From Schmidtea polychroa (taxonomy: Eukaryota), in assembly GCA_044892525.1 (NCBI GenBank), contig CM097885.1, forward strand, positions 222,518,001 through 222,582,000: a stretch of 64,000 nucleotides of DNA, read 5' to 3'. Below are positions 1-64,000 of the stretch, piece by piece (positions within the stretch are counted from its first letter, which is position 1; each line of letters begins with the position of its first letter). Both the position numbers and the translations under genes were made by a program. The notes under the pieces were generated by a model. The model was not told where the DNA came from, did not search any database, and saw only the letters and a list, made by a program, of their open reading frames with translations.

Positions 1-2
1 CT

Positions 3-292
3 ATTAGGCCAGGAAGATGGTTACAAGGATCACGGTTATCATACAGGCAAATAGTGTTGTTCATTTATTGTTTATCAAAGAAGTTAATTAATTTTGAAAT
101 TTTGAAGTCATCTGTCTGGAATCACTACCTTTGAGTGGTGTGAAGTACAAGAAATAACGGAACAAATATCACAATGGCACCCACAGAAGCATGTTGAACT
201 CGTATCTCTGTGAATACATGTGGCATAAACATACCCAAATTGGACAGTTGGGTGTGTTTGATTCGATTCTCAATGACATTAGGGTTTCTTGA
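3..292 (+). mobile_element. Merlin (IS1016/ISXO2-like) DNA transposase relic, internally deleted
   Basis: Manual translation gives the N-terminal segment IRPGRWLQGSRLSYRQIVLFIYCLSK...VWNHYL. It is joined near 130 to the C-terminal segment KK*RNKYHNGTHRSMLNSYLCEYMW...VFDSILNDI. Both match Merlin transposase motifs; the DDE core between them is absent. Confidence 0.75.
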
Positions 293-1479
293 TCACCTAC
301 TAAAACGGCGATAAGTTGTTTTTACAGTTAATAATTTCGTATTCGTTTAAATAAAATCAAAAAAATAATTTGGATGAATTAAAACAAGTACCAAATTTTC
401 TTCTAATCTTTTTCCTTTATATTTTAAATTTAATCTTTTAACTCAAAAATTTTGCCTTTACTTACTTAATGACAAAAGCTTCTGTGCATTTTTTTCTCTA
501 TGGTAAAAATGTAATAATTAACAAATGAAAAAAAATAATTTTTAGTCCTAAATTTATAATTTTTTTGAGATATGTTTATGGGAAGACTAAGGTTTTAATT
601 TAAAACTCAAAGATTTAGAATTTCAATATTTTTATATTTCTTGTTAATAAGATTAATATTATAAATATAAGTTTAAATATAAATGATAACAGATTTTGAT
701 CCGTTTAATTCGTAACCTCCTTCAGATGTCATTACAAGCTTTAATTTGTCTTTAGACATATTTTATGGCACATGAATGACATAAGTTGACCTAGTTTGCA
801 ATATTACATGTAGGCAAACCTATAAAAATGTCTAGGGGCCCCAACTAAAGAAGGGCGCTTGGTTTTTTATTTTCTTTGAAAAATTTTATCAAGTATAAAT
901 TAATTTTATTTTTTATCACATAATCAAAATTTATTTTAAATTTATTGATAACCATAATTAAATTATGTAATCGAAATTAAGAATTGATTTTATAGTTCTT
1001 ATAAAAAAATAAAAAACTGTTTTTTTTGTACTTTTTCTTTCTTAAAAAATTGCAACACCAAATGACATAAACAGATTATTTTTATTGTAAAGAAAAAGTA
1101 GGGAATACTAATTTTAGCAAATGGTACCAACAAAAAAATAAATGGGAATAATTACTGTCAAAATATGAACACGCCCAAAGGGTTCATTTTTCCGTGTTTT
1201 TTTTAAATTTCAAAAATAGTATTTAAAGAGTATTAAAATTTAAAAAAAGTACCGTGTCAATCTAGGGGTAGGTGTAATTTTAATTTAATTTATTTATAAA
1301 ATTTTATTTTTATATTTGATTTGTTAATTAACAGTTTCAGTGGTTTCAATATAGGCATATCAGTTTGTAATCCTGCTACATGACAACGGTGTGATAACTC
1401 TACTATTACATATTTATGTAATAATAATAATTACATTACATTAATTAGTCAAAACATCCCTAGAGATTTCTTGTCAACA

Positions 1480-1750
1480 ATGAAGGTTTATGCTGATAAA
1501 GTTGCAAGATATTTAAATAAAAATGTTTTTCGAAGAAAATTACAAGATGGTGAATTTATACGGTGAAATATTTTAGCATATATCGAAAGTAACAAATCAA
1601 TTTATTGTGTTTTTTGTCGATTATTAAGAGGTGGTGGATCAACACTGGCACCAAACGGGTAACTATGATTGGAAAGATGTAACAGAATGTTTATCTCAGC
1701 ACGAAAATACATCACATCACCGACAGTTAGAAACAGTTTCAAAGCGGCAA
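1480..1750 (+). mobile_element. hAT (ZMYM1/DUF4371-type) transposase N-terminal TTF zinc-finger relic
   Basis: Translation with stops and a frameshift: RRKLQDGEFIR*NILAYIESNKSIYCVFCRLL...YDWKDVTECLSQHENTSHH. This fits the TTF-type C-x2-C...DWK...HE.S..H signature. Confidence 0.7.
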
Positions 1751-3484
1751 TTGTTATGTGACTCTGCGTTAAATGTGAATAAACTATTAAATGTATAATA
1801 CATTTGATTAATATGGTATATTAGATACTGACATTTGAAGGCGACTAAGTGGACAAAAGTCTATTCCCGGCAATGTTCTCAACCAAACTTGTTATATTTC
1901 GATAAACTATATTCAAGTATTATAATTCATATATTGTATAAGCAATATTCTGTGGAATGATACCGCCAATTATGTTAGTTCATATAAAAAATTGCAATAA
2001 ACTGTTACACAATACACTAAAATGAATCTGTTATAAACAGGGAACTATTTAGATTGCTTGATGCCAGCACACACACACACTTGTCAGTGGCATACAATCA
2101 GATTCACGAAATTAATACATCCGTATCTAATAAAAAGATTGTGCACACTTTTAAGTTATTTGAGCGTTGGTGTATTACTAGCTGCATAAAACTACAAAAA
2201 TATCATATGAATTTGACATACAAATTGTGGGCTTATAGCAGATACAATTTGGTAATGGTGTAAAAATTGTGGTATTAGTTCATTTTGTGATGACTTTAAT
2301 TTAAATAGAGATTTTATATTGACTCTATATCGGATGACAATGGTCATCATTTATTCAAGCTGTTTTAGTATTACAGAAATAAAATGACTCAAACATTTGA
2401 GTCGTTAATCATCCAATTATTGCAGTATCAAATTATATCGTCCGTTATTCATTAATAAAATAATTAATTTTCATTCAGGTTTTTAAAATTAAATGAAGAG
2501 ATTAATAAAAACTGAAAACAAAAAATTAATTATAATCAACAAAAAACTAAAATAGAATTTGTAAACATAAAGTTTTATAAAACGAAATGTGAATGAATCA
2601 GTGTAAAATAAAAATATGAGTAAAAATAAAGTGTTTAACGTACATTTTGAAACTAAAATTATTGTAAAAAATAAAGCAAATTCTGTGAAGATATTGAAAA
2701 TTCAGAATTCAATAACAATATTTACATAAAAAATTTAAGTAAGTTTTCCCGCTTAACATTTTTAATGAAAATAGTAATTGTTAAGAAAAAGACCAATTTT
2801 ACTGATATAAATTTATTAAAACTCAAAATCTACAGCTGTATAATTTGACAATGCTATAAATTTTGCAATAATAGTGTTTTATTTTAATTTAATTTAAAAT
2901 TTAGTTATTTTGAGATATTCACAACTATTTCTAATAGCAAACGAGTTTTGAGCTTACTTGACAGAGTAGTCAGATTTTGAAGTGTAATCGAAAATCGCTG
3001 TTTGATCTCAACAAAAGCTAGTTAATGTCAAAATTAATCTGTCTTTAGAAATAACATTGGATATTATATTAAAAATTTTAATTTTATCAGTATATCATCC
3101 GAAAACCAAAAACTAATTGACCCAAATTTAATTTTATATTTTAATTCAAAATTTTGTATTATTATAAAATGTGATTTCCATTATTATTAAATTATATTTG
3201 GTATTATTATTTTATTTCCTTTTCCCCTATAATATATTATGTTAAGCCTTATAATTAATATGTATGAATTCCTGCATGTTTGATTAATTATCTTGATTGT
3301 CTGGGTTCTCAGAGCATGTCATTACTTACAAATTATCCCAATGATGTATATTCAATAAATCGCAATTTCATTTCTTTCCATGATATGTAAATATACTCAT
3401 TTTGTCTAAAATCCAACTTGTTTTTCATTAAGCACGAAAACTGTTTTTCAATTGGCTCTTTAATTTATTTCCTTTTCGAATATT

Positions 3485-3800
3485 ACATTTTTTTAGTCCT
3501 TCGTGAAATAGTGGATATCGACAGGGAAGCAGATGTTTTGTCAAGTTGCTCCTTTAAAAATTTAAGCATTAAACTTCAAACTAAACGTTTTGCAATTATA
3601 AAGTGAGCTTCAGAGTTTAAACGTTGGTTTTTTTTCAGCGCTTGTCTCAACCTTATTCATTTTAGTGAACTTGCAATTTTACTATTCTTTCAACTAAACG
3701 GATGAAGTTTTTGATGGTTTCTTTAGATATCATACTTCGATTTTTTTTGCGTCTTGCTTTGTCATATTTTACATGGAATATTTTGGATGTAAAAGTGATT
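3485..3800 (-). mobile_element. Possible Buster/Charlie-type hAT transposase relic
   Basis: Degenerate minus-strand translation includes HYCKSLLHPKY and SASLSISTISRRTKKM, resembling the LS..TV.RRI..M motif. Many stops. Confidence 0.35.
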
Positions 3801-6800
3801 TACAATAATGTAAATATAATTTTATAATATCATATATTTAATGATTTTATTGTACTTTAATGTTTATATATAAATTTAAATGAGTCTGATATGACTCCAG
3901 AAAATATTCTTTAACATTTGTTGCCTTCTATTAACCTAGAAAATAAATATATTTTACACTTAAATTTATTAAAATTGCATTTTCTGTACAACATTATTTG
4001 TAATTTCTAACGTGAAAAATATCTACAGATATTACCCACGTATGGAATTGTAGAAAAACATTTAGTCAAAAGATTTGAAAAAAACAAGAATTTGTTCAAT
4101 ATAAAGTAATTTTGTTTTTATTTAAGTAATTTAATTTTCTCATTATCGAAGTGAAACATGCATTTTAAATGATTTTTAATTAATGACTTGTTTGTTTTAG
4201 TAATAAAATTTAGAAATTTCATAAATCAAATGAAGTTTAAAATTAACTAACAAATAATAAATTTTTTAATAATCATGATCAATTTCAATTTTAAAAATTA
4301 TATGACTTGAAATTTGTTTGAATGATTTGGTTTTAATAATTGCCATTTTTATTGATTATTTTAAACATGGATGTTAGTGAAGAAGAATGCAAAATGATTT
4401 AATTTAAAAATATTTTCTCAATTTTCTTTATTTTAATATTATAGTAAAAATTAATTATTTCAAATGATTTTTTAAATTAATTTTTCACTATTATTTAAAG
4501 AACATTGACAAGAAGATTTAATCCAACTAATATTCATTTTAAATTTCCCTTTCAGTCATTAATTTAATTTTTATTATTTATTTAGTCTGAAATTCAAAAT
4601 GTTAACAATAAATTTTTATTAAAAATTTTACTTATGTTGTGGCGCCAGATTAGTTATTAAGAGTGATTTAGGACTTATAAAATAGCGACTGTAATATGTG
4701 ACTGGGATTTGCCAGTTAAGCCATATCAATTATTAAAAGTAGTCTTAATTTGGACATAAAAGTCAAATTTAATATTTTATATAGTATTAAAATGGGATTA
4801 TAGTATAGTAAAGAAAAATTGTTTCTATGCAGGTTGTGTTGGTAAATTCTGAACATTTTAGATTTTGGAAATTCGTCATGTTCTATTTTGATTTTTATTA
4901 TTAGGGGGGGGGAATTAATAACTTGAAAAATAATAATTTTTTTATTAAAAATAATTTATGTTAACAGGAGATTTTTGTATGGAATAAAAGTTGTTCAAAT
5001 ATTCAATTAAAAAATAAAGACTTTCAGATAAAATATCGAAACGAAAATTATGTTGCACTGACTTAACTATAACTATATAACTAGAATTCTTGATTCTCAG
5101 GAAGCATCAGAACTAAATTCATTCTTACTAAGTAATGAAGCCGTTATCAAATAAATAAAAAATAATCTATCATGTGTAAATTTTTATTCGTGAAAATCCA
5201 AATACAAAACATGATAACAATTATCGTTAAGCTTAAATTATCTCGAAAAATATGAATAATTTTCATAAAAATGTTTGAGCGCAGGGACCACGGAAACAGA
5301 TATACGCGTTAATTAATTATTCATAATCATGTGCAAAAAATTATTTTTTTCCAACAATAAAACATTTCACAATATTTTTTGATTTTCTATTTTATTTTTC
5401 TTTTCTCATTTTTCGCATTTCAAAATATTGTGAATATTTAATGAGTAATTATTTTTTTTGTATTAATTATAATTGTTTACCACTATTACTACTAAAATGA
5501 AAGCAAACATAAAATAAGATAAGATGTGTTATATAATAATAATNNNNNNNNNNNNNNNNNNNNNNNNNNNNNNNNNNNNNNNNNNNNNNNNNNNNNNNNN
5601 NNNNNNNNNNNNNNNNNNNNNNNNNNNNNNNNNNNNNNNNNNNNNNNNNNNNNNNNNNNNNNNNNNNNNNNNNNNNNNNNNNNNNNNNNNNNNNNNNNNN
5701 NNNNNNNNNNNNNNAATAATAATTGTTTTGTAAAATAAATATTCAATGATTACAAAAATTAAGAATATAATTACAAAGGAAATAAAAGCCAACTTTAATT
5801 ATCATTTTCACAAAGTTAGTGTCAGGATAATGTCCTATTAGCACCAATAAATAAATAAAAGCACTATTTTCAATTCTAAATTAATTAAAATTATGATTTT
5901 ATTAATATTAAAATTCTCCATGAAATACTTGCAAAATTTCCCTAGTGTATTAAAACAATTATCAAAGGAGAATTTAAAGAGTGCTTCTTTAATTGCTTCT
6001 TGATTTCTCATTTTGTTNNNNNNNNNNNNNNNNNNNNNNNNNNNNNNNNNNNNNNNNNNNNNNNNNNNNNNNNNNNNNNNNNNNNNNNNNNNNNNNNNNN
6101 NNNNNNNNNNNNNNNNNNNNNNNNNNNNNNNNNNNNNNNNNNNNNNNNNNNNNNNNNNNNNNNNNNNNNNNNNNNNNNNNNNNNNNNNNNNNNNNNNNNN
6201 NNNNNNNNNNNNNNNNNNNNNNNNNNNNNNNNNNNNNNNNNNNNNNNNNNNNNNNNNNNNNNNNNNNNNNNNNNNNNNNNNNNTTAATTGAAAAATTGCT
6301 CATTAAAATATAAATCCAATTTTTTTTAGATAAAAAAAATTATCAAAAATTTCAAATTAAAACAACTTGCAAATTATGTAAAATGGGTTATGACTGAATG
6401 ATCTTATTTTGATTAATTATGAAATTTTCGCTTAATTTTGCACGCAATTATGAAATGTTATGCTAATTACATATTTAATTTTTTTTAGTTGGATTTAATT
6501 GCTTTTCTTCAATAAATTAAAATCTTTTGGAAAATCGACATTTTTGCATAAATATTATTGAAGAATTGATAATTTTATTTATATTTTGCTCATAAATCAA
6601 ATTGTTTAACAATAAATATTTTTATATTTTTTATATATTTTATATATTTTTTATATTTTTATATTTTTATATTTTTTAATTTTTTGGAATAATGAATACT
6701 TTTTAATTTTTTTTAATTTTCTTGTCATATTTATCGAAATAATTATCAAATCGACTGTTTATTATTATTATGTTGAATAAATTTACTTATGCAAATTGAA

Positions 6801-7651
6801 TGTTCAATTTCACAAACATCAAGTAAATAGAACATAATCTTAAAAAATATTTTGTAATCATAAAAAAATAACAAAATCAAACAAACAGATTTTAATATGT
6901 AACTTAAAAATTTCATATTTAGACATTGAATTTAAAGCAACTAGTATTAACAAGAATTATTATTATTATTAATTAATTAACTAATTAATAAATTNNNNNN
7001 NNNNNNNNNNNNNNNNNNNNNNNNNNNNNNNNNNNNNNNNNNNNNNNNNNNNNNNNNNNNNNNNNNNNNNNNNNNNNNNNNNNNNNNNNNNNNNNNNNNN
7101 NNNNNNNNNNNNNNNNNNNNNNNNNNNNNNNNNNNNNATAAATTAATAAATTATCTAATCAATAATTGACTAGTATTAACTCGCATTAACTAGAACTAGA
7201 ATGAATAATTGTTTTACTGATTTTAAAAATATAAAACCACTGAAAATTAAGACTTAAATTAAAATGTTTAGAGTAAATAAATCTGTCGGGAATTTATTTA
7301 TTGAACATATAATTTGGCACCCGGCAAAGCCGCGCAAGACAACCCCCACTTTGTCGCGCAAATCAAAATTATAAAAATAAATAAAATGAAAGAAAATGTT
7401 TTATTTAAATTTTATTTATTTTTTTTGTGGAAAACTTTATCAATAGTAATATAATTACGATAACAGACCAGTCCAAACTTATTATGAATAAAAAAATATA
7501 ATGTAATATAGTAATAAGATAATGTAATATGTAACTTACTCACAGATTAAATCAGTTGACTATTTGCGCTTCGTTTTAATTAACAAAAGGTATGGTAATT
7601 TAATAAAATATTATATATTTTAATAATAAGTAATTAATATTTATTTAAGTC

Positions 7652-8932
7652 ATGGAAGATGCTAAATCACATATGGACAAGAATCATATTTTGCATTACG
7701 GTTATTGGTATCGCAGAGACAAGGTACTGGTTGATGGAGGCGCGTTTTGAAGATATCTAAGAAAAGATTGTTCTGGGTGTTTGAAGATAAGCCGACATGA
7801 TGTAATAAATGTTGTCACGAGGCAGATCCAAATCAAAATGAACCAGTGGCGATCGCAATATAAATACCGAAAAAAGCAACAACAACTGCTGAAACACTTA
7901 GCAAGATCATCTAGCAAGCTACAGTTGAATATACGGCTTCTCAACATATGATTGAGCGACAACGAAAACAAAAACTGTGTTTCCTTTGCTCCAGTGAATT
8001 TGCTCGATGATATTCTAATTCCTATTTCTCTGAAGCAAACTTTAATACAAAAAAAACTTCTTGCTTTGGAACTCCGGCGCTGATGACACGAAAAGGGTTT
8101 TGGTGTCGGGTACTAATTCGAATATTGAATTTCTTCAACGACATAATCACTCTTTTATAGATGGAACGTTTAAAGTTGGCTTTTTGCAAGTTTTTACGAT
8201 TCATGCACTGATTGGTGCATCTGCTGCACCTCTCTATGCCCTATTTCCTGATAAATCTGTAGAAAATTATCCAAGAATACTGAGCTAGCCGAAAAAAGCG
8301 AAGCCAACACTAAATCCAACTATTATTATGTCAGACTTCGAAAAACCAAGCCAAAATGCATGTTCGATAATCTTTCCTGAAACGAGATTATTTGGGTGTT
8401 TATTTCATTGCCGTCAGAATCTTTTGCAAAAATTCAGCAGCTCAATCTGTCTACAACATATAGTAGTGATACAAATCTTCGAACCCATAACAAAATGATG
8501 CTTGTACTTAGTTTCATTCCTATACCTGATGTTCCTACTGCATTTGAAGATTTGATCGACAGCTTTCCAACTCTGTTGACGTAATTATTAGATTACTGGG
8601 CAGACAACTTCATTTGCCGTTTAAGAAGAAACCAACGAACGCTTCCGAGAACACTTCTCGCACCAATAATTCGCTAGAAGCGTGGTACTGTTGATTCTAA
8701 TAAAACAATTAATGTTATCCATCCTTCAGTTTATAAAATATGTAAACATTTCAAACAAGAACAAAATCACCTTTAAATCATAATAGAAAAATACAAGGCA
8801 GGCTTCTATTGACCAAATGCTTCAAAATGTAATTACATTAAATTAAATGAAAAACTGTAGGCATCAATGCACTTATATGGTAATATGGATAAGTTGGAGT
8901 ATTTAAGGAGGGCACATAATTTAGAAATTTGA
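7652..8932 (+). pseudogene. FLYWCH + MULE-domain transposase pseudogene
   Basis: FLYWCH-like start (HYGYWYRRDKVLVDGGAF*RYLRKDCSGC). MULE core RVLVSGTNSNIEFL...FIDGTFKV...QVFTIHA...LFPDKS, then IMSDFEK...FPETRLFGCLFHCRQ. C-terminus EYLRRAHNLEI*. Multiple stops and frameshifts. Confidence 0.9.
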
Positions 8933-9042
8933 ATGTTATTATTATCTAATAATATTATGCTTAAATATAGCCTAATTATTAATTTCCATGTTTTTTTTGC
9001 TTTATAAATATTTTTTAATGTTTTTTATTTGTTTCATTTTAA

Positions 9043-9120
<78 letters not shown>
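9043..9120 (+). repeat. (AAT)n microsatellite, about 26 units, inside the MULE 3' region
   Basis: Read directly from the sequence. Confidence 0.97.
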
Positions 9121-9126
<6 letters not shown>

Positions 9127-9259
9127 TTATACTTTTTACTTAATTTTATTTTTCTTGCGTGGCTTTGTTGGCACGTGTTTATCCTGGGCGGCTTTGTAAG
9201 GTCTCCATACAAATTATTTTTACATAGATTATTTCTTGTATTAATCATTCAAAAAATAT

Positions 9260-9425
9260 ATGAAGTACTCATCATAGCAACATTTTAAAATTGACATTAT
9301 ATTTTTTAGAAAATTTACTGAATTAGAAAAGATATCGATGTTTTTTTGATATTCATGAATTTTCGGCACGGCTTTTTTCAAGAGATTTAGAAATCTTTTT
9401 ATAAATATAATGTCAATTGGAAATG
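9260..9425. repeat. Dispersed palindromic MITE-like repeat, second copy at about 24810-24995
   Basis: Shared core agatatc(g/c)atgtttttttgatattca(t/c)gaatttt...ttttcaag at about 9330-9380 and 24820-24872. Internal inverted arms aattgacattatattt (9289) / aaatataatgtcaatt (9403). Confidence 0.6.
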
Positions 9426-11964
9426 AGAAGAATTCTGAAGTGAAAATCAAAACATTTTAAAAATAAAATCCTTTATTTTTCGTTCTCATTTGATCCGTTT
9501 TTATTTTCTTAAACAGTTAACTTAATTTTATAATATTTATAAAAAAAATATATTTCTTTTTTTTAACACAAAAATTTAAATTGTTGATAAAATACGTCTG
9601 AAAAACAATTTTCAAAATACATGTAAACTTCTTTTAGTAAAATTCTTTATTTTTTCCCATTTTTTTTTCTTTTTTTCTTTTAATATTTCATTTATTTCAC
9701 TTTCTTTATTTGTAGCAAGTATTATCGATTGAATGACACTTGATAAAAGCGTTGTCAAATATTTGGCATTAATTATTTTTGATTTTTTGTCATAATGAAA
9801 ATAAATGAAATATACTACTTCTCAGTCATTAATGTTACATTATATTTTGTAATTTTTTGAATTTGTTCATATATACATATTAAATAAAAATACAACATAA
9901 CCTAAGCTGCGACAACATTATTAAAGATTCTACTGGGTTTAATTATGTATTTTTATTATTAAACAGCCTTAACACTAAATATCTGCTCCTAAATTATTCA
10001 ATTTTTATTCACTTTATATTTTCTAAACATAGGATGTTTTTTATCAATTTAAATAAACATATATAAATAGATCTCAAATTAAAACAATTTAAATTGGTTA
10101 TTAATTGTTTATTAATTATCATTTATTTATTTTCAAAAAAAAATATTTATTTTGATCTCAGTAAGCTTCTTTATATTTTTGTTAATATTTATTAAAAGAT
10201 GTACATTATATTATTTGGCTAAATTTAAAAATTTGATTAAGGATTTGCATAAAATACTTTATAGGTCATAGATTATGTCTAAACTAACAAGAAACGTTCG
10301 AATTAGCAGAAATGGAACTAAATGGAACTATATTATGCTTTTTTACAAAGAAAAATTGGAATGTTGAATAAGAGAAAATTTCTTTCATTATCATTACTTA
10401 TTTTCTGTTTTATTTTTTCAATTAATATATCAAATTTTAAAGAAATTTTGAATTTTTATCATATAAATAAAATTTTATGTATTTTTAATAAGTATCTATA
10501 ATTGGTTTTATCTAAGTAACATAAAGAGAGAAGAACAAATATTCGCAATTTATCAAAAGTCAATGACAATTCATGAGTTAATTCGTATGGAGTTTGAAAA
10601 CCAATTAAAGTTTTAACGAAAAATAAATTGTAAAATTATATGTTTTCTCTAGAATTTTATTTTAATTCATAATAAGATTTTTTAAACATTTTTTGTCTTA
10701 TTTTTAATGAAAATTGCTGAAAAAGATTTTAAATTAATCATTATTTTGTCATTATTTACTTTTTCTTATTTTTTAGTAAGTTTTTTTTTATTTTGAATTA
10801 GACAAAAAAATTTTAAAATTAAATTATTTTAATTATAATAAAAATAATAATTAATGCATGATATAATAAATTTCAATAGAATGAAGAACTGATATTTGCT
10901 CTCATCCCTTGTTTGCTATTCTGTTAATTCGAATGATGTTTAAATGAAAAAGAAAACATAAAAATGAAGATTGATGAACAAAAATAATTATTACTCAGAA
11001 TATAATAATTACTCAGTCTATTTTGAGGATTTAAAATCTTAATCTTCTACCAACCTTTTTTAAAAATAGATTTTAAAAGTTCTTTTTTTTTAATTTTAAT
11101 ATTTAGGACAGTTACAAAAAAATACAGTTGAAAATTTACTGTATTTACTGAAAATGTAAATTAATTATATAATAATATTATTTAAAATATTTTAATATAA
11201 ATTTGATTATTATTTGGCAAGTAAAAATATAATTCGCCGAAAATAGAAATAATACGAAGTGTATTTCCGAGGAAGTAAATAAAGAGACAAGTATGACTTT
11301 TGCTTGGATAAGTATACTCATATAAAGTGCAAACGTGCAAAAACAAATCGAATAACAAACATTTGAGCATAAGAAAACCTATTTTAAATCACATTTCATA
11401 ATTGATCCAATCTTGGAACATTTAGGGAAAATATAAGATGACAGAAATGAATAATAATTAAAATAATGTAATCATGGAAGAAAATATTTGAAGTGAAGGT
11501 AAATATTTAGCAAAAAAATACGAATAGCAAGATTATCAACCGAGAATTATTAATTAAAGAATTAATAATGATAGAAAACCATTTATCAATTGATGTAAAT
11601 AAACTTAGTACTTACCAAGAAATAATTGTGACTTCAGAAGATAGTTTCATTTTAAACAGTGAACTAACACAATCATAGGAAGTCGGAATACCAATGAAAA
11701 TTGATACTTTATGATTACATTTTCAATTTTTAAATGGAAATAAAACTTCTGCAGTTAAGGAAAAACCTCAAAAATGAGAAGGAGGCCAAATGACAACAAT
11801 TAAACCAATAAAATATTTAAATGAGCATTAAATCTGAATGAAAACAAGTGAAATCTACATTTTGTTTATAAAGAAAAACAATATTGTCAGAAATAAAGCT
11901 TTCAAACAAATGTCAATTCGGTTAACCCTCAATTTCTTTAGTCAGCTTGAATTAGGAATGTGAG

Positions 11965-12350
11965 GTGTTTTCAGCTGAGAATTAAATATTTCAATGATTT
12001 ATCAAAATAATTTTAAATTGTAAATAATTGACTATTAAAATAACTTTTAAATAATTTTTAAATTGGATTTTTTAAGTTGAAATCTTTGAATTAAAAATTA
12101 AAATAGCTTTTTAAAAAAGAAGTTTTATTAATGAAAAATTATTAAATAAATATATTTTAAATATTGAAATTTTGATAAATGGTTTTGAAAATATTTTATT
12201 CAACGCTGAAAATTTTTTTAAAATTATACAATATGTCATATAATAAATATATAAATTATGTCGTTAACTTTTGAACCGGATTTAAAAAATAATTTAGAAG
12301 ATGTGCTAGCAGCTTCTAATAAGAAATATTTATAATATTTTTATATTTCA
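11965..12350. repeat. Dispersed AT-rich repeat (probable MITE), second copy at about 30700-31050
   Basis: Shared blocks gtgt(t/c)ttcagctgagaattaaatattt, tattt..ttc.a.gctgaaaatt and ctagca.c.tctaa occur in the same order in both places. Confidence 0.55.
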
Positions 12351-14138
12351 AGAGTTTAAAAGTTATAAAATCTTTTTTAACTGATTTAAATAGTTTATTT
12401 TAAAAAAATTTGGTGATATTTTATTGAAAAATGAAGACTATAAGACAGAAAAATAGAGAATAAAATTAAAAGATCGAATAATGGTTTCATAATGTAAAAT
12501 AACAAACTTTCTAAATGAATCACAAAATGTAATTTATTTTGAATTGTTTATCTGAAGTATTTGTAACCAAATTTTCATTTTTGTTTTTTTTAATCCAATA
12601 ATTTTTCTTATTTGACTTTCTTTTGAAAAAATAATTTTTCATATTAATGAAATAAGAATTAATTTTATTTCTTTATTTAATTATTTGAAATACATATATC
12701 AACTTTATAAAAATAATTCTGAAATTTTATAAAAGTAATTTAAGAAATAATTATTATGAGTATTATTATTCATTATTGGTTCAGTAAACTTTTCCAACCA
12801 TATTCTAATAGAGTTTAGAAAAAATACATCAAAGAAATGAAATAGCAAAATTTGAGACGTCTTCTTATATAATCATTAACAAATGCAAATTTGTTTTTTT
12901 ACCATTGAATAACAAATACAAAAATTTAATTTGAGACATTTTTATATTAAATAAAAAATGATTAAAAATGCATATAATATGAATATTATCGAAAGATTTA
13001 AGGTTTGTATAATTATATTTGTAATTTTATAATTATTATATATGATGGAAATTTCATTTAATATAAGAAAAAATATAATTATTTTTATTGTTTGATTTTA
13101 AAGATCAGCTAAAAATTACGTGAAATTACAAATAAATTGTTTTAAAAGACAGTTAATTCTCTTATTTCAGATAATATGTAAAAATAAAATTACAATCTAT
13201 ATATGAAACTTTATTCAAATTATCCTAGTTTGAAATTANNNNNNNNNNNNNNNNNNNNNNNNNNNNNNNNNNNNNNNNNNNNNNNNNNNNNNNNNNNNNN
13301 NNNNNNNNNNNNNNNNNNNNNNNNNNNNNNNNNNNNNNNNNNNNNNNNNNNNNNNNNNNNNNNNNNNNNNTATAGAAGAAAAGAAATTAATGTAAAATAC
13401 TAATAACTTCGTCAGTATTTCCTAAACAAGCAGATATATTATTTTCCTTTGTTCGTGATTAATAAAGAATTGCCATTTACAAAGCGTTTTTTTTGATGCG
13501 CTTCGATGATTTCTGAAAGTTTTTACGAACAGCTAAAATATATTTAGCATTCTGTTCTGACATGATGAAAATTAATTACATTTCTATGAATTTCAATTTG
13601 AAATTTAAAAACCTAATTGATAAATTTTTTCCCAAGTCAAATTAAAATTAATTCATTTTTTTCTTGTATAATTAATTTCAATAATTAATTAAAATCTTAT
13701 TGAAACCTTGAAAATTAAATGAGAACTCGAAAACATGTTGGGAAAAAAATGTTTATTATAATTTTTATTTCAAAGAAAACAAAATCAAATTAAAAATTCT
13801 TATCTAAATTAGATTGTGTTGACAATTAGATAACTATTTTGATTTTATTTATTTTTTAATATATAAAATTTAAATATATTTTTAAAAATTACATTTAATT
13901 TTATTATTAAAATTAAACGATTTTTCATATTCAATTTAAACCAACATAAGTGTGGATTAATTAATCAAAAAAATTATTATGCTTATTTAAGCTTATGAAC
14001 TCAAAGTCTATTCGCGTAACAAAATTATAACAGTTAACATCTGAAATAAGGATATTCCAGCTTTATTTCTTTAAAATATAATTAATTAATTAATAATTAC
14101 TAATATTAACTGTGTGAAAATCCTCCTTTTGACTCGAT

Positions 14139-15520
14139 TAGAGAATGCAATACAGGAGGAAATCTCAATACCGGTATTTCGGTATTGCAAAATGATAATA
14201 CCGGGATACCGGTATTAAAACCAGCTTTCAAAAAAATAATTTTTTAAAAAATTCAGTGTTAAATTTATTGAATAAATTTTTAATAAATATAAAAAAAGTT
14301 TTACATAATTCACAAATTAAAGATAAAAAAACACAAAGTTATATGAAATAAACAAATTAAACATAAAATAACATAAAATTCATTAAGATTTTCAGCTTCC
14401 TTTAAAAAGTCTTCTTAAAAAACAGAGAGCGTCAAAGGTTTTATCATCCAGTCTGCATCGGAATTTGTTTAGAATTTTCACTGGGAGCAGAAAAAGCCTA
14501 TTTCAGATTCAACACTGGTTGGACGAATAGTTAAAAGTAGATTATAAATTTGTTCTAAATATTTTCCCTGTACTCCTTTATCATCAAATAGATTTATTTC
14601 TTTTTTCAAACACTTTGTTAAATCACCAGTTCTGGCTTTTTCCTAATAACAGTGTAATTTTTTTGTTTTAAAATTGCTTCGTCCAACTTTTCCTTCAATG
14701 AAATTTCTAATTTATCTACTAATTATATTAAGTCTTTCTCAGCCCTATTGACGTCGGAATCTAAAATTTCATTTGATTGCTCTAGTAGAGCTGTATTTTG
14801 ATTCCAAAGATTCATTTGCTTAACAATATCCAACAGTGATTTAACAATTGTTGATTTCGATATACGAGAAAAATTGAAAGTTCGGTTGATGATTTGACTA
14901 GAATCTGTGTAACCTTTATGTAGATAGACAATTAGATCAGACAGCTCCGTTCTTCTTTCAGATACGCGTTCCATCAAGGTGCTTCGAACTTCTGTGCTCA
15001 GTGATGACTTTATCAGTGAAGACTATCAAACATAAATTTAAATGTCATATCTGCGGAAAGTAAGTTGGCATCTTCACGACATAGTGACTCAACTGCTAGC
15101 TTTACTGGCAATAGCGTGGACACTGTTAAGGAAACTGTTTCAAAATCAGAATCAGTAAAATTTATATTTAAATTTAAATTTATAGCTGATTTTTTTATGC
15201 TTGATTTTAATTTGTAAAAACGTTTTCTACGATTTAAATAATCCTGATACAACTTGCTACAACTTACTCTGATACGATAAAACTGTACTTGTTTATTAAT
15301 TCACACTAAAAAATTTATGTGGTGTGCAGTTTATAGGGGGTGCCCCGATTTTGAAGTGTTTTCGTGTAAATAGAACGGCATTTATTTTTTTATTTGTTAA
15401 AATAAAAGTTAAATAAAAGTTTGTTAAAATAAAATGCATTTTTTGTTGTTTAAAATAATATTTTAATTTAATAGCGAAATACCGGTATTGGATCTTCGAT
15501 TACAGGTATTTTATACTTTA
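14139..15520 (-). mobile_element. hAT DNA transposon, internally deleted
   Basis: Terminal/subterminal inverted repeats sharing CAATACCGGTATTTCG. 8-bp TSD gactcgat (14131-14138) / aactcgat (15521-15528). Minus-strand transposase pieces: LLPVKLAVESLCREDANLLSAD, and the dimerisation domain LLTIRPTSVESE..AFS...RCRLDDKTFDALCFLR. Confidence 0.92.
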
Positions 15521-16123
15521 AACTCGATCATGATTGATTTTGTGAGGTTTAAAATTATTCTAAAGATTTCTATAAATTTGATTTTAACTATATATATAAT
15601 TATTAAAGGTTTTATTTGTTACTTATTTTTACTTTAAAATAAGTATCAAGTAAAACCTTTAATAATTATATATTGTTAAAATCAAATTTAAAATTACAAT
15701 AAAACGTTTAATAAAGTTTTATTAAAAATATAGGTTTAATAAAATTTAACTGAAATTAATTTAAAAAAATTAATCACAATAAAAAATTACAGTAATTAAA
15801 AATCATATGTATGAATATTTAAAAAGATCCTGTTAAGAAAAATTGCATATTTTGAATTCTCCTAACTTTGTTTAAATATTGTGTAAAAATAAATATATTT
15901 TATTGAAAGCGTGAATTTACTCAATGCAATTAACACCTTAAGTACGGAAAAAGAAGATACTAACAGATTTCATTGTTTTTAAATATCTATATAATCTCTT
16001 TAAATAATAATTGCATGAGCACCAATTTTCAAATAGAGCCATCTCTTTTGAAACATTTGAAGTCAACTTCTTGGAATTCGTCAAGTTTGGGAACTATCGT
16101 AGGCAATCTGGTTATTGATGTAG

Positions 16124-16325
16124 GATTTATTAATTGGATTTCAAATTTTCATGAAGGTCTAAAATTAATTTACGGTATTTATTTGGTGTTGGAACTAAAA
16201 TAAACTCATTATGTAAGTAATCCAGATTTATTAATTGGATTTCAAATTTTCATGAAGGTCTAAAATTAATTTACGGTATTTATTTGGTGTTGGAACTAAA
16301 ATAAACTCATTATGTAAGTAATCCA
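16124..16325. repeat. Perfect tandem duplication of a 101-bp unit (2 copies)
   Basis: gatttattaattgg...gtaagtaatcca starts at 16124 and again at 16225; the two copies are identical on reading. Confidence 0.95.
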
Positions 16326-17435
16326 GACGGCGTCGTTTCATTTGATTAGTTTAACCTGCAAACAGTTTTTGACTAATAATAATATCTAAATCCTGCAGTT
16401 TTTAAACATAAAACTTATAACAATGTTGAATATAAAAGGTAAGAGTATGTTCTTCTAACTTCATGTATAAAACATCAATAATTGCATGTAGTACATCTTT
16501 CCAATTTCTGTCATAACACTGTTTATATTTGTGATGAGAGACGAATTTCCTTTTCAACATAATTTCTTGTTTCATCAGCGTAATTTAAAACAATTTTACA
16601 AATTTTACTCATCGATTTAGGTACTGATAAAAGGAATAAATTTGAACAATTACACGATTTCACTCCCGGGTGCACAAGAATGTTATCCAAATGTTATCCA
16701 AATATATCAAAATAATATAATATATAATTTATAACTAAATATGAAAAGTGTCAAAGCAATTCAGGAAAACAATTGGCTAGACAAGCAGAAATATAGAAAA
16801 TGGAATAAAAGGTACTTCTGTAATCCAATTCCTTTCCATTATGCATTCAACAATGAAATATTATTAAAATAAATTACAGAATAAAAAGAAATTTTCGAGT
16901 TCAATTATTCAAAAAACCATTTGGGCAATTCTTCTATGGGTCTCGCATGGGTGAATTTTGTCTCATCAATTCCTGACATCCACAATAATAGTTATGATTA
17001 ATGATAGAAAACATCCATCACAAAAGTCATTATCAATTTAGGTAATTTTTAATAAGCTAATTTCTATCTGCTGATATAAATTCTTGAATAATTTGATTTT
17101 TTTGGAGAAAATTGATTTATTAATTTTCAGAACCACTTGCAAATCATTTATAATTAATTTATATTTAATTTATACATCACATTTTGAATTTGGAATATGA
17201 AATTTGGATTTTATAATTCCATTTTAAAAATATTAGTCATATCAATTTGAAAATAAAAAATTTTGTAANNNNNNNNNNNNNNNNNNNNNNNNNNNNNNNN
17301 NNNNNNNNNNNNNNNNNNNNNNNNNNNNNNNNNNNNNNNNNNNNNNNNNNNNNNNNNNNNNNNNNNNNNNNNNNNNNNNNNNNNNNNNNNNNNNNNNNNN
17401 NNNNNNNNNNNNNNNNNNNNNNNNNNNNNNNNNNN

Positions 17436-17911
17436 TTATCGCGTCTGTGCGCGTGTTACTTTTTGGAGTTGTATTTATTAGTGCTGTGCCTAGCAGGCTT
17501 TTTTTTCGAGTACCAAGTAGTTGAAGGCTACTTTTGCCAAACCGAGTATTTGAAGCGGTATAATTTTTTTTACATTTTTGTATTTGTTATGGGATTAATT
17601 ATGGGATTCAAATGATGTTTATTCACTTAAACACTTTATTGTTTATTGTTCAATTTAGTAAACCTAATGAACTTTTTAATGTGATTACCCTTAAGATCAT
17701 TGAATGACACCGATGATTCTTCTTGTGAATTTATTTGATTTGGACTAACTGGTACTACATGGAAATTATTCTAGAATTCAAGTGGATACTTGGCATTATT
17801 TGCTGATACGAACAAAGAATTCGAATTGTCTACTTCACAAATGAAAAACCGAAAACAGTTATTCGGTCTACCCTAGTATTTATATATGTGGGCGCACACA
17901 GGCGCGAACAA
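17436..17911. repeat. Segment bounded by GC-rich inverted motifs (TTATCGCGTCTGTGCGC / GCGCACACAGGCGCGAACAA), flanked by N-runs
   Basis: Inverted motif pair at 17436-17452 and 17892-17911. The same motif family recurs at 32996-33104. Confidence 0.5.
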
Positions 17912-19371
17912 TATTTTTTTTTGATTTTTATGAANNNNNNNNNNNNNNNNNNNNNNNNNNNNNNNNNNNNNNNNNNNNNNNNNNNNNNNNNNNNNNNNNN
18001 NNNNNNNNNNNNNNNNNNNNNNNNNNNNNNNNNNNNNNNNNNNNNNNNNNNNNNNNNNNNNNNNNNNNNNNNNNNNNNNNNNNNNNNNNNNNNNNNNNNN
18101 NNNNNNNNNNNNNNNNNNNNNNNNNNNNNNNNNNNNNNNNNNNNNNNNNNNNNNNNNNNNNNAATTGATTTTATTTTGTTACACTAAAATTGAAAATAGT
18201 AATATTTATCATATATTTTTTATAGATCTACTAAATTTGAAAAGAAATGTCTAAAAATTTATTTTGCAATATTAAAATATAAATTGATTTGTTCATTTTT
18301 CTCATTACCTGGATTAATGTGACAAGTTCAAGAAATCGCAAATTTCAAAAAGGAAAAAAGGCATTGATGAAAAGAAACTGTGTAGGAATTACTTCAAAAA
18401 AAATCACGTGGCCAAGAATTGTCGTAAATAATCTTTATGTAAGGTTTCCGGATATAACTAAAGGCACAATGAATTATTACACGAAAGATAACACAGTGAG
18501 TAGAGTGAAAAAGTTAACAACACGATGTTGACCAAGAAAGGAATGAACTAGAAAAACCTTATTAACTAGAAAAGACCTTATCGTTAATTAAAATATTAAT
18601 TTTCTTCAGACAGTTAGTTAATAATTACAGTTGATATTATTAAATATGAAGCTCAAAACGTTATTTAAAGAAACTCATTAAAAAATCAAAATAATGACTT
18701 GAAGCAAGAAGTGTTAAAATCCGGATATTTTAAAATAATTTTACAAGTATAAGAATATATTTTTGGTTGTAAAAGGACATATCTCACTATTTTAATAAAA
18801 TTACCTAAATAGTCAGAATGTCAATTTCTATTAACAGCTATTTAAAATTATTTTTATCAACAATGTCAATTTGTTATTTAATTAAAATTAAAAATTAAAC
18901 AGTTATTTTTCAAAATTATTTTTCCGAATCAAAGTTTTAGAGGAAGCATTTACAAGAAATATTTCATAATTGACAGCTATTTCAGACTTTATAATTTATA
19001 ATTTTAAATTATGTTTCATAATATTTCATATAATGACAAATATTTAACTTATTATCTATCACAGAAAATAAATTGGTTTTAATGAATTTATGCATACATT
19101 TTAAATTTTTCATAAAAGCCGATAAAAAACCCTAAGGGACTTCGCCAGGACTTAGAAATTCTTTCAAAGCAACCATGTTGTTTGCAATTAAAAATATATT
19201 GAAGTTATTTTTTCAACTTTTAATTGTTGGGATAATTTTTTATTTTCAATGAATAATATTTAACTAAATTTTAAGTTTAAAGTACTTTAGATGTTAAACG
19301 GTCTTTATTAAATTTAATTTGTTTGTTTTATATAAATATATTAAATATTACTAATTCTTTTTTGAAAATTA

Positions 19372-19374
<3 letters not shown>

Positions 19375-19449
<75 letters not shown>
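19375..19449. repeat. Compound (TA)n(TG)n microsatellite
   Basis: Read directly. Other (TA)n tracts at about 22718-22791, 24294-24368, 34483-34520 and 54812-54837; (TAT)n at about 19797-19858 and 51040-51120. Confidence 0.95.
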
Positions 19450-19450
<1 letters not shown>

Positions 19451-19809
19451 TGAGAATGTAAAATTAAAATAATTTTAAAATAAAAAGTTAAATGAAAACC
19501 AGATGAAATAGGGACATAAAGATGTGATTGGAGACTGAATTGATACAAAAATAAATAAATTGGGAACAAACTTGGAAGACGGCATAATTGAGTGAGAAAG
19601 GCATTACAATTTCGAGATAATTAAAAACCAATATATGAAATATGTATGTGAAAATGTGATAGCAATATTTAATAGAAACAGTTAAAGAAAAATGCATAAT
19701 TAGATATGAATGTTACTTTGGGAGTATATAGAAAATATCAATTTTTAATTTTGTGTAAAATATAAATGTTAATTAATTAATTGCAAAAAACATATTATTT
19801 TTATTATTA

Positions 19810-19856
<47 letters not shown>

Positions 19857-20129
19857 TTGTTGAAAATAATATATTTAATACAAATGAAAAGATTTTCAAC
19901 TATAAAAATAGTCCTTGTCAATTTCCTGGAATTTAGTTTCTTCTATTTTCAAATGCTTTCTGATCTTCTAGTTTATTTCCTTTTCTTACTTCTCATTGGT
20001 TAAAAATAATAATAAACTTTTTTCTGAAGAATTTAAAAATTTTAAATTCAAAACAAAACACTTAAAAGAAAAGTTTTTAAATTTTTAAAGTTTCTACAAA
20101 CTTGACATGAAAATAGAAAAGCAAATTTC

Positions 20130-20420
20130 ATCATACAATTTAAATAAACCAACTGTGTATAAACGATATTTTGATAATATTTTTTTAGTGTTTCAGAATC
20201 GTGTCCATGTAATGCCTTTCTAAGATTATATGAATGATTTGCACATGAATATTAAATTTACGTGTGAAAAAAATGTTTATGATACTGTTTTTGGATCTGC
20301 TTATTCAATGGAAGAAAAGGACTATCAGACTGAAATATACTGAAAAGCAACTGACACTGGTTTTTATACTACTCCGGAGATCTTTTGTGAATATAAATAC
20401 AAGCGAAATATGGTGAGTAG
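20130..20420 (+). mobile_element. Penelope-like retroelement RT fragment
   Basis: NKPTVYKRYFDNIFLVFQNRVHVMPF*DYMNDLHMNIKFTCEK...DLLI...YQTEIY*KATDTG, a degenerate RYVDD plus N..H.NIKFT.E PLE RT signature. Confidence 0.85.
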
Positions 20421-20770
20421 TAGTAATAGATCATCATTTTATTTTTTTGTTATTTACTTCATTGGTATAAGATTATATAGATTCAGATAGGAAGTTGCTT
20501 AATAATATTATTTCTAAGTATAGTTATAAGATAACACCAATGAAGCATTCTTTTCACGATATATTTCAACAGTTTTCCTGTCATCATCAGTTGCGATATA
20601 ATAACTATATAAATTAAGGATTTTAAACAAATTTATTAATTATATAAAACAAATTTTTATTTAATAAAAACATTTAATTATTTTTAAAAATTATAATTAA
20701 ATGAATATATTATTTTTAAATTTTAGCATTTAAAATTTAATTTAATAATTTAAAAACTTTTATTAATTAT

Positions 20771-21480
20771 TTAATTTAACACAACAATCAATACATACAA
20801 TATACAAAAAAAATATTTAAAAACACTTAAAATACAAGTATTCACTGCATTCTGCACAATAATTTTCGGATTCAATGACTTTATCAACAACGCATCACAA
20901 ATCACATGTTCCCAATAATTATCAAAATATTTTAATAAAATTTTAAAATCAGACATACCTATTTTAATCTTACAGCCCTTATTGTGCTCACTAATGTGGG
21001 TCAAAGTCTTCGGTTTACAATGTTCTCGAGCTCGAATACAGAGATGACGGGAAGTCTCTCCAATGTATGTGGCATTACACCCATTACATGTAAACTGATA
21101 AACGAGATCGGAACACAATTCGACCGGAGTTTTGACTTATTAATAAACATATTGCGTACTTTCTATGAAGTTGACATTATCCTATAAATTAAATTCCTTA
21201 ACTGCTTTCTTATCTTCACTTTAACTAACACAAATTTAGGCTCATCCTCCTTGCTCACACTATTTAATTTAAATTATTTTTAAATTATTTAAATTATTTA
21301 AATTAATTTAAATTATTTAATTTAAATTATCAGATTCACACTCCTCAACAACATCGCACCCAGATTTTCTCAAACATGGATCCTTAGGATTTTTAATAAA
21401 TTTGTCAACAGTCATCCACATACCGTTTATAAACAGTGGGTTTCATAGATTGGAAAGATGCCATTTTCTTATATTTATCT
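20771..21480 (-). mobile_element. Penelope-like retroelement relic: RT piece plus GIY-YIG endonuclease
   Basis: ORF 20771-21118 LVYQFTCNGCNATYIGETSRHLCIRAREH...DALLIKSLNPKI is a GIY-YIG endonuclease. Upstream at about 21400-21470: KPTVYKRYVDDC. Confidence 0.9.
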
Positions 21481-22711
21481 TCAAATCCTTTCGGGCTATA
21501 TATCATTAAGTTGTTTTTGTTTGAATTTAAATCTGAATGAAATCCTGATGTTTCTATATTTGTTTCATCGTAAATTCGTAATGTAAGATTTATTTAGAAA
21601 TTGTTTAGTTGTATTTTTAAAAGAAATATAAAACGCTATGCTAAGCAATCCTTCAGTAAAACAAATGATAAAAATATGAATTATAAATAAATATACGGCT
21701 TTTTCATTCAAATATTTCAATAATTTTAATGCAAAAAAAAATTCATTTTTTAATTAATAGTTTTTCATATTTTTACTTACCAGTACTTTAATGAAATTTT
21801 ACTGAATTGAAACCCCTTATTTTAATTTTAAATCACTGAAATTGAATATTTATGATTTTTTTTTTAAAATAACCTCTGAGAAGTTCCGACAAAACTCATA
21901 ATTTATTTATATTTTATAGCGTAAACCAATTAATTTTTAAAATGATGCTTGCAATTATAAATTCTGTGGTGAAAATCTAGCAACATCTAATTAACGCAAA
22001 CTGAATATTTTAGTAATTTGATACTAAAATATTACTAATTCTAATTGATAATTTGTTGAACATTATTAAGATTTCCTCATATTTCCCAACCAAACTCAAC
22101 TACAAAGAGTTTGCCCGTCATCAATTTGATACAACACTCAACGAGTGCCCCAACACGGTTCCCAAATGGTTTAATAATTAAATTAAAACAATAAAATTAT
22201 AATTTTTCGGTGAATGTTAAAATTTAACTGCAAAATTTGATAGTAGAAAACTATTTATTTTCCTGGATTTTAGTTTCATCAAGGCGTCAATTAATTTAAT
22301 CTTTTAAATATGCTTTTTGTTATGTTTTTGTTTTATTGGTGTCGAATAATTTCAATAAGATTCAGAAATTTCCGACTGATTTACTTTTACATTATAAAAT
22401 TTTGAGTTTTTCACCATATTATTTAAATTAGTAATAATTTCACGGTTGAAATATTTTTTACACTATTTTTGACATAAATAGCAAATTTGTATTATTTGGT
22501 TTGGAATGACAAAACATTTACAAAAGTCAATTATAAATTTCGGCAATCGCCTTTAAAATTAACTGAAAAAAGGTTTGCTGTGTTGAAATACTCAATATAA
22601 AACAAACCGATAACCAAAATTTTGGATAGTTTCAGATAAATTTAGGTAAAAATTAACAATAAATTAATAAAACACTTAAACAATATAAATAATTATCAAT
22701 AATTGAATACA

Positions 22712-22794
<83 letters not shown>

Positions 22795-24289
22795 GGTCAA
22801 AAAGAAAGTTTATAGTAAAATGAATTTTTTTTTGAAAATAAACATTTTAAAGTAGTTACTCATAAAAATAATATTAAAAAATTTATAAAAAAATATTCAC
22901 GCTATAATTCATTTTACTTTTAAAATTAAGTGAAAGGGATAAAGTGCAAAAATTAATTTTATTTATTTCGAACTGGTAAAAAGAGAAAAAGATCAAAAAT
23001 AAGCTTTATTTGCAAAATTAATCTTATAAGCTTGTTGCACTTTAAAAGATCTAATTTTAATTTTATCTAAATTACATTTTAAAATTATTAAAGAATATAG
23101 TATCAAAGGAAAATGTCACTTGTAATTAAATTATTTATTAATATAAAATTTTTAAATTTTTTGCTCCAATGATAGTTTTCAATTAAAATGTTGAAGATAA
23201 ATATTTTATTCATAATATTGATTGCAAGTATTGTTTCAAATATTTTTATTCCTCCAAGGAATGTGTGAGAATATTATATTGGGGATATACTAAATTAAAT
23301 TTACATAAAAGTAATAAAAAAATACATTAGGAAATTGCAAAATGGATAATATTTTCCTGGGAACAAGTGGAAACAGTTAGTAAGTGAAACATAAAGACGA
23401 ATACAATATTTTAACATGATGTAGGTCCCAGACGAAGCAACTGCGTAAATACAGACTAATTAATTAAATAAATTTTTTTGATTAATTTTTCTATTTGGAA
23501 AACAAAACCGCTGAGTTTGACAAGTACTTTGTTGGCTTGTTATTCTGAAGTAGCGTAATGAAATTTTAATTTATTTGGTGATATCTGTGAAAATACGAAA
23601 ATATTGTTGGATTATGTCAGATCATTTTGCCATTTTGTGGTCAACAGAGATGTGTTAGTGAGTGAGAGCTGGGGATTTTTGAGTTTGATAAAACTTGTGA
23701 AGTATCAGAGTACTATTTACTATAAAGATTTAAAAGAGAAGAATAAAGTAGACTTAGAGTACTATTAATATTCTATTAAATTTCTAAATATTTTCAGACA
23801 TAACAACATAGTTAGGTGTAGAATCTAGAGATCTTTAAAAAGAATTGTTGACATGATTGCATTAGCTACAACTTGTTAATGTGAGTAAAGATATTCAATT
23901 CCGATTAAGATTAAAACAAATTATATACCAGTAAATTAAAAGTCCAAAATGACATAAGACATTCGCTTTCTGAAAATAAGCCAAAATTTGAAAATCGAAT
24001 TGAAAAATAAATTCCTGTTTCTCATTAAATAATTATCATTAGTTATATTTTTTAAATATATTTTAATTTAAACAATAAATTCAATTTTTTAATTATAGTT
24101 GCTAAGTATATCCTTTTTAAAATGTCTTTCAAAGGATAAAGAAATATTTAGAATTATCATTATGTAAATTCCCATATAAATTCACTATTTTTACAGGTAT
24201 TATTCTAGTAATTAATCTTAGAAAAATATAAATAAATAATACTTGATTGTTTATATAAAACTGAATCTTATTAATAGTGTGTGTATGTG

Positions 24290-24372
<83 letters not shown>

Positions 24373-24553
24373 CAAAGTTTTATACTCTCAAACTACTGTG
24401 TGTTTGTAAGTAGATCAGATTGCACAAATGTCGGGGTTTGATATGATATGTTTTCCGTTAATTATCACGCGCTTCTGACTGCATACAGCTAATGTTTATG
24501 TGTACGTCTTTTTCTGTTATAGTATATTTCATTTATAAATATTTTCACTTTCA

Positions 24554-24682
24554 CTAAGTCACATTTAATATGTTATAAGCAGAAACATATTTACATTGCC
24601 GGATAGATGAACACATATCTTTTGGTGACATAAATTTAGAATTATGGAACAAATGGAAAATACATCCGGTTCTTTCCACATT
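24554..24682 (-). CDS. Candidate second coding exon of the protocadherin
   Basis: Consensus donor GAT|GTAAGT at 25015/25014, just before the ORF stop. Acceptor ttttatAG at 24684-24683 is followed by a phase-0 open frame of 42 codons, NVERTGCIFHLFHNSKFMSPKDMCSSIRQCKYVSAYNILNVT*. Confidence 0.45.
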   Translation of the reverse strand, partial: NVERTGCIFHLFHNSKFMSPKDMCSSIRQCKYVSAYNILNVT

Positions 24683-24990
24683 CTATAAAATACTTAAATA
24701 ATCACAATTTTAATTTAATTGTGCTTTGGTGTATTTTATATTTAACCACAAAATATGTTACGTATATATAACGTCTAAATTCTATTTATTTATTTGAAAA
24801 TTTTGACTATGAATCAGTAAAGATATCCATGTTTTTTTGATATTCACGAATTTTCTGGACAGCCTTTTCAAGTGATATTGATTAAATTTCAATTGAAAAG
24901 AAATCAAAAATGCAAATTGAAAGAAAGTTATTATAATTCTAAATTCTCTGCATATAGCAGATTTAATTTGGAAATGTTATATGATGAATA

Positions 24991-27819
24991 CTATGTCAAA
25001 AATATAGAACTTACATCTTGATAGATATTGTCTACTTGTAATTTACAAAGTAATGTTTCGAAATTGGAATTTTGATCGTTTTGATGGAAAGCGTTAGAGG
25101 ATGAACTTGAATTACAATAAAGAGGATCAAGAATCAGTTTCATTGAATCTTCAATGATATTCTGATTAAATGCATCGTTATCTGTTACTAGATCTAAAGG
25201 AATATCGTAGGACTTTTTAGAATCTTTTTGGTTTTTAATATCCTTGATTTTCTCATCTTTTCGACAATTATTTGTAACAGCCGAGTGACCGGAATTTCTG
25301 TACATACATCTTTTTCTGTAGCAAAAATAAAAAATAAACACCACTAGCACAATAGATATCAATGAAGAAATCCCAATAATCGAAATCATTACTGGAAATG
25401 TGAGTGATGACGATAATGGAAATTGTAAGTACGACCTATCATGTCCCATTATGTACACAATTAAACTTTGTGAAGTATGAATATTTTTGGAATTTGCGTC
25501 GATTGCTTGAAGCTGAAGGGTTAGTTCACCTGGTTTTATGTTAAGTCTTTTGAAAGTTATTTCACCAGTCACGTGGTTTATTTCAAAAATGTCATTATGA
25601 TTATGGAGAAAGTAGTGTACCACATTATACTTATCACTGTCATTATCGACGGCTCTCACTCTTGTTAAAACTGAATCGCGGATGTTTTGTAAAGATATGT
25701 TCATTACATTGTCACGAATGTTTGGATATTGCCAGACTGGACCGTTATCATTTGTGTCAACTACATGAATATAAAATCTTTGGATATTACTTAAAGGAGG
25801 TTTTCCACTATCTGTTACTTTAACTGTGATTGAATACAAATCACACTCTTCATAGTCTAAGGTCACGTTAGAATAGATGATTCCAGTTGTGGGATTTAGT
25901 TCAAAAAGCTTTTCATTAATAGACCTTACATTGTTTTCGGAAGTTGTATTGAGCAAATAGTAATTAAGTTTGGAGTTGATTTCACTATCTTCGTCGAATG
26001 CTTGGATTTTTCCAATTTCATAGAAACCTTTTAAATTTTCTTGGACTTCAAATCTATTGGAAGCCAGTGAGAATTTCGGAACATTATCATTTACATCTAT
26101 CACATAGACAACAATTCTGGCGGAGGAAGTGAAGGATTTTATTCCACGATTGATTGCTAAAACGTTGAAAGACAACCTTTTAATTTTTTCATAATCTAAA
26201 ACAATTTTTGTTGAAATTATTCCGGAATTGTCTATTGTAAACCAGGTTGAACCTGGATCGGTGAGATCCAAGATTCTAGATTGGGTTAAATCTCGATCGT
26301 ATACTTTCACTGTTTTAACATTGGTTTCCGGGGATGTGTTTTCTTTGATGTATATTTCATATAAGTTTTGATCGAATGTTGGTTGGTATTCGTTTTCGTC
26401 TTTGATGTGGATCTCGACTTTTGTGGTCGCTGAATTTTGCGGTTCACCGTGATCATAACACAAAATATTTAGTGAAAAATATTTTGTCTCTTCGGCATCA
26501 AACGATTTGTCGGCAAGCAATTTATAAATACTTCTTTCATTTGTTTCAATAACGTTTATGATTTTGAAATAATTCAAGTAATTCTTATTAATAATTGACT
26601 GAATGTGACAAGAACATCGGGAATTTTCACCTTGATCGAGATCAGACACTGTTATAAAGGCTAATTGAAATGGAATTCTATTATTTTCTGACACTTCAAT
26701 AACAGTGTGATTCTGAAATTTAGAAATGAGAAAAGAATCTATCGGATTGACGAGAATCACCGGACTGTGGTTGTTTACATCGACGACGTGAAGAAAGATC
26801 CATGTTCGTCCGATCAAAGGATTCGGAGCTTTGTCAATGGCTTTGATAGAAAATTTAAATTTTGTCGGTTGATTAAATCTTTTAATAATTGAAATTTGAC
26901 CGGTTTTTTTGTTGATAGAAAAATACTTTTTCACTTCGTCCGCACCGGAGCTAAAACTGTATTCTAATTCACCAAATTCTCCATCGTCTTTATCGAAAGC
27001 TTTCGGAGAGAGAACAATTTCCCCGATTTGAGTATCTTCGTTTATAATTGCCGTATAATTCGATCTGTAAAACATGGGGGATTCATCATTTTCATTCGTA
27101 ATATTAATTATTATAGTTTGATTTCCACACAATGAAGGCTTACCATTGTCACAGGCTATTAGGATCACTTTATAGTGTTTTGTATTTTCATAATCAATAG
27201 GTCGTTCTAAAATAAGTTTCAAAGGGTTTTGTGATAAACTGAAAGGGAAATTAGATCTGTGTAAATGTTGAATCCCATATTGAATGGGTTGGAATTGATC
27301 TGAATCTAAGTCGACAGGTTCCTCTAAATTGATCTGAGTCTTCACTTTTGAAATTTCACTCAAAGATATCGACAAAAAAATTTGTCGAAATGCTGGCATA
27401 TTGTCATTGATGTCTATTATTTCTATATTGACATAAATCCACATCAGTTTATTTACAGAAACTATTTGGAGAATGGTACAGTTCTCATTTCTCTTTATCA
27501 TATTCAACTGGCATACGGATTCTCGGTCGATCTCAGAAATTGTCACCAAGTCTCCTGAGGAATTGTTGATTTTGAAAAGATTTTTCAAAGATCTCCCATA
27601 TCGGTTATGTGAGAGAGAGTGCGGTTCTTTGAAATCTTCTGAGTTTTCCAGTTGAAGTTGCACGTTACTGAAAAAGAATAATTGTGCAGATAAATTGATA
27701 TTTCCAACAATCGTTCCAATTGAGCAATTTTCAACAAGTTTGAAGGAAATTTCTTTCAGCATGGCTTTCGAAGAAAACAAAAGGTTCAGAATCAAAACTA
27801 GAAATCCTACTATCCACAT
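24991..27819 (-). CDS. Protocadherin, delta-like: signal peptide, 7 cadherin repeats, TM segment, cytoplasmic tail; large first coding exon
   Basis: 942-aa uninterrupted ORF with a hydrophobic N-terminus. Repeat linkers DINDNMP, NENDESP, DVNNHSP, DENEYQP, DVNDNVP and DTNDNGP define 7 EC repeats. EC1 has DRESVC...C (protocadherin-type Cys pair). TM segment is VMISIIGISSLISIVLVVFIFYFCY. Confidence 0.97.
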   Translation of the reverse strand: MWIVGFLVLILNLLFSSKAMLKEISFKLVENCSIGTIVGNINLSAQLFFFSNVQLQLENSEDFKEPHSLSHNRYGRSLKNLFKINNSSGDLVTISEIDRESVCQLNMIKRNENCTILQIVSVNKLMWIYVNIEIIDINDNMPAFRQIFLSISLSEISKVKTQINLEEPVDLDSDQFQPIQYGIQHLHRSNFPFSLSQNPLKLILERPIDYENTKHYKVILIACDNGKPSLCGNQTIIINITNENDESPMFYRSNYTAIINEDTQIGEIVLSPKAFDKDDGEFGELEYSFSSGADEVKKYFSINKKTGQISIIKRFNQPTKFKFSIKAIDKAPNPLIGRTWIFLHVVDVNNHSPVILVNPIDSFLISKFQNHTVIEVSENNRIPFQLAFITVSDLDQGENSRCSCHIQSIINKNYLNYFKIINVIETNERSIYKLLADKSFDAEETKYFSLNILCYDHGEPQNSATTKVEIHIKDENEYQPTFDQNLYEIYIKENTSPETNVKTVKVYDRDLTQSRILDLTDPGSTWFTIDNSGIISTKIVLDYEKIKRLSFNVLAINRGIKSFTSSARIVVYVIDVNDNVPKFSLASNRFEVQENLKGFYEIGKIQAFDEDSEINSKLNYYLLNTTSENNVRSINEKLFELNPTTGIIYSNVTLDYEECDLYSITVKVTDSGKPPLSNIQRFYIHVVDTNDNGPVWQYPNIRDNVMNISLQNIRDSVLTRVRAVDNDSDKYNVVHYFLHNHNDIFEINHVTGEITFKRLNIKPGELTLQLQAIDANSKNIHTSQSLIVYIMGHDRSYLQFPLSSSLTFPVMISIIGISSLISIVLVVFIFYFCYRKRCMYRNSGHSAVTNNCRKDEKIKDIKNQKDSKKSYDIPLDLVTDNDAFNQNIIEDSMKLILDPLYCNSSSSSNAFHQNDQNSNFETLLCKLQVDNIYQDVSSIFLT

Positions 27820-27972
27820 GAAAACATTGATTCCTGTTTAATTGTTGGCAATTATCATGGGGCATAAAAACCAATTTAATAAATTTTTTTTTAATTTTCT
27901 TATAACCTAATTAATTATAGTCCTTGTATTTTTGAAAAAAAATAAAATTGATCTTTTTTTTTGTTTTAATTT

Positions 27973-28110
27973 TATTATTATAATTGGTTGATCTGGAGAA
28001 TCTTTATAATTCTTTGCATTATCGATGAATTTATAAAACCCAAAGTTTGATTTATTCAGTTTTTTGAAAACCTCCAATTAGAGAATTTATTATTTATCTG
28101 CAATTTGATT
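27973..28110 (-). promoter_or_regulatory. Candidate CCAAT boxes upstream of the protocadherin
   Basis: attggtt on the + strand (AACCAAT on the gene strand) at about 27973-27980 and 28101-28107, 150-290 bp upstream of the ATG. Short motif, TSS unknown. Confidence 0.3.
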
Positions 28111-29049
28111 GGTTGATAGTTCGAATGTATATTTTAATTGATTAATAACCGATTTACAATTCTTATTTTTATTTTTAGGTTCTTTTGCATTTTTTGTATT
28201 TTGTAAACTATTAATTAATAGATAATTAAAAAAATATATTTGTGAGTTTACATTTAAGTTTAATTCTTTACACTCAATAATTGTTTTTAAATATTAAATA
28301 AGTAAAAATGGAATAAATTTCACATTAATGAAAAATAATTATTTTTTATAAGTATCATTTAATAAATAATATGATTGAATGTATTTTTAATAGTAATTTG
28401 AATGTAATTTTAAATATATCGTAAAAACAGATAATACAAGTTTTAATTAAAGTTTATAAAATTAAATATTAGAATTAAATAAAAATATTAAACATGTATT
28501 TAAATGTTTTATTTTTAAGTATTTCCCCAAACAGCAAGTGCTGAAGCATTAAATAATACTGGTAAAATATATTTACATTTGAACATAATTGGTTATTAAA
28601 TTTATTTACTGATATGGCTATAAAATTAGGTCTTTTTTAAAGGATTAAAAGATGAATCTATTGAATTTACAAAATTTATTCAATATTTATACAATCATTT
28701 GGAGGAGATAAAGAAATAAAATCTTTAAATGGATGAAAAATTAGTTAATATTTTATCCACAAAATATTCATCAACTCTATTTTTTAACACATTGGCCACC
28801 AGCATATTTTTATCTCTATGCCACAGGAAATTGTGAATATTTAATAAATTTTAGATTTTTCAAAGTTTTGCTACTAAATTTTCAATGAAAACTATTACTA
28901 CTATAATAGGCTATTACATATACACCAATAAAATGATTACCAACAAGCCAGGATTTATATTATTACAATGAACTGAGGTACAAGTTATCTCGCACTTGGC
29001 GGTGAATGTGTTGATACTATCAACTTGATAGTAAATCTTAAGAATTTAC

Positions 29050-29770
29050 AACTAAATTTCGAATACCTTTACACTTAAATAGAGAATTTTATTAAGAAAT
29101 TGGATTACAATGGTTTACAGTTGATAATAATATAAACAATGTTAGAGATAAAAATAATAAAATAAAAATACATTGAAACATGGACTTTTCTTCTGGTATA
29201 ATTATACCTCCTGAAGCATATGCATTAAGTGCTTTATTTTCAACAATTAAAACCCCAGTACATGAGGTTTTCACGGCTAATAAATTAAGCTTTGTAGATC
29301 AATTAGAACAATATAAATCGTGGTGTTAAAAGTTGGTGTAAAAATAAATGAAGAAATTTCATATCCTATAGATTTTAAAATAGATCTTCCAACTGCTAGA
29401 ATAAATCTTTTTATAGCAACAAGTTATTGTATTTTTTTAAAAATAAATGATTTATTAGGATTTGAAGAATTAAGAAGCAGTGTTTCATCATCATCTATTA
29501 ATATAAGTAATATAGCATCTATTAATCTAACCTGTGAGTTAATACAAGGAATATATCAAGATGGAAAACAGAATAACTCCCAGTATAATTTTCCATATGG
29601 AACTGTACCCCATGGATATAGAATCTGTCGAATAATAAACAATTCTACTTATTTACCAACAATCATAAAAACTATTGATTCCATATCTTTCAAAATTGTT
29701 GATCAAAATAATAATTTGTTGGATTTCGATGGAGTAACAATTTAATTTAGTTTACATTTCTGGCAGGTCT
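29050..29770 (+). pseudogene. Polinton/adintovirus-type minor capsid protein (penton), isolated relic
   Basis: ORF 29320-29745: INISNIASINLTCELIQGIYQDGKQ...YNFPYGTVPHGYRI...NSTYLPT...IDSISFKIVDQNNNLLDFDG. Upstream pieces EIGLQWFTVDNNINNV and GIIIPPEAYAL. Recognisable penton pattern. Confidence 0.8.
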
Positions 29771-32584
29771 GAGTGCAATCGACTTGCGACAGGTTTAGTT
29801 TTTTAAAAATGAATGACCATTTATATGGATTCTTAAAGACCTTTAAATTCTTGAAAAGACCCTTAGATTCTCAAAGACTAGATTTTTAGATTCTTATGAT
29901 TTTTGATTCCTAACGCTCATTTCCTGGAAAAACAGTTCCATTTGAACACTATATTATAAAAGTTATAGAAAGTTTAGATGAAATTAATAAAAAATATGGA
30001 ACTAATAGGACTGATTTATGTTTTAGAATTATTTTCTATACAAGTACTGTAGATGCACCCATTTTCTCCCCATGACACATTTTCATACCAAAATTGCAAA
30101 ATTGTAATGTTAACAAAATATTGACCCCGGCGTATTACGAAATTATTAAATTATGAAACCAACTTTTTTTATATACTGTGGCTGATTATGAAACAAACTT
30201 TTTTATACATCATAACCCCGTGGTCTTGGGTGTTATGGGTGGTAATGAGTGTTCCTACACTACTGGAGGAGTCTTGATTTGCAAACTTATAAATCAAAAT
30301 GAAACTCTTTATTTATAAATTATATTAAATATAAATAAATATAAAATTATAAATTTCAATTAACGCTAAACATTGAATAAAATAAATGTGATCAAAAGAT
30401 TTTTGGGTTTGCGATTAAAATTTACTTTTATTTTACAGAGTGATTTTTCAAATAAAGAATATTTAATTCTTGAATTTATTATAATTGCTAGAATAAAAGA
30501 AAGCTCAAGGTGCTTCTTTTTATATATGTATTTTATATATTTATTAAATCGCGGCAAACCATAATGGATTAGATTTGGTGCCAAATATGGTTCCAACTGC
30601 TCCGGGTACAATATTTTATTACCTTTTTATTTTACGTAATTATATTTGAATATATCTAGCTCTATTTATGGGTACCAATAATGCGCATTTATTTTTGTAA
30701 GGTGTCTTCAGCTGAGAATTAAATATTTTAAATAGTTTAAAATAAATTAAAATAATTAATAATTAATTAAGTAAATAATTAAATTATTAAAATCAGAAAT
30801 TAATTTTTAATATTAAGTAATTTTAAAAAAATATTTTGTTCGAAGCTGAAAATTAATTGTAAAAGCTTTTTTAAAAATTAAATATTATCGTGCTATTGAT
30901 AAATTTTGGATTATGTATTCGACTTCAAGTTTTTCAACGAAAAACAATCTTAAAAGATTTTCTAGCAACATCTAAAAATTTTAATTTAATTAAAATTAAT
31001 TATTTAATAATTTACTTCCAGCTTCATAAAAATATTTTTGAATATATCCCAAAAATATTAACATAAAAATTACTTTGTTTTAACTATAATTATTACTTAA
31101 TAAAATATTTTTATTTAAATATTTAATATGAAAAATCATAAAAGTGCAATTTTGAAATGTGTTATACAATATTAATTTTAATTTATTTTTAGTCTTTTAT
31201 AACTATTTTAACTTTTTTTTATCTATTTAAACAATGACAAATTCTTTTAAAATATTGACAAAAAATAAATTGGACAATATTTTATTTATATGTTTTAATG
31301 TAAAAATAATTGTAAATAATGTCATGCAACTAAATATTATGATATTTATGATTTAGAAAAATGTAAATAGCTTCAAACGATGTTTTAATGAGATTTGGAT
31401 AGACTTATAATGATCTTTAATATGGAGAATTATCACATTTTTCATCTATTTGCTATAACACCTGTTCAGGGTAATGTTACAGTTTAGCATTAAAATCCGA
31501 ATGCGTTTAATGTTTCTTTAACTTAATGAAAGCAGCTGTTTTCTCTCTTTAATTCATGAAATTAAATATTAATTTTTCTACAGAAAATAATAATTGTGAA
31601 AAAATTATTTTTAACTATTTAACATTTTGATATGTACTTAAAATATATTAATATACAATTAATATAAAATTAATATACAATTAATATACAATTATACGGT
31701 TAATATATAATTAATTTATACAGTTATAGGCATTCAAATATCTAAAAACAGTTTTGTTTTAATTAGATTTCAGAAAATAGATATCTACTTTCTGTATTTG
31801 ATATCAAAAGACAATTAGGAATTGGAAGAACAACCTCTTCGCTAATAAAAATTAGGATTGTGATGTATTATTCAGAGTGCTACTTTTTAAAGGAAATTTT
31901 CATTGTTACTTATTTAAGATTTGGATTTGCTGAGAGCGGCAATACACCTATGGTTGCCCACCATTGCAACTATTTTCCGGTATTTTCATATAGTGTTAGG
32001 GAATCGGCGGAAAGGTGAACGCCGTTACGGTAGCTATTCACCACAAATCCATCCTGCAGGGTTTTTGACTGTCGATAGATGATTATTTCTTCCGTTGTCA
32101 TGGTAGTTAAGTCTCTATACGTTAATCTTAAAAAGATACAAAAATCATAACATTTTTTTAGATAGTAATACAAACAAGTCAAATTACTAATTCTTAGTCC
32201 TTCTAATTTTGGGATTTTGCACGCATTAGAATCTAATACTTTTTGTTCCTTAACATAAATTCATTTCTGCAAGCTGTTACCTCTGGGATATCTCAGAATT
32301 CACTAATTTCTTAATTTGGCGACATTAGATTGGTAACCACGTGGTGTACTCACTAAGTAGCGAGACTCTTATTAATTAACCAAATTGTAAATGTATATAT
32401 TCAGACGTATATATAGGTAAATAGTATGAGATATTACTAAGAAATAAAAAGTCTAATGTTGCACTTAAGTTGCATTAACAAGCACTAAAATTGCATTCGA
32501 CGTCGCAGTAAAAATATTCTTAAATACAAATATTATAATGGATTTTAAAATAAAAAAAACATTCATCGAGCATAAAAAAATAGT

Positions 32585-32925
32585 TTATGATGTTTCCATC
32601 TTAAAGTTTCTTTCTTTAGATTAAATATTTCCAAGAAATGAAAACCTTCGCTCAATTGATACCAATGTTGCTTGACGTGTAAACAGATGAGAATATTCTT
32701 GCAGAGAAACCATTGGATTATTCAATTTTAAATTTCAAACGTTTTTGAACATAATTTAGAAACTGACATGGATCAGCTGAAAAGTTATATTGAACTAATT
32801 TGTATGCTTGCTTCAACCTATATTTGAATACCACTGAGAAATTATTCTAAGCTGATTTATTGCTGACATCTTAATTAGCCTTTTAGACGATTATACCAGA
32901 TTCATCTCAAGAATTAATGTTTCGA
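32585..32925 (-). mobile_element. hAT-family transposase C-terminal relic
   Basis: KYRLKQAYKLVQYNFSADPCQFLNYVQKRLK followed by TRQATLVSIERRFSFLGNI*SKERNFKME (the T...ERxFS dimerisation motif). Confidence 0.65.
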
Positions 32926-33189
32926 CCAGTCAGAGAGGGGAATGACTTCTCATTTGACTGGTTGTGACTGGTGCGATTTGATGGACATTGTGTCAAGCAC
33001 ACAGGCGTGGGCGGGGTTGTGTTTTGTCATTTTGATCGCGTCTGTGTTCGCGTTGTTATTAAAATGGTTATATTGTGTTAGAATGCGCACAAAGACGTGG
33101 ATAATGTTCTTTTTTTGAGAATGTCAGAGATTTTTTCTAATGTTTTGTTTAAAAAGATATAATTTTGCCTCTTTTTGAATATGAAAGGA

Positions 33190-33632
33190 AATAAAGTTTT
33201 GAAATAATGATGGCCGAGGAAGCGTTGGAAAAAGTTGATGAATTATTAACAGAATATTTGTCGCGAATTTGTCACATCGATTTATGAAAATTTTATTTGT
33301 CTCATGTGAAAGATCAAGATAACAAAACTCCTAGTTTCAAAGAAAGAATGGCTCATGCTTATGACTATGCAGTAGATAAAATGGGTTTGGATTTAAAGAC
33401 TTTTCCTATTTTGTCAGATTATATGAATTTCTTAAAATCAACTCAAGTCAAACGTCAGCGAATCTATCATCGGGCTTATGTTACGCCCTTGCTTCGTATT
33501 GAGACAATTTGGAGAGACTATAATGCTTTCGAAACTTCTATTAAAAGCGTCATCGCTAGGAGAATTATCGAAGAATTTGGAGCTTTGATTTCAAAAGATG
33601 GTCAAACTCGAGAACATATTTTGTTGACTTAG
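33190..33632 (+). pseudogene. CSTF3: Fragment of cleavage stimulation factor 77 kDa subunit (CstF-77/Su(f)), HAT-repeat region
   Basis: EKVDELLTEYLSRICHIDL*KFYLSHVKDQDNKTPSFKERMAHAYDYAVDKMGLDLKTFPILSDYMNFLK...RIYHRAYVTPLLRIETIWRDYNAFETSI...ARRIIEE aligns from memory with the CstF-77 N-terminus (HIDLWKCYLSYV...SYKEKMAQAYDFALDKIG...IEQLWRDYNKYE). It has a W-to-stop change and a short internal deletion, and no flanking exons. Confidence 0.88.
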
Positions 33633-33664
33633 GAACTTAGAGTCAAGCAAATGATTATTGATCA

Positions 33665-34160
33665 AAATAAAAACTGGCTTGATAAAATTCCTTTTGATTT
33701 AATACCATTAATTATTGACATTATATTAGGAAATTATATTATAGGAGCACTATTGAAGGGGGATGATTCAAGCCAAGATCCGTATCTTCTAACGATTGTC
33801 ATAGAGGATTTCCAAATAGCTGAAAAATCTGATTCACGCTTCTTGTTTTTGACTGTGGCTGCTTTCACCCTTGCAATGAACGCATCGACTTTCTTGAAAC
33901 TTGTTTATATCTTTAGAGCGCAATTACATAATAGGTGAGCAACATACGTGAAATAGCTTGAGATAAAAATGCTTAAGTTCCGTTGGATATCAATAGAAGA
34001 AAATGGTTTTGATTTGTTTCAATATTTCTATTTTGAGAAATAAACTAAATACCAAAATATATTTGCGTTCATTTATTTATATTCATACGATTCACAATAC
34101 TTCTTGGATGGATCACATATGTTATTGAAAATAAATAGTTAATAATGGTAGCTTGAAATA
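33665..34160 (-). mobile_element. hAT-family transposase central relic (same family as 32585-32925)
   Basis: NHFLLLISN, LKHFYLKLFHV, VAHLLCNCALKI, KVDAFIARVKAATVKNK, VRRYGSWL, FPNIMSII...KGILSSQ. These correspond to the CxAH-LLHNC and TRWxSW regions. Confidence 0.75.
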
Positions 34161-34481
34161 ATCACTTTCAGAATCTTGTCAGCTAGAATCTGATGATACA
34201 GTCATTCCTGATCCTGAACTATCAAGCACATTAGAATCCACATCAGCTTCAGACATCGTTCCAAAGCCTAGTTTACCGTGAACGAGGAACTCCAGATAAG
34301 AAATTTTAAAAAAGTTATTTATTTAAATAAAGTTATTATTTCATTTTTTTAAAAATAATATCCCTCAATTCTAGAATAAATTTCGGTTTTTCGCAGGTTA
34401 ACTTTTTTTAAATTTAAATTTATTATTTTCCTTTCTATTTGGTCTTTTTTTGTTAGGGTTAATAATTAGATATTTACAACC

Positions 34482-34522
<41 letters not shown>

Positions 34523-35699
34523 TTTTATAATTATCGAAAAAAAATATACCAACATTAAAATAGATTTTGTAAATAATNNNNNNNNNNNNNNNNNNNNNNN
34601 NNNNNNNNNNNNNNNNNNNNNNNNNNNNNNNNNNNNNNNNNNNNNNNNNNNNNNNNNNNNNNNNNNNNNNNNNNNNNNNNNNNNNNNNNNNNNNNNNNNN
34701 NNNNNNNNNNNNNNNNNNNNNNNNNNNNNNNNNNNNNNNNTCATGAAACAAAATTCTAATAAATAAACAAAACAAGACAAATATACTGCGGTGGACAGTT
34801 TCAATTAGACTGTTTATTTGAAAACAAAATTCGTGAATTTAGTTGTTTTTCTCCAAGGACGAATTAATTTCGGCGAATATTAAAGAATTTAAACATAAAA
34901 TGACTAACGGCAAATTACGAAAAATAAGTAGCATGAACTTGCAAAGAAGCAAATATTTTATACCGAAGTTCTTTTAAATATTTGAAAATTGTTTTCAATC
35001 TCTAAAATTCAAAATAGGGCTACAAATTTCAAATTTAATTGTTTCTCTTAATTGAATTCTCATTTCTCAAAACAGAGAGAAAAGTTATAAAAATGAAATT
35101 CTACCTGAAACTGTGTCGAAATAAAATTTAATCAAATAACAATAATTTATATTTCAGAATAAATTTGAATTCCGTGTTTCACTAAATATAGATTCCTGTT
35201 GGAATCTTTTCGAATGGAAAAATGTTTTAATTTCAGATTTTTTTTTATAATTTATATTTTATGGAGATTTTAAGAGACTTCAAACGGAAAATAATTTTTA
35301 GCATTATAAAAGTTTTTAATATAATTTAAAAAATTATTTTGAATTTAAATATAATTTAAGATATTGAATTAAATATTTATAAATTTAAACAAATTAAAGT
35401 AATATGTATTTTTAAAAACTAAAAATATTTTATTATCTACTAAATAATTGACTGCTTTATATTTCTAGTTAGCATAAACAATAAAGCTCAATTTTGACAA
35501 AATGTTTTTATTGAATTGAAGTTTCAGATTTGTGACTTTGCTTCAAGAATGTTTCAACATGGTCCATGAATATCTGTAAACTTAATGAAACGATGGATTT
35601 CATACAATTATAAGTCAATCTATTTCGCTCTTTGGAATTCATTCCCACATCTTTAAGTATGTTGTTATTTTTATTGTATTATAACAACCACCAAGGTGG

Positions 35700-37720
35700 G
35701 TTTCTCTTCTAGTCTCCCTTCTAATTTATTTTATTATCTCTTTATATTTTTGAATGTTATGTTCACAGTATAGCTTGAAGTCATATCCAGTCTTAAATGA
35801 TATTTTAACATTTATAATGGTGGGTTACTGGTGGTTGAATGATTGAGTGCTGTTACCAGCGTAACCCAAAATACAACATTGTTTTTCCGCTTGGTACCCG
35901 TTGAGTGATCAACGTTGGTACTGTACCAAGGGTTGAGTACCCACAAAAAGTGAGCGCATCAAAGCACTATAGTTGTCGAGTACTCCGCGGGTTCACGGAC
36001 TACCGTTAGAAGGTATGTGTCCGATTTCCTCAGGTCCCCTATTCGAAATTGTTTTCCCAACTCTCAACACCTCGATTTTCAGTCACTCAAAATTTGCAAA
36101 CAACATACTTCGTACATTAATTTAACTAAATTTGTATTTAGACGTTAACAATAAACAACAACAAAAAAAAAAAAACTCAATGTATCTAGCATAAGTGACT
36201 GTTCACATCGCGGAAATTACACTGGCGTAGATTTTTCTTGTCGTTCATACTCGGCTAACCTAGCCTTCTTTAACTTTTCCCGCGATTTTCCTCAATCGCA
36301 TCTGGGCTGCTTCCACCTCGATGGCCGCTCGGTCACGGGCCTCTTGCAAAAAATCGTTTGTGGGCTCTGTTTTTACCCACGCTGGGGCGTCCGGTTCCGG
36401 CCCACTCCTGATTACTGGGCCCCAGTTGTCGAGGTCCAAGCCCCGGTTTCAATCATGGATACGGTACCATATGTACCGTGTCCGGAGTCGTGTAAGCATC
36501 TGTCGGTCGGCTGCTTCGTTACTACCACTGTCAGAATAGGGCATTTCTACAAAAGAACAATCAAGCCACTTTATACTGATTGTACTACGACGTTAAACAA
36601 AGGATTTTGTTGACCCTTTTTCCCTTTAAGAATTTGAAAATAAAGAGAAATATTTTATTTTAAGACTAACATTTATAATCCTAGGAACCATAGAATGAAA
36701 TTTCATATTTTGTCTACTAATAACCAAAAAAAAAATTTATCAACAATCCTCTTGTTTTAATTAACTATTTTTCTCTAAATTTGTATTTATCACTAAGTGA
36801 ACATTTAAATTATATTTTATGTATTTTAATTTAAATATTATAACGAATTTAAAATTTCAGGGTTTAAATCTTTTGCCACTAAATTCGGGTACGCTGAGGC
36901 GACAGGTATTAACAACGAGCTTAGCTTCTCGTCTGCTTGCCTTTCCTTCGGTTGTACTCGTCATGAGTGGTATAGTCCGCTTTGATTTACTTGTAAGTAG
37001 TTCATTTATTAACCATAGCTTTTCGATTTTAGAGATATTTGATGGGAATCTTTCACTTGGATGGAGTGGCCGGTTGTTCAAAGCCTTAAAGGAATTCTAT
37101 ATGACTCTGTGTTGGTATTTTTAGTCTGATTTGTATCTAGTAATGTTAGAAGTTTTGTTGACTAATTTAATTTAGCATGTTCTTTTGTTAATCGCTTTTG
37201 ATTTTTTGTAAAATAATTTTTTGTCATTTATTGATAATTCGTGCGGCTGATTCCGTGGAGTCCCATGGTTGGCATCGATTGTCTCCATGTATTCCTAGTG
37301 TCCTCGATGAATTGATTTGGGTTAATGTAGGTTTTACTTGACTTTTAGTTCTGGGAACGCTAAGTTAACTAAGATATCCATCTCTGATAAGCCTGGGTTA
37401 AATTAACTTATTAGATACGTGTAGTTACCTACATTTACTCATATATCTATATATATGCATCTACTTATGTCCTTATTTAATTAATAGTCCTAGCATTTTC
37501 TCAGAGAGGGGGGGGGGGGTTACTAAAAATAGATTTTAGGAATTACGTTCATTTTATTGGAGCAGAGGGGTAGGTTCTAAATTTAGTCGTGGAGGGAAAT
37601 CCTAAATTGATAATTCAATTGATTTTTGGAAAGTAATAATGAAATAATAGTAATAATAATAACAATGATAATCATACGGTTGATAAGAATAACACTAGGA
37701 AGAGGGANNNNNNNNNNNNN
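35700..37720. mobile_element. GC-elevated degenerate retroelement-like relic (family unresolved)
   Basis: Locally high GC. Broken minus-strand ORFs include a gag-like LSVPEFSG. AATAAA followed by an A-run at about 36150-36176, and a purine tract AGAGAG(G)n at about 37503-37518. No RT or IN motif was found. Confidence 0.35.
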
Positions 37721-37949
37721 NNNNNNNNNNNNNNNNNNNNNNNNNNNNNNNNNNNNNNNNNNNNNNNNNNNNNNNNNNNNNNNNNNNNNNNNNNNNNNNN
37801 NNNNNNNNNNNNNNNNNNNNNNNNNNNNNNNNNNNNNNNNNNNNNNNNNNNNNNNNNNNNNNNNNNNNNNNNNNNNNNNNNNNNNNNNNNNNNNNNNNNN
37901 NNNNNNNNNNNNNNNNNCAATTTAAAATTTCTAGATTGAAGTTAATACT

Positions 37950-38415
37950 TTTATAACCAAAATTTATATTTTATAGCTGAAATTTATACTTTATGTTTAA
38001 AATTTTGGATTAATTTATATTATATAGTTGAAATTTGTATTTTATATTTAACATTTTGGTTCAATTTATATTTTATAGTTGAAAGTTATACTTTATATTT
38101 AAAATTTTAGATTAATTTATATTATATAGTTGGAATTTATATTTTATTTTAAAATTTTGGTTTAATTTATATTTCATAGTTGAAATTTATATTTTATATT
38201 TAAAAATTTAGATTAATTTATATTATATAGTTGGAATTTATATTTTATTTTAAAATTTTGGTTTAATTTATATTTCATAGTTGAAATTTATATTTTATAT
38301 TTAAAATTTTAGATTAATTTATATTATATAGTTGGAATTTATATTTTATTTTAAAATTTTGGTTTAATTTATATTTCATAGTTGAAATTTATATTTTATA
38401 TTTAAAATTTTGGAT
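37950..38415. repeat. AT-rich minisatellite: about 50-bp monomers organised into a 101-bp higher-order dimer
   Basis: gattaatttatattatatagttggaa recurs at 38110, 38211 and 38312, alternating with the variant gtttaatttatatttcatagttgaaa. Confidence 0.9.
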
Positions 38416-39066
38416 TTTAAAACTTTGACTTTGCAGTTGAGGTTCATGCTAAAAATTCATATCTAATTATTATATTTTAATAAAACTTTCATGTAACGAT
38501 CTGTAATTTATGGTTTTGTAAGCAAATTTTACCCATGACAATTTAGAATTCCTACCTTTACGATCAAAATTGATATATTTAGGTATCAAGTACTTTCGCA
38601 ATTTTAGTTTATGTTTCTAATTATCTATAATTCATAAAAATTTCCATCCATTTCTGTAACAGCATTTATCTACAGCCACTGGTAATTCCCATTTTCAGCG
38701 ACGAATTTATCCATAACCATCCTTTAGAAGGGCCCAACTATAACTATTCTTCAACACTTCATAAGATTATGACGGGATTCTATGTTCTAAAGGTATATGA
38801 TTCGTATTCAGCTAATTGCATTTAATGAAAAATCCAAGCCCTGCCAATACATCTATCGAACCTTAGTTACGAACTAAATCATTATGAAAATTCTTTACTT
38901 TATTCAAAAATTTATCTAGGTTCGACAATGTATGGGCAGAGTCAATTTTTAGGAACTCAACCGCCTATACTAAGTGTGATTTGTTGAATTTTAGGTATGA
39001 GATCTACTCAATTTACCAACCTTAGGGTATTTTTGTATCACTGATTTTAAATGTTGACTTTAAATA

Positions 39067-39402
39067 TGTGTTACGTAAAAGGCCGGGAAGAATATTGCTT
39101 CCATGGCCCCACTGTGACCACTTCCACAAACCTTAGTGTTGAGTGTTGAGTCAACCATTTACGGTCGACCTTACATAAATACAAAGAGTCAGACGGAGGT
39201 TTTCCTCGACCAAACTCCATGGCAGGACCATGAAGTAGTTCGACCTCCGAAGGACCCGAACACAAAAAGAGCCGTATAATAAGTGATTATTATAATATAA
39301 ATAATGTATGTGTGCATGTACTATAAGGATATTAACAAAATCGAATGCAAGACTGAACAACGACGCAGGAATACCGGTGCGCCGTTGAACCTTCGTACAT
39401 CA
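39067..39402. mobile_element. Probable solo LTR (about 336 bp)
   Basis: GC-richer island bounded by TG...CA with short inverted termini (tgtgttacg / cgtacatca). Flanks aaata / aaaga are a 4/5 TSD match. Confidence 0.5.
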
Positions 39403-42400
39403 AAAGAAAATTTTTGAAACAAAAATCAAATATGGAATACTTTAATTTTAAGTAAATCATAACTACATAAAAAATTTCAATCAAATCTACTTACTATGTA
39501 GGTTGGAAAAATTTTGTTCAAAATTTGGCATAAAAATAATACTAAATACTGACTGAAACGTGTCAGTATATATACCTATTTAGTACACGTGTATGTATTA
39601 ATGCATTAAAACAAACTCGAATTCTTTTTATTCCAGAATTTTCTATTTTGCGATTTTGATATTTTTAATGGCGATTTTTGTGCCATAATTTTTGTTTTTA
39701 TTTTTAAATTTTAAATTTTTTATTATTTTTCGTTAATTTGACGTCCATGATGGATTTGGAACGGTTCCAGAACATTCTATATTACTTTTAATTTACTTTT
39801 TATTCTAACTGGTGTTTTATGAATTTCTTTTTAAGATTTATTATTTTTTAATACTAATTTATTTATTTTCTCTAACCTTTATGGCTTCTGTGATGGTCAT
39901 CGTCATTTTAATGGAATGTTCTGGGTTTTCTGGAATTTTTTACTGTTTTTACCATCTTTTAAGTTATTCGAGTTTGCTTTTTGTAATTCTATGTTTATTT
40001 GGTTATTTTTGAGTTAGATTTTGCATAACTTCTTGCTTTTGTATGATTTTATTTAATTTGTGTGTTTATTATTTTTGTTGTTTTCTCTGTTTAATTACCA
40101 TTGTTTATTTGGTGTAGGTTTTAATATTTAACTTTACTTGGTGCTTTTTTACTTGCTGTGTACCTACACATTTCAGTCAAAATTAGTATTTTGGGTCTAG
40201 AAATCAGTTCTAGCCCAACAATAATGTGAATCTTGTAGTTTCTTTTATTTATTTCTATCGTGTTTTATTTATTTCAAACTAATTTTAAAACCTTGCCATG
40301 TCTGTGTCTTGTTGCATTCGATTTAGCAGGTCAATGATTAAAAATATAATGTTTGTCCATCATTTCATCTATTCTGATCATCCATTGTTACCAAATTTAA
40401 CGTCTAGGTATCTATAGATATTCTCTTCAATGATATGTTAACATAAATTTAAAATTTTTACTTATTTAAATCTATTTTTAATTTATTACCATAATTCTTC
40501 ACAAGATATTTAATCTTTAAAATATCTTACCATAAATTCCTGTTCAAAAATCTTGGGACCAAAAATTCTTTGGCATTTTTAGCGAGAATTATTTTAGGCT
40601 TTTTTGTAACTAGAATTATTTTAAGCTTTTAAGCGAGAGCTGAATTCCCTGTACAAAAATCCCCGTGATCTAAAATATCCTAGAGACTTAAAATACTTTG
40701 GCTTTTTTAGAGAGAAAAATATTTAGAGTTTTTTCATTAAAAATTTATTTTGGTGCCTTTTTGCAATAGTTTTTTCGTTAAAAATTAATTTTTTTAAAAA
40801 ATATTTTAAAAAAAGAAAACCCCCCTCTCCCTTAAATGATTAGGGAAAGGGAGTTTACAAAACAAATTTTTGTTTAAGCCAAATATCTCATGGGTCATAT
40901 GAATGTAAACAAATTAAAATAATATGTATTTTTAGTCCTACTAATATTCTACTAATGCTGTAGTATATGAGTCATACAGACACGTGTTTTTTGTCCAAAT
41001 TCTAAACAGAGTAACTTCGGGAGCACAATAGCTACAAATTAAGTAGATGTAATAGCTACAAAAAGTATTTTTGATAAAAAGTAAAATGCAAAAAGTTTTA
41101 CTTAGGAAGGAATGCATTATTTACATTAAAATTACAATATTTTTTCAAATCTTTTTTAGTATTAATTTTATGAATTGAATATACAAAGTATATGGGGGAA
41201 ATTGAGATTTCATTGATATCCATGAAAAATAAAATTTAATTTTTTCGTCAGTTTCAAGTCAGCAACAGCTAATAACACTAGTTTGATGCATTTCATAATT
41301 ATTATTTTCTTATAAATTAAAATAATTAAAATCTGTAAATTAGTTAACAAATATGAAAATGTCATTGAAATAGTATGCAAATGAATATTTTATGATTTTA
41401 TTTATAATCTTGTTTGCTCGTTGACAAATTAGACAAGAGTAATAATATTATTATTTATAATATTAATATAGTTTTTTTCCCTTTTTCAATTCATTAGCTT
41501 TTATAATCTGTTTTTATCTTTATTATTTTCTATGGGCATTATAATTTTCTGCTTGAAAAAGTAAATAGTTCCTTAATTTCCCGCAATAATTCCGACAATT
41601 CGATTATCAGTGGAATAAATGAGTGATAAATTTACATTTAGTGTCATTTTGAAGCGTTCGTGTTTACGTGCAATTTTCATTGTGGTCAAAAGAATGTCAA
41701 AAAAAAATTTCTTCTCTGTTGAAAGTCGAAAGGTTGATTAAATAATTACTTCGTTCGGAAAATTAATTGGCATCAGAGTAACAAATTTTGTTTATTTTCA
41801 TTTCCAGATACTGAAAATTGACAACTGAATTTCCAGACACCTATATTATTTTGAAAGACAAATAAGAAAACATAAATAAATANNNNNNNNNNNNNNNNNN
41901 NNNNNNNNNNNNNNNNNNNNNNNNNNNNNNNNNNNNNNNNNNNNNNNNNNNNNNNNNNNNNNNNNNNNNNNNNNNNNNNNNNNNNNNNNNNNNNNNNNNN
42001 NNNNNNNNNNNNNNNNNNNNNNNNNNNNNNNNNNNNNNNNNNNNNNNNNNNNNNNNNNNNNNNNNNNNNNNNNNNNNNNNNNNNNNNNNNNNNNNNNNNN
42101 NNNNNNNNNNNNNNNNNNNNNNNNNNNNNNNNNNNNNNNNNNNNNNNNNNNNNNNNNNNNGTCTACTTCATTAATCTTGATGATTTCACTAATATTTACG
42201 ACAATCAATAAAATATTTACCACTTTCAGTTTTAATTTAATGCATTCAATTTAACGCAATCAATTAAATAAATTTTATTTTCACAATTTGTGGATAAATA
42301 ATTAATTTAATTTCTTTTTTTTAAATATTAGATTTCAAGAGCAAAGTAAACGCCGAAATTATGTGATTTGATTTCGCTGGTCTTTCTCTTACTCTGATTG

Positions 42401-43231
42401 AATTTTTTTAAATCCATATTTTGAGTCGTATTGAAACAACGAGAGGTAGAAAAAAAACGCAAATAAATAAATACATAATTAAATATCTTGATGTACCACT
42501 TTAAATGACATTACCATAATCACCACACTTGATGTCAATGGTTTAATGGTTCTTTTTAATGGAGTTTCGTAATCATCATTTTCTTTAAGGAATTTTGACT
42601 TGTGTTGATTTCCTATAGCAGCTATGAAGATTTTTCTATAAATCATTTCAGACAAAATGTAACAACGAAATAGATTAAAATAACAGATAAGACAAACTCT
42701 CACCCGTTTGGTTTTTTTGTATATTTCAGTAAATGAATTTTGGTGTCGAATTAGATTATTATTTTATTTATTTGCAAAATAAAGTTGATTATTGTTGATA
42801 GATATTTGAATAATATTTATTTAGGTAAATAAATTGAATAGGGTAAAATGTATGGAGTAGTTATTACTTTTTTATAATCATATGATACCTTTGTTTTTTG
42901 GGCGGTTCGATATTTAAATATATAATGTATAAATAACAGAATGATCGTATATTTATTTAGCACAACAAATTATAAATTTTCTTTCTCAACTTTCTTTTTC
43001 GTTAAGAATCTCAGGAATTTCGTATATATTATATATAATTAGTATGTAATGTTACCACCGAGTATCTTTAATTTTGTGTTATTATGCTAAAAGTTTTCAT
43101 ATTTAATTTATTATGTTCAAGTCTATTGCTTCCTTTCTTATTAACATATCTTCATTAAGTCATATTTTTCTGAATAAATTCTTCCTGAATATTGAATGTC
43201 TTATTGAAAGATGAGTTCTGCTGATTTTTAT

Positions 43232-43282
43232 AAATGCTAAATTTAATATATAATAAATTATTATATATTAAATTTAGCATTT
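43232..43282. repeat. Perfect 23-bp-stem hairpin (5-nt loop)
   Basis: aaatgctaaatttaatatataat-aaatt-attatatattaaatttagcattt. Confidence 0.9.
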
Positions 43283-43483
43283 AATAATTAAAACACTATA
43301 GAATAATGTCTAAAAAAATTTGTTGTTAGAGCAATGATAGAGTAAATAATAAACATTCCTAAAGATTAAATATTATTATTAATAATGATACAAGACAATG
43401 GTTTTTACATATTTAATCTTTAGGATAAATTTGATCTAACAATAAATTTTTTTAGACATTATACTATAGTGTTTTAATTATTA
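43282..43483. mobile_element. Fold-back MITE-like element (about 200 bp)
   Basis: Left arm taataattaaaacactatag...taatgtctaaaaaaattt...cctaaagattaaatat pairs with right arm atatttaatctttagg...aaattttttagacatta...ctatagtgttttaattatta. Confidence 0.75.
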
Positions 43484-43955
43484 GAATGGATAAATAGAGT
43501 TAAAATAAATTCAAAATGAATGTTAGGTATTAAATAAATATATAAGATAATTAATATTTATTTATTCAAATTTAAAATCATAACTGTTTGTTTTATTATT
43601 TAAACAACTTGGTTGTTTAGATTAGTGTAAATAATAAATGGTAATATTGACAAAAAAAATATGCACGTGTACTTAGTTATATAATAATTTAATATAAAAT
43701 TAATTAATATTTAATTTACATTGTAGTGGTGAGTCGCATTGAAAATTTATTGAAAAAACCAAGTTGGTTTTATTATACATTATGAGATAATAATGATCAA
43801 TATTTAAATGTCTCATAATACATGTTTCATAAAATACTGAAATTAGGAATGAGTTAAAAATGACTTCCACTTGATCTCTTTGACTGGAAGGTAACCGAAT
43901 TTCTAAGAAAGGCATGTTTGGCTAATAATATAAAACATTACATTATATAAATATA

Positions 43956-45026
43956 CACCTAATTCCGAAAGTTAACATAGTCTATAATCTAAAAAAATCA
44001 ATAAATTTATATTATAGGAACACACAAACTTACCTTTGTGTAAAAATTTAATTTAAGTCGTAAAAGTGACAGAAAAATAATTAAACATACAAACACAAAA
44101 CACATAATGGAAAATCCATAATATAGCGTTTTTTCCCGAAATTTAACATTGATTAACATATTAATATTCTCATATTATTAAAATATTATGCACAAAAGAA
44201 CTTTTGAATCAGATTCCGACTGCTCTACCTTTAGCTTCAGAGAAAAAGAAGAAAATACATCGTAAAATTTAATTATAAAATAATTTAGAATATAAACTTT
44301 CTTTAGATTTACAGATATTTCTCAGGATACAGTGCCTTTTTGCGAAGGTGAAAATTTGACAATGTAAGATTTATTCATCAAAATATAAAACATTAAAATA
44401 TTTTACAATGTGAAAGTAGCATTTCAAATTTTGAAGAAGGTCCTTTGACAACTTTGAATTTGCAGAAAAATATCGCAAATCGTAAATTTTAATAAATTAT
44501 TAATATTTTCATAGAATTACAGATTACTTGGAATCCCCAAATATTCGATTATTTCAATAATTTATAATTATAAAAAAATGCAGAAATCACCGAAGGAAAA
44601 AAAAACTATTTTATCCATATACGCCACTTCTTTCATAAATGTCTTAAAAAAATAAATATATTTGGTGATTACTTTATTTATATATAGTTAAAAATATATT
44701 AAAAATATAACTTACATTTTAGCGAAATAATTCCAATTAAATGCATAAAATGTCATAAAATGCCTTAAAAAAAACTATAAATTTAATTATCAATATTTTA
44801 TATTATAAATGCTGACTACAAGTAATATTTAAGAGCTTGAATAATGATTTCATAATTATATAAAAGTCTTAAAAGTTACTTAAAATTAAAAAACTTACCT
44901 GAAAACAATTTTTGAAAATTGCAAAAATGAAGTTAATATTATCATTGTCACATAAATGGTGAGTCACCTTAACTGGTGTGCACACCAACGTGCATTATAG
45001 ACAATGTTAACTTTCGGAATTAGGTG
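43956..45026. mobile_element. Non-autonomous DNA transposon with 33-bp TIRs and TA target duplication (Tc1/mariner-like)
   Basis: Left CACCTAATTCCGAAAGTTAACATAGTCTATAAT versus right reverse complement CACCTAATTCCGAAAGTTAACATTGTCTATAAT (32/33). TA on both flanks. Confidence 0.85.
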
Positions 45027-46660
45027 TATTTTATATTAAAACTATATAGTGTGTACTTGATACAGTGGTGGCTTGTTTTTAAAGTGGAATTAATTAAAAT
45101 ATATAGTAATTGTGTATTTGATTTAGCGATGACCTGTTTTAAAAGTTTTGACCTACTTAAAATTTACTTACTTAATTTTTGATTTGACTTACATAAAAAT
45201 ACTAGGAATTTTAAAAGAAGTGTTAATGCTAGAAATATTGTCAGATAGATTAAAATCAAATATAGAATAGTAGAAATAGTAAATTCAAGAATAAATTTAA
45301 ATTTTGTTTTAATTCATTTTATTGATAATCTATAATGCAATTGACTTAATCAATATTAATACAAATAATCAAATAAACTTCAATGTAAAGAAATTCCAAA
45401 TAATTAATTGAAAACATGCGTAGCAGTAAATATATGAAGCTGGTTATGATTGAAATTGAACTGTAAAAATAATTATATATTTTTATTAATTTGATATTTG
45501 TCTGTATTTAAACTAATATTAATCAAAAAAATTGAAAACCTTTAATAATTGTTACAATAAAAGCTTGCAAATTTACTTAAAAATGGAATTATTAACTAAA
45601 AAATGAATTTTGCAAAATATTTTTAAAATTGATGTAATATTTTGACTGGCAAGTAATAAATTCCTTAGGTAATTATCAATCATAAAAATTAATTAATAAA
45701 AACCTTATTTTTCTCAAATCGTAATATATTCCAAGAACTTGGTTGTCATCTTTAGTATGGCATCAAAATCCATACATAATCTTATATAAACAATCAATAT
45801 TGACGTAATAAAATTATGACATCAATAAAAGTAAAAAATAAATTTATTGTTTATTGTATATTTATTTAAAAGGTCTAATATTATATTTAAAATGATTAAT
45901 ATTATAATAATAAAGATTTTAGAAAATAAGTCATTTAAACATCTAGTTTCCTTGAGAATATTTTAAATTTAAAATAACTTAATATAACCTTTCAATAGGC
46001 CACCTGTCCAAATTTAGCAATTATGCACCATTCAACTCCCTACATGTGAATTCAAAGACTGGTTGTGATTTGAGATTTGTTTTATAATAAATTACAAGAT
46101 TTCAAAATGTTGAAAGGCAATGAACTGATTTGACCCGGAAGTTCTGGACCTTCATTTAAACATTCATTGAGCATATAATGACTCAATGACAGATTTTGTA
46201 TCTTTTAGTTAGTTATTTTGACGAGAAAAAATTCCCAAATTTAAAACAATAAATTCCATATTCTGTGTTCATTTGGTTAATTGGAACATATATTATTAAA
46301 ACATATGTCAATCAAATCAGTGGCATCCAAACCTGAACTTGGCTTGACATCTTCATTATTAACAAAAGGATAATGAATTTATTTCAGAAAGATGTCGACA
46401 AAGATCAAGAATTAAATTTTCCAAAAGATATCTTGAAAATTAATGCGATTTGGTTATCTGCAGGAAACAATTAAAGCTTTTAATCACAATTAAAGCTTTT
46501 AATCACATCTTTAAAAGTTCTGCTCTCTTTAACAACGTTATATATCTTAAATAAATGTAGTAAATAAACATTAAATGAAAATAAAGATATAATTTTATTT
46601 CGCTTTTCCTGTTTATATACTAAGCAGGTTAGTCACGATATTTTAATAAATAAATTTTTT

Positions 46661-46750
46661 AAAATTAATATAAATTAATATAAATTAATATAAATTAATA
46701 TAAATTAATATAAATTAATATAAATTAATAAAAATTATTATAAATTTTTA
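46661..46750. repeat. 10-bp tandem repeat (TAAATTAATA)n
   Basis: Read directly, about 7 near-perfect units. Confidence 0.9.
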
Positions 46751-47454
46751 TAAATTATTATTTTTGCTTGGAAACTTTCGCTTGATCATCCATTCAAGAC
46801 TACTCTGAAAGTTGGCAAACTCAAATCATATAACATAAATAACAAAGTTTACTTGGCCCCACAAATCAACGGTCTAGCCCACTTGTTGTATATGAATGTT
46901 CTAAAATAATTAAATTTTGGATAATAATTCATAATGAAAATTTTAATGTTTGTATACATAATATTTTAAAATATTTTAAAGGTAAATTTTAATTTAAATA
47001 AAACTAATATAGTCAAATATTTCTTTCAATATCATATTAATTATTAGGATTTAATTGCAATGGGCGACAGGTTATTTTTTCGTCTTAATCTCAAATTACT
47101 GGTAATAGATTCTAAGATAAATGATATGAAAATTATATTTAATTAATTTTTACATTCCTTAATTTTTACATATTTTTATTTTTAAATTAAATATAATCAT
47201 TTTATAATCATTAATTTATCTATAATTATATTTACAATAAATTAAAACTTTTACTTATAGCTATATTTACTAACATTATATTAAATTATCTATATTTAAA
47301 ATTTATATCAGTATATTTATATAAATAATCAAAGAAAGGAAGCAAAGTTTTTATAATAGAAAATCGCCAATTAAGTATATTAAAATATAATATAAATATA
47401 ATAAAATATAATATATTCGACCGTTTAACAGTTTTCTTCAAGCTAGAAATTGTA

Positions 47455-48095
47455 TTGATAAAAACAAAATGAAAATAAGAATATTCAAACGAATTAACAA
47501 AAAAAATCTTAATGAAATAGTATCAAATTAAAAATATTTTAATAAAATTTAAAAAAAACATTTTTTTAATCATAAAAATTATTTTAATTTTAGAAAACGC
47601 ACAAAATTGTTAACATTCTCATATAAAACATTTTTTTAAAGTTAATATAAAAAATAAATTTAATTAAAATTTATAAATTAAAAATTAAAAATTGTTTTTA
47701 TACAAAAAACTTAACAAACAATAACATCATCCCAAATATTAAATATACATGTTAAATTATTTAAAAACATATTAATTGAATATAAATTAAAAGATTTAAA
47801 GATTTAATTAACAAAGCATCGCACGTTACTCGTTCCCAGTAATTACTCAAACTCTTCGACAAGATCTTAAAATCAGCAATACTTATTTTTTTTACTGGTA
47901 AACTTCCTAAAATTATCACTAATATGGGCCAATTTATTCGTTAATGTTTGTTAAATTTTTTGTATAAAAATAATTTTTAATTTTTAATTTTTTAATTTAA
48001 ATTAAATTTATTTTTTATATTAACTTTGAAAAAGTGTTTTTTAAATTTTTATTGGTTTGAATATTCTTATTTTCTATTTATTTGTTATTAATACG
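47455..48095. mobile_element. AT-rich fold-back element with long inverted arms
   Basis: aaagttaatataaaaaataaatttaatt...tttttatacaaaaaa.ttaacaaac (about 47638-47722) and aaaataagaatattcaaac (about 47472) have reverse complements at about 47942-48085. Confidence 0.7.
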
Positions 48096-48111
48096 ACTTT
48101 TAGCTTATTAT

Positions 48112-48281
48112 CAGTGGCGGAACTTCAAAATTTGGGCCCCCGCGCAATGTAAAATAATTCCACAATAATTTTTTTTAACAAAAACAAAAGAAAGTTTCGG
48201 AAAATGATTGTAAATATTTCTTTAGTAATAATTTTGGGCCCCTTATAGCTAGTAGGCCCCGCAACGCAGGGTCCTGTGTCC
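48112..48281 (+). mobile_element. hAT-type MITE, left part (runs into an N-run)
   Basis: Starts CAGTGGCGGA with repeated GGGCCCC subterminal motifs. The right end is not visible. Confidence 0.55.
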
Positions 48282-50029
48282 NNNNNNNNNNNNNNNNNNN
48301 NNNNNNNNNNNNNNNNNNNNNNNNNNNNNNNNNNNNNNNNNNNNNNNNNNNNNNNNNNNNNNNNNNNNNNNNNNNNNNNNNNNNNNNNNNNNNNNNNNNN
48401 NNNNNNNNNNNNNNNNNNNNNNNNGTCAATTGAAAATGAAAAGAAATCAGGGATAAAAATCAAAAGAAGTTTTTATAATTATTATTATTACTTAGCATTT
48501 TTTTAATAATCAATAATTTCTCAAAATTTTTTATTATTTGATAAACCAGTATAAAATAAACGTTAAAATTAATCAGTTTAACAATTCTATTAGTAGACTA
48601 CACGAATATTGAAGAAATCGTATGAAATTTACATTGTTGCATGCTATCTAACAGACACGAAGGTTTCACATACTTCCAGTTTCATAAGCCGAAGTAATTA
48701 ATTCTTTTTTTTAAATTACTCATCAATAAAAACAATCAAAAAATTTCTAATAAATTTTTCATGAATTAGTTGGTAAATAATTTGTCGTCTGGATAGTGAA
48801 ATTATTTTATTACTAAATATAATTTTCATTATAAAATATAAAGCGGATATTTTTATTATTGCCGATGTAATGTTAAATTATTTTCTAAAAACAGTTTTAT
48901 CTGAAATTTAATTCAATATAAATTATATTGACAAAATTACATAGATTTAATAAATAACAAATTTTCGGAAATATTTACATTTATTGACACTGATTAGTCA
49001 ATTTTAAATTAATTGAAAAAATTCAATTGCTTATCATTTTCAAATTAAAAAATATTTTAAATAATAATTTNNNNNNNNNNNNNNNNNNNNNNNNNNNNNN
49101 NNNNNNNNNNNNNNNNNNNNNNNNNNNNNNNNNNNNNNNNNNNNNNNNNNNNNNNNNNNNNNNNNNNNNNNNNNNNNNNNNNNNNNNNNNNNNNNNNNNN
49201 NNNNNNNNNNNNNNNNNNNNNNNNNNNNNNNNNNNNNNNNNNNNNNNNNNNNNNNNNNNNNNNNNNNNNNNNNNNNNNNNNNNNNNNNNNNNNNNNNNNN
49301 NNNNNNNNNNNNNNNNNNNNCGTGGGGGTTACTGTCGTGTGTTACAAGAAAGTATTATCTAAATGTATATAAAAACCCGTTTTACAATATATGTAAGATT
49401 GTCGAATTTGATCTTTTTCAATGGGTTGTGAACCAACTGATAATGAAAATGAAAGCTTTCAAATATTATGGCTAATCCAATCATCCGCATTTCCTCTTCA
49501 GAATTGTTTTATAGACAAAAATATATTAAGAAATGAGATAATAGTAATGCATGTTACTAAAAAAATAATAACTTATGTTCCTGTTATTAGTAGTACAGGA
49601 GGCTGTCAAATGAGAATACATGTTAAAAATATCTAATAATGTTAAATTCGAGCAGAGGAACTACAATAATAACAAAGAAAAAGAGTCAATATATCGGGAA
49701 ATATATTAACAAGAGTTATGCTCTTCGTGGAGATTTTGAATATTAACAATATAAAAACTTTAGATATATTGCATTATTTTGTATTTCTCAAGTTAAATGA
49801 AATACACATGATATTATGATAATGACATGTCACAAAATAAATTTTGAGAATGATAAAAGCATTTTCGCTAATAATGAAAATCGGATTTTAGTTATGCCAA
49901 TCATATAAATCTTTTTATCATTTGAATATTTCAATTTTATTGTGAAATATGTAGGGGCATAAGAATAATTGAAGAATTGTAAATATATACTTAAATAAAC
50001 ACGGTAAAGACTTTATTAATAAAAATCAC

Positions 50030-50160
50030 CATTCGTACAATCGCTCAAAAAAAGATATGTGAAGCATTATTGATAAGAACTTTTAATCCTAAAATCAATG
50101 TGCACAATGCAGTGAATACGTGTGCGTTGAATGTTTTAAATTAAGATTTTGTATGTTGAT
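50030..50160 (+). mobile_element. Penelope 3' end fragment
   Basis: ICEALLIRTFNPKINVHNAVNTCALNVL matches the C-terminus of the Penelope endonuclease ORF at 20771-20900 (ICDALLIKSLNPKIIVQNAVNTCILSVF). Confidence 0.8.
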
Positions 50161-50418
50161 ATATATTGATTAATAGTTATGTTAAATAATTAAAAAAATA
50201 ATTAAAATAATATTTTTTAAAGTATTTTAAAAGTTTAAAATAATTGTTTGTTGAAAATGTTGAATGTCACTTTAAAGAATATAATATAATAATGACCATT
50301 TATAAATATTATCTGATTGTTTTTTTTAATTTTAAGCTTTGCTCATCATATATGAATCATATATTTATTAAACATTTCATTTATATTCATTTAAGATTAA
50401 TTATTAAAATTGTGTAAT

Positions 50419-51005
50419 AGTAGTAGTGTAAATAGTAGTAGTGTAATAGTACCCCCTCCCTCGGGTGGGAAAATTAAAAAAATATTTTCAAGGTCAAATT
50501 TTAAACAAAGACATATAACACATCAAAGTCATTGAAACAAAGACCATGACTCATCCGATGACTCATTCCAGGTCATTCTCAAGATCGTATGACTCATCCG
50601 ATGATTCATCAATAAATTATTATTATTTTTAAAAATATTATTAATTGAGCTAGCGGTGACCTACTTTTTGGCACTACTATCATCTGATTCCATTGAACGA
50701 TGGTTCATTTTAAAGCCCACTACAAGACCTTTCGAATGAGGTAAGTACCACTATTTTTAAAGCTATTGACAATTTTCCAAGACCATGTTTCAATGTCTTA
50801 TTATTAATTTTCAAAATATTATTATTATTTTATTATTATTTTCAAAAATATCCTTTTTCCAAGGTCATATTATTTTTCAAGGACATATTATAATTTTTCA
50901 AGGTCATATTTTAAAATTTTATATTTTCAGAATTCCCGTCAACGGAATTTATTAAACGATGGTTCATTTAAAGCCCACTGCAAGACCTTTTCGAATGTGC
51001 TATAG
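50419..51005 (+). repeat. Left TIR of Polinton A
   Basis: Colinear with the reverse complement of 54812-55373. It contains two internal copies of aacgatggttcatt(t)taaagcccact.caagacct(t)ttcgaatg. Confidence 0.9.
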
Positions 51006-51036
51006 ACATCAATCTTATCATCATTAATTTTATAGA

Positions 51037-51110
<74 letters not shown>

Positions 51111-51498
51111 TTATTATTATTTTCAAAGTTTTATTATTTCAATCAGATATATAGTTGCATGCTCACTGCAAACTAAAGTAAATATGAACATTATTATCAT
51201 ATTAAATAAAAATAAGAAACTTTATAAAAATTTTAATTCTTTTAATGGCTCAACATAAAGTCTTAACCCACAATAAAAGCATTACAAGTTTTCAATAATA
51301 AAAAACAATTTTTAATATTCTTTCTATGTTTAAACATTTTTGGGAATTTTTTATAATATTACACAATAACATAATGTTTAAACATAGAAAGAAATGTTAA
51401 AACTATAACGAGTTTTCAATAATAAAAAGGTTTTCTAATATAAAATTCAATACAAATCAATGTTTTTATAAAAATATAATAATTGAACATCATCAATG

Positions 51499-53590
51499 TC
51501 AATATAACCCATCATCAAAATCCGGACTATTTCCATCAAAAAGTGGCCCAACTTCAAATATTTGGTCATCATCCGGAACATCAATCCCTAAATAGTGACC
51601 ATATGCCAGACTGGAATTAGGCCCCACCCATAGTCTCTTGTAATCGTTGTTCGACAAGGCTATTTTACTATTCTTAAAAGTAAAGAGCTGGTGAATACGG
51701 GTTCTTATTTTCGTTTGTGTCACTCTATATACTACGCTGTTGTTGTAGCAGTCTAAATAAGAATGGTGCCCTATCTCAATATTTAATAACTTGACTCCCT
51801 TAGCCCTGAGTGTTGCCTTATCTCCTAACAAACTATAACACTTAGGGCGCAAGAAATCCTACTCGCTATAGCCCAGCCCTTTACTTTTGTCCTTAAATTT
51901 GCCTTAAATTTGCCTATTAAATTTGCCTAAATTCAAACCTGTACTTGGTCAATTCCACATACTGTAGTTGATACATTCTTAGTTTAGACAGGTCTAGCAT
52001 TGATTGTCCTATGTAACTAAGCCTGTCTAAACATATGGAATCTTTATTCAGATGGGCGGCAATCAAGTCATCATCAATTTTGATTGATTTCCTGAAAGTC
52101 GTCTTTGAGGCATATAGAATCATCTTTTCAGTTGAATTGCTTAGCCTCAAATTCATCCGCTTTTTCAGATTCTCCACCGATTTCCCATACAAGCTAATAT
52201 TAAATAATTTTTTTAGATCCCTATATAATTCACATGTGGAAATAACCCGTAAGTCTGTGTTTATATATATATCTATGTACATTATTAATAATAGCCCCCA
52301 ATTCTATATACATCTTGAGAAGCCGCCAATGAAGAACATGGTTCTTCTTTGGCCAATGCGTGAGCATCAGCTTCTCAACTTTCGAATTTGCCAGGCACAT
52401 CTTTTCCTATGCAATCGAAATATCATTCAGAAACTCATGCAAACAATCAGGGATATCAATATCGACCTTCATAGTATAGCCATATGGAAGATTATCGATA
52501 TCAGCATTCTTACATTCATTCAAGACATCATCCAGATTGTCATACACCCATTGAAAGTCAGCATACGGCAGGTTTTGGCTAAGAGCCCAACCAGATTATT
52601 TACATCAATGTATAAGAGTTCTGTGTCTTCAGAACGTGCAACATAATGTTTATTAAATGTTAACCCACCCCGTAACCTTCCTTCATAGAAATTATACATT
52701 TCCATCTCCTGCAGAAGTTCTATGGGTTCCGTTAATGTCATAAGCACTGAGGCCCATGACATACCGGGGATTCCATAAAAATTAAGAGGCTCGAGATCAT
52801 TGTAAGCAATTGCCTTTTCACGGAATTGCTGAAAATAATCTGCGAGGAGAAACACGTCTAACTTCAGGTAAGTTAACATGTAATCTAACATGTTGTTGCA
52901 GATTTGCTAAGTCCAAATAACTTGTGCAAAAAGAACTTGGGCACACTCATCATTAGACACAGAATTCCAGATAAGAGGTAGTTCAAGAGTCGATTACAGA
53001 TCCTCAAGAAATGTGGCGAAGTCATAAGGAAAAATACCTTTGGCTCGAACTATTGCGTCATCAAAGACAGAAGAAGTTAAAGGCAAATCGGAAAGTGTCT
53101 TAACCGCTTTTGCTAAAGATGAATTAACAAACTGCATGCTGTCAATAAAACGAACAGGCAATTTGTTAATATACGCTATGACAGAGATGAATTTTTCCGT
53201 AGTAGTCGGAATAATATTTAATTCCCAAGAAGGAAAATTATTCAGACCATACTTCAAAATATGATGGAGATCATACTCCCTCAAATTATGATAGACAATA
53301 GGTAACTGTCTCTGAATTCGCCGAGACACATTACAATTCCTACAAGCAGCACCAAAATACTTACCTGAGAAGTGGCAATGGTCCCTTACTCTATGTATAA
53401 TAGATTTCTTGCAAAGATAACAGGTCCTGGAATATCGAAAAGCCCGCTCTTCAGTGAAAGATTAGGTTTGAATAGGTTTTCGCCCATTCATTTCGTAATA
53501 CGGCAGGACAATTGTGACAGCAATTTCCTCAACCTTACGAAGGAAAGACAACACACAATCCTCACCAACAAACTCATAATAAAATCTAGA
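51499..53590 (-). pseudogene. Protein-primed DNA polymerase B (pPolB) of Polinton A
   Basis: CYLCKK...VRDHCHFSGKYFGAACRNCN; LPIVYHNLREYDLH; RFIDSMQF...SSL; KGIFPYD; YLKLDVFLLAD; RGG...LLYIDVNNL; LYGKSVEN; YIGQSMLDLSK; LRPKCYS...AKGV. Frameshifted; the YxDTDS segment is missing. Confidence 0.95.
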
Positions 53591-53615
53591 TTTATTACAA
53601 TTATTAATTAATAAC

Positions 53616-53920
53616 ATGCCTGCTGTTATTGGCAAGCGTTAGTAATGACTACAGAATAGGACCAAAAATAATAAATAATAATTAATTACCGAATTATTTA
53701 TTATTTAGAAGATTTAGGATTCGATGAAACTGATAAGGAAGTCACTGAAGAAATTGGTGTTGATGATGACGACGACACTCAAGAAATTGATGAGGAACCT
53801 ATAGATGAACCTAATGATACGGAAAATATTATGAATGATAACGATTGTAACGATTGTGTAGATCATGTCGTTGAAAATGTTATGAAATGTGGAGATGACG
53901 ATTGCGAGTGTGTTAATTAA
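53616..53920 (+). CDS. Unknown small acidic protein with C-terminal Cys cluster (copy 1), probably spliced
   Basis: Open frame 53708-53920: EDLGFDETDKEVTEEIGVDDDDDTQE...NDCNDCVDHVVENVMKCGDDDCECVN*. Acceptor tttAG at 53708. Candidate exon 1 starts at ATG 53616 with a weak phase-1 donor at 53638. Confidence 0.6.
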
Positions 53921-53983
53921 TAAATTTTAAAATTTATTTATTTCTTTTAAAGAAAAAACAACGTAACTACATTAATTTTAATT

Positions 53984-54477
53984 TTAAAATTTACAAATAA
54001 TATACAAGATGGCAACACCTGTTGCAAGTTTAATATAGTTTTTAAACTTCGTATTTTGCTGATCGATTTACCTGGCATTTCGGGCCAGTTCATTGAGTGT
54101 ACCCCATCCACCATTGGCTTCTATCCATGGAGTAAACTTGGACTTGATTATCTAAATATGAATATTATTAATATATAGATAATAACTAAAAACTTACTTC
54201 TTGAGACCACTATTAGTAATTCTCTGAGTCCCATGAACTTTTATCTATAATAATTTTCATAAAAGTGAACCCTACAATTATTCGGGTTCACTTCATTTCG
54301 TCATCGAATAGGCAATTGAAGATTCTATTGAAGCAGAACTTCTTCGTCTCCAGAAAATCCATATCCAGTATGTTCTGGTAATCAATATGATTCCCTTAAA
54401 TGATTTCTTCAGTCTTCCGTAAGGATTGTATTGACGAGCTCATTTAGCAAGTTGTCGATAAAATTAGGTTGCGACAT
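53984..54477 (-). pseudogene. Bcl-2-family gene (copy A) inside Polinton A, two exons
   Basis: Exon 1: MSQPNFIDNLLNELV...FNRIFNCLFDDEMK*TRIIVGFTF...WSQE (BH1-like). A 46-nt GTAAGT...TTTAG intron (54197-54152) follows. Exon 2: IIKSKFTPWIEANGGW (BH2)...YIKLATGVAILYIICKF* (hydrophobic tail). One frameshift and five in-frame stops. Confidence 0.85.
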
Positions 54478-54600
54478 TTATTTGTTCAATAATTTAAAAT
54501 ATAATGTTTTATTTATACTACTACAGAATTGTGTGCAATATGATTCTGATTGGTTAATAGACTATAAATGTAAAATATATACGTTTTGATTTGATACAAC

Positions 54601-54812
54601 ATGAATACAATATTTCTATTGGTAATCAGTATAATGAGCGTGTGCTCACACAATACAACAATAACGGTGGAGTCTTCAAATAAATCAATATGTGTTTGTC
54701 CAAATACTGCAAAGTTGATGGACTTATATATTATTGACAAACCAAAATGGGCAAAGCATCCAGGAAAAAGAATATCCGAAAGATTGGAGAATTTTGAAAA
54801 CACCTATGACCT
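54601..54812 (+). CDS. Short ORF with signal-peptide-like N-terminus, divergent from Bcl-2 copy A
   Basis: MNTIFLLVISIMSVCS-HNTTITVESSNKSICVCPNTAKL... The frame runs into a (TA)n tract and the right TIR. A CCAAT box (tgattggtt, about 54548) lies in the intergenic spacer. Confidence 0.35.
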
Positions 54813-55373
54813 ATATATATATATATATATATATATAACTCATTCGAAAGGTCTTGCAGTGGGCTTTAAAAGGAACCATTGTTCAATCAAATACATTGGC
54901 GGGAACTCTGACAATTTAAATTATTAAAATATGACTCTGAAAAAAATAATAATATTTTGAAAATTAATATTATGACCTCGAAACATGGTCTTCGAAAATT
55001 GTTAATATCTCTAAATATAATAAGATATTTATAATTCATTCGAAACGTCTTGCAGTGGGCTTTAAAATGAACCATCGTTCAATGAAATCAGATGACAGGA
55101 ACAATAACTTCTGGGGTGCCATAAAATAGGTCACCGCTGGCTCAATTAATAGTATTTTTAAAAATAATAATAATTTATTGATGAGTCATCGGATGCGTAA
55201 TACGACCTTGAGAATGTCCTTGAATGAGTCATCTGGTGAGTCATATGACTTTGGATGAGTCGTCGCGTGAGTCATGGTCTTTGTTTCTATGACCTTGATG
55301 AGTCATATGTCTTTGTTTAAAATTTGACCTTGAAAAAAAAATTTATTTCCCACCCGGGGAGGGGTGGACTACT
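54812..55373 (-). repeat. Right TIR of Polinton A
   Basis: Ends ...GGGGAGGGGTGGACTACT (55373). Reverse complement aligns with the left TIR. Confidence 0.9.
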
Positions 55374-56149
55374 GACCCAGTGGTGACCAATTCATCTACT
55401 TATAGTAAAGTAAGGAAAATAATTTACGGATAAACTTAGTATTGAAAAATTCAAATAAAATAAATTTGTAAATCTAAATAACAGCAAGTCGTTAAATTAG
55501 AATAAAAAATATATTCTCATAATTAAAAGAATTTCATTCATTTTAAATAAAGTTACTATGAAAATAGTGTAAAAATTTTTTTTCAAAATTTTTCAAAGTA
55601 AAACAAACAATTTTAAAATTTCCAATTTCATTTAAACAAAATCAATTGAAATATTTTTCAAAAATTAATTCCCTAATAATGTGGTCGATTCTCGTAGATT
55701 TTTATTGCCATTAACAATTGATCCTAATGAGTAAATTATTTGTTTGTATTGGGCAAGTTTCCATATAATGATTATGAACATCAATACGATTTGCAACAAT
55801 CACCTCTGAATCCCTGTTCGAAATCATCCAACATACAATTAGTGCTTTGTAAGTAAAACAAACAAAATTATTATATTTCTAAATGAAAGTATTAATTTTT
55901 GTTTTCATTTTTTATTAATATATTCGGAGTTTTATTACTAATATTTTTATAAATTTAATTTTATTTTGTAAATATCAATGCATTGTCCAATTTATTTCTG
56001 ATTTAAAATAATTATTAATTCCTTTATAATTTGTTTAAATCATAGATTCGCTATAATTCAGTAATTGTTAACCTGGGTCACTTGTCGCCTTTAATTATTG
56101 TCGTTTTCTTTAAATGCTATTTTTTTCAAATCCATCATGAAAATGAGTT

Positions 56150-57240
56150 CTACAATTACTGCAAAGTAATTTTTAAGTTTTTAGTCAAATACATGTTATG
56201 GTTCAGATACATTTAAACAGACTTCATAGCAATATCTTTCTTCCGTTGAACATATTTTATTGTAGATACCTTCATTTTTTAGTAGAATATAGAATTTTAT
56301 CGTTAAAATCAGATTGCATTGAATATATGTTTAAATTATAATAGATGGTTCTATCCGAAAGGTAATCGACTGGGTAACCTTGGCAAGCAGTTTCTCTTGT
56401 TTAAAGTATCTGGATCCTCTATTTAAAATTTTTTAAATTTCTTTGAATTAAGAGTATTGTCAGGAATATTTGGCTAATTTATCTACTATTATTTATCGTC
56501 TATGACTAATCCACAAAGGTTTACGTATTCGTAATTGGCAACTTCTCCCAACAAAAAGAACGATGATCATTCCATTCAATGGATTCTATCTTGCAGTTTT
56601 AGGAACATGCAGTGCATTACAAGGAAAACATGATATTTCGTGGAATTGTTTTGCGATTGCCTATATTAGTAGCGTCAAACAAAAACATCGGATTTATCAC
56701 TATTTATTGCCGTTCGTTCCGTAATTTATATACATATCTAATTCTTTCAAAAAAACCTTTATTCCATAAATCAAAATCATACAATCCACGTTTATTTGGA
56801 GATTTTTAACGTTGTAGTAATTAAAGGTACAAATGCACATTACAAGCTACAGCTTTGAGGAAATAACAAAGCGTGCTTTAGATTTATTTTTCCAAATCCA
56901 AACCTTGCAATGCTGCACTGATGAATTGAGACAATTGAAAAGTCAAGAGCAATTATTCAATGTTTGAATGTCCACCTGGATAACTAATGTTGGCGCTTTT
57001 ATTGCCATTTGTAATGTTTTACATATTAAAGATTCATCGAATAATGTTGAAATAATATATATATAAAGCGCATGTTGTCTGTATCCTTTTGTTGACTATA
57101 GCAGTTTTATTAGACAACGATGATGGTGTTGGTATATATGGAACTTGTTAATGAAGGAAATGAATACAGAGAATACCATCAAACTTCTTACTATTATCTT
57201 CGAGAACACCTATTTTACCTTTGAATAAAATGTTTATAAA
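56150..57240 (-). pseudogene. pPolB N-terminal region, highly degenerate
   Basis: QVPYIPTPSSLSNKTAIVN...CALY matches the SYIPxP..L..KxAIVN...C motif of Polinton pPolB. Downstream is a C-x2-C...H...C remnant (CTACS*NCKIESIEWNDHRSFC). Confidence 0.6.
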
Positions 57241-57329
57241 TAAGTTAAATGTTTGCCTATGGGTTCTAGCATATCAGGATTGTCAGCAATCATTTTTATG
57301 GATAACCTCGAACGACAAACATTGAGGAC

Positions 57330-57490
57330 TATACAATCCATCGGTTTCTGAGCAAGTTATAAGGATATCTTTATCATAACCAAAAGCAGAATCATCACGT
57401 ATATTTATTTTTATATTGTTTATACATGAGGTTGAGACAGGTAAATACGTGGAATTTTCTATGGTGATTTCTACAACTTCATCCTGTTCT
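57330..57490 (-). pseudogene. Penton (minor capsid) C-terminal fragment
   Basis: EVVEITIENSTYLPVSTSCINNIKINIRDDS, homologous to NNSTYLPTIIKTIDSISFKIVDQ in the 29.3-kb penton. Confidence 0.65.
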
Positions 57491-57529
57491 TGTAGATTTC
57501 AATTGATTGTATTACTTTACTAAATTTAT

Positions 57530-58100
57530 TTCTGATATCCATGTCGGTTTTTGATACCCATGCTACTTGACATAGTATTGTTTATCCTTACCTATCTTTT
57601 TAGTTTTCAATATTTTATGAATTCTAAATACTTTTGGCGAAGGAATAACTTTTAATTCTTGTTCAAAAATTTAACCATCAACCTTTCCATTATTATAGTC
57701 TTTAATGATATACATACTGGATAGTATTGATTTTTGAGATTCTAAAAACATCATTATTCTAGTTTGTATCGAATTTTTTTATGAATGGAGAAGCATTAAT
57801 TTTAATAATTCTAACATGATCAACCATTTTATATTTAGGATTTTTAATTTTTTCAATCTTTTTCGAAAGCTGTAAATCAATAGATTGTTTTGATGAAATA
57901 CCTATATGTCTCAAGCCTTTCAAACCTTGGTGCGACGAATGATCATAACCATATATAGTTTGAGGCAAAGCATTAATCCATGTCTTATTACCTTGATGCG
58001 CAAACAATTCATTCACTTTTTCGAGTGGTAAAATAGTTGTACAAAGTATTCAGATTTCCATACTATTGTTGAAGGAATTATAAACGATGTAAAGGATTTG
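57530..58100 (-). pseudogene. Polinton retroviral-like integrase C-terminal half with chromodomain-like tail
   Basis: KTWINALPQTIYGYDHSSHQGL...KNPKYKMVDHVRIIK...FIKKFDTN, then LKDYNNGKVDG*IFEQELKV...FRIHKILKTKKIGKDKQYYVK*HGYQKPTWI. Confidence 0.85.
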
Positions 58101-58149
58101 ATTTTTTCTCTAACAATTTCTTCAAGTATAACGATTTTTGTAACGAGGA

Positions 58150-58476
58150 TTTGCTCGAATATTTATCTACATGATGGTAATTGTTATTTATTTTAAATTT
58201 TGTTTTTATTTTTATTTAGAAACTATGCTAAACGTGTTGATTGATAAAATCAAAGTTTTTTATCCAAACTTGAACAATTCCTTAATGTATTGTGCTCCAG
58301 AAGTTGTGTTTTACAAATTTTGTGAAATAACTAGAATAAATGTCATAGAATTAATTCATATGGATCATTCTACGATTGCATGTTGCACTGACGATGTTGA
58401 AAATTGTGATTTTTGTACAAATAATATACGGAATACTTGTGGGGATGATAGTTGTACATGTTTTGTGAATCTATAA
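58150..58476 (+). CDS. Unknown Cys-tail protein (copy 2), spliced
   Basis: 43-nt phase-1 GT-AG intron (58177-58219). Exon 2 is uninterrupted: ETMLNVLIDKIK...DDVENCDFCTNNIRNTCGDDSCTCFVNL*. The start of exon 1 is not determined. Confidence 0.65.
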   Translation, partial: FARIFIYMMVIVIYFKFCFYFYLETMLNVLIDKIKVFYPNLNNSLMYCAPEVVFYKFCEITRINVIELIHMDHSTIACCTDDVENCDFCTNNIRNTCGDDSCTCFVNL

Positions 58477-58760
58477 AAATGATAAATACTTTATGTATTA
58501 CTTGTTGAATTGCATAAAAGGTATTGTTGTAATATAAAATATGCATGTATAAAATTATATTAGTTTTGTGATAATATTACCTTACTAACCTACAACCTTT
58601 AAAAATCCTTTATTTGCATACAATAAATCATTTAAGACTTTGTTAATTAGCATAAAATATATTAGTTGATCACGTTTTGATCATATCTGTCATTTAAAAC
58701 CTTTTTACAATAGAATTAGTATAAATATCTTGTTCAAATCATTACTGATTACAACTAAAA

Positions 58761-59325
58761 ATGGATTATCAAATTACAAGTTTGTTGTTCTTTGCAAATA
58801 TTCCATTTAATAGATTTTTAATTTAGGAGTATTGAAGAGAAAAAAATGTTGATGCTGCTCAAGAATTTGGAAAATGGAAATTTATAGAAGAGACATTATC
58901 TTTGGAAACCTTATTCATGGTTCAAGTTGATACAAAAAAGCCTGTAGAAATTGTACAATACAAACAAAATTATTTATATTGTCCAATTTCTTATATATTT
59001 AAGCTAAGTTTTTATAAATTACTTTGGATTTGATTATTTTATTGTTAGGAACCATTAACTCTTGAAAAATGTTTTTATAAAGTGCAATTTTCAAAAATCA
59101 AGTTAAACGATAAGATCAAATTGGGACAATTTTTTCAGAGAATGAACAAAAATATAGAATTCAATGAAGAATAAATGTTTATCAAATGCGATTTGGACGT
59201 AATTCCCAGTGAAGAGATGAGTAAAATAACTTGCATGGTTATAGTACTCATTCAAGGATATAATATAAGCAGAAAAGAAATAAAACCGATTTGGAAGATT
59301 ATAAAAGCTTAAGAAAATTTTGACG
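58761..59325 (+). pseudogene. Unknown spliced gene (about 150 aa) within Polinton B
   Basis: Long nearly open frame NVDAAQEFGKWKFIEETLSLETLFMVQVDTKKPVEIVQYKQNYLYCPISYIFK|EPLTLEKCFYKVQFSKIKLNDKIKLGQF... Two intron-like segments: 58780-58826 (GT-AG, 47 nt) and 59004-59048 (CTAAGT...TTAG, 45 nt, donor apparently mutated). Confidence 0.45.
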
Positions 59326-59436
59326 ACGATTGTTGTATAGTTTCAATCCTATTTTAATAAGTCTTTGGTTAATTGGTCTTTTTAAATAATAATGTCATAA
59401 CTTTTATAAAAATAACTAAATCAAGTTTTAAATTTA

Positions 59437-59828
59437 TTAATTATCACATGTGCAGTTTTGATCTTTACAATTTCCTTTCATCATATTTTAACAACATGAT
59501 CAATACAATTAGGAAAATTATTAGATTCATCTTCTTGTTTAGGTTCATTTGGTGATTTATCAGTTGTAGAATTCTCAATACATGACTTAATTTCTTCACT
59601 AGGTAAATCATTACATTCATAATCATTTGCGTGCTTGCTTTTTTCTTTATTAATTTCATCGTCTGATTACGGTGATTTTAATTTCTCTTGAACATTCATA
59701 AATTCGCTAATTTTTACATTAGACATTTCCTCTAATTTATCAATCAAAAATTTGATAATATATGCTAATTAAAAAAATAATTAAAGATTAAAAAAATCAT
59801 ATTTTACCTTTTTCGACATGGTTGACAT
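59437..59828 (-). pseudogene. Unknown Cys-tail protein (copy 3), spliced
   Basis: MSTMSKK, then a 43-nt GT-AG intron (59807-59765), then YIIKFLIDKLEE...EDESNNFPNCIDHVVK/MMKGNCKDQNCTCDN*. One stop and two 1-nt frameshifts. Confidence 0.7.
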
Positions 59829-59866
59829 AATTTCAAATGAAAAATAATTTTGTATATACCTTAATT

Positions 59867-60061
59867 CAGTGTTTCTCAAACTATGGGTCGCGAAAGAATT
59901 TTTGGTGGGTCGCGATGACTTATGGAAAGATCTACAAATATAAATTTTGGAAGTTTAAGCCTTTTAAATTTATTTAATCTTTGTCATGTGGGTCGCAATA
60001 AAATTTTTGGCATGAAATGTCAAAAATTTGGGTCGTGATCAAAAAAGTTTGAGAACCACTG
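59867..60061. mobile_element. hAT (Charlie/Buster-like) MITE, 195 bp
   Basis: TIRs CAGTGTTTCTCAAAC / GTTTGAGAACCACTG. Perfect 8-bp TSD CCTTAATT (59859-59866 and 60062-60069). Confidence 0.96.
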
Positions 60062-60114
60062 CCTTAATTTGATGAAGTATTATTTAAACAATAACAAACA
60101 TTTACCAAGATTTA

Positions 60115-60657
60115 TTAAAGTTTTAGATACACTTTAATAAATGTATATACAACTCCAAATCCAGTCATTAGTTTGAAAAAAATCTTTTAAATTTTCACAT
60201 TTGACATCATTCTCGTTTGATTTTGTAACGAGTTCAAACATCATAATCCATCCATCATGATTATCGACCCATGACAAAATTTTTGATTCAATAATCTAAA
60301 TAATGAGGATAATAATAATATCAAGTTAATCATCAAAATAATACATCTCTGCAGACCATTGAAAATAATTTTCAAGTCTGAGCCGACTTCTCTAAAATAT
60401 GTTTCACACCTGAAACCTATAATAATTCGTTACCATTTAATTTTATCATCGAATAATGTATAAAATATTTCCTCGAATAATTTTTGTTTGTTCAATTGTC
60501 TCTCTCAATTGATAATAGTGTTGTACTCGATACGATTATCTTCAACGATTTTTTCTGAGCAATTAACAAGAAATTGCAGATTATTGATCACCTCGTTAGT
60601 TTCTTTGTTACAGACAAGATCATTTAACACGTCAATCATAAATTTCGTTTACTTCAT
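60115..60657 (-). pseudogene. Bcl-2-family gene (copy B) inside Polinton B, two exons
   Basis: Exon 1: TKFMIDVLNDLV...LFEEIFYTLFDDKIKW*RIIIGF...ENYFQWSAE. An intron of about 49 nt (60344-60296) lies at the same position as in copy A. Exon 2: IIESKILSWVDNHDGW...KLMTGFGVVYTFIKVYLKL*. Stops and frameshifts present. Confidence 0.82.
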
Positions 60658-61934
60658 TTATAAATAATTGTTGAAATTTTGGTATATTTATATTATTTGT
60701 ATTAATAAAAGAATATGACATAAAAGAAAAATTAATTTTAATAATATTCAACTTTTAATTTTAATTTACAAACTACAGCGCCAGCCCCTTCCTGGCAATG
60801 GGTGTCACTGATGATTTTAATCTTTGTATTTTGAATTATGTACATTTACATGTTTTGTGGTGAAATGTTGATTTAAAAAATGGTGTAAGTTGTGAGAGAA
60901 AAGTTTAAAATTTTGTTTTTGGGTATTTTAAAATTTGGGAAATTTTGAGGAATTTATTTTTGGGAATTTTCTGAGTTGTGAAAATCTTGTAAATATCTTA
61001 TATCTTATACGTGTGATTTTTTATTAATCAAAAGTAGTAGATGGTATATATTCCTCCAAGTATTTTTATTGATTTTTTCTAAGATGACTAAGATGTATTT
61101 CCAAGTATTTTTTATATATAAAATTTATTTCTATAATAAAGTGGTGTGACCTTCATATTAAAGTACTTGGAGTTGACCTACATATTTTTAAAAAAATTGT
61201 CTAAGTATTTTATCAAAGCTTTTGTTCATTGTCCCACCATGTGTTGAAAAATATGAATTTATTTCTATAATAAAATGTTTTCTATGTTTGATAATATATA
61301 AAAATTGTTATATTATGGCATTTGATGCTGAAGTTATTCATTGTTTCGTTATGTGTTGAAGCATACGATTTTAATTCTATAATATAAGACTGGAGTGATT
61401 ATCATAATATATAAAAGTTATTATATTATGGCATGACCTACATTTTAATTTACAGGCTTTGGAGCTCATTTCCATGGAAACTAGGCATTTTTATATATAA
61501 ACACCATATATTTTCGTGACCTACATAAAATTCTGAGTCGGCCTAGATATTTTCCAGGGTGGGGGTGGATACTTATTTTTAAAAAAATATTTTAATTAAT
61601 TATTATTTTTGAAATATCTCATTCAGGGTACCCACCACAGATTTTATATTATTTTATTTGTATTTGTCTCATTATTTGTCATTTTCACATACCTGTTTTA
61701 ATTCATTTTTTTACTTTATTTATTAATTTTTGAATTTAAATAAGTCTTGTCCTTTTTATCGATTTGCACTCGATTCTCTGTGTATTTACGTTTCTTTTGC
61801 ATCATCCTAGACAACACCTGACATATTTAATTACTATTTATATTTATATTCTAAAAAAGCTATTTATTTATTATTCATAACTATTTCTTAATTAACCCAA
61901 GTTATCGATCATGAACCATAACATGCAAAAGTTT

Positions 61935-62190
61935 ATCCAACTTACAAATTTTAATTTAGGAAGAACGAATAGGTGTTACGAGAAACGATATTAATTTCAC
62001 AGATGAATTCATTGCAATATTTTTGTAACTCTTCATCATGGTATTAGTGCATATTAAGTTTAGATAGATCCAGTAACTTGGTCTATTCAAATAAATCAAT
62101 TCTTTATACCCAAATACACCTATTTTACCTTTCAACAAAAGATATATTGAAAGGTGTAACAGTGAGTTCTGGTATTTTGGACTTGTTAGT
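61935..62190 (-). pseudogene. Third pPolB fragment (palm region), outside the element B terminus
   Basis: KELIYLNRPSY / LLDLSKLNMH*YHDEELQKYCNEFICEINIVSRNTYSFFL, homologous to the SICLDRLSYIGQSMLDLSKLRMY segment of pPolB A and including a decayed DTDS (NTYS). Confidence 0.75.
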
Positions 62191-62199
62191 AATCATTTT

Positions 62200-62760
62200 T
62201 TATGGATAACATCAAATTACAGACACTCGTAACCATACAATATGTTAGTTTTTTCGTAAGATATGTAGTGGATATTTTTAGCATAACCAAGAGCAAAAAA
62301 GAAATGAATGAAATATTTTATATATCCAATGCGACTCACCAATATATTAAGTTTTAAATCGAATATCCAGAAAAATGAATCTCTCAATCTACTGGATTTA
62401 AGAATCAAAATAGATGTTCACGAATATCACAATAACGATATTGAAAGTATAAATTCAAATCCACAAAGACCTTGATACACGACACAAACTGGAAGACATA
62501 TTTTATCTGAATATTTTATCGACTTCAGGGTCCTAAATGAATTTAAGGACACTGACCGTCAAATTAGTTAAAAAAACAAATACCAGAGTTTCAGAACATC
62601 TGGATCCTACTGGAAAATCCTCGTTATACAGACAATTCCAACAATATAAACCAATGAAGAAGTAAAATAATATTTCAATTAAAATCTTAGTCAGTGATAA
62701 CGTTCCAAAAATTTGAGATTTAAAGAAGCTTTTCTTATCATAAATAAATATATAAAATTT
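62200..62760 (+). mobile_element. Penelope-like relic: RT fragment plus GIY-YIG C-terminal fragment
   Basis: FFVRYVVDIFSI...NATHQYIKF...LLDLRI, then TNTRVSEHL...KSSLYRQ...IKIL...KEAFLI. Confidence 0.8.
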
Positions 62761-64000
62761 AAATATAATAAATAAATATATATTAAAAAGAAAAAAACTC
62801 TATAAACTTTAAGTAATTGAAAATTTTATATTTTATATTTTAAATTTTATGTGACTTAATTGGTATATAAATTTTAAAGAAAGATTTTTTTTTTAATCAA
62901 AATTTTAAACCAATAGAAAAGCAGAAAGTGAATTTAAAATTACCTTATTATTTAATTCAAAATTTTAAACCAATAAAAAGGCAGAAAATGAATTTAAAAG
63001 GAAAATCANNNNNNNNNNNNNNNNNNNNNNNNNNNNNNNNNNNNNNNNNNNNNNNNNNNNNNNNNNNNNNNNNNNNNNNNNNNNNNNNNNNNNNNNNNNN
63101 NNNNNNNNNNNNNNNNNNNNNNNNNNNNNNNNNNNNNNNNNNNNNNNNNNNNNNNNNNNNNNNNNNNNNNNNNNNNNNNNNNNNNNNNNNNNNNTTTGTT
63201 TTGTATATATTTGCTAAAAAATCTAAGTGCATAAACAAACTAAAAAATAAATATTGCAATTTTGTATAAAGGTAAATCTATTATAAACGCCATGTATATA
63301 GCTGGCATTTACAGAAATATGACTAGTTGAAAATAAATTTAGAAGTTGTTGACGTGTTGTTGACGAAAACATCAAGAACAAATCATTTGCCGAAATCTTT
63401 AATTATAACCGTAAACTAATTTGACATAATTAAAACTCAGTGGGAGAACTTTTACCTTTATCAATGGCCATAAAGCTGTCGGTAACAATTATGATTTTTA
63501 ATTTTCCTTTTCACATGTTGTTGTGAACAGGAATTGGGATAATCCGTGTCATTCAGGCCATACATCTGAATCAATTAAATTTTTGGCGTTTCTGGGTTTC
63601 ATTTTCACATCATTTTTTTTCTTTTTTATATCAATTATAAAATTCTAGCAAACAAAATGTTTATTAGAAATTTGTGTTCCCTCGAAATCGAATACAAGGT
63701 AATTTGTGAAAATTATTTTCAATAATTAAATTAATTTGTTTGTTTGAATATATAAATTTTCATTTGATTTGTTTTAAACGTATGAAAACTTAAATTTCCC
63801 ATTGCGGTGAATCTAATTAATTAATAAATTTTTAATTATTCATTTGAAGAGCCGATTAAAATTTTTGAATTTATTTTTTGTTGAAATATTTTGATGGGAA
63901 CTGACTTTTTGTTTAATTGACACAATGTCACATCAGTTTGACAAACATTTAATCTTATATAAATAATTACTTAATACGTAATAGAATCAATTATGAAATA

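Follow-up and report, generated by a model that had tools for sequence, protein, structure and literature searches.

A small cysteine-cluster gene family in Polinton/adintovirus relics of Schmidtea polychroa

Results

Three copies of a cysteine-cluster gene

The window analysed is a 64,000-nucleotide stretch of the S. polychroa genome (contig CM097885.1, positions 222,518,001 to 222,582,000). It contains three copies of a small gene encoding a cluster of cysteines, together with the following neighbours.

50419..51010: left terminal inverted repeat (TIR) of element A; begins with AGTAGT and matches the right arm at 78% over 429 nt
51502..53647, minus strand: relic of a protein-primed DNA polymerase B (pPolB), 5' part deleted; Pfam DNA_pol_B_2, E 2.3e-05
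53638..53708, plus strand: AT-rich stretch (GC 15-23%) with a plausible acceptor at its end; the donor is a candidate
53709..53920, plus strand: copy 1, last exon only, an open frame whose stop overlaps AATAAA
53984..54477, minus strand: Bcl-2-like relic A, tail to tail with copy 1; the pieces resembling BH1 and BH2 are not in the same frame
54800..55373: right TIR of element A, ending ACTACT, pairing with the left arm
57480..58176, minus strand: integrase relic with a chromodomain-like C-terminal end, 5' part missing, abutting copy 2
58177..58219, plus strand: candidate intron of copy 2 (43 nt, GT..AG) with a plausible acceptor
58220..58525, plus strand: copy 2, with helix 1 (LIDK), a YPNL..APE segment, a helix-turn-helix (HTH) block and the Cys cluster
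58761..59312, plus strand: broken ORF, probably spliced, lying between copies 2 and 3; Pfam and PHROG gave nothing informative
59437..59764, minus strand: copy 3 exon 2, LIDK helix leading into the HTH block, acidic linker and Cys cluster
59765..59828, minus strand: candidate intron of copy 3 (59765-59807, 43 nt) and 7-codon first exon; donor in phase 0, acceptor in phase 1
59867..60061: 195-bp MITE, which we take to be hAT-type, with an 8-bp target duplication, inserted between Bcl-2-like relic B and copy 3
60113..60639, minus strand: Bcl-2-like relic B, on the strand of copy 3 and upstream of it; Pfam Bcl-2, E 0.022

The three Cys ends read as an earlier note on this DNA had given them, at 53846-53911 (+), 58405-58461 (+) and 59446-59520 (-). 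The patterns are C-x2-C-x2-H-x7-C-x4-C-x-C in copy 1, C-x2-C-x7-C-x4-C-x-C in copy 2 and C-x2-H...C-x4-C-x-C in copy 3. Across all six frames of the window the string C-x-D-x-x-C-x-C appears 3 times, and 0/60 block shuffles reached 3 (mean 0.03), a test that overstates rarity because the pattern was chosen from the copies themselves. No fourth copy was found by profiles among 2,136 six-frame tiles of the window. A YCAPE look-alike at 40989-41033 was rejected (profile E 0.33-0.55). An alternative register, pairing C-x2-H of copy 1 with C-x2-C of copy 2, was also rejected; the original register scored higher in 16/16 comparisons.

All three copies are pseudogenes, and as every one is broken, none is active now. 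Copy 1 lacks the 5' part of the gene that carries the helical block. Copy 2 has stops at 58474, 58480 and 58483 that break a C-terminal helix kept by its relatives. Past the stops its frame still matches this further helix to ~58525, so the Cys cluster is internal in copy 2. In copy 3 the frame meets a stop at 59669 and breaks near 59489.

The copies lie in Polinton/adintovirus relics

The placement of all three copies within Polinton relics was borne out, with pPolB, TIRs or an integrase accompanying 3/3. The pPolB relic adjoining copy 1 also matched a PHROG DNA polymerase (E 1.7e-05), and by eye its motif order is that of published adintovirus PolB. Element A, which encloses copy 1, has AGT-type ends, the end motif of Polinton TIRs. 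No PolB was found in the window beside copies 2 and 3. Around these copies only a short end-like motif (61557-61571) was found, with no extended similarity to the element A TIR. The integrase relic matched Pfam Chromo only (E 0.079), with no rve match; its HVDK and downstream motifs agree by eye with published adintovirus integrases. The contig from which relative P0005 derives is 15,141 nt long, Polinton-like on size alone. We regard it as very likely that the Cys-cluster gene is a Polinton accessory gene.

Copies 1 and 3 were described as neighbours of Bcl-2 genes. Adjacency to Bcl-2-like relics held up, but the Bcl-2 assignment itself is below threshold: Pfam Bcl-2 scored 15.8 and 13.2 bits on the broken pieces against a gathering cut-off of 31.4, and the BH2 piece of relic A had E 0.14, below the cut-off. 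Relic B weakly matched the canarypox Bcl-2-like protein (PDB 5wos, E 0.066), and a two-sequence profile (A5) found no Bcl-2 match in the PDB. The two relics are 60% identical in DNA over 482 nt. In both elements the Bcl-2-like gene is outermost and the Cys gene next inward. These are two cases from related elements, in opposite relative orientation, and copy 2 has no such neighbour.

Architecture and membership of the family

Ten unnamed relatives of the window copies exist. Another candidate, P0003 (E 3.5e-10), was dropped, being a repeat protein of 1,751 aa in which no stretch was matched. Neither outcome that the earlier note had named as refuting its reading came about: more copies with conserved Cys spacing were found, and no annotated domain dominated the matches. 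As predicted from these sequences, the gene layout is a short helical module, a variable and often acidic linker and a four-Cys cluster. The cluster, C...C-x3/4-C-x-C, is present in 11/12 sequences; P0005 lacks the C-x4-C-x-C part. The CxxC...CxDxxCxC tail originally proposed therefore needs amending. Its cluster is conserved, but the first Cys of CxxC is optional (5/12 sequences) and copy-2-type relatives have a helix after the cluster, so it is not always C-terminal. A Phe in copy 3 had been read as a decayed Cys, which it need not be, because the first Cys is missing from 6/6 intact copy-1-type relatives as well. An internal repeat in copy-2-type proteins was considered and rejected (scores -14 to 3).

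The middle is variable and often acidic, as had been stated. The copy 1 linker is 42% D+E, the linkers of six relatives range from 38 to 46 residues, and copy-1-type proteins have a strongly negative net charge. Copy-2-type proteins are only 11-22% D+E, not strongly acidic. The copy 1 tail shares 19/21 positions with each of 6 relatives, against 58-60% identity over the whole exon. Conservation of the tail beside variable linkers is as expected of selection acting on the Cys cluster. The helical block, K-[LIF]-x-[EQ]-[ILM]-[STA]-x-[VI]-x-[IV]-x-[DES]-[LIF], was present in 11/13 sequences, the same 13 from which the expression was derived; the other two are truncated.

The grouping of the three copies in one family is firm for copies 1 and 3, which are clear homologues by sequence comparison (68% DNA identity over 167 nt). 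For copy 2, membership appears likely from the sequence evidence. The alternative, that copy 2 represents an unrelated family whose Cys pattern arose by chance or through a borrowed segment, is rather unlikely. It draws on an hhalign probability of 3.2% over 14 columns between the copy-1-type and copy-2-type groups, and on external profiles that do not cross-detect. The profile of six external copy-1-type proteins did not list copy 2 at E<5, and that of three external copy-2-type proteins placed copies 1 and 3 at E 0.4-1.8, amid unrelated tiles. The two-block order test is also weak for P0004 (9/500) and P0005 (60/500). For copy 2 and P0002, however, 0/500 shuffles matched the two blocks in the same order. 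Helix 1 of copy 2, P0002 and P0004 gives a gap-free alignment with the first residues of copy 3, and the acceptor falls at the same point. P0004 and P0005 match the surroundings of CxxC in copy 1 (scores 23 and 36), and a joint profile recovered both groups.

Introns and first exons

The acceptors of all three copies are in phase 1, as had been reported. The first exons assigned earlier to copies 1 and 2 were not sustained: the former (53616-53637) is conserved pPolB read on the opposite strand, and the latter is the integrase HVDK motif, likewise in antisense. A 43-nt intron shared by copies 2 and 3 was partly upheld. Both candidates are GT..AG, AT-rich and the same distance before LIDK, but their identity, 29/43, is marginal and was reached by 483/10,000 shuffles. 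Upstream of the copy 2 donor there is no in-phase ATG. The ATGs 5' of the donors in copies 2 and 3 are all in phase 0 (3/3 and 2/2) against an acceptor in phase 1, so these copies cannot splice in frame as they stand. The short first exon of copy 3 has a counterpart in P0004 and P0006, where a comparably short stretch precedes AYI.

The copy 1 intron is not that of copies 2 and 3, its acceptor being downstream of the helical block. The match of 6 relatives to copy 1 begins exactly at the AG acceptor (53707-53708), where the relatives are continuous, an indirect sign that copy 1 may have been spliced. The same stretch (53638..53708) contains the junction at which a deletion has joined pPolB and copy 1.

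Database, structure and literature searches

The family was said to be unrecognised, and Pfam, PHROGs, NCBIfam, PDB and fold searches indeed give it no name. Nothing informative was found in Pfam for the three copies with P0002, P0004, P0005, P0007 and P0009-P0011, in the family scan of P0006, P0008 and P0012, in PHROGs for four relatives, or in NCBIfam for four relatives and the three copies. Weak rows did appear, all of them unrelated and driven mostly by composition. No catalytic family was found in the Pfam, PHROGs and NCBIfam scans and no HTH family in Pfam or NCBIfam. A family profile (A3) had 0 matches at E<=10 among PDB sequences. Searches of the ESM Atlas with copy 2 and P0004 gave no usable feature match, and structure rows had TM under 0.5. 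In bacterial and archaeal genomes 0/312 and 0/79 pattern matches were confirmed, and none of the 10 relatives is a named cellular protein.

The predicted structure of the intact relative P0004 has five helices (pLDDT 74.8). Its Cys loop is the least ordered part (57-58), consistent with a model made without metal. The P0009 model, two short helices followed by coil, is of low confidence (pLDDT 52.5) and is in line with a disordered acidic protein. No chain among 48,161 reached a Z of 8 against the P0004 model, which is no proof of a new fold, and Foldseek returned 0 matches at E<=0.001 in BFVD or PDB.

No description of the family was found in the literature covered, which excludes subscription journals and Repbase. 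Short family words were absent from portions of two supplements (PMC8502044 / PMC11071296); the proteins of one listed Schmidtea adintovirus lie outside these portions.

Discussion

Comparison with known systems

Adintovirus genomes reportedly contain small ORFs that encode Cys pairs, as well as Bcl2/IAP homologues (Starrett et al. 2021, PMC8502044). Oncoids, as described there, combine LxCxE/CK2 or CR1 motifs with a usually paired CxxC and typically lie upstream of PolB (PMC8502044). The present gene resembles them as a small Cys-motif accessory ORF in animal Polintons whose genomes may also carry Bcl2 homologues. Copy 1 is upstream of PolB, though across an internal deletion. In contrast, LxCxE was found in 0/11 window and relative strings and, by eye, in none of P0010-P0012. 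CR1, (DEN)(LIMV)xx(LM)(FY), was also found in 0/11, a count that could miss an N-terminal motif because first exons are missing or uncertain. Two CxxC occur in only 2/8 sequences (P0004 and P0005) and in none of the window copies tested. Assignment to the Oncoids was therefore rejected for want of LxCxE/CR1. Adintoc proteins are conserved in adintoviruses with no assigned function (PMC8502044). The Cys gene is likewise element-borne and without a database match and, the comparison being by short family words in portions of two supplements, it may correspond to one of the numbered Adintocs.

Adenovirus E1A has an acidic, disordered body with a Cys4 zinc site. It is a spliced small regulator gene near the genome end, beside the Bcl-2 homologue E1B-19K (PMC8449131; PMC2137191). 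The Cys gene, a candidate spliced gene with a putative zinc site, resembles it in these respects. It differs in having no positive sequence similarity and no LxCxE, and the gene order is reversed, with Bcl-2 outermost in the relics. The Cys spacing of E1A CR3 is met in 0/8 Cys-gene sequences. The DM (Doublesex/MAB-3) pattern is C-x2-C-x2-H...H-x3-C-x4-C-x-C-x2-C. Copy 1 and P0005 share the C-x2-C-x2-H start, and C-x4-C-x-C is common to both patterns, but the second His and final C-x2-C are missing, the full pattern occurs in 0/11 and there was no Pfam DM match.

Possible roles of the family

The best reading of the sequences is that the copies are a decayed accessory (non-core) gene of a Polinton/adintovirus lineage, which would have lain near the element end by a Bcl-2-like gene. 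The four conserved Cys make a metal-binding cluster probable. Joined in some members by a fifth residue, Cys or His, they would fold around one zinc as a small knuckle. By analogy with adenovirus, we tentatively suggest a host-directed, non-enzymatic adaptor that would use its helical module, acidic linker and knuckle to bind host proteins, and might push the cell toward a state favouring viral transcription and replication. The neighbouring Bcl-2 homologue would suppress the resulting cell death. This would be the logic of E1A with E1B-19K, here without the LxCxE motif. Against an adaptor are the two related, oppositely oriented cases of Bcl-2 adjacency and its absence from copy 2, the weak acidity of copy-2-type proteins, the incomplete cluster of P0005 and the lack of LxCxE or CR1 in 11/11 strings.

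The gene product could instead have regulated transcription from the element's own promoters, contacting DNA through the HTH-like block and using the linker for activation and the knuckle as a second contact. The block is modelled as a helix-turn-helix in P0004 and P0009, its spacing agrees with that of the classic HTH signature, and repeated elements in the TIRs could be sites. The would-be recognition helix is acidic (ED, EE, SE), however, copy-1-type proteins are strongly negative and no HTH family was matched, and we consider this role doubtful. A captured host gene fragment with no role for the element is improbable. Spliceosomal-type introns and the decay of all window copies would fit such a passenger, but two elements ~60-70% identical have kept the gene, two types of it occur in a single region, its tail is more conserved than its linker and it has no named cellular relative. 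A role as a minor virion (cement) protein bearing a zinc knuckle is less probable again. Structurally, the P0004 model scored best against a capsid chain of PBCV-1 (8h2i_bR, Z 6.2, rmsd 3.0, 80 aligned), and an iridovirus capsid chain had Z 4.5, but helical bundles commonly give Z values below 8 and the sequence identity is 5%. The Foldseek result, the location by the element end and the acidity of copy-1-type proteins also argue against it. The least probable role is that of an iron-sulfur protein like anamorsin/Dre2, whose CIAPIN1 (cytokine-induced apoptosis inhibitor) motifs are CX8CX2CXC then CX2CX7CX2C (PMC8251831). The spacing C-x2-C-x7-C-x3/4-C-x-C is close to these, in both cases a linker precedes closely spaced Cys ending in C-x-C, and an anti-apoptotic-like gene is adjacent. 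Each motif occurs in 0/8 sequences, however, and there is no methyltransferase-like domain or CIAPIN1 Pfam match.

A more specific form of the adaptor reading seems unlikely as a whole. An invertebrate Polinton lineage would have its own E1A/E1B-like terminal module, in which an adaptor free of LxCxE, combining a helical domain not described before with a four-Cys zinc knuckle and occurring in two paralogous types, is functionally coupled to a spliced viral Bcl-2 and acts on host cell-cycle or death control without going through the Rb pocket.

Significance

The accessory genes of animal Polintons are the best evidence that these elements behaved as true, host-manipulating viruses, and most are unnamed. 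Cys-motif accessory genes and Bcl-2 homologues have already been reported in adintoviruses (PMC8502044), and the family is a new example. As it stands it adds another orphan cargo gene in dead elements to a category already reported. It also gives a defined, apparently selected protein whose intact natural relatives could be purified. If an Rb-motif-free partner of a viral Bcl-2 is what it encodes, the 'drive cell, block death' pair known from small DNA tumour viruses would have arisen independently here.

The Cys-cluster family and its relatives

The window is AT-rich animal DNA in which the following features were delimited.

53709..53920 (+): copy 1 of the Cys-tipped frame
58220..58525 (+): copy 2
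59437..59764 (-): copy 3
53984..54477 (-): Bcl-2-like relic A, near copy 1
60113..60639 (-): Bcl-2-like relic B, near copy 3
59867-60061: MITE of 195 bp separating relic B from copy 3, flanked by an 8-bp target-site duplication
58761-59312 (+): ORF lying between copies 2 and 3, broken and probably spliced, with no family match
57151-57498 and 61959-62417 (-): pair of penton-like relics sharing 68% identity over 190 nt
24991-27837 (-): cadherin-repeat membrane protein ORF, protocadherin-like; a single 948-codon open frame with six repeats (Pfam Cadherin E 2e-63)
37945-38416: tandem repeat, unit ~51/101 nt

The three Cys-rich ends described in the earlier note are present in the sequence. They mark a genuine family of small proteins in animal Polintons that is apparently uncatalogued. 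The note's motif and gene models for it need correcting. The gene is element-borne and consists of a helical module, a variable linker and a conserved Cys cluster; it is dead in all three window copies. Sequence searches found ten unnamed relatives. The searches yielded 1/1 candidate, 4 matches in 1.84 billion representatives, 7/495 candidates at E≤10, and 6/1,794. One of the 4 matches, the repeat protein P0003, was dropped. Four relatives are of the copy-2 type (P0002, P0004, P0005 and P0006) and six of the copy-1 type (P0007-P0012). The latter are 87-100% alike and therefore close to one lineage. No relatives were found in the bacterial or archaeal genomes searched. P0005, with 11 member sequences and located on a 15,141-nt contig, is divergent, with C-x3-C-x2-C-x2-H and a second CxxC in place of C-x4-C-x-C.

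The Cys cluster

C-x-D-x-x-C-x-C occurs three times in the six-frame window, a number reached in 0/60 block shuffles, the pattern having been taken from the copies themselves. Profiles found no fourth copy across 2,136 six-frame window tiles. The proposed motif, CxxC...CxDxxCxC, holds in part: the second Cys and C-x3/4-C-x-C form a common core in 11/12 sequences covering the region, but the first Cys is present in only 5/12; neither copy 3 nor any of the six copy-1-type relatives has it. Proteins of the copy-1/3 type also have an invariant His. The cluster is not always a tail: in P0002 and P0004 it is followed by a helix, and copy 2 is similar to that helix beyond its own stops. Each of the six relatives matches the copy 1 tail at 19/21 residues, whereas the linker differs in both length and sequence; this contrast suggests that the Cys cluster was under selection during the gene's lifetime.

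A short exon-like stretch at 40989-41033 (-) reads YCAPE, a word also found in copy 2. It is reminiscent of a kinase APE motif and, by profile, is not a family member.

The helical module and gene models

The gene starts with a helical module comprising helix 1 (LIDK) and a helix-turn-helix-like block. The block is found in 11/13 sequences, and the two without it are truncated. Copy-2-type proteins carry 23 extra residues (YPNL..APE) between helix 1 and the block. Copy 1 is without the module. Its similarity to the six relatives begins exactly at AG 53707-53708, which supports a genuine acceptor but means that this intron comes later in the gene and is not the one seen in copies 2 and 3. What had been assigned as exon 1 of copy 1 reads antisense to a conserved stretch of PolB; pPolB and copy 1's intron were brought together by an internal deletion.

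Upstream of copy 2 the sequence runs antisense to the HVDK motif of the integrase, with no ATG in phase. Since P0002 shares this stretch, where it has a short frame opening with ATG, a mini-exon upstream of copy 2 is possible. As P0002 also shares the junction sequence, the deletion there may be old and may have spread. At 53638-53660 and 58160-58190 a core gene (pPolB and integrase, respectively) ends right at an intron-like AT-rich stretch before an opposite-strand Cys gene.

Two naturally intact relatives were modelled. For P0004, a prediction based on an alignment of four sequences shows five helices (pLDDT 74.8, pTM 0.64; pLDDT of the Cys loop 57-58). The P0009 model is poor, with two short helices and coil (pLDDT 52.5, pTM 0.14). 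No clear fold match was obtained: the best Z was 6.2 (PBCV-1 capsid chain), with none at 8 or more, and Foldseek gave no match at E≤0.001.

One family or two

At the DNA level copies 1 and 3 are identical at 114/167 nt across a stretch that takes in the Cys codons, the stop and AATAAA, and they clearly belong to one family. That copy 2 also belongs, as the earlier note assumed, is where the evidence is mixed. The hhalign probability between copy 2's group and the copy 1/3 group is 3.2%, external-only profiles of the two types do not detect each other, and the intron identity of copies 2 and 3 is matched by 483/10,000 shuffles. Two-block scores are weak for P0004 (9/500 shuffles) and P0005 (60/500), but for copy 2 and P0002 the two blocks in the same order were reached in 0/500. 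Helix 1 of copies 2 and 3 aligns without gaps, with the acceptor at the same position, and the CxxC surroundings match in P0004 and P0005. We regard common descent of copy 2 with copies 1 and 3 as probable, and two unrelated families as unlikely.

Element structure and the Bcl-2-like neighbours

Element A, the Polinton relic with copy 1, is bounded by inverted repeats (50453-50831 vs 54940-55364, 78%) which enclose copy 1, a Bcl-2-like relic and a protein-primed polymerase (Pfam E 2.3e-05) of which the 3' part is left. No target-site duplication is apparent at its ends. Internal repeats of ~80-90 nt lie within the TIRs (50692-51010 and 54811-55101). The second region contains, right to left, the other Bcl-2-like relic, the MITE, copy 3, the ORF, copy 2 and an integrase relic, and no TIR pair was demonstrated around it. 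The integrase relic was identified by a weak Chromo match (E 0.079) and by-eye comparison with published adintovirus integrases. We take the C-terminus of the ORF to resemble OB-fold single-strand-binding proteins. One stretch of the penton-like relics is similar by eye to a published adintovirus protein; the second relic lies beyond an end-like motif (61557-61571), which suggests a third element.

The Bcl-2 label is plausible at sub-threshold scores (Pfam Bcl-2 E 0.022 and 0.14; PDB 5wos E 0.066), and a two-sequence profile matched no Bcl-2 in PDB. Both relics (53984-54477 and 60113-60639) seem to carry an intron between BH1- and BH2-like parts and have an apparent hydrophobic C-terminal tail; in each element this gene lies outermost. 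They are 60% identical over 482 nt, so the two Cys-gene/Bcl-2 adjacencies are not independent. Copy 1 lies tail to tail with its neighbour and copy 3 in tandem after its own. A Cys gene/Bcl-2 partnership remains a guess from two related neighbours.

Possible function

In planarians, knockdown of smedwi-2 is reported to release Polintons from repression (PMC8532177). Starrett et al. 2021 (PMC8502044) had already described, in adintoviruses, 'Oncoid' ORFs that carry Rb-binding motifs and Cys pairs, along with unnamed 'Adintoc' genes and homologues of Bcl2 and IAP. Buck et al. 2024 (PMC11071296) point out that short motifs are all that defines Oncoid. The Oncoid motifs tested are absent from the Cys-cluster family (LxCxE 0/11, CR1 0/11). 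The DM pattern was found in 0/11. No description of the family was found in the literature searched; Repbase and subscription journals lay outside its scope and supplements were covered in part, so the family may already be listed as one of the numbered Adintoc genes or as a Repbase ORF.

Among other roles, control of the element's own promoters is unlikely. A passenger gene is more improbable again, and a virion cement protein slightly more so. Least probable is an anamorsin-like Fe-S protein, whose motifs were found in 0/8 sequences. The four Cys probably hold one zinc ion. Our tentative preference for the role, still doubtful and drawn by analogy with adenovirus E1A and E1B-19K, is a non-enzymatic adaptor. 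The protein would promote viral gene expression by engaging host proteins, and the Bcl-2-like neighbour would prevent cell death. The Cys-cluster gene may work like Oncoid without being one.

What the first reader, a model, noticed from the sequence alone, without database searches (positions are those of the whole stretch)
53984..54477. A Polinton carries a spliced Bcl-2-family (candidate anti-apoptotic) gene
Seen: between the two TIRs of Polinton A, on the pPolB strand, a two-exon gene (46-nt GTAAGT...AG intron) encodes a BH1-like segment (FNRIFNCLFDDEMK[W]TRIIVGFTF), a BH2 motif (FTPWIEANGGW) and a hydrophobic C-terminal tail. The ORF track misses it because of splicing and decay. Established: adenovirus E1B-19K, EBV BHRF1, KSHV ORF16 and ASFV A179L are viral Bcl-2 proteins. 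The canonical Polinton gene set (pPolB, integrase, ATPase, protease, major and minor capsid) does not include one. Inference: this Polinton lineage acquired a host Bcl-2 and may suppress apoptosis of the cells in which it replicates. Caveats: this copy is dead, and BH1 reads K-W-T-R rather than NWGR, so groove function is not guaranteed. I recall a Bcl-2-like domain reported in planarian giant LTR elements; that is unverified here and the relationship should be tested.
Basis: partly seen in the sequence, partly recalled or inferred. Interest (0 to 1): 0.92.

Follow-up and report, generated by a model that had tools for sequence, protein, structure and literature searches.

The report
Polinton captured planarian survival gene bcl2-1
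A virus-like jumping element present in hundreds of copies in a flatworm genome carries its own spliced Bcl-2 gene, most similar to the worm's essential survival gene bcl2-1 and likely taken from it, and it likely uses the gene to keep host cells alive while it copies itself; the copy in this window is dead.

Summary
The window copy (46-nt GT-AG intron, 54197-54152) is dead and lies in a 4.9-kb internally deleted Polinton. Its family is intact elsewhere: 411 exact motif matches; 19 of 20 sampled copies lie beside core Polinton genes and 12 of 20 are open. Full elements are 16-17 kb with terminal repeats and 6-bp target duplications. Open copies pass the Pfam Bcl-2 cut-off, fold like Bcl-2 and show dN/dS 0.09-0.13. 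One contig of a run guessed to be RNA holds the spliced junction. All 12 Polinton proteins tested are closest to planarian bcl2-1, whose knockdown lyses worms and which also lacks NWGR. They share a 5-residue deletion with it, lack its intron, and four lineages share another intron. Anti-apoptotic activity is inferred, not tested. New here: a traced donor, selection, splicing, and a host open to RNAi. Interest 0.5.

The parts
54198..54477 (-). Bcl-2-like gene, exon 1 (helices to just past BH1); broken in this copy by a frame break near 54413 and stops
   Evidence: 80-86% amino-acid identity to exon 1 of an open copy
54152..54197 (-). 46-nt GT-AG intron, phase 0, between helix 6 codons; same site in four Polinton lineages, not the host bcl2-1 intron site
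   Evidence: spliced junction in one contig of run X7
53984..54151 (-). Bcl-2-like gene, exon 2 (BH2 and C-terminal hydrophobic tail); premature stop at 54070-54068
54507..54556 (-). CCAAT word (54556-54545) and TATA-like word (54518-54507): predicted host RNA polymerase II promoter
   Evidence: both kept in two open subfamilies, CCAAT also in the intronless lineage; function inferred
54834..55400 (.). Terminal inverted repeat next to the Bcl-2 gene, starting AGTAG at 55400 on the minus strand
50410..51004 (.). Other terminal inverted repeat, with degenerate ACT-repeat end
51499..53638 (-). Decayed C-terminal 60% of the protein-primed DNA polymerase B
   Evidence: Pfam DNA_pol_B_2 E 2.3e-5 and 0.012, both under the cut-off; 54-62% identity to residues 553-1299 of a full-length copy
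53700..53917 (+). Remnant of the acidic ORF that follows the Bcl-2 gene tail to tail in full elements; the large internal deletion lies just left of it
   Evidence: function unknown
60118..60657 (-). Second decayed Bcl-2-like gene of another Polinton lineage (C), with an intron at the same site
   Evidence: 48-50% identity to lineage C rows, E 1e-36; splice sites
57385..62076 (-). Second Polinton remnant around that gene: integrase 57515-58022, putative minor capsid 57385-57489, pPolB piece 61957-62076
   Evidence: its ends were not mapped

Best explanation
The window holds a dead copy of a spliced Bcl-2-family gene carried by a large family of Polintons; the gene was likely captured once from the host's bcl2-1 lineage and likely works as a pro-survival Bcl-2 that keeps the host cell alive while the element replicates. 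Shown: Polinton context, open copies, purifying selection, Bcl-2 family membership, nearest host relative. Shown weakly: splicing and polyadenylation (one contig each, in a run only guessed to be RNA). Inferred steps: (1) capture through a processed mRNA, since all Polinton copies lack the ~3-kb host intron after GGW; (2) one later gain of a 43-52-nt intron in the ancestor of lineages A, C, D, E; (3) transcription by host polymerase II from the CCAAT/TATA promoter about 0.9 kb inside the terminal repeat, probably early; (4) tail-anchoring in the mitochondrial outer membrane; (5) binding of host Bak/Bax-type or BH3-only proteins in the groove, blocking cytochrome c release that linear viral DNA and integrase breaks would otherwise trigger.
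For: Context: 411 exact matches of an acceptor-plus-exon-2 motif, 0 for the reversed control. Every fifth of the first 100 listed (20 of 411, all contig C1): 19 of 20 have a core Polinton gene within the 10 kb fetched, 20 of 20 an element gene, 12 of 20 both exons open. Of 10 top DNA hits extended to 20 kb, 9 show ATPase, integrase, capsid and pPolB ORFs and 7 have both termini with matching 6-bp flanks, 16.2-17.0 kb apart; 2 of the 7 lie in TAA repeats and are uninformative. Family: two copies read through their in-frame intron with X score 34.6 and 33.1 bits against a Pfam cut-off of 31.4; model pLDDT 85.9; the top 18 of 50 VIA rows are Bcl-2-fold proteins, best Z 10.7 (rmsd 5.0, 107 aligned) and 10.6 (rmsd 2.3, 98 aligned). 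Selection: dN/dS 0.092, 0.127, 0.133 among three subfamilies. RNA: contig 11 of run X7 joins exon-1 end codons directly to the exon-2 start; another ends in 21 A's 8 bases after the stop; the joined motif has 0 genomic matches with up to 1 mismatch. Donor: 12 of 12 Polinton rows score best against bcl2-1 (62-93 bits; other host paralogues 40 or less, Burro 33 or less); BH1-W to BH2-W spacing is 39 in bcl2-1 and lineages A, C, D (38 in B) against 42-45 in the 11 other rows measured; the host gene is single copy, has no Polinton gene within 20 kb, is 89% identical to ACW83059.1, which is Smed bcl2-1 (PMC4993586 supplement row). bcl2-1 RNAi gave total lysis (PMC4993586 passage); planarian BCL2 is stated to be required for cell survival (PMC3566077 passage). 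No BH3 killer-type motif by a simple pattern in the A, C or D rows.
Against: No activity, binding or localisation was measured. Lineage A is only 23-29% identical to bcl2-1, so function may have drifted; some poxvirus Bcl-2-fold proteins inhibit NF-kB instead (PMC7022251 passage). BH1 lacks the glycine of NWGR. The fold model was built with an alignment full of Bcl-2 homologues, so it is not independent; only residues 2-115 aligned, Z under 13 can be a common helical arrangement, and the first, shallow model gave TM 0.2-0.36 with no E under 0.001. The branch uniting Polinton rows with bcl2-1 has only 82/98 and 86/98 support and also holds four unnamed proteins, and in the mixture tree the long Burro branch; Polinton monophyly is neither shown nor rejected (p-AU 0.53), nor is Polinton plus Burro rejected (p-AU 0.35). 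The trees are unrooted, so direction of transfer and intron gain versus loss rest on the host intron argument. RNA evidence is one junction contig in 1 of 5 different runs laid, of guessed type; X7 and X1 also hold intron-containing contigs. dS is near saturation in two of three pairs.
Confidence: 0.68

Rival explanations
1. The protein keeps the Bcl-2 fold but has been turned to another job, such as blocking autophagy or innate signalling, or acting on mitochondria without holding back Bak/Bax.
For: 23-29% identity of lineage A to bcl2-1; no NWGR; precedent in herpesvirus M11 and poxvirus Bcl-2-fold proteins (PMC7022251 passages).
Against: BH2, the hydrophobic tail (Kyte-Doolittle 1.38-1.66 against 1.39 in bcl2-1) and the donor's non-NWGR BH1 are all kept; the donor is a survival gene.
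Confidence: 0.17
2. The protein promotes death, as a dominant-negative bcl2-1 or pore former, to release particles late in the cycle or to poison cells that lack the element.
For: Adintoviruses carry other membrane-active proteins (PMC8502044 section 3.2); BAK, BAX and BOK appear among fold hits at Z 8.0-8.6.
Against: No BH3-type motif found; nearest relative is pro-survival; 12 of 20 sampled copies are open and at least some are transcribed, which a killer gene would make costly (inference).
Confidence: 0.06
3. The transfer ran the other way or from outside: an old virus-borne Bcl-2 gave rise to both the Polinton genes and the host's bcl2-1.
For: bcl2-1 does not group with the other host paralogues (p-AU 2.8e-5); it sits among Polinton rows, four unnamed proteins and, in one tree, Burro; other adintoviruses have Bcl2 genes.
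Against: The host gene has its intron straight after GGW; four other host paralogues show GT at that same place; this intron site is recalled as conserved in animal Bcl-2 genes (no call). An element-derived gene would have had to regain it.
Confidence: 0.07
4. A one-off insertion of a host pseudogene, or a passenger spread without function.
For: The window copy is dead; 8 of 20 sampled copies are broken.
Against: 411 motif matches, fixed place beside Polinton genes, five divergent lineages, dN/dS about 0.1, kept splice sites and promoter words.
Confidence: 0.02

Closest known systems
Bcl2 genes of adintoviruses (animal Polintons/Mavericks): Starrett et al. 2021, PMC8502044 (sections 3.2 and 3.4 read, supplement searched); UniProt A0A5H3CWZ2 'Bcl2, Branchiostoma lancelet adintovirus' (row)
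   Same: A Bcl-2 homologue as an accessory gene of a Polinton with pPolB, integrase, ATPase, protease and capsid genes.
   Different: There it is one sentence and three map labels; no flatworm terms were found in main text or stored supplement (file cut when stored, figures not seen). Here the gene is spliced, its donor is traced to a host gene with an RNAi phenotype, and selection is measured. The lancelet protein matched my first model only at E 2.0, so I saw no sign of close kinship; I did not have its sequence.
Schmidtea mediterranea bcl2-1 (ACW83059.1, FJ807655.1) and its single-copy orthologue in G000 (C1:268544056 onward, L062)
   Same: Same length class, short helix 5-6 region, non-NWGR BH1, BH2, tail; full-length alignment.
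   Different: Host gene has a ~3-kb intron after GGW and is single copy; Polinton genes lack it, are 23-48% identical, and lineages A, C, D, E have a short intron 16 codons earlier.
BCL2-like domain of planarian Burro giant LTR retrotransposons (PMC6431247 passages)
   Same: A Bcl-2 domain on a giant mobile element of the same host; many copies in G000, in long polyprotein frames.
   Different: Part of a polyprotein; lacks the 5-residue deletion (spacing 44) and scores 33 bits or less against Polinton rows. Its own best host match is also bcl2-1, but only at 30 bits; the relation is unresolved.
Viral Bcl-2 proteins of adenovirus (E1B-19K), herpesviruses (BHRF1, KsBcl-2, M11), ASFV (A179L), poxviruses, iridoviruses
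   Same: Fold (several among the top VIA rows); predicted role in delaying host cell death.
   Different: Those are tested proteins of free viruses; this one sits in integrated, inherited elements, keeps an intron, and is untested.

Membership tests
Polinton/Maverick | Protein-primed DNA polymerase B | tested here: met
   Window fragments hit DNA_pol_B_2 (E 2.3e-5, under cut-off); 1374-1453-aa open frames in full copies. The two full frames scanned returned only Endonuclease_7 in Pfam.
Polinton/Maverick | Retroviral-type integrase | tested here: met
   rve E 1e-7 (at cut-off) and 5.7e-6, with chromodomain, in full copies; deleted from the window element.
Polinton/Maverick | A32-like packaging ATPase | tested here: met
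   Pox_A32 30.5 bits, cut-off 22.8; deleted from the window element.
Polinton/Maverick | Adenovirus-type cysteine protease | tested here: met
   Peptidase_C5 27.2 bits, cut-off 21.3; deleted from the window element.
Polinton/Maverick | Double jelly-roll major capsid protein | tested here: met
   By language-model features only: top clusters DJR-like_dom, score 0.97. Pfam and PDB sequence search found nothing relevant.
Polinton/Maverick | Minor capsid protein | not tested
   A 350-362-aa ORF between integrase and major capsid is so labelled by position only; no Pfam hit.
Polinton/Maverick | Long terminal inverted repeats starting AG and 6-bp target duplication | tested here: met
   About 657-bp repeats, 98-99% alike in four young copies; matching 6-bp flanks in 7 of 10 pairs, 2 of them uninformative. 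Window copy: repeats yes, duplication not found.
Polinton/Maverick | Particle formation or transposition in vivo | not testable with these tools
   Near-identical copies (0-5 differences over the gene in 25 of 27) point to recent spread only.
Bcl-2 family (PF00452) | Profile score over the curated cut-off | tested here: met
   34.6, 33.1 (lineage A read through the intron with X) and 32.7 (lineage B) against 31.4.
Bcl-2 family (PF00452) | Helical Bcl-2 fold | tested here: met
   Top 18 VIA rows are Bcl-2-fold, Z 10.7-7.9, first unrelated row 7.9; residues 2-115 only; model not independent of the alignment.
Bcl-2 family (PF00452) | BH2 motif and C-terminal hydrophobic tail | tested here: met
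   PWIEANGGW; 17-residue hydropathy 1.38-1.66.
Canonical pro-survival Bcl-2 (Bcl-xL type) | NWGR in BH1 | tested here: not met
   KWTR (A), TWSR (C), KWSR (D), CWSK (B); the host survival gene bcl2-1 has RWSR.
Canonical pro-survival Bcl-2 (Bcl-xL type) | Binds BH3 ligands and blocks cytochrome c release | not testable with these tools
   No complex job was sent; needs bench assays.
Pro-apoptotic Bax/Bak/Bok type | BH3 motif in helix 2 | tested here: inconclusive
   A simple pattern found none in helix 2 of any Polinton row or in bcl2-1; the pattern is crude and missed the Bok-like host rows too.
Burro BCL2 domain | Domain inside a gypsy-type polyprotein between LTRs | tested here: not met
   Stand-alone two-exon gene inside terminal inverted repeats.

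The most novel reading that the evidence does not exclude
The integrated copies are expressed in ordinary worm tissue and form a second, element-controlled source of bcl2-1 activity. Stem or germ cells with active Polintons would then outlive their neighbours, so the element spreads by tilting cell competition inside a constantly regenerating animal; Polintons and Burro retrotransposons would both have taken up the same host survival switch.
Probability: 0.15. Interest if true: 0.85.

Novelty: new member of a known kind. Interest (0 to 1): 0.5.

Why it matters
Whether Polintons behave as viruses that must manage host cell death is open, and their Bcl2 genes have so far been map labels. Here the gene has a named host donor with a known knockdown phenotype, many open copies, selection and a hint of splicing, in an animal where RNAi and cell-death assays are routine, so the question becomes testable. 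It also gives a case of intron loss and likely gain during gene capture by a DNA element, and warns that Bcl-2 gene counts in planarian genomes are swollen by mobile copies (150 scored PF00452 matches of 909 candidates).

Tried and rejected
One-off pseudogene: rejected. Burro as donor: not favoured, not excluded. Intronless genomic source of the RNA junction: no match, though the run may be another individual. First fold, 11-row alignment: pLDDT 65.9, Foldseek best E 5e-3, TM about 0.3; superseded. Foldseek on the better model could not be run; VIA was. No sequencing run on record as RNA was listed; X9 laid nothing and X8 almost nothing, which is no evidence. An X1 contig skipping 1640-1759 with unknown letters between was not counted as a junction. 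Word-index searches found only 3 unnamed exon-1 relatives, 1 for the host gene, 0 for lineage B. No locus was found for unnamed relative P0012 in metagenome contigs, so whether it is element-borne is open; the viral-contig scan with alignment A2 did not run. Terminal repeats of lineage B were not found in two loci. The output was cut: L131 and L132 were not seen, L130 in part; 18 of the 18 seen have a Polinton gene match within 10 kb. Tree rows left out: two partial host genes, four near-duplicates and most unnamed hits (34 of 68 rows kept). Pellettieri 2010 and Bender 2012 were not held. Not in print: ten searches found no paper on a planarian Polinton Bcl-2; PMC11410931 has 0 hits for maverick, polinton or bcl in its main text, bioRxiv 10.64898/2026.10.13.758929 0 for bcl. 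Repbase, the Grohme 2018 paper and subscription journals were not searchable, and the figures of the adintovirus supplement were not seen; any of these could hold it. No complex prediction was sent: Bcl-2 with BH3 is a textbook pair and no host BH3 exon was in hand.

Full report
Observation. The described gene is in the window on the minus strand: ATG at 54477, a 46-nt phase-0 GTAAGT...AG intron at 54197-54152, and exon 2 with FTPWIEANGGW and a hydrophobic tail ending at 53984. It is dead: a frame break near 54413 and stops at 54398, 54290 (inside BH1), 54215-54210 and 54070. It lies about 0.9 kb inside one of two inverted repeats, 75-78% alike, that bound a 4.95-kb element holding only the last 60% of a decayed pPolB. 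The host is a planarian by inference: about 25% G+C and a gene 89% identical to S. mediterranea bcl2-1.

The family. A DNA search of G000 scored 40 of 1741 candidates. Of 30 loci returned, 24 have an open 303-nt exon 1, a 44-nt intron and an open exon 2; 4 are broken and 2 were not parsed. A motif across the acceptor and exon-2 start matches 411 places, its reversed control none. In a systematic sample of 20 of these, all from contig C1, 19 have a core Polinton gene within the 10 kb fetched, 20 an element gene, and 12 both exons open, with introns of 43-52 nt at one site. Ten top hits were extended: nine show the order terminal repeat, Bcl-2, acidic ORF, 141-aa ORF, TBP-like ORF, A32 ATPase, basic ORF, integrase, putative minor capsid, major capsid, protease, pPolB; seven have both termini with matching 6-bp flanks 16.2-17.0 kb apart, two of them in uninformative TAA repeats. 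In the young subfamily 25 of 27 copies differ at 0-5 positions over the gene.

Is it a Bcl-2? Exons 1 and 2 hit PF00452 in order. Two copies whose intron is in frame, read through with X, pass the cut-off. Best PDB sequence hits are Bfl-1/A1 and Bcl-xL at E about 5e-3; language-model neighbours are Bcl-2 clusters at 0.90-0.91, with a low recognition value. A shallow model was poor. A 98-row model reached pLDDT 85.9, and its top 18 VIA rows are Bcl-2-fold proteins, Z up to 10.7, over residues 2-115; this is not independent of the alignment. dN/dS among three subfamilies is 0.09-0.13, like the ATPase (0.12), with dS near saturation in two pairs.

Is it expressed? No run on record as RNA was listed. 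In run X7, guessed to be RNA, one contig (depth 18) carries 57 letters ending in exon-1 codons joined straight to the first base of exon 2, and another ends in 21 A's 8 bases past the stop, with AATAAA overlapping the last codons. The joined motif is absent from G000 with up to one mismatch. Intron-containing contigs occur in the same runs. This is one observation in 1 of 5 runs laid and should be treated as a good hint.

Where did it come from? A PF00452 search scored 150 of 909 candidates: host-type genes, Polinton genes and many domains in long frames of Burro type. One host gene, L062, is single copy, has no Polinton gene within 20 kb, has its second exon about 3 kb after GGW and is the orthologue of ACW83059.1, which the supplement of PMC4993586 lists as bcl2-1. 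All 12 Polinton rows score best against it and share its short helix 5-6 region (lineage E not measured). Five Polinton lineages were seen: A, C, D, E with the same short intron, and B without. Lineages D and E were seen only as decayed copies tied to Polintons by nearby gene matches. Trees put A, C, D, E together (84/98; 100/97 under the mixture model) and join them with B, the bcl2-1 group and four unnamed proteins at 82/98 or 86/98; Burro, a long branch, falls outside in one tree and inside in the other. Grouping bcl2-1 with the other host paralogues is rejected (p-AU 2.8e-5); Polinton monophyly (0.53) and Polinton plus Burro (0.35) are not rejected. The trees have no root. Capture from the host through an mRNA is preferred because the host gene keeps an intron at a site where four paralogues also show GT, a site I recall as conserved in animal Bcl-2 genes.

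How it likely works. CCAAT and TATA-like words upstream are kept between subfamilies, so host polymerase II likely makes a spliced, polyadenylated message for a protein of about 160 residues. Its tail matches that of bcl2-1 in hydropathy, so it likely anchors in the mitochondrial outer membrane. Planarians use Bcl-2-family control of cytochrome c release (PMC11463336 and PMC7022251 passages citing Bender 2012), and bcl2-1 knockdown lyses worms (PMC4993586 passage; PMC3566077 passage, which calls BCL2 'pro-apoptotic' in the same sentence that says it is required for survival). The donor lacks NWGR too, so the missing motif does not argue against a survival role. I put about 0.9 on a real, selected, bcl2-1-derived Polinton gene and about 0.7 on a pro-survival role; binding, location and timing are untested.

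What is known. PMC8502044 states that adintovirus homologues of Bcl2 and IAP were observed (section 3.2 read whole, section 3.4 read whole); its supplement has three Bcl2 map labels and no flatworm term in the stored text (file cut, figures not seen). A lancelet adintovirus Bcl2 is in UniProt. PMC6431247 confirms a BCL2-like domain in Burro (passages). PMC11957031 and 10.1101/2022.07.12.499685, on introns in and cargo of Mavericks, were seen as listings only. Pellettieri 2010, Bender 2012 and Grohme 2018 were not read. Ten searches found no report of a planarian Polinton Bcl-2. Earlier notes of this scan describe the same family, with TBP-like and Bcl-2-like genes, in other windows of this genome; I had reached that reading before looking, and a word search found nothing further.

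Verdict. Observation confirmed; interpretation right in substance, overrated in novelty. New member of a known kind, with a traced donor, intron turnover, selection and a testable host. Interest 0.5; novel case 0.15 probability, 0.85 interest.

Noticed in passing
window 60118-60657 (-), with 57385-58022 and 61957-62076: A second decayed Bcl-2 gene, lineage C, same intron site, inside a second Polinton remnant.
   Followed up: partly
L035:4465-4926 (-); also L074, L063 and most sampled elements: Full elements encode a 154-aa TATA-binding-protein-like ORF (Pfam TBP E 5e-15; dN/dS 0.25). A TBP label exists in a figure legend of PMC8502044, and earlier notes of this scan cover it.
   Followed up: partly
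L074:1429-1860 (+), L136-L140: Lineage B carries an intronless Bcl-2 gene, 45-49% identical to host bcl2-1, between a TBP-like gene and pPolB; it is one residue shorter at the site where the other lineages have their intron.
   Followed up: partly
L012:2119-2469 (-) and L012:2652-3074 (-): An acidic ORF with a C-terminal cysteine cluster and a 141-aa ORF, both conserved next to the Bcl-2 gene; no Pfam hit of note.
   Followed up: no
G000:C4:89.95-90.83 Mb (L051-L057): Seven near-identical host-type Bcl-2 genes with NWGR in a tandem cluster, no intron after GGW.
   Followed up: no
P0012, P0013, P0018, P0040: Unnamed Bcl-2 proteins that group with bcl2-1 and the Polinton rows; the P0012 cluster has 13 members on contigs up to 13.7 kb and may be element-borne.
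   Followed up: partly
L032, L036, L037, L038, L047: Several young elements sit inside or next to pPolB sequence of other Polintons, suggesting nested insertion.
   Followed up: no
window 24991-27837 (-): 948-aa open frame with cadherin-like repeats and a hydrophobic segment, protocadherin-like by eye; label recalled, not tested.
   Followed up: no
window 37945-38416: Tandem array with a period of about 51 or 101 bases.
   Followed up: no

Follow-up and report, generated by a model that had tools for sequence, protein, structure and literature searches.

A dead two-exon Bcl-2-like gene in a B-family Polinton relic of Schmidtea polychroa, probably captured from the host

A broken Bcl-2-like gene and its surroundings

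We analyzed a stretch of 64,000 nucleotides from the genome of Schmidtea polychroa, referred to here as the window. Its minus strand holds, at positions 60657-60115, a broken two-exon Bcl-2-like gene (copy B) with an ATG at 60657 and a stop codon at 60117-60115. Projection onto natural reference exons revealed three stops and three frameshifts in total. Exon 1 (60347..60657, minus strand) encodes helices 1 to 6 and the BH1 region and carries the three stops and two of the frameshifts; its open part matched the Pfam Bcl-2 family at E 0.011. Exon 2 (60115..60295, minus strand), with one frameshift, encodes BH2 and a predicted tail anchor. A predicted phase-0 intron of 51 nt separates the exons (60296..60346, minus strand), with AT at the donor and TTTAG at the acceptor; since it starts with AT and not GT, copy B is left without a usable donor. 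Compared with 14 other genomic copies of the same type, to which it is 81-86% identical, copy B ranks among the most decayed, and it is dead and without function.

A second broken copy of the gene (copy A; 53984..54477, minus strand) consists of exon 1 at 54477-54198, a 46-nt GT-AG intron, and exon 2 from 54151. Exon 1 of copy B aligned with copy A at 37.0 bits, compared to a maximum of 21.9 among 100 doublet-shuffled stretches, and the two copies are 39% identical over 138 readable codons. A preliminary description of this DNA had quoted six peptide motifs from each copy, all of which we found at the places given. The shared intron site that it described is phase 0 and occupies the same aligned position in both copies (between E and I of W-S-x-E-I), and its distance of about 0.9 kb from start codon to element end was reproduced in both, at approximately 920 bp for A (ATG 54477, end 55400) and 915 bp for B. 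Its label of paralog was wrong, as copy B is the counterpart of copy A in a sister family of elements and not a within-element paralog.

Copy A is housed in a separate, internally deleted A-family Polinton (50430..55400) with its own inverted repeats. This element retains the C-terminal part of the protein-primed DNA polymerase B (pPolB; 51502-53638, minus strand), which matched Pfam DNA_pol_B_2. Since this polymerase groups with those of the A3 and B families (71-84%) and not with A1/A2 (59-61%), the A element is a mosaic. Copy B lies outside its inverted repeats, so the B relic is a separate insertion and, as had been proposed, an independent Polinton.

The right terminal region of the B relic (60736..61572) contains internal deletions. 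Its end is clipped: homology to other B copies stops at about 61572, and the final part of the terminus present in most of them is missing. Just beyond the Bcl-2 stop sits a 195-bp MITE (59867..60061), which we take to be hAT-like, with short terminal inverted repeats and an 8-bp target duplication (CCTTAATT); it is absent from the other B copies compared. Further along, positions 58018-59866 are collinear, at 81% identity, with the B element L139. This segment holds a remnant of an orphan accessory ORF, orfV (59487..59732, minus strand), a distant homologue of the A-family neighbor orfA; a remnant of the accessory orfC (58180..58356, plus strand; a weak match of 29.6 bits, collinear with L139); and the 3' remnant of a TBP-like gene (58018..58116, plus strand), collinear with L139:4651-4749, whose counterparts in sister families match Pfam TBP. 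The C-terminal half of a Polinton integrase (57515..58015, minus strand) clusters with B-family integrases. It is followed by the end of a putative minor capsid gene (57385..57492, minus strand), named by its position in the element on what we presume to be the usual Polinton layout, and by an 83-bp pPolB remnant (57058..57140, minus strand) that is 87-88% identical to B-family pPolB DNA. These last three pieces stand in the same order as in L139/L140. The 83 bp are the only pPolB of the relic itself, since the piece at 61957-62076 falls beyond the end of the element. Most core genes, the left end, and the outermost part of the right end are thus gone from the relic, and the MITE has been added; a left terminal inverted repeat (TIR) and a target duplication were looked for in the window and none was found.

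Other features were noted in the window. A further pPolB fragment lies just past the end of the B relic (61915-62300) and includes a stretch 68% like 57206-57391. On the minus strand, a 948-aa open frame (24994-27837) resembles a protocadherin exon by eye, and on the plus strand an open frame at 33288-33629 matches Pfam Suf/CstF-77 (E 4e-20) in fragmentary surroundings.

Element families, protein identity, and selection

DNA searches of the species' own genome returned at least 41 matches to copy B (40 scored out of 273 candidates) and at least 40 to copy A (40 scored out of 1751). The B family is very abundant, with hundreds of dispersed copies sharing flanks. A near-complete B insertion of approximately 15 kb (L139/L140) has inverted ends and a duplicated 6-bp target, AATATT, and its genes run in the order Bcl-2, orfV, orfC, TBP, ATPase, integrase, capsid genes, and pPolB. 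Terminal inverted repeats starting with AGT and the 6-bp target duplication are therefore present at the family level (L139/L140), though not preserved in the window relic. The B element contains the protein-primed polymerase (in L140) and a homologue (in L139) of the retroviral-type integrase, which matches Pfam rve and chromo domains in A and C. A packaging ATPase (Pox_A32) and an adenovirus-type protease (Peptidase_C5) gave Pfam matches in Polintons of this genome; within the B family the ATPase occurs in L139 and the protease in the B-type L106, and both are deleted from the window relic. The capsid ORFs are of apt size and conserved in place across A, B, and C, with no Pfam match; the names major and minor capsid are our assumption from the general layout of Polintons. 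A-type Bcl-2 genes exist in many near-identical, unbroken copies housed in full Polintons, and a third carrier, the C family, has an intronless Bcl-2 and a different gene order. A small TBP gene is present in all three families (L091:5248-5709, L107:6578-7045, and L139:4651-5099), matching Pfam TBP at E 6e-15 in A and 2e-14 in C. We dropped a candidate gene 5' of the B-type Bcl-2, orfU, because it is present at both element ends within the inverted repeat, of which it is part. Decayed Bcl-2-like copies with 48-58% identity to B were also observed at L105:4939-5251 and L121:4821-5031 and probably represent further element families.

The C-type protein matched Pfam Bcl-2 (PF00452) at 32.5 bits and the A-type, read through its in-frame intron, at 32-35 bits (cut-off, 31.4); exon 1 of A or B alone scored 22-25 bits (B, 22.8-25.4), which is under the cut-off. 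The structural model of the C-type protein (pLDDT 71) matched Bcl-xL/Bcl-2 with a probability of 1.00 and a TM of 0.6. Its top viral structural matches were Bcl-2 homologues, and its top Atlas cluster was viral Bcl-2/E1B-19K-like (0.93), with recognition under threshold. The model of B exon 1 (pLDDT 72) had no match at E 0.001 (best E 0.13, TM of about 0.4), and its match list was filled with Bcl-2 proteins, all weak. A Bcl-2-like identity of the gene is supported. A word-based protein search with the C-type protein scored none of four candidates, and a profile search over 1.84 billion representatives gave three matches, the two retrieved being unnamed singletons. Against viral contigs, none of three candidates for A exon 1 was confirmed. 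P0002, a spliced relative of the host gene discussed below from another source, was searched against metagenome contigs; the one stretch confirmed out of 596 holds a Bcl-2 of 32% identity with an unrelated gene as its neighbor and was not informative.

The BH1 region reads W-S-R in B and W-T-R in A, so that the canonical Gly-Arg dipeptide of NWGR is absent from both, the Arg being retained and the Gly substituted. The Arg is kept in 21 of 30 B copies and in 24 of 24 A copies. At the Gly position, Ser stands in 28 of the 30 B copies (two were unreadable) and Thr in 23 of the 24 A copies; the Gly is replaced in every readable A, B, and C copy, and the host donor too has Ser. The BH2 residues GGW are conserved, per position, in 24-26 of 30 B copies and 23-24 of 24 A copies. 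The C-type protein has Lys in place of the BH1 Arg and GDW in place of GGW. The C-terminal tail is a hydrophobic stretch of 19 residues with modest mean hydropathy (1.1-1.2, versus 1.8 for P0002). In alignments, no Bak/Bax-type BH3 (small residue-Asp; Gly-Asp signature) was found in helix 2 of A, B, C, or the host donor.

Selection was measured with a branch codon model on 17 natural copies (160 codons). The inner branches, together with the ends of three unbroken A representatives, gave a dN/dS of 0.16 (p 4e-29 versus 1), while the end branches of 10 B copies gave 0.78 (p 0.15), a decay value biased downward by stop masking. The ends of four broken A copies, each the sole representative of its subfamily, gave 0.14. 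On the stem between A and B, the branch length reached its upper bound, the saturation ceiling being lowered in this AT-rich DNA; since the stem is saturated, its dN/dS can be given without a numeric value as well below 1 (2dL 44). Pairwise values were 0.07-0.13 among A subfamilies and 0.15-0.24 for A versus B where computable, and 0.54-0.88 for the window copy B and two sisters. In agreement with these estimates, differences between window copy B and five sisters are spread nearly evenly across codon positions (e.g., 24/20/21), whereas those between families show a third-position excess (56/50/94; 29/26/71). The gene was under purifying selection while the element families diverged and decayed neutrally after insertion. 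The earlier suggestion of a long-standing, selected gene therefore stands: dN/dS is 0.16 on the inner branches, the capture is older than the saturated A/B split, and between families dN/dS is nowhere near 1 but far below it.

Host origin and the helix-6 intron

The intron shared by A and B is 30-56 nt long, with constant ends. At B loci, the donor is GT in 25 of 30 and the acceptor AG in 27 of 30; all 24 A loci examined (13 of 30 from the genome DNA search and 11 others) have a GT or GC donor and an AG acceptor. With the intron omitted, A and B are collinear with the host gene, and with C to within one residue. Contigs from 4 of 13 runs over an A-type copy covered the intron with no junction, which is consistent with DNA and speaks neither for nor against splicing. 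From the sequence we predict a gene model in which this helix-6 intron is spliced out in A and B. For dinoflagellates, PMC11957031 reports introns within Polinton-like elements.

The nearest host relative is a single-copy gene (G000:C1:268.54 Mb; next match 48%) that lies among ordinary genes, with no Polinton gene in the annotated 20 kb. It is 44-45% identical to C and approximately 30% to B, while C is only 22-32% identical to A and B. The host gene and P0002 resemble the Polinton Bcl-2 genes in the W-S-R of BH1, a helix-6 Y..WS motif, BH2, and tail length. Unlike A and B, the host gene has a GT..AG intron of approximately 3 kb directly after GGW and none in helix 6; an intron after GGW is common to four other host family members (eight host-like loci inspected). 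A clade of the host gene with A, B, and C was recovered at 83/91 (34 rows) and 92/95 (18 rows), with bootstrap below 95, and the A+B clade at 98/100 and 99/99, respectively. We consider an origin by capture of the host Bcl-2 gene through an RNA copy likely. A processed copy of the gene at 268.54 Mb would have entered a Polinton, having lost the intron after the BH2 motif, and the ancestor of A and B would then have gained the new intron in helix 6, which is absent from both the host gene and C. Processed-copy capture followed by a single intron gain on the A+B stem is the simplest history.

A variant compatible with this explanation, to which we give somewhat less than an even chance, is a double capture of the host gene, first in the A/B ancestor and subsequently in family C; Bcl-2 would then be old in A/B without being one clade-wide inheritance. 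Two captures would fit the closer identity of C to the host gene than to A or B, the missing intron and differing gene order of C, and the AU test, in which a clade of C with the host gene was not rejected (p 0.34). Against them, the best tree unites A, B, and C, albeit with weak support (55/51), TBP and integrase separate C from A/B likewise, and A and B may merely evolve faster.

Two further groups of host loci were observed. Seven near-identical copies of a canonical, NWGR-type Bcl-2 with an intronless BH1-BH2 stretch lie at G000:C4:89.9-90.8 Mb (L061-L067) and represent either a tandem expansion or an assembly duplication. Two adjacent Bak-like host genes lie at G000:C1:83.22-83.24 Mb (L073, L075, and L184); one of them has a BH3 motif in an upstream open stretch, and a Bak-like host exon had no match among PDB sequences.

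Candidate function and exchange of element modules

In our reading, which we hold to be fairly probable, copy B is a dead copy of a host-captured, two-exon Bcl-2 gene of B-family Polintons that likely encoded a tail-anchored blocker of cell death. Upon de-repression of an element, the 160-aa product would be anchored in the outer membrane of mitochondria, and its groove would bind the BH3 helices of host killers, so that apoptosis would be delayed during element replication. For this membrane-anchored, BH3-binding mode of action, by analogy with viral Bcl-2 proteins, our confidence is slightly lower, though still on the favorable side. The anti-apoptotic reading draws on the fold, the retained Arg, BH2, the tail, the absent killer BH3, the selection, and that viral analogy. 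The loss of the BH1 Gly makes a canonical groove less likely; when this Gly is mutated, pro-survival activity is lost, according to passages of PMC2836074 and PMC9609553. Planarian Polintons are described in part of PMC8532177 as silenced piRNA targets that are de-repressed in differentiation, which offers a setting for the action of the Polinton Bcl-2, not proof of it.

The same origin and selection could also have preserved a Bcl-2 fold that serves something besides BH3 capture, which we consider rather unlikely; examples, equally so, are a protein that replaces the host donor protein or acts as its decoy, or one that dampens innate signaling. Some poxvirus Bcl-2-fold proteins dampen innate signaling. 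That no readable A, B, or C copy, nor the host donor, retains the BH1 Gly is in line with such a role, as are the Lys and GDW of the C-type protein. However, the Arg, BH2, and tail anchor have been retained under selection in A and B, and variola F1L has LGVR instead of NWGR (PMC9609553, in the text available), so the BH1 motif is variable among viral apoptosis blockers.

A role in blocking cell death has parallels in known systems. Adintoviruses, the animal Polintons/Mavericks, are stated to carry Bcl2 and IAP homologues in the main text available of Starrett et al. (2021; PMC8502044), whose Fig. S2 text bears the label Bcl2 three times; the part of its supplement text searched contains no planarian entry. 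Like the Polintons described here, adintoviruses combine a Bcl-2-like accessory gene with pPolB, integrase, packaging ATPase, capsid genes, and protease. Compared with that report, the present case offers a gene with an intron, a host donor that can be traced, selection that was measured, and carriage by three element families. Viral Bcl-2 proteins (iridovirus A0A068QLP8, African swine fever virus [ASFV] A179L, gammaherpesvirus vBcl-2, and adenovirus E1B-19K) have the same short, loopless fold and are the top structural matches of the C-type model. The Polinton proteins differ from them in the absent BH1 Gly and in having a host gene as nearest relative, and the identity is only 13-22%. Planarian Burro LTR retrotransposons also carry a BCL2-like domain, as stated in part of PMC6431247, and many long-ORF Bcl-2 matches in this genome are of the Burro type. 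Burro thus resembles the Polintons in that it is mobile, inhabits the same kind of genome, and carries a Bcl-2 fold, but its domain belongs to a polyprotein of multiple thousands of residues and falls outside the group of Polinton and host-donor genes in our trees; by that placement, it is a separate capture. In the literature searched, which excluded most subscription journals and Repbase, there was no description of a planarian Polinton Bcl-2 gene. As Bcl-2 cargo is known from adintoviruses/Polintons, at least from the available text of PMC8502044, what is new is the comparison of B, A, and C, the measured selection, and the swapping of modules.

The preliminary description regarded Bcl-2 as a gene of one Polinton clade and proposed testing it for a common phylogeny with pPolB. 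Co-descent was borne out for part of the element: the TBP and integrase trees reproduce the A/B split (100/100 and 100/83). It failed for the polymerase and capsid genes, whose trees conflict. Elements with A-type Bcl-2 fall into two pPolB clades, and A-type carriers as one clade were rejected by AU tests for pPolB (p 6e-13), the major capsid (p 0.013), and the minor capsid (p 0.003), with the grouping set by Bcl-2 type, though after the gene trees had been viewed. For each gene, 8-11 elements were sampled, and nested insertions might mimic part of the discordance; L155, L132, and L147, in which pPolB is not tied to the same insertion as Bcl-2, were kept out of the pPolB tree, and two short rows (A32 and Bp105) out of the AU tests. 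Synonymous divergence between A1 and B was 0.70-0.75 for Bcl-2 and TBP and 0.48-0.53 for ATPase, integrase, and major capsid. This larger divergence indicates that the accessory arm split before those three genes, which were later exchanged. Bcl-2 shares its history with TBP and integrase, and it is the polymerase and capsid genes that were swapped; the accessory arm (Bcl-2, the orphans, and TBP) would have been passed among polymerase and capsid backbones by recombination. Strict descent of Bcl-2 with the whole element, under which its tree would equal those of pPolB and the capsid genes, fits the TBP and integrase trees but is very improbable: the unequal divergence speaks against it, and the AU rejections refute it, provided that the sampled elements are true single insertions.

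Copy B is also unrelated to a host locus, its family being dispersed across the genome and the host relative a separate single-copy gene. We give practically no credence to a host pseudogene or neutral passenger unrelated to the neighboring fragments, which would share the neutral decay of the window copy itself but not the hundreds of dispersed copies with the same flanks, the collinearity over 1.85 kb with a B element bounded by TIRs, or the between-family dN/dS far below 1.

Within one genome, the donor gene, the loss and gain of introns, purifying selection in three families, and module swapping can be followed together, which turns a published one-line remark on adintovirus Bcl2 homologues into a traceable case. 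Selection on a gene of an apoptosis family favors the idea of these elements as viruses that have to keep the host cell alive, and in a planarian host, the function is open to direct tests by RNA interference and with RNA data that already exist. A wider interpretation, which we regard as doubtful, is that a host-derived, intron-gaining arm of Bcl-2 and TBP is older than, and swapped among, the polymerase and capsid backbones of the elements, that Burro and Polintons together mark apoptosis as the main barrier to mobile elements, and that unbroken copies alter cell-death readiness via a BH1 groove lacking the Gly. Were it true, this groove would be of an uncharacterized kind, mobile elements in an animal that keeps adult stem cells would meet their chief obstacle in apoptosis, and the unbroken copies, numbering in the hundreds and active in differentiating cells upon de-repression, would shift the propensity of host cells to die.
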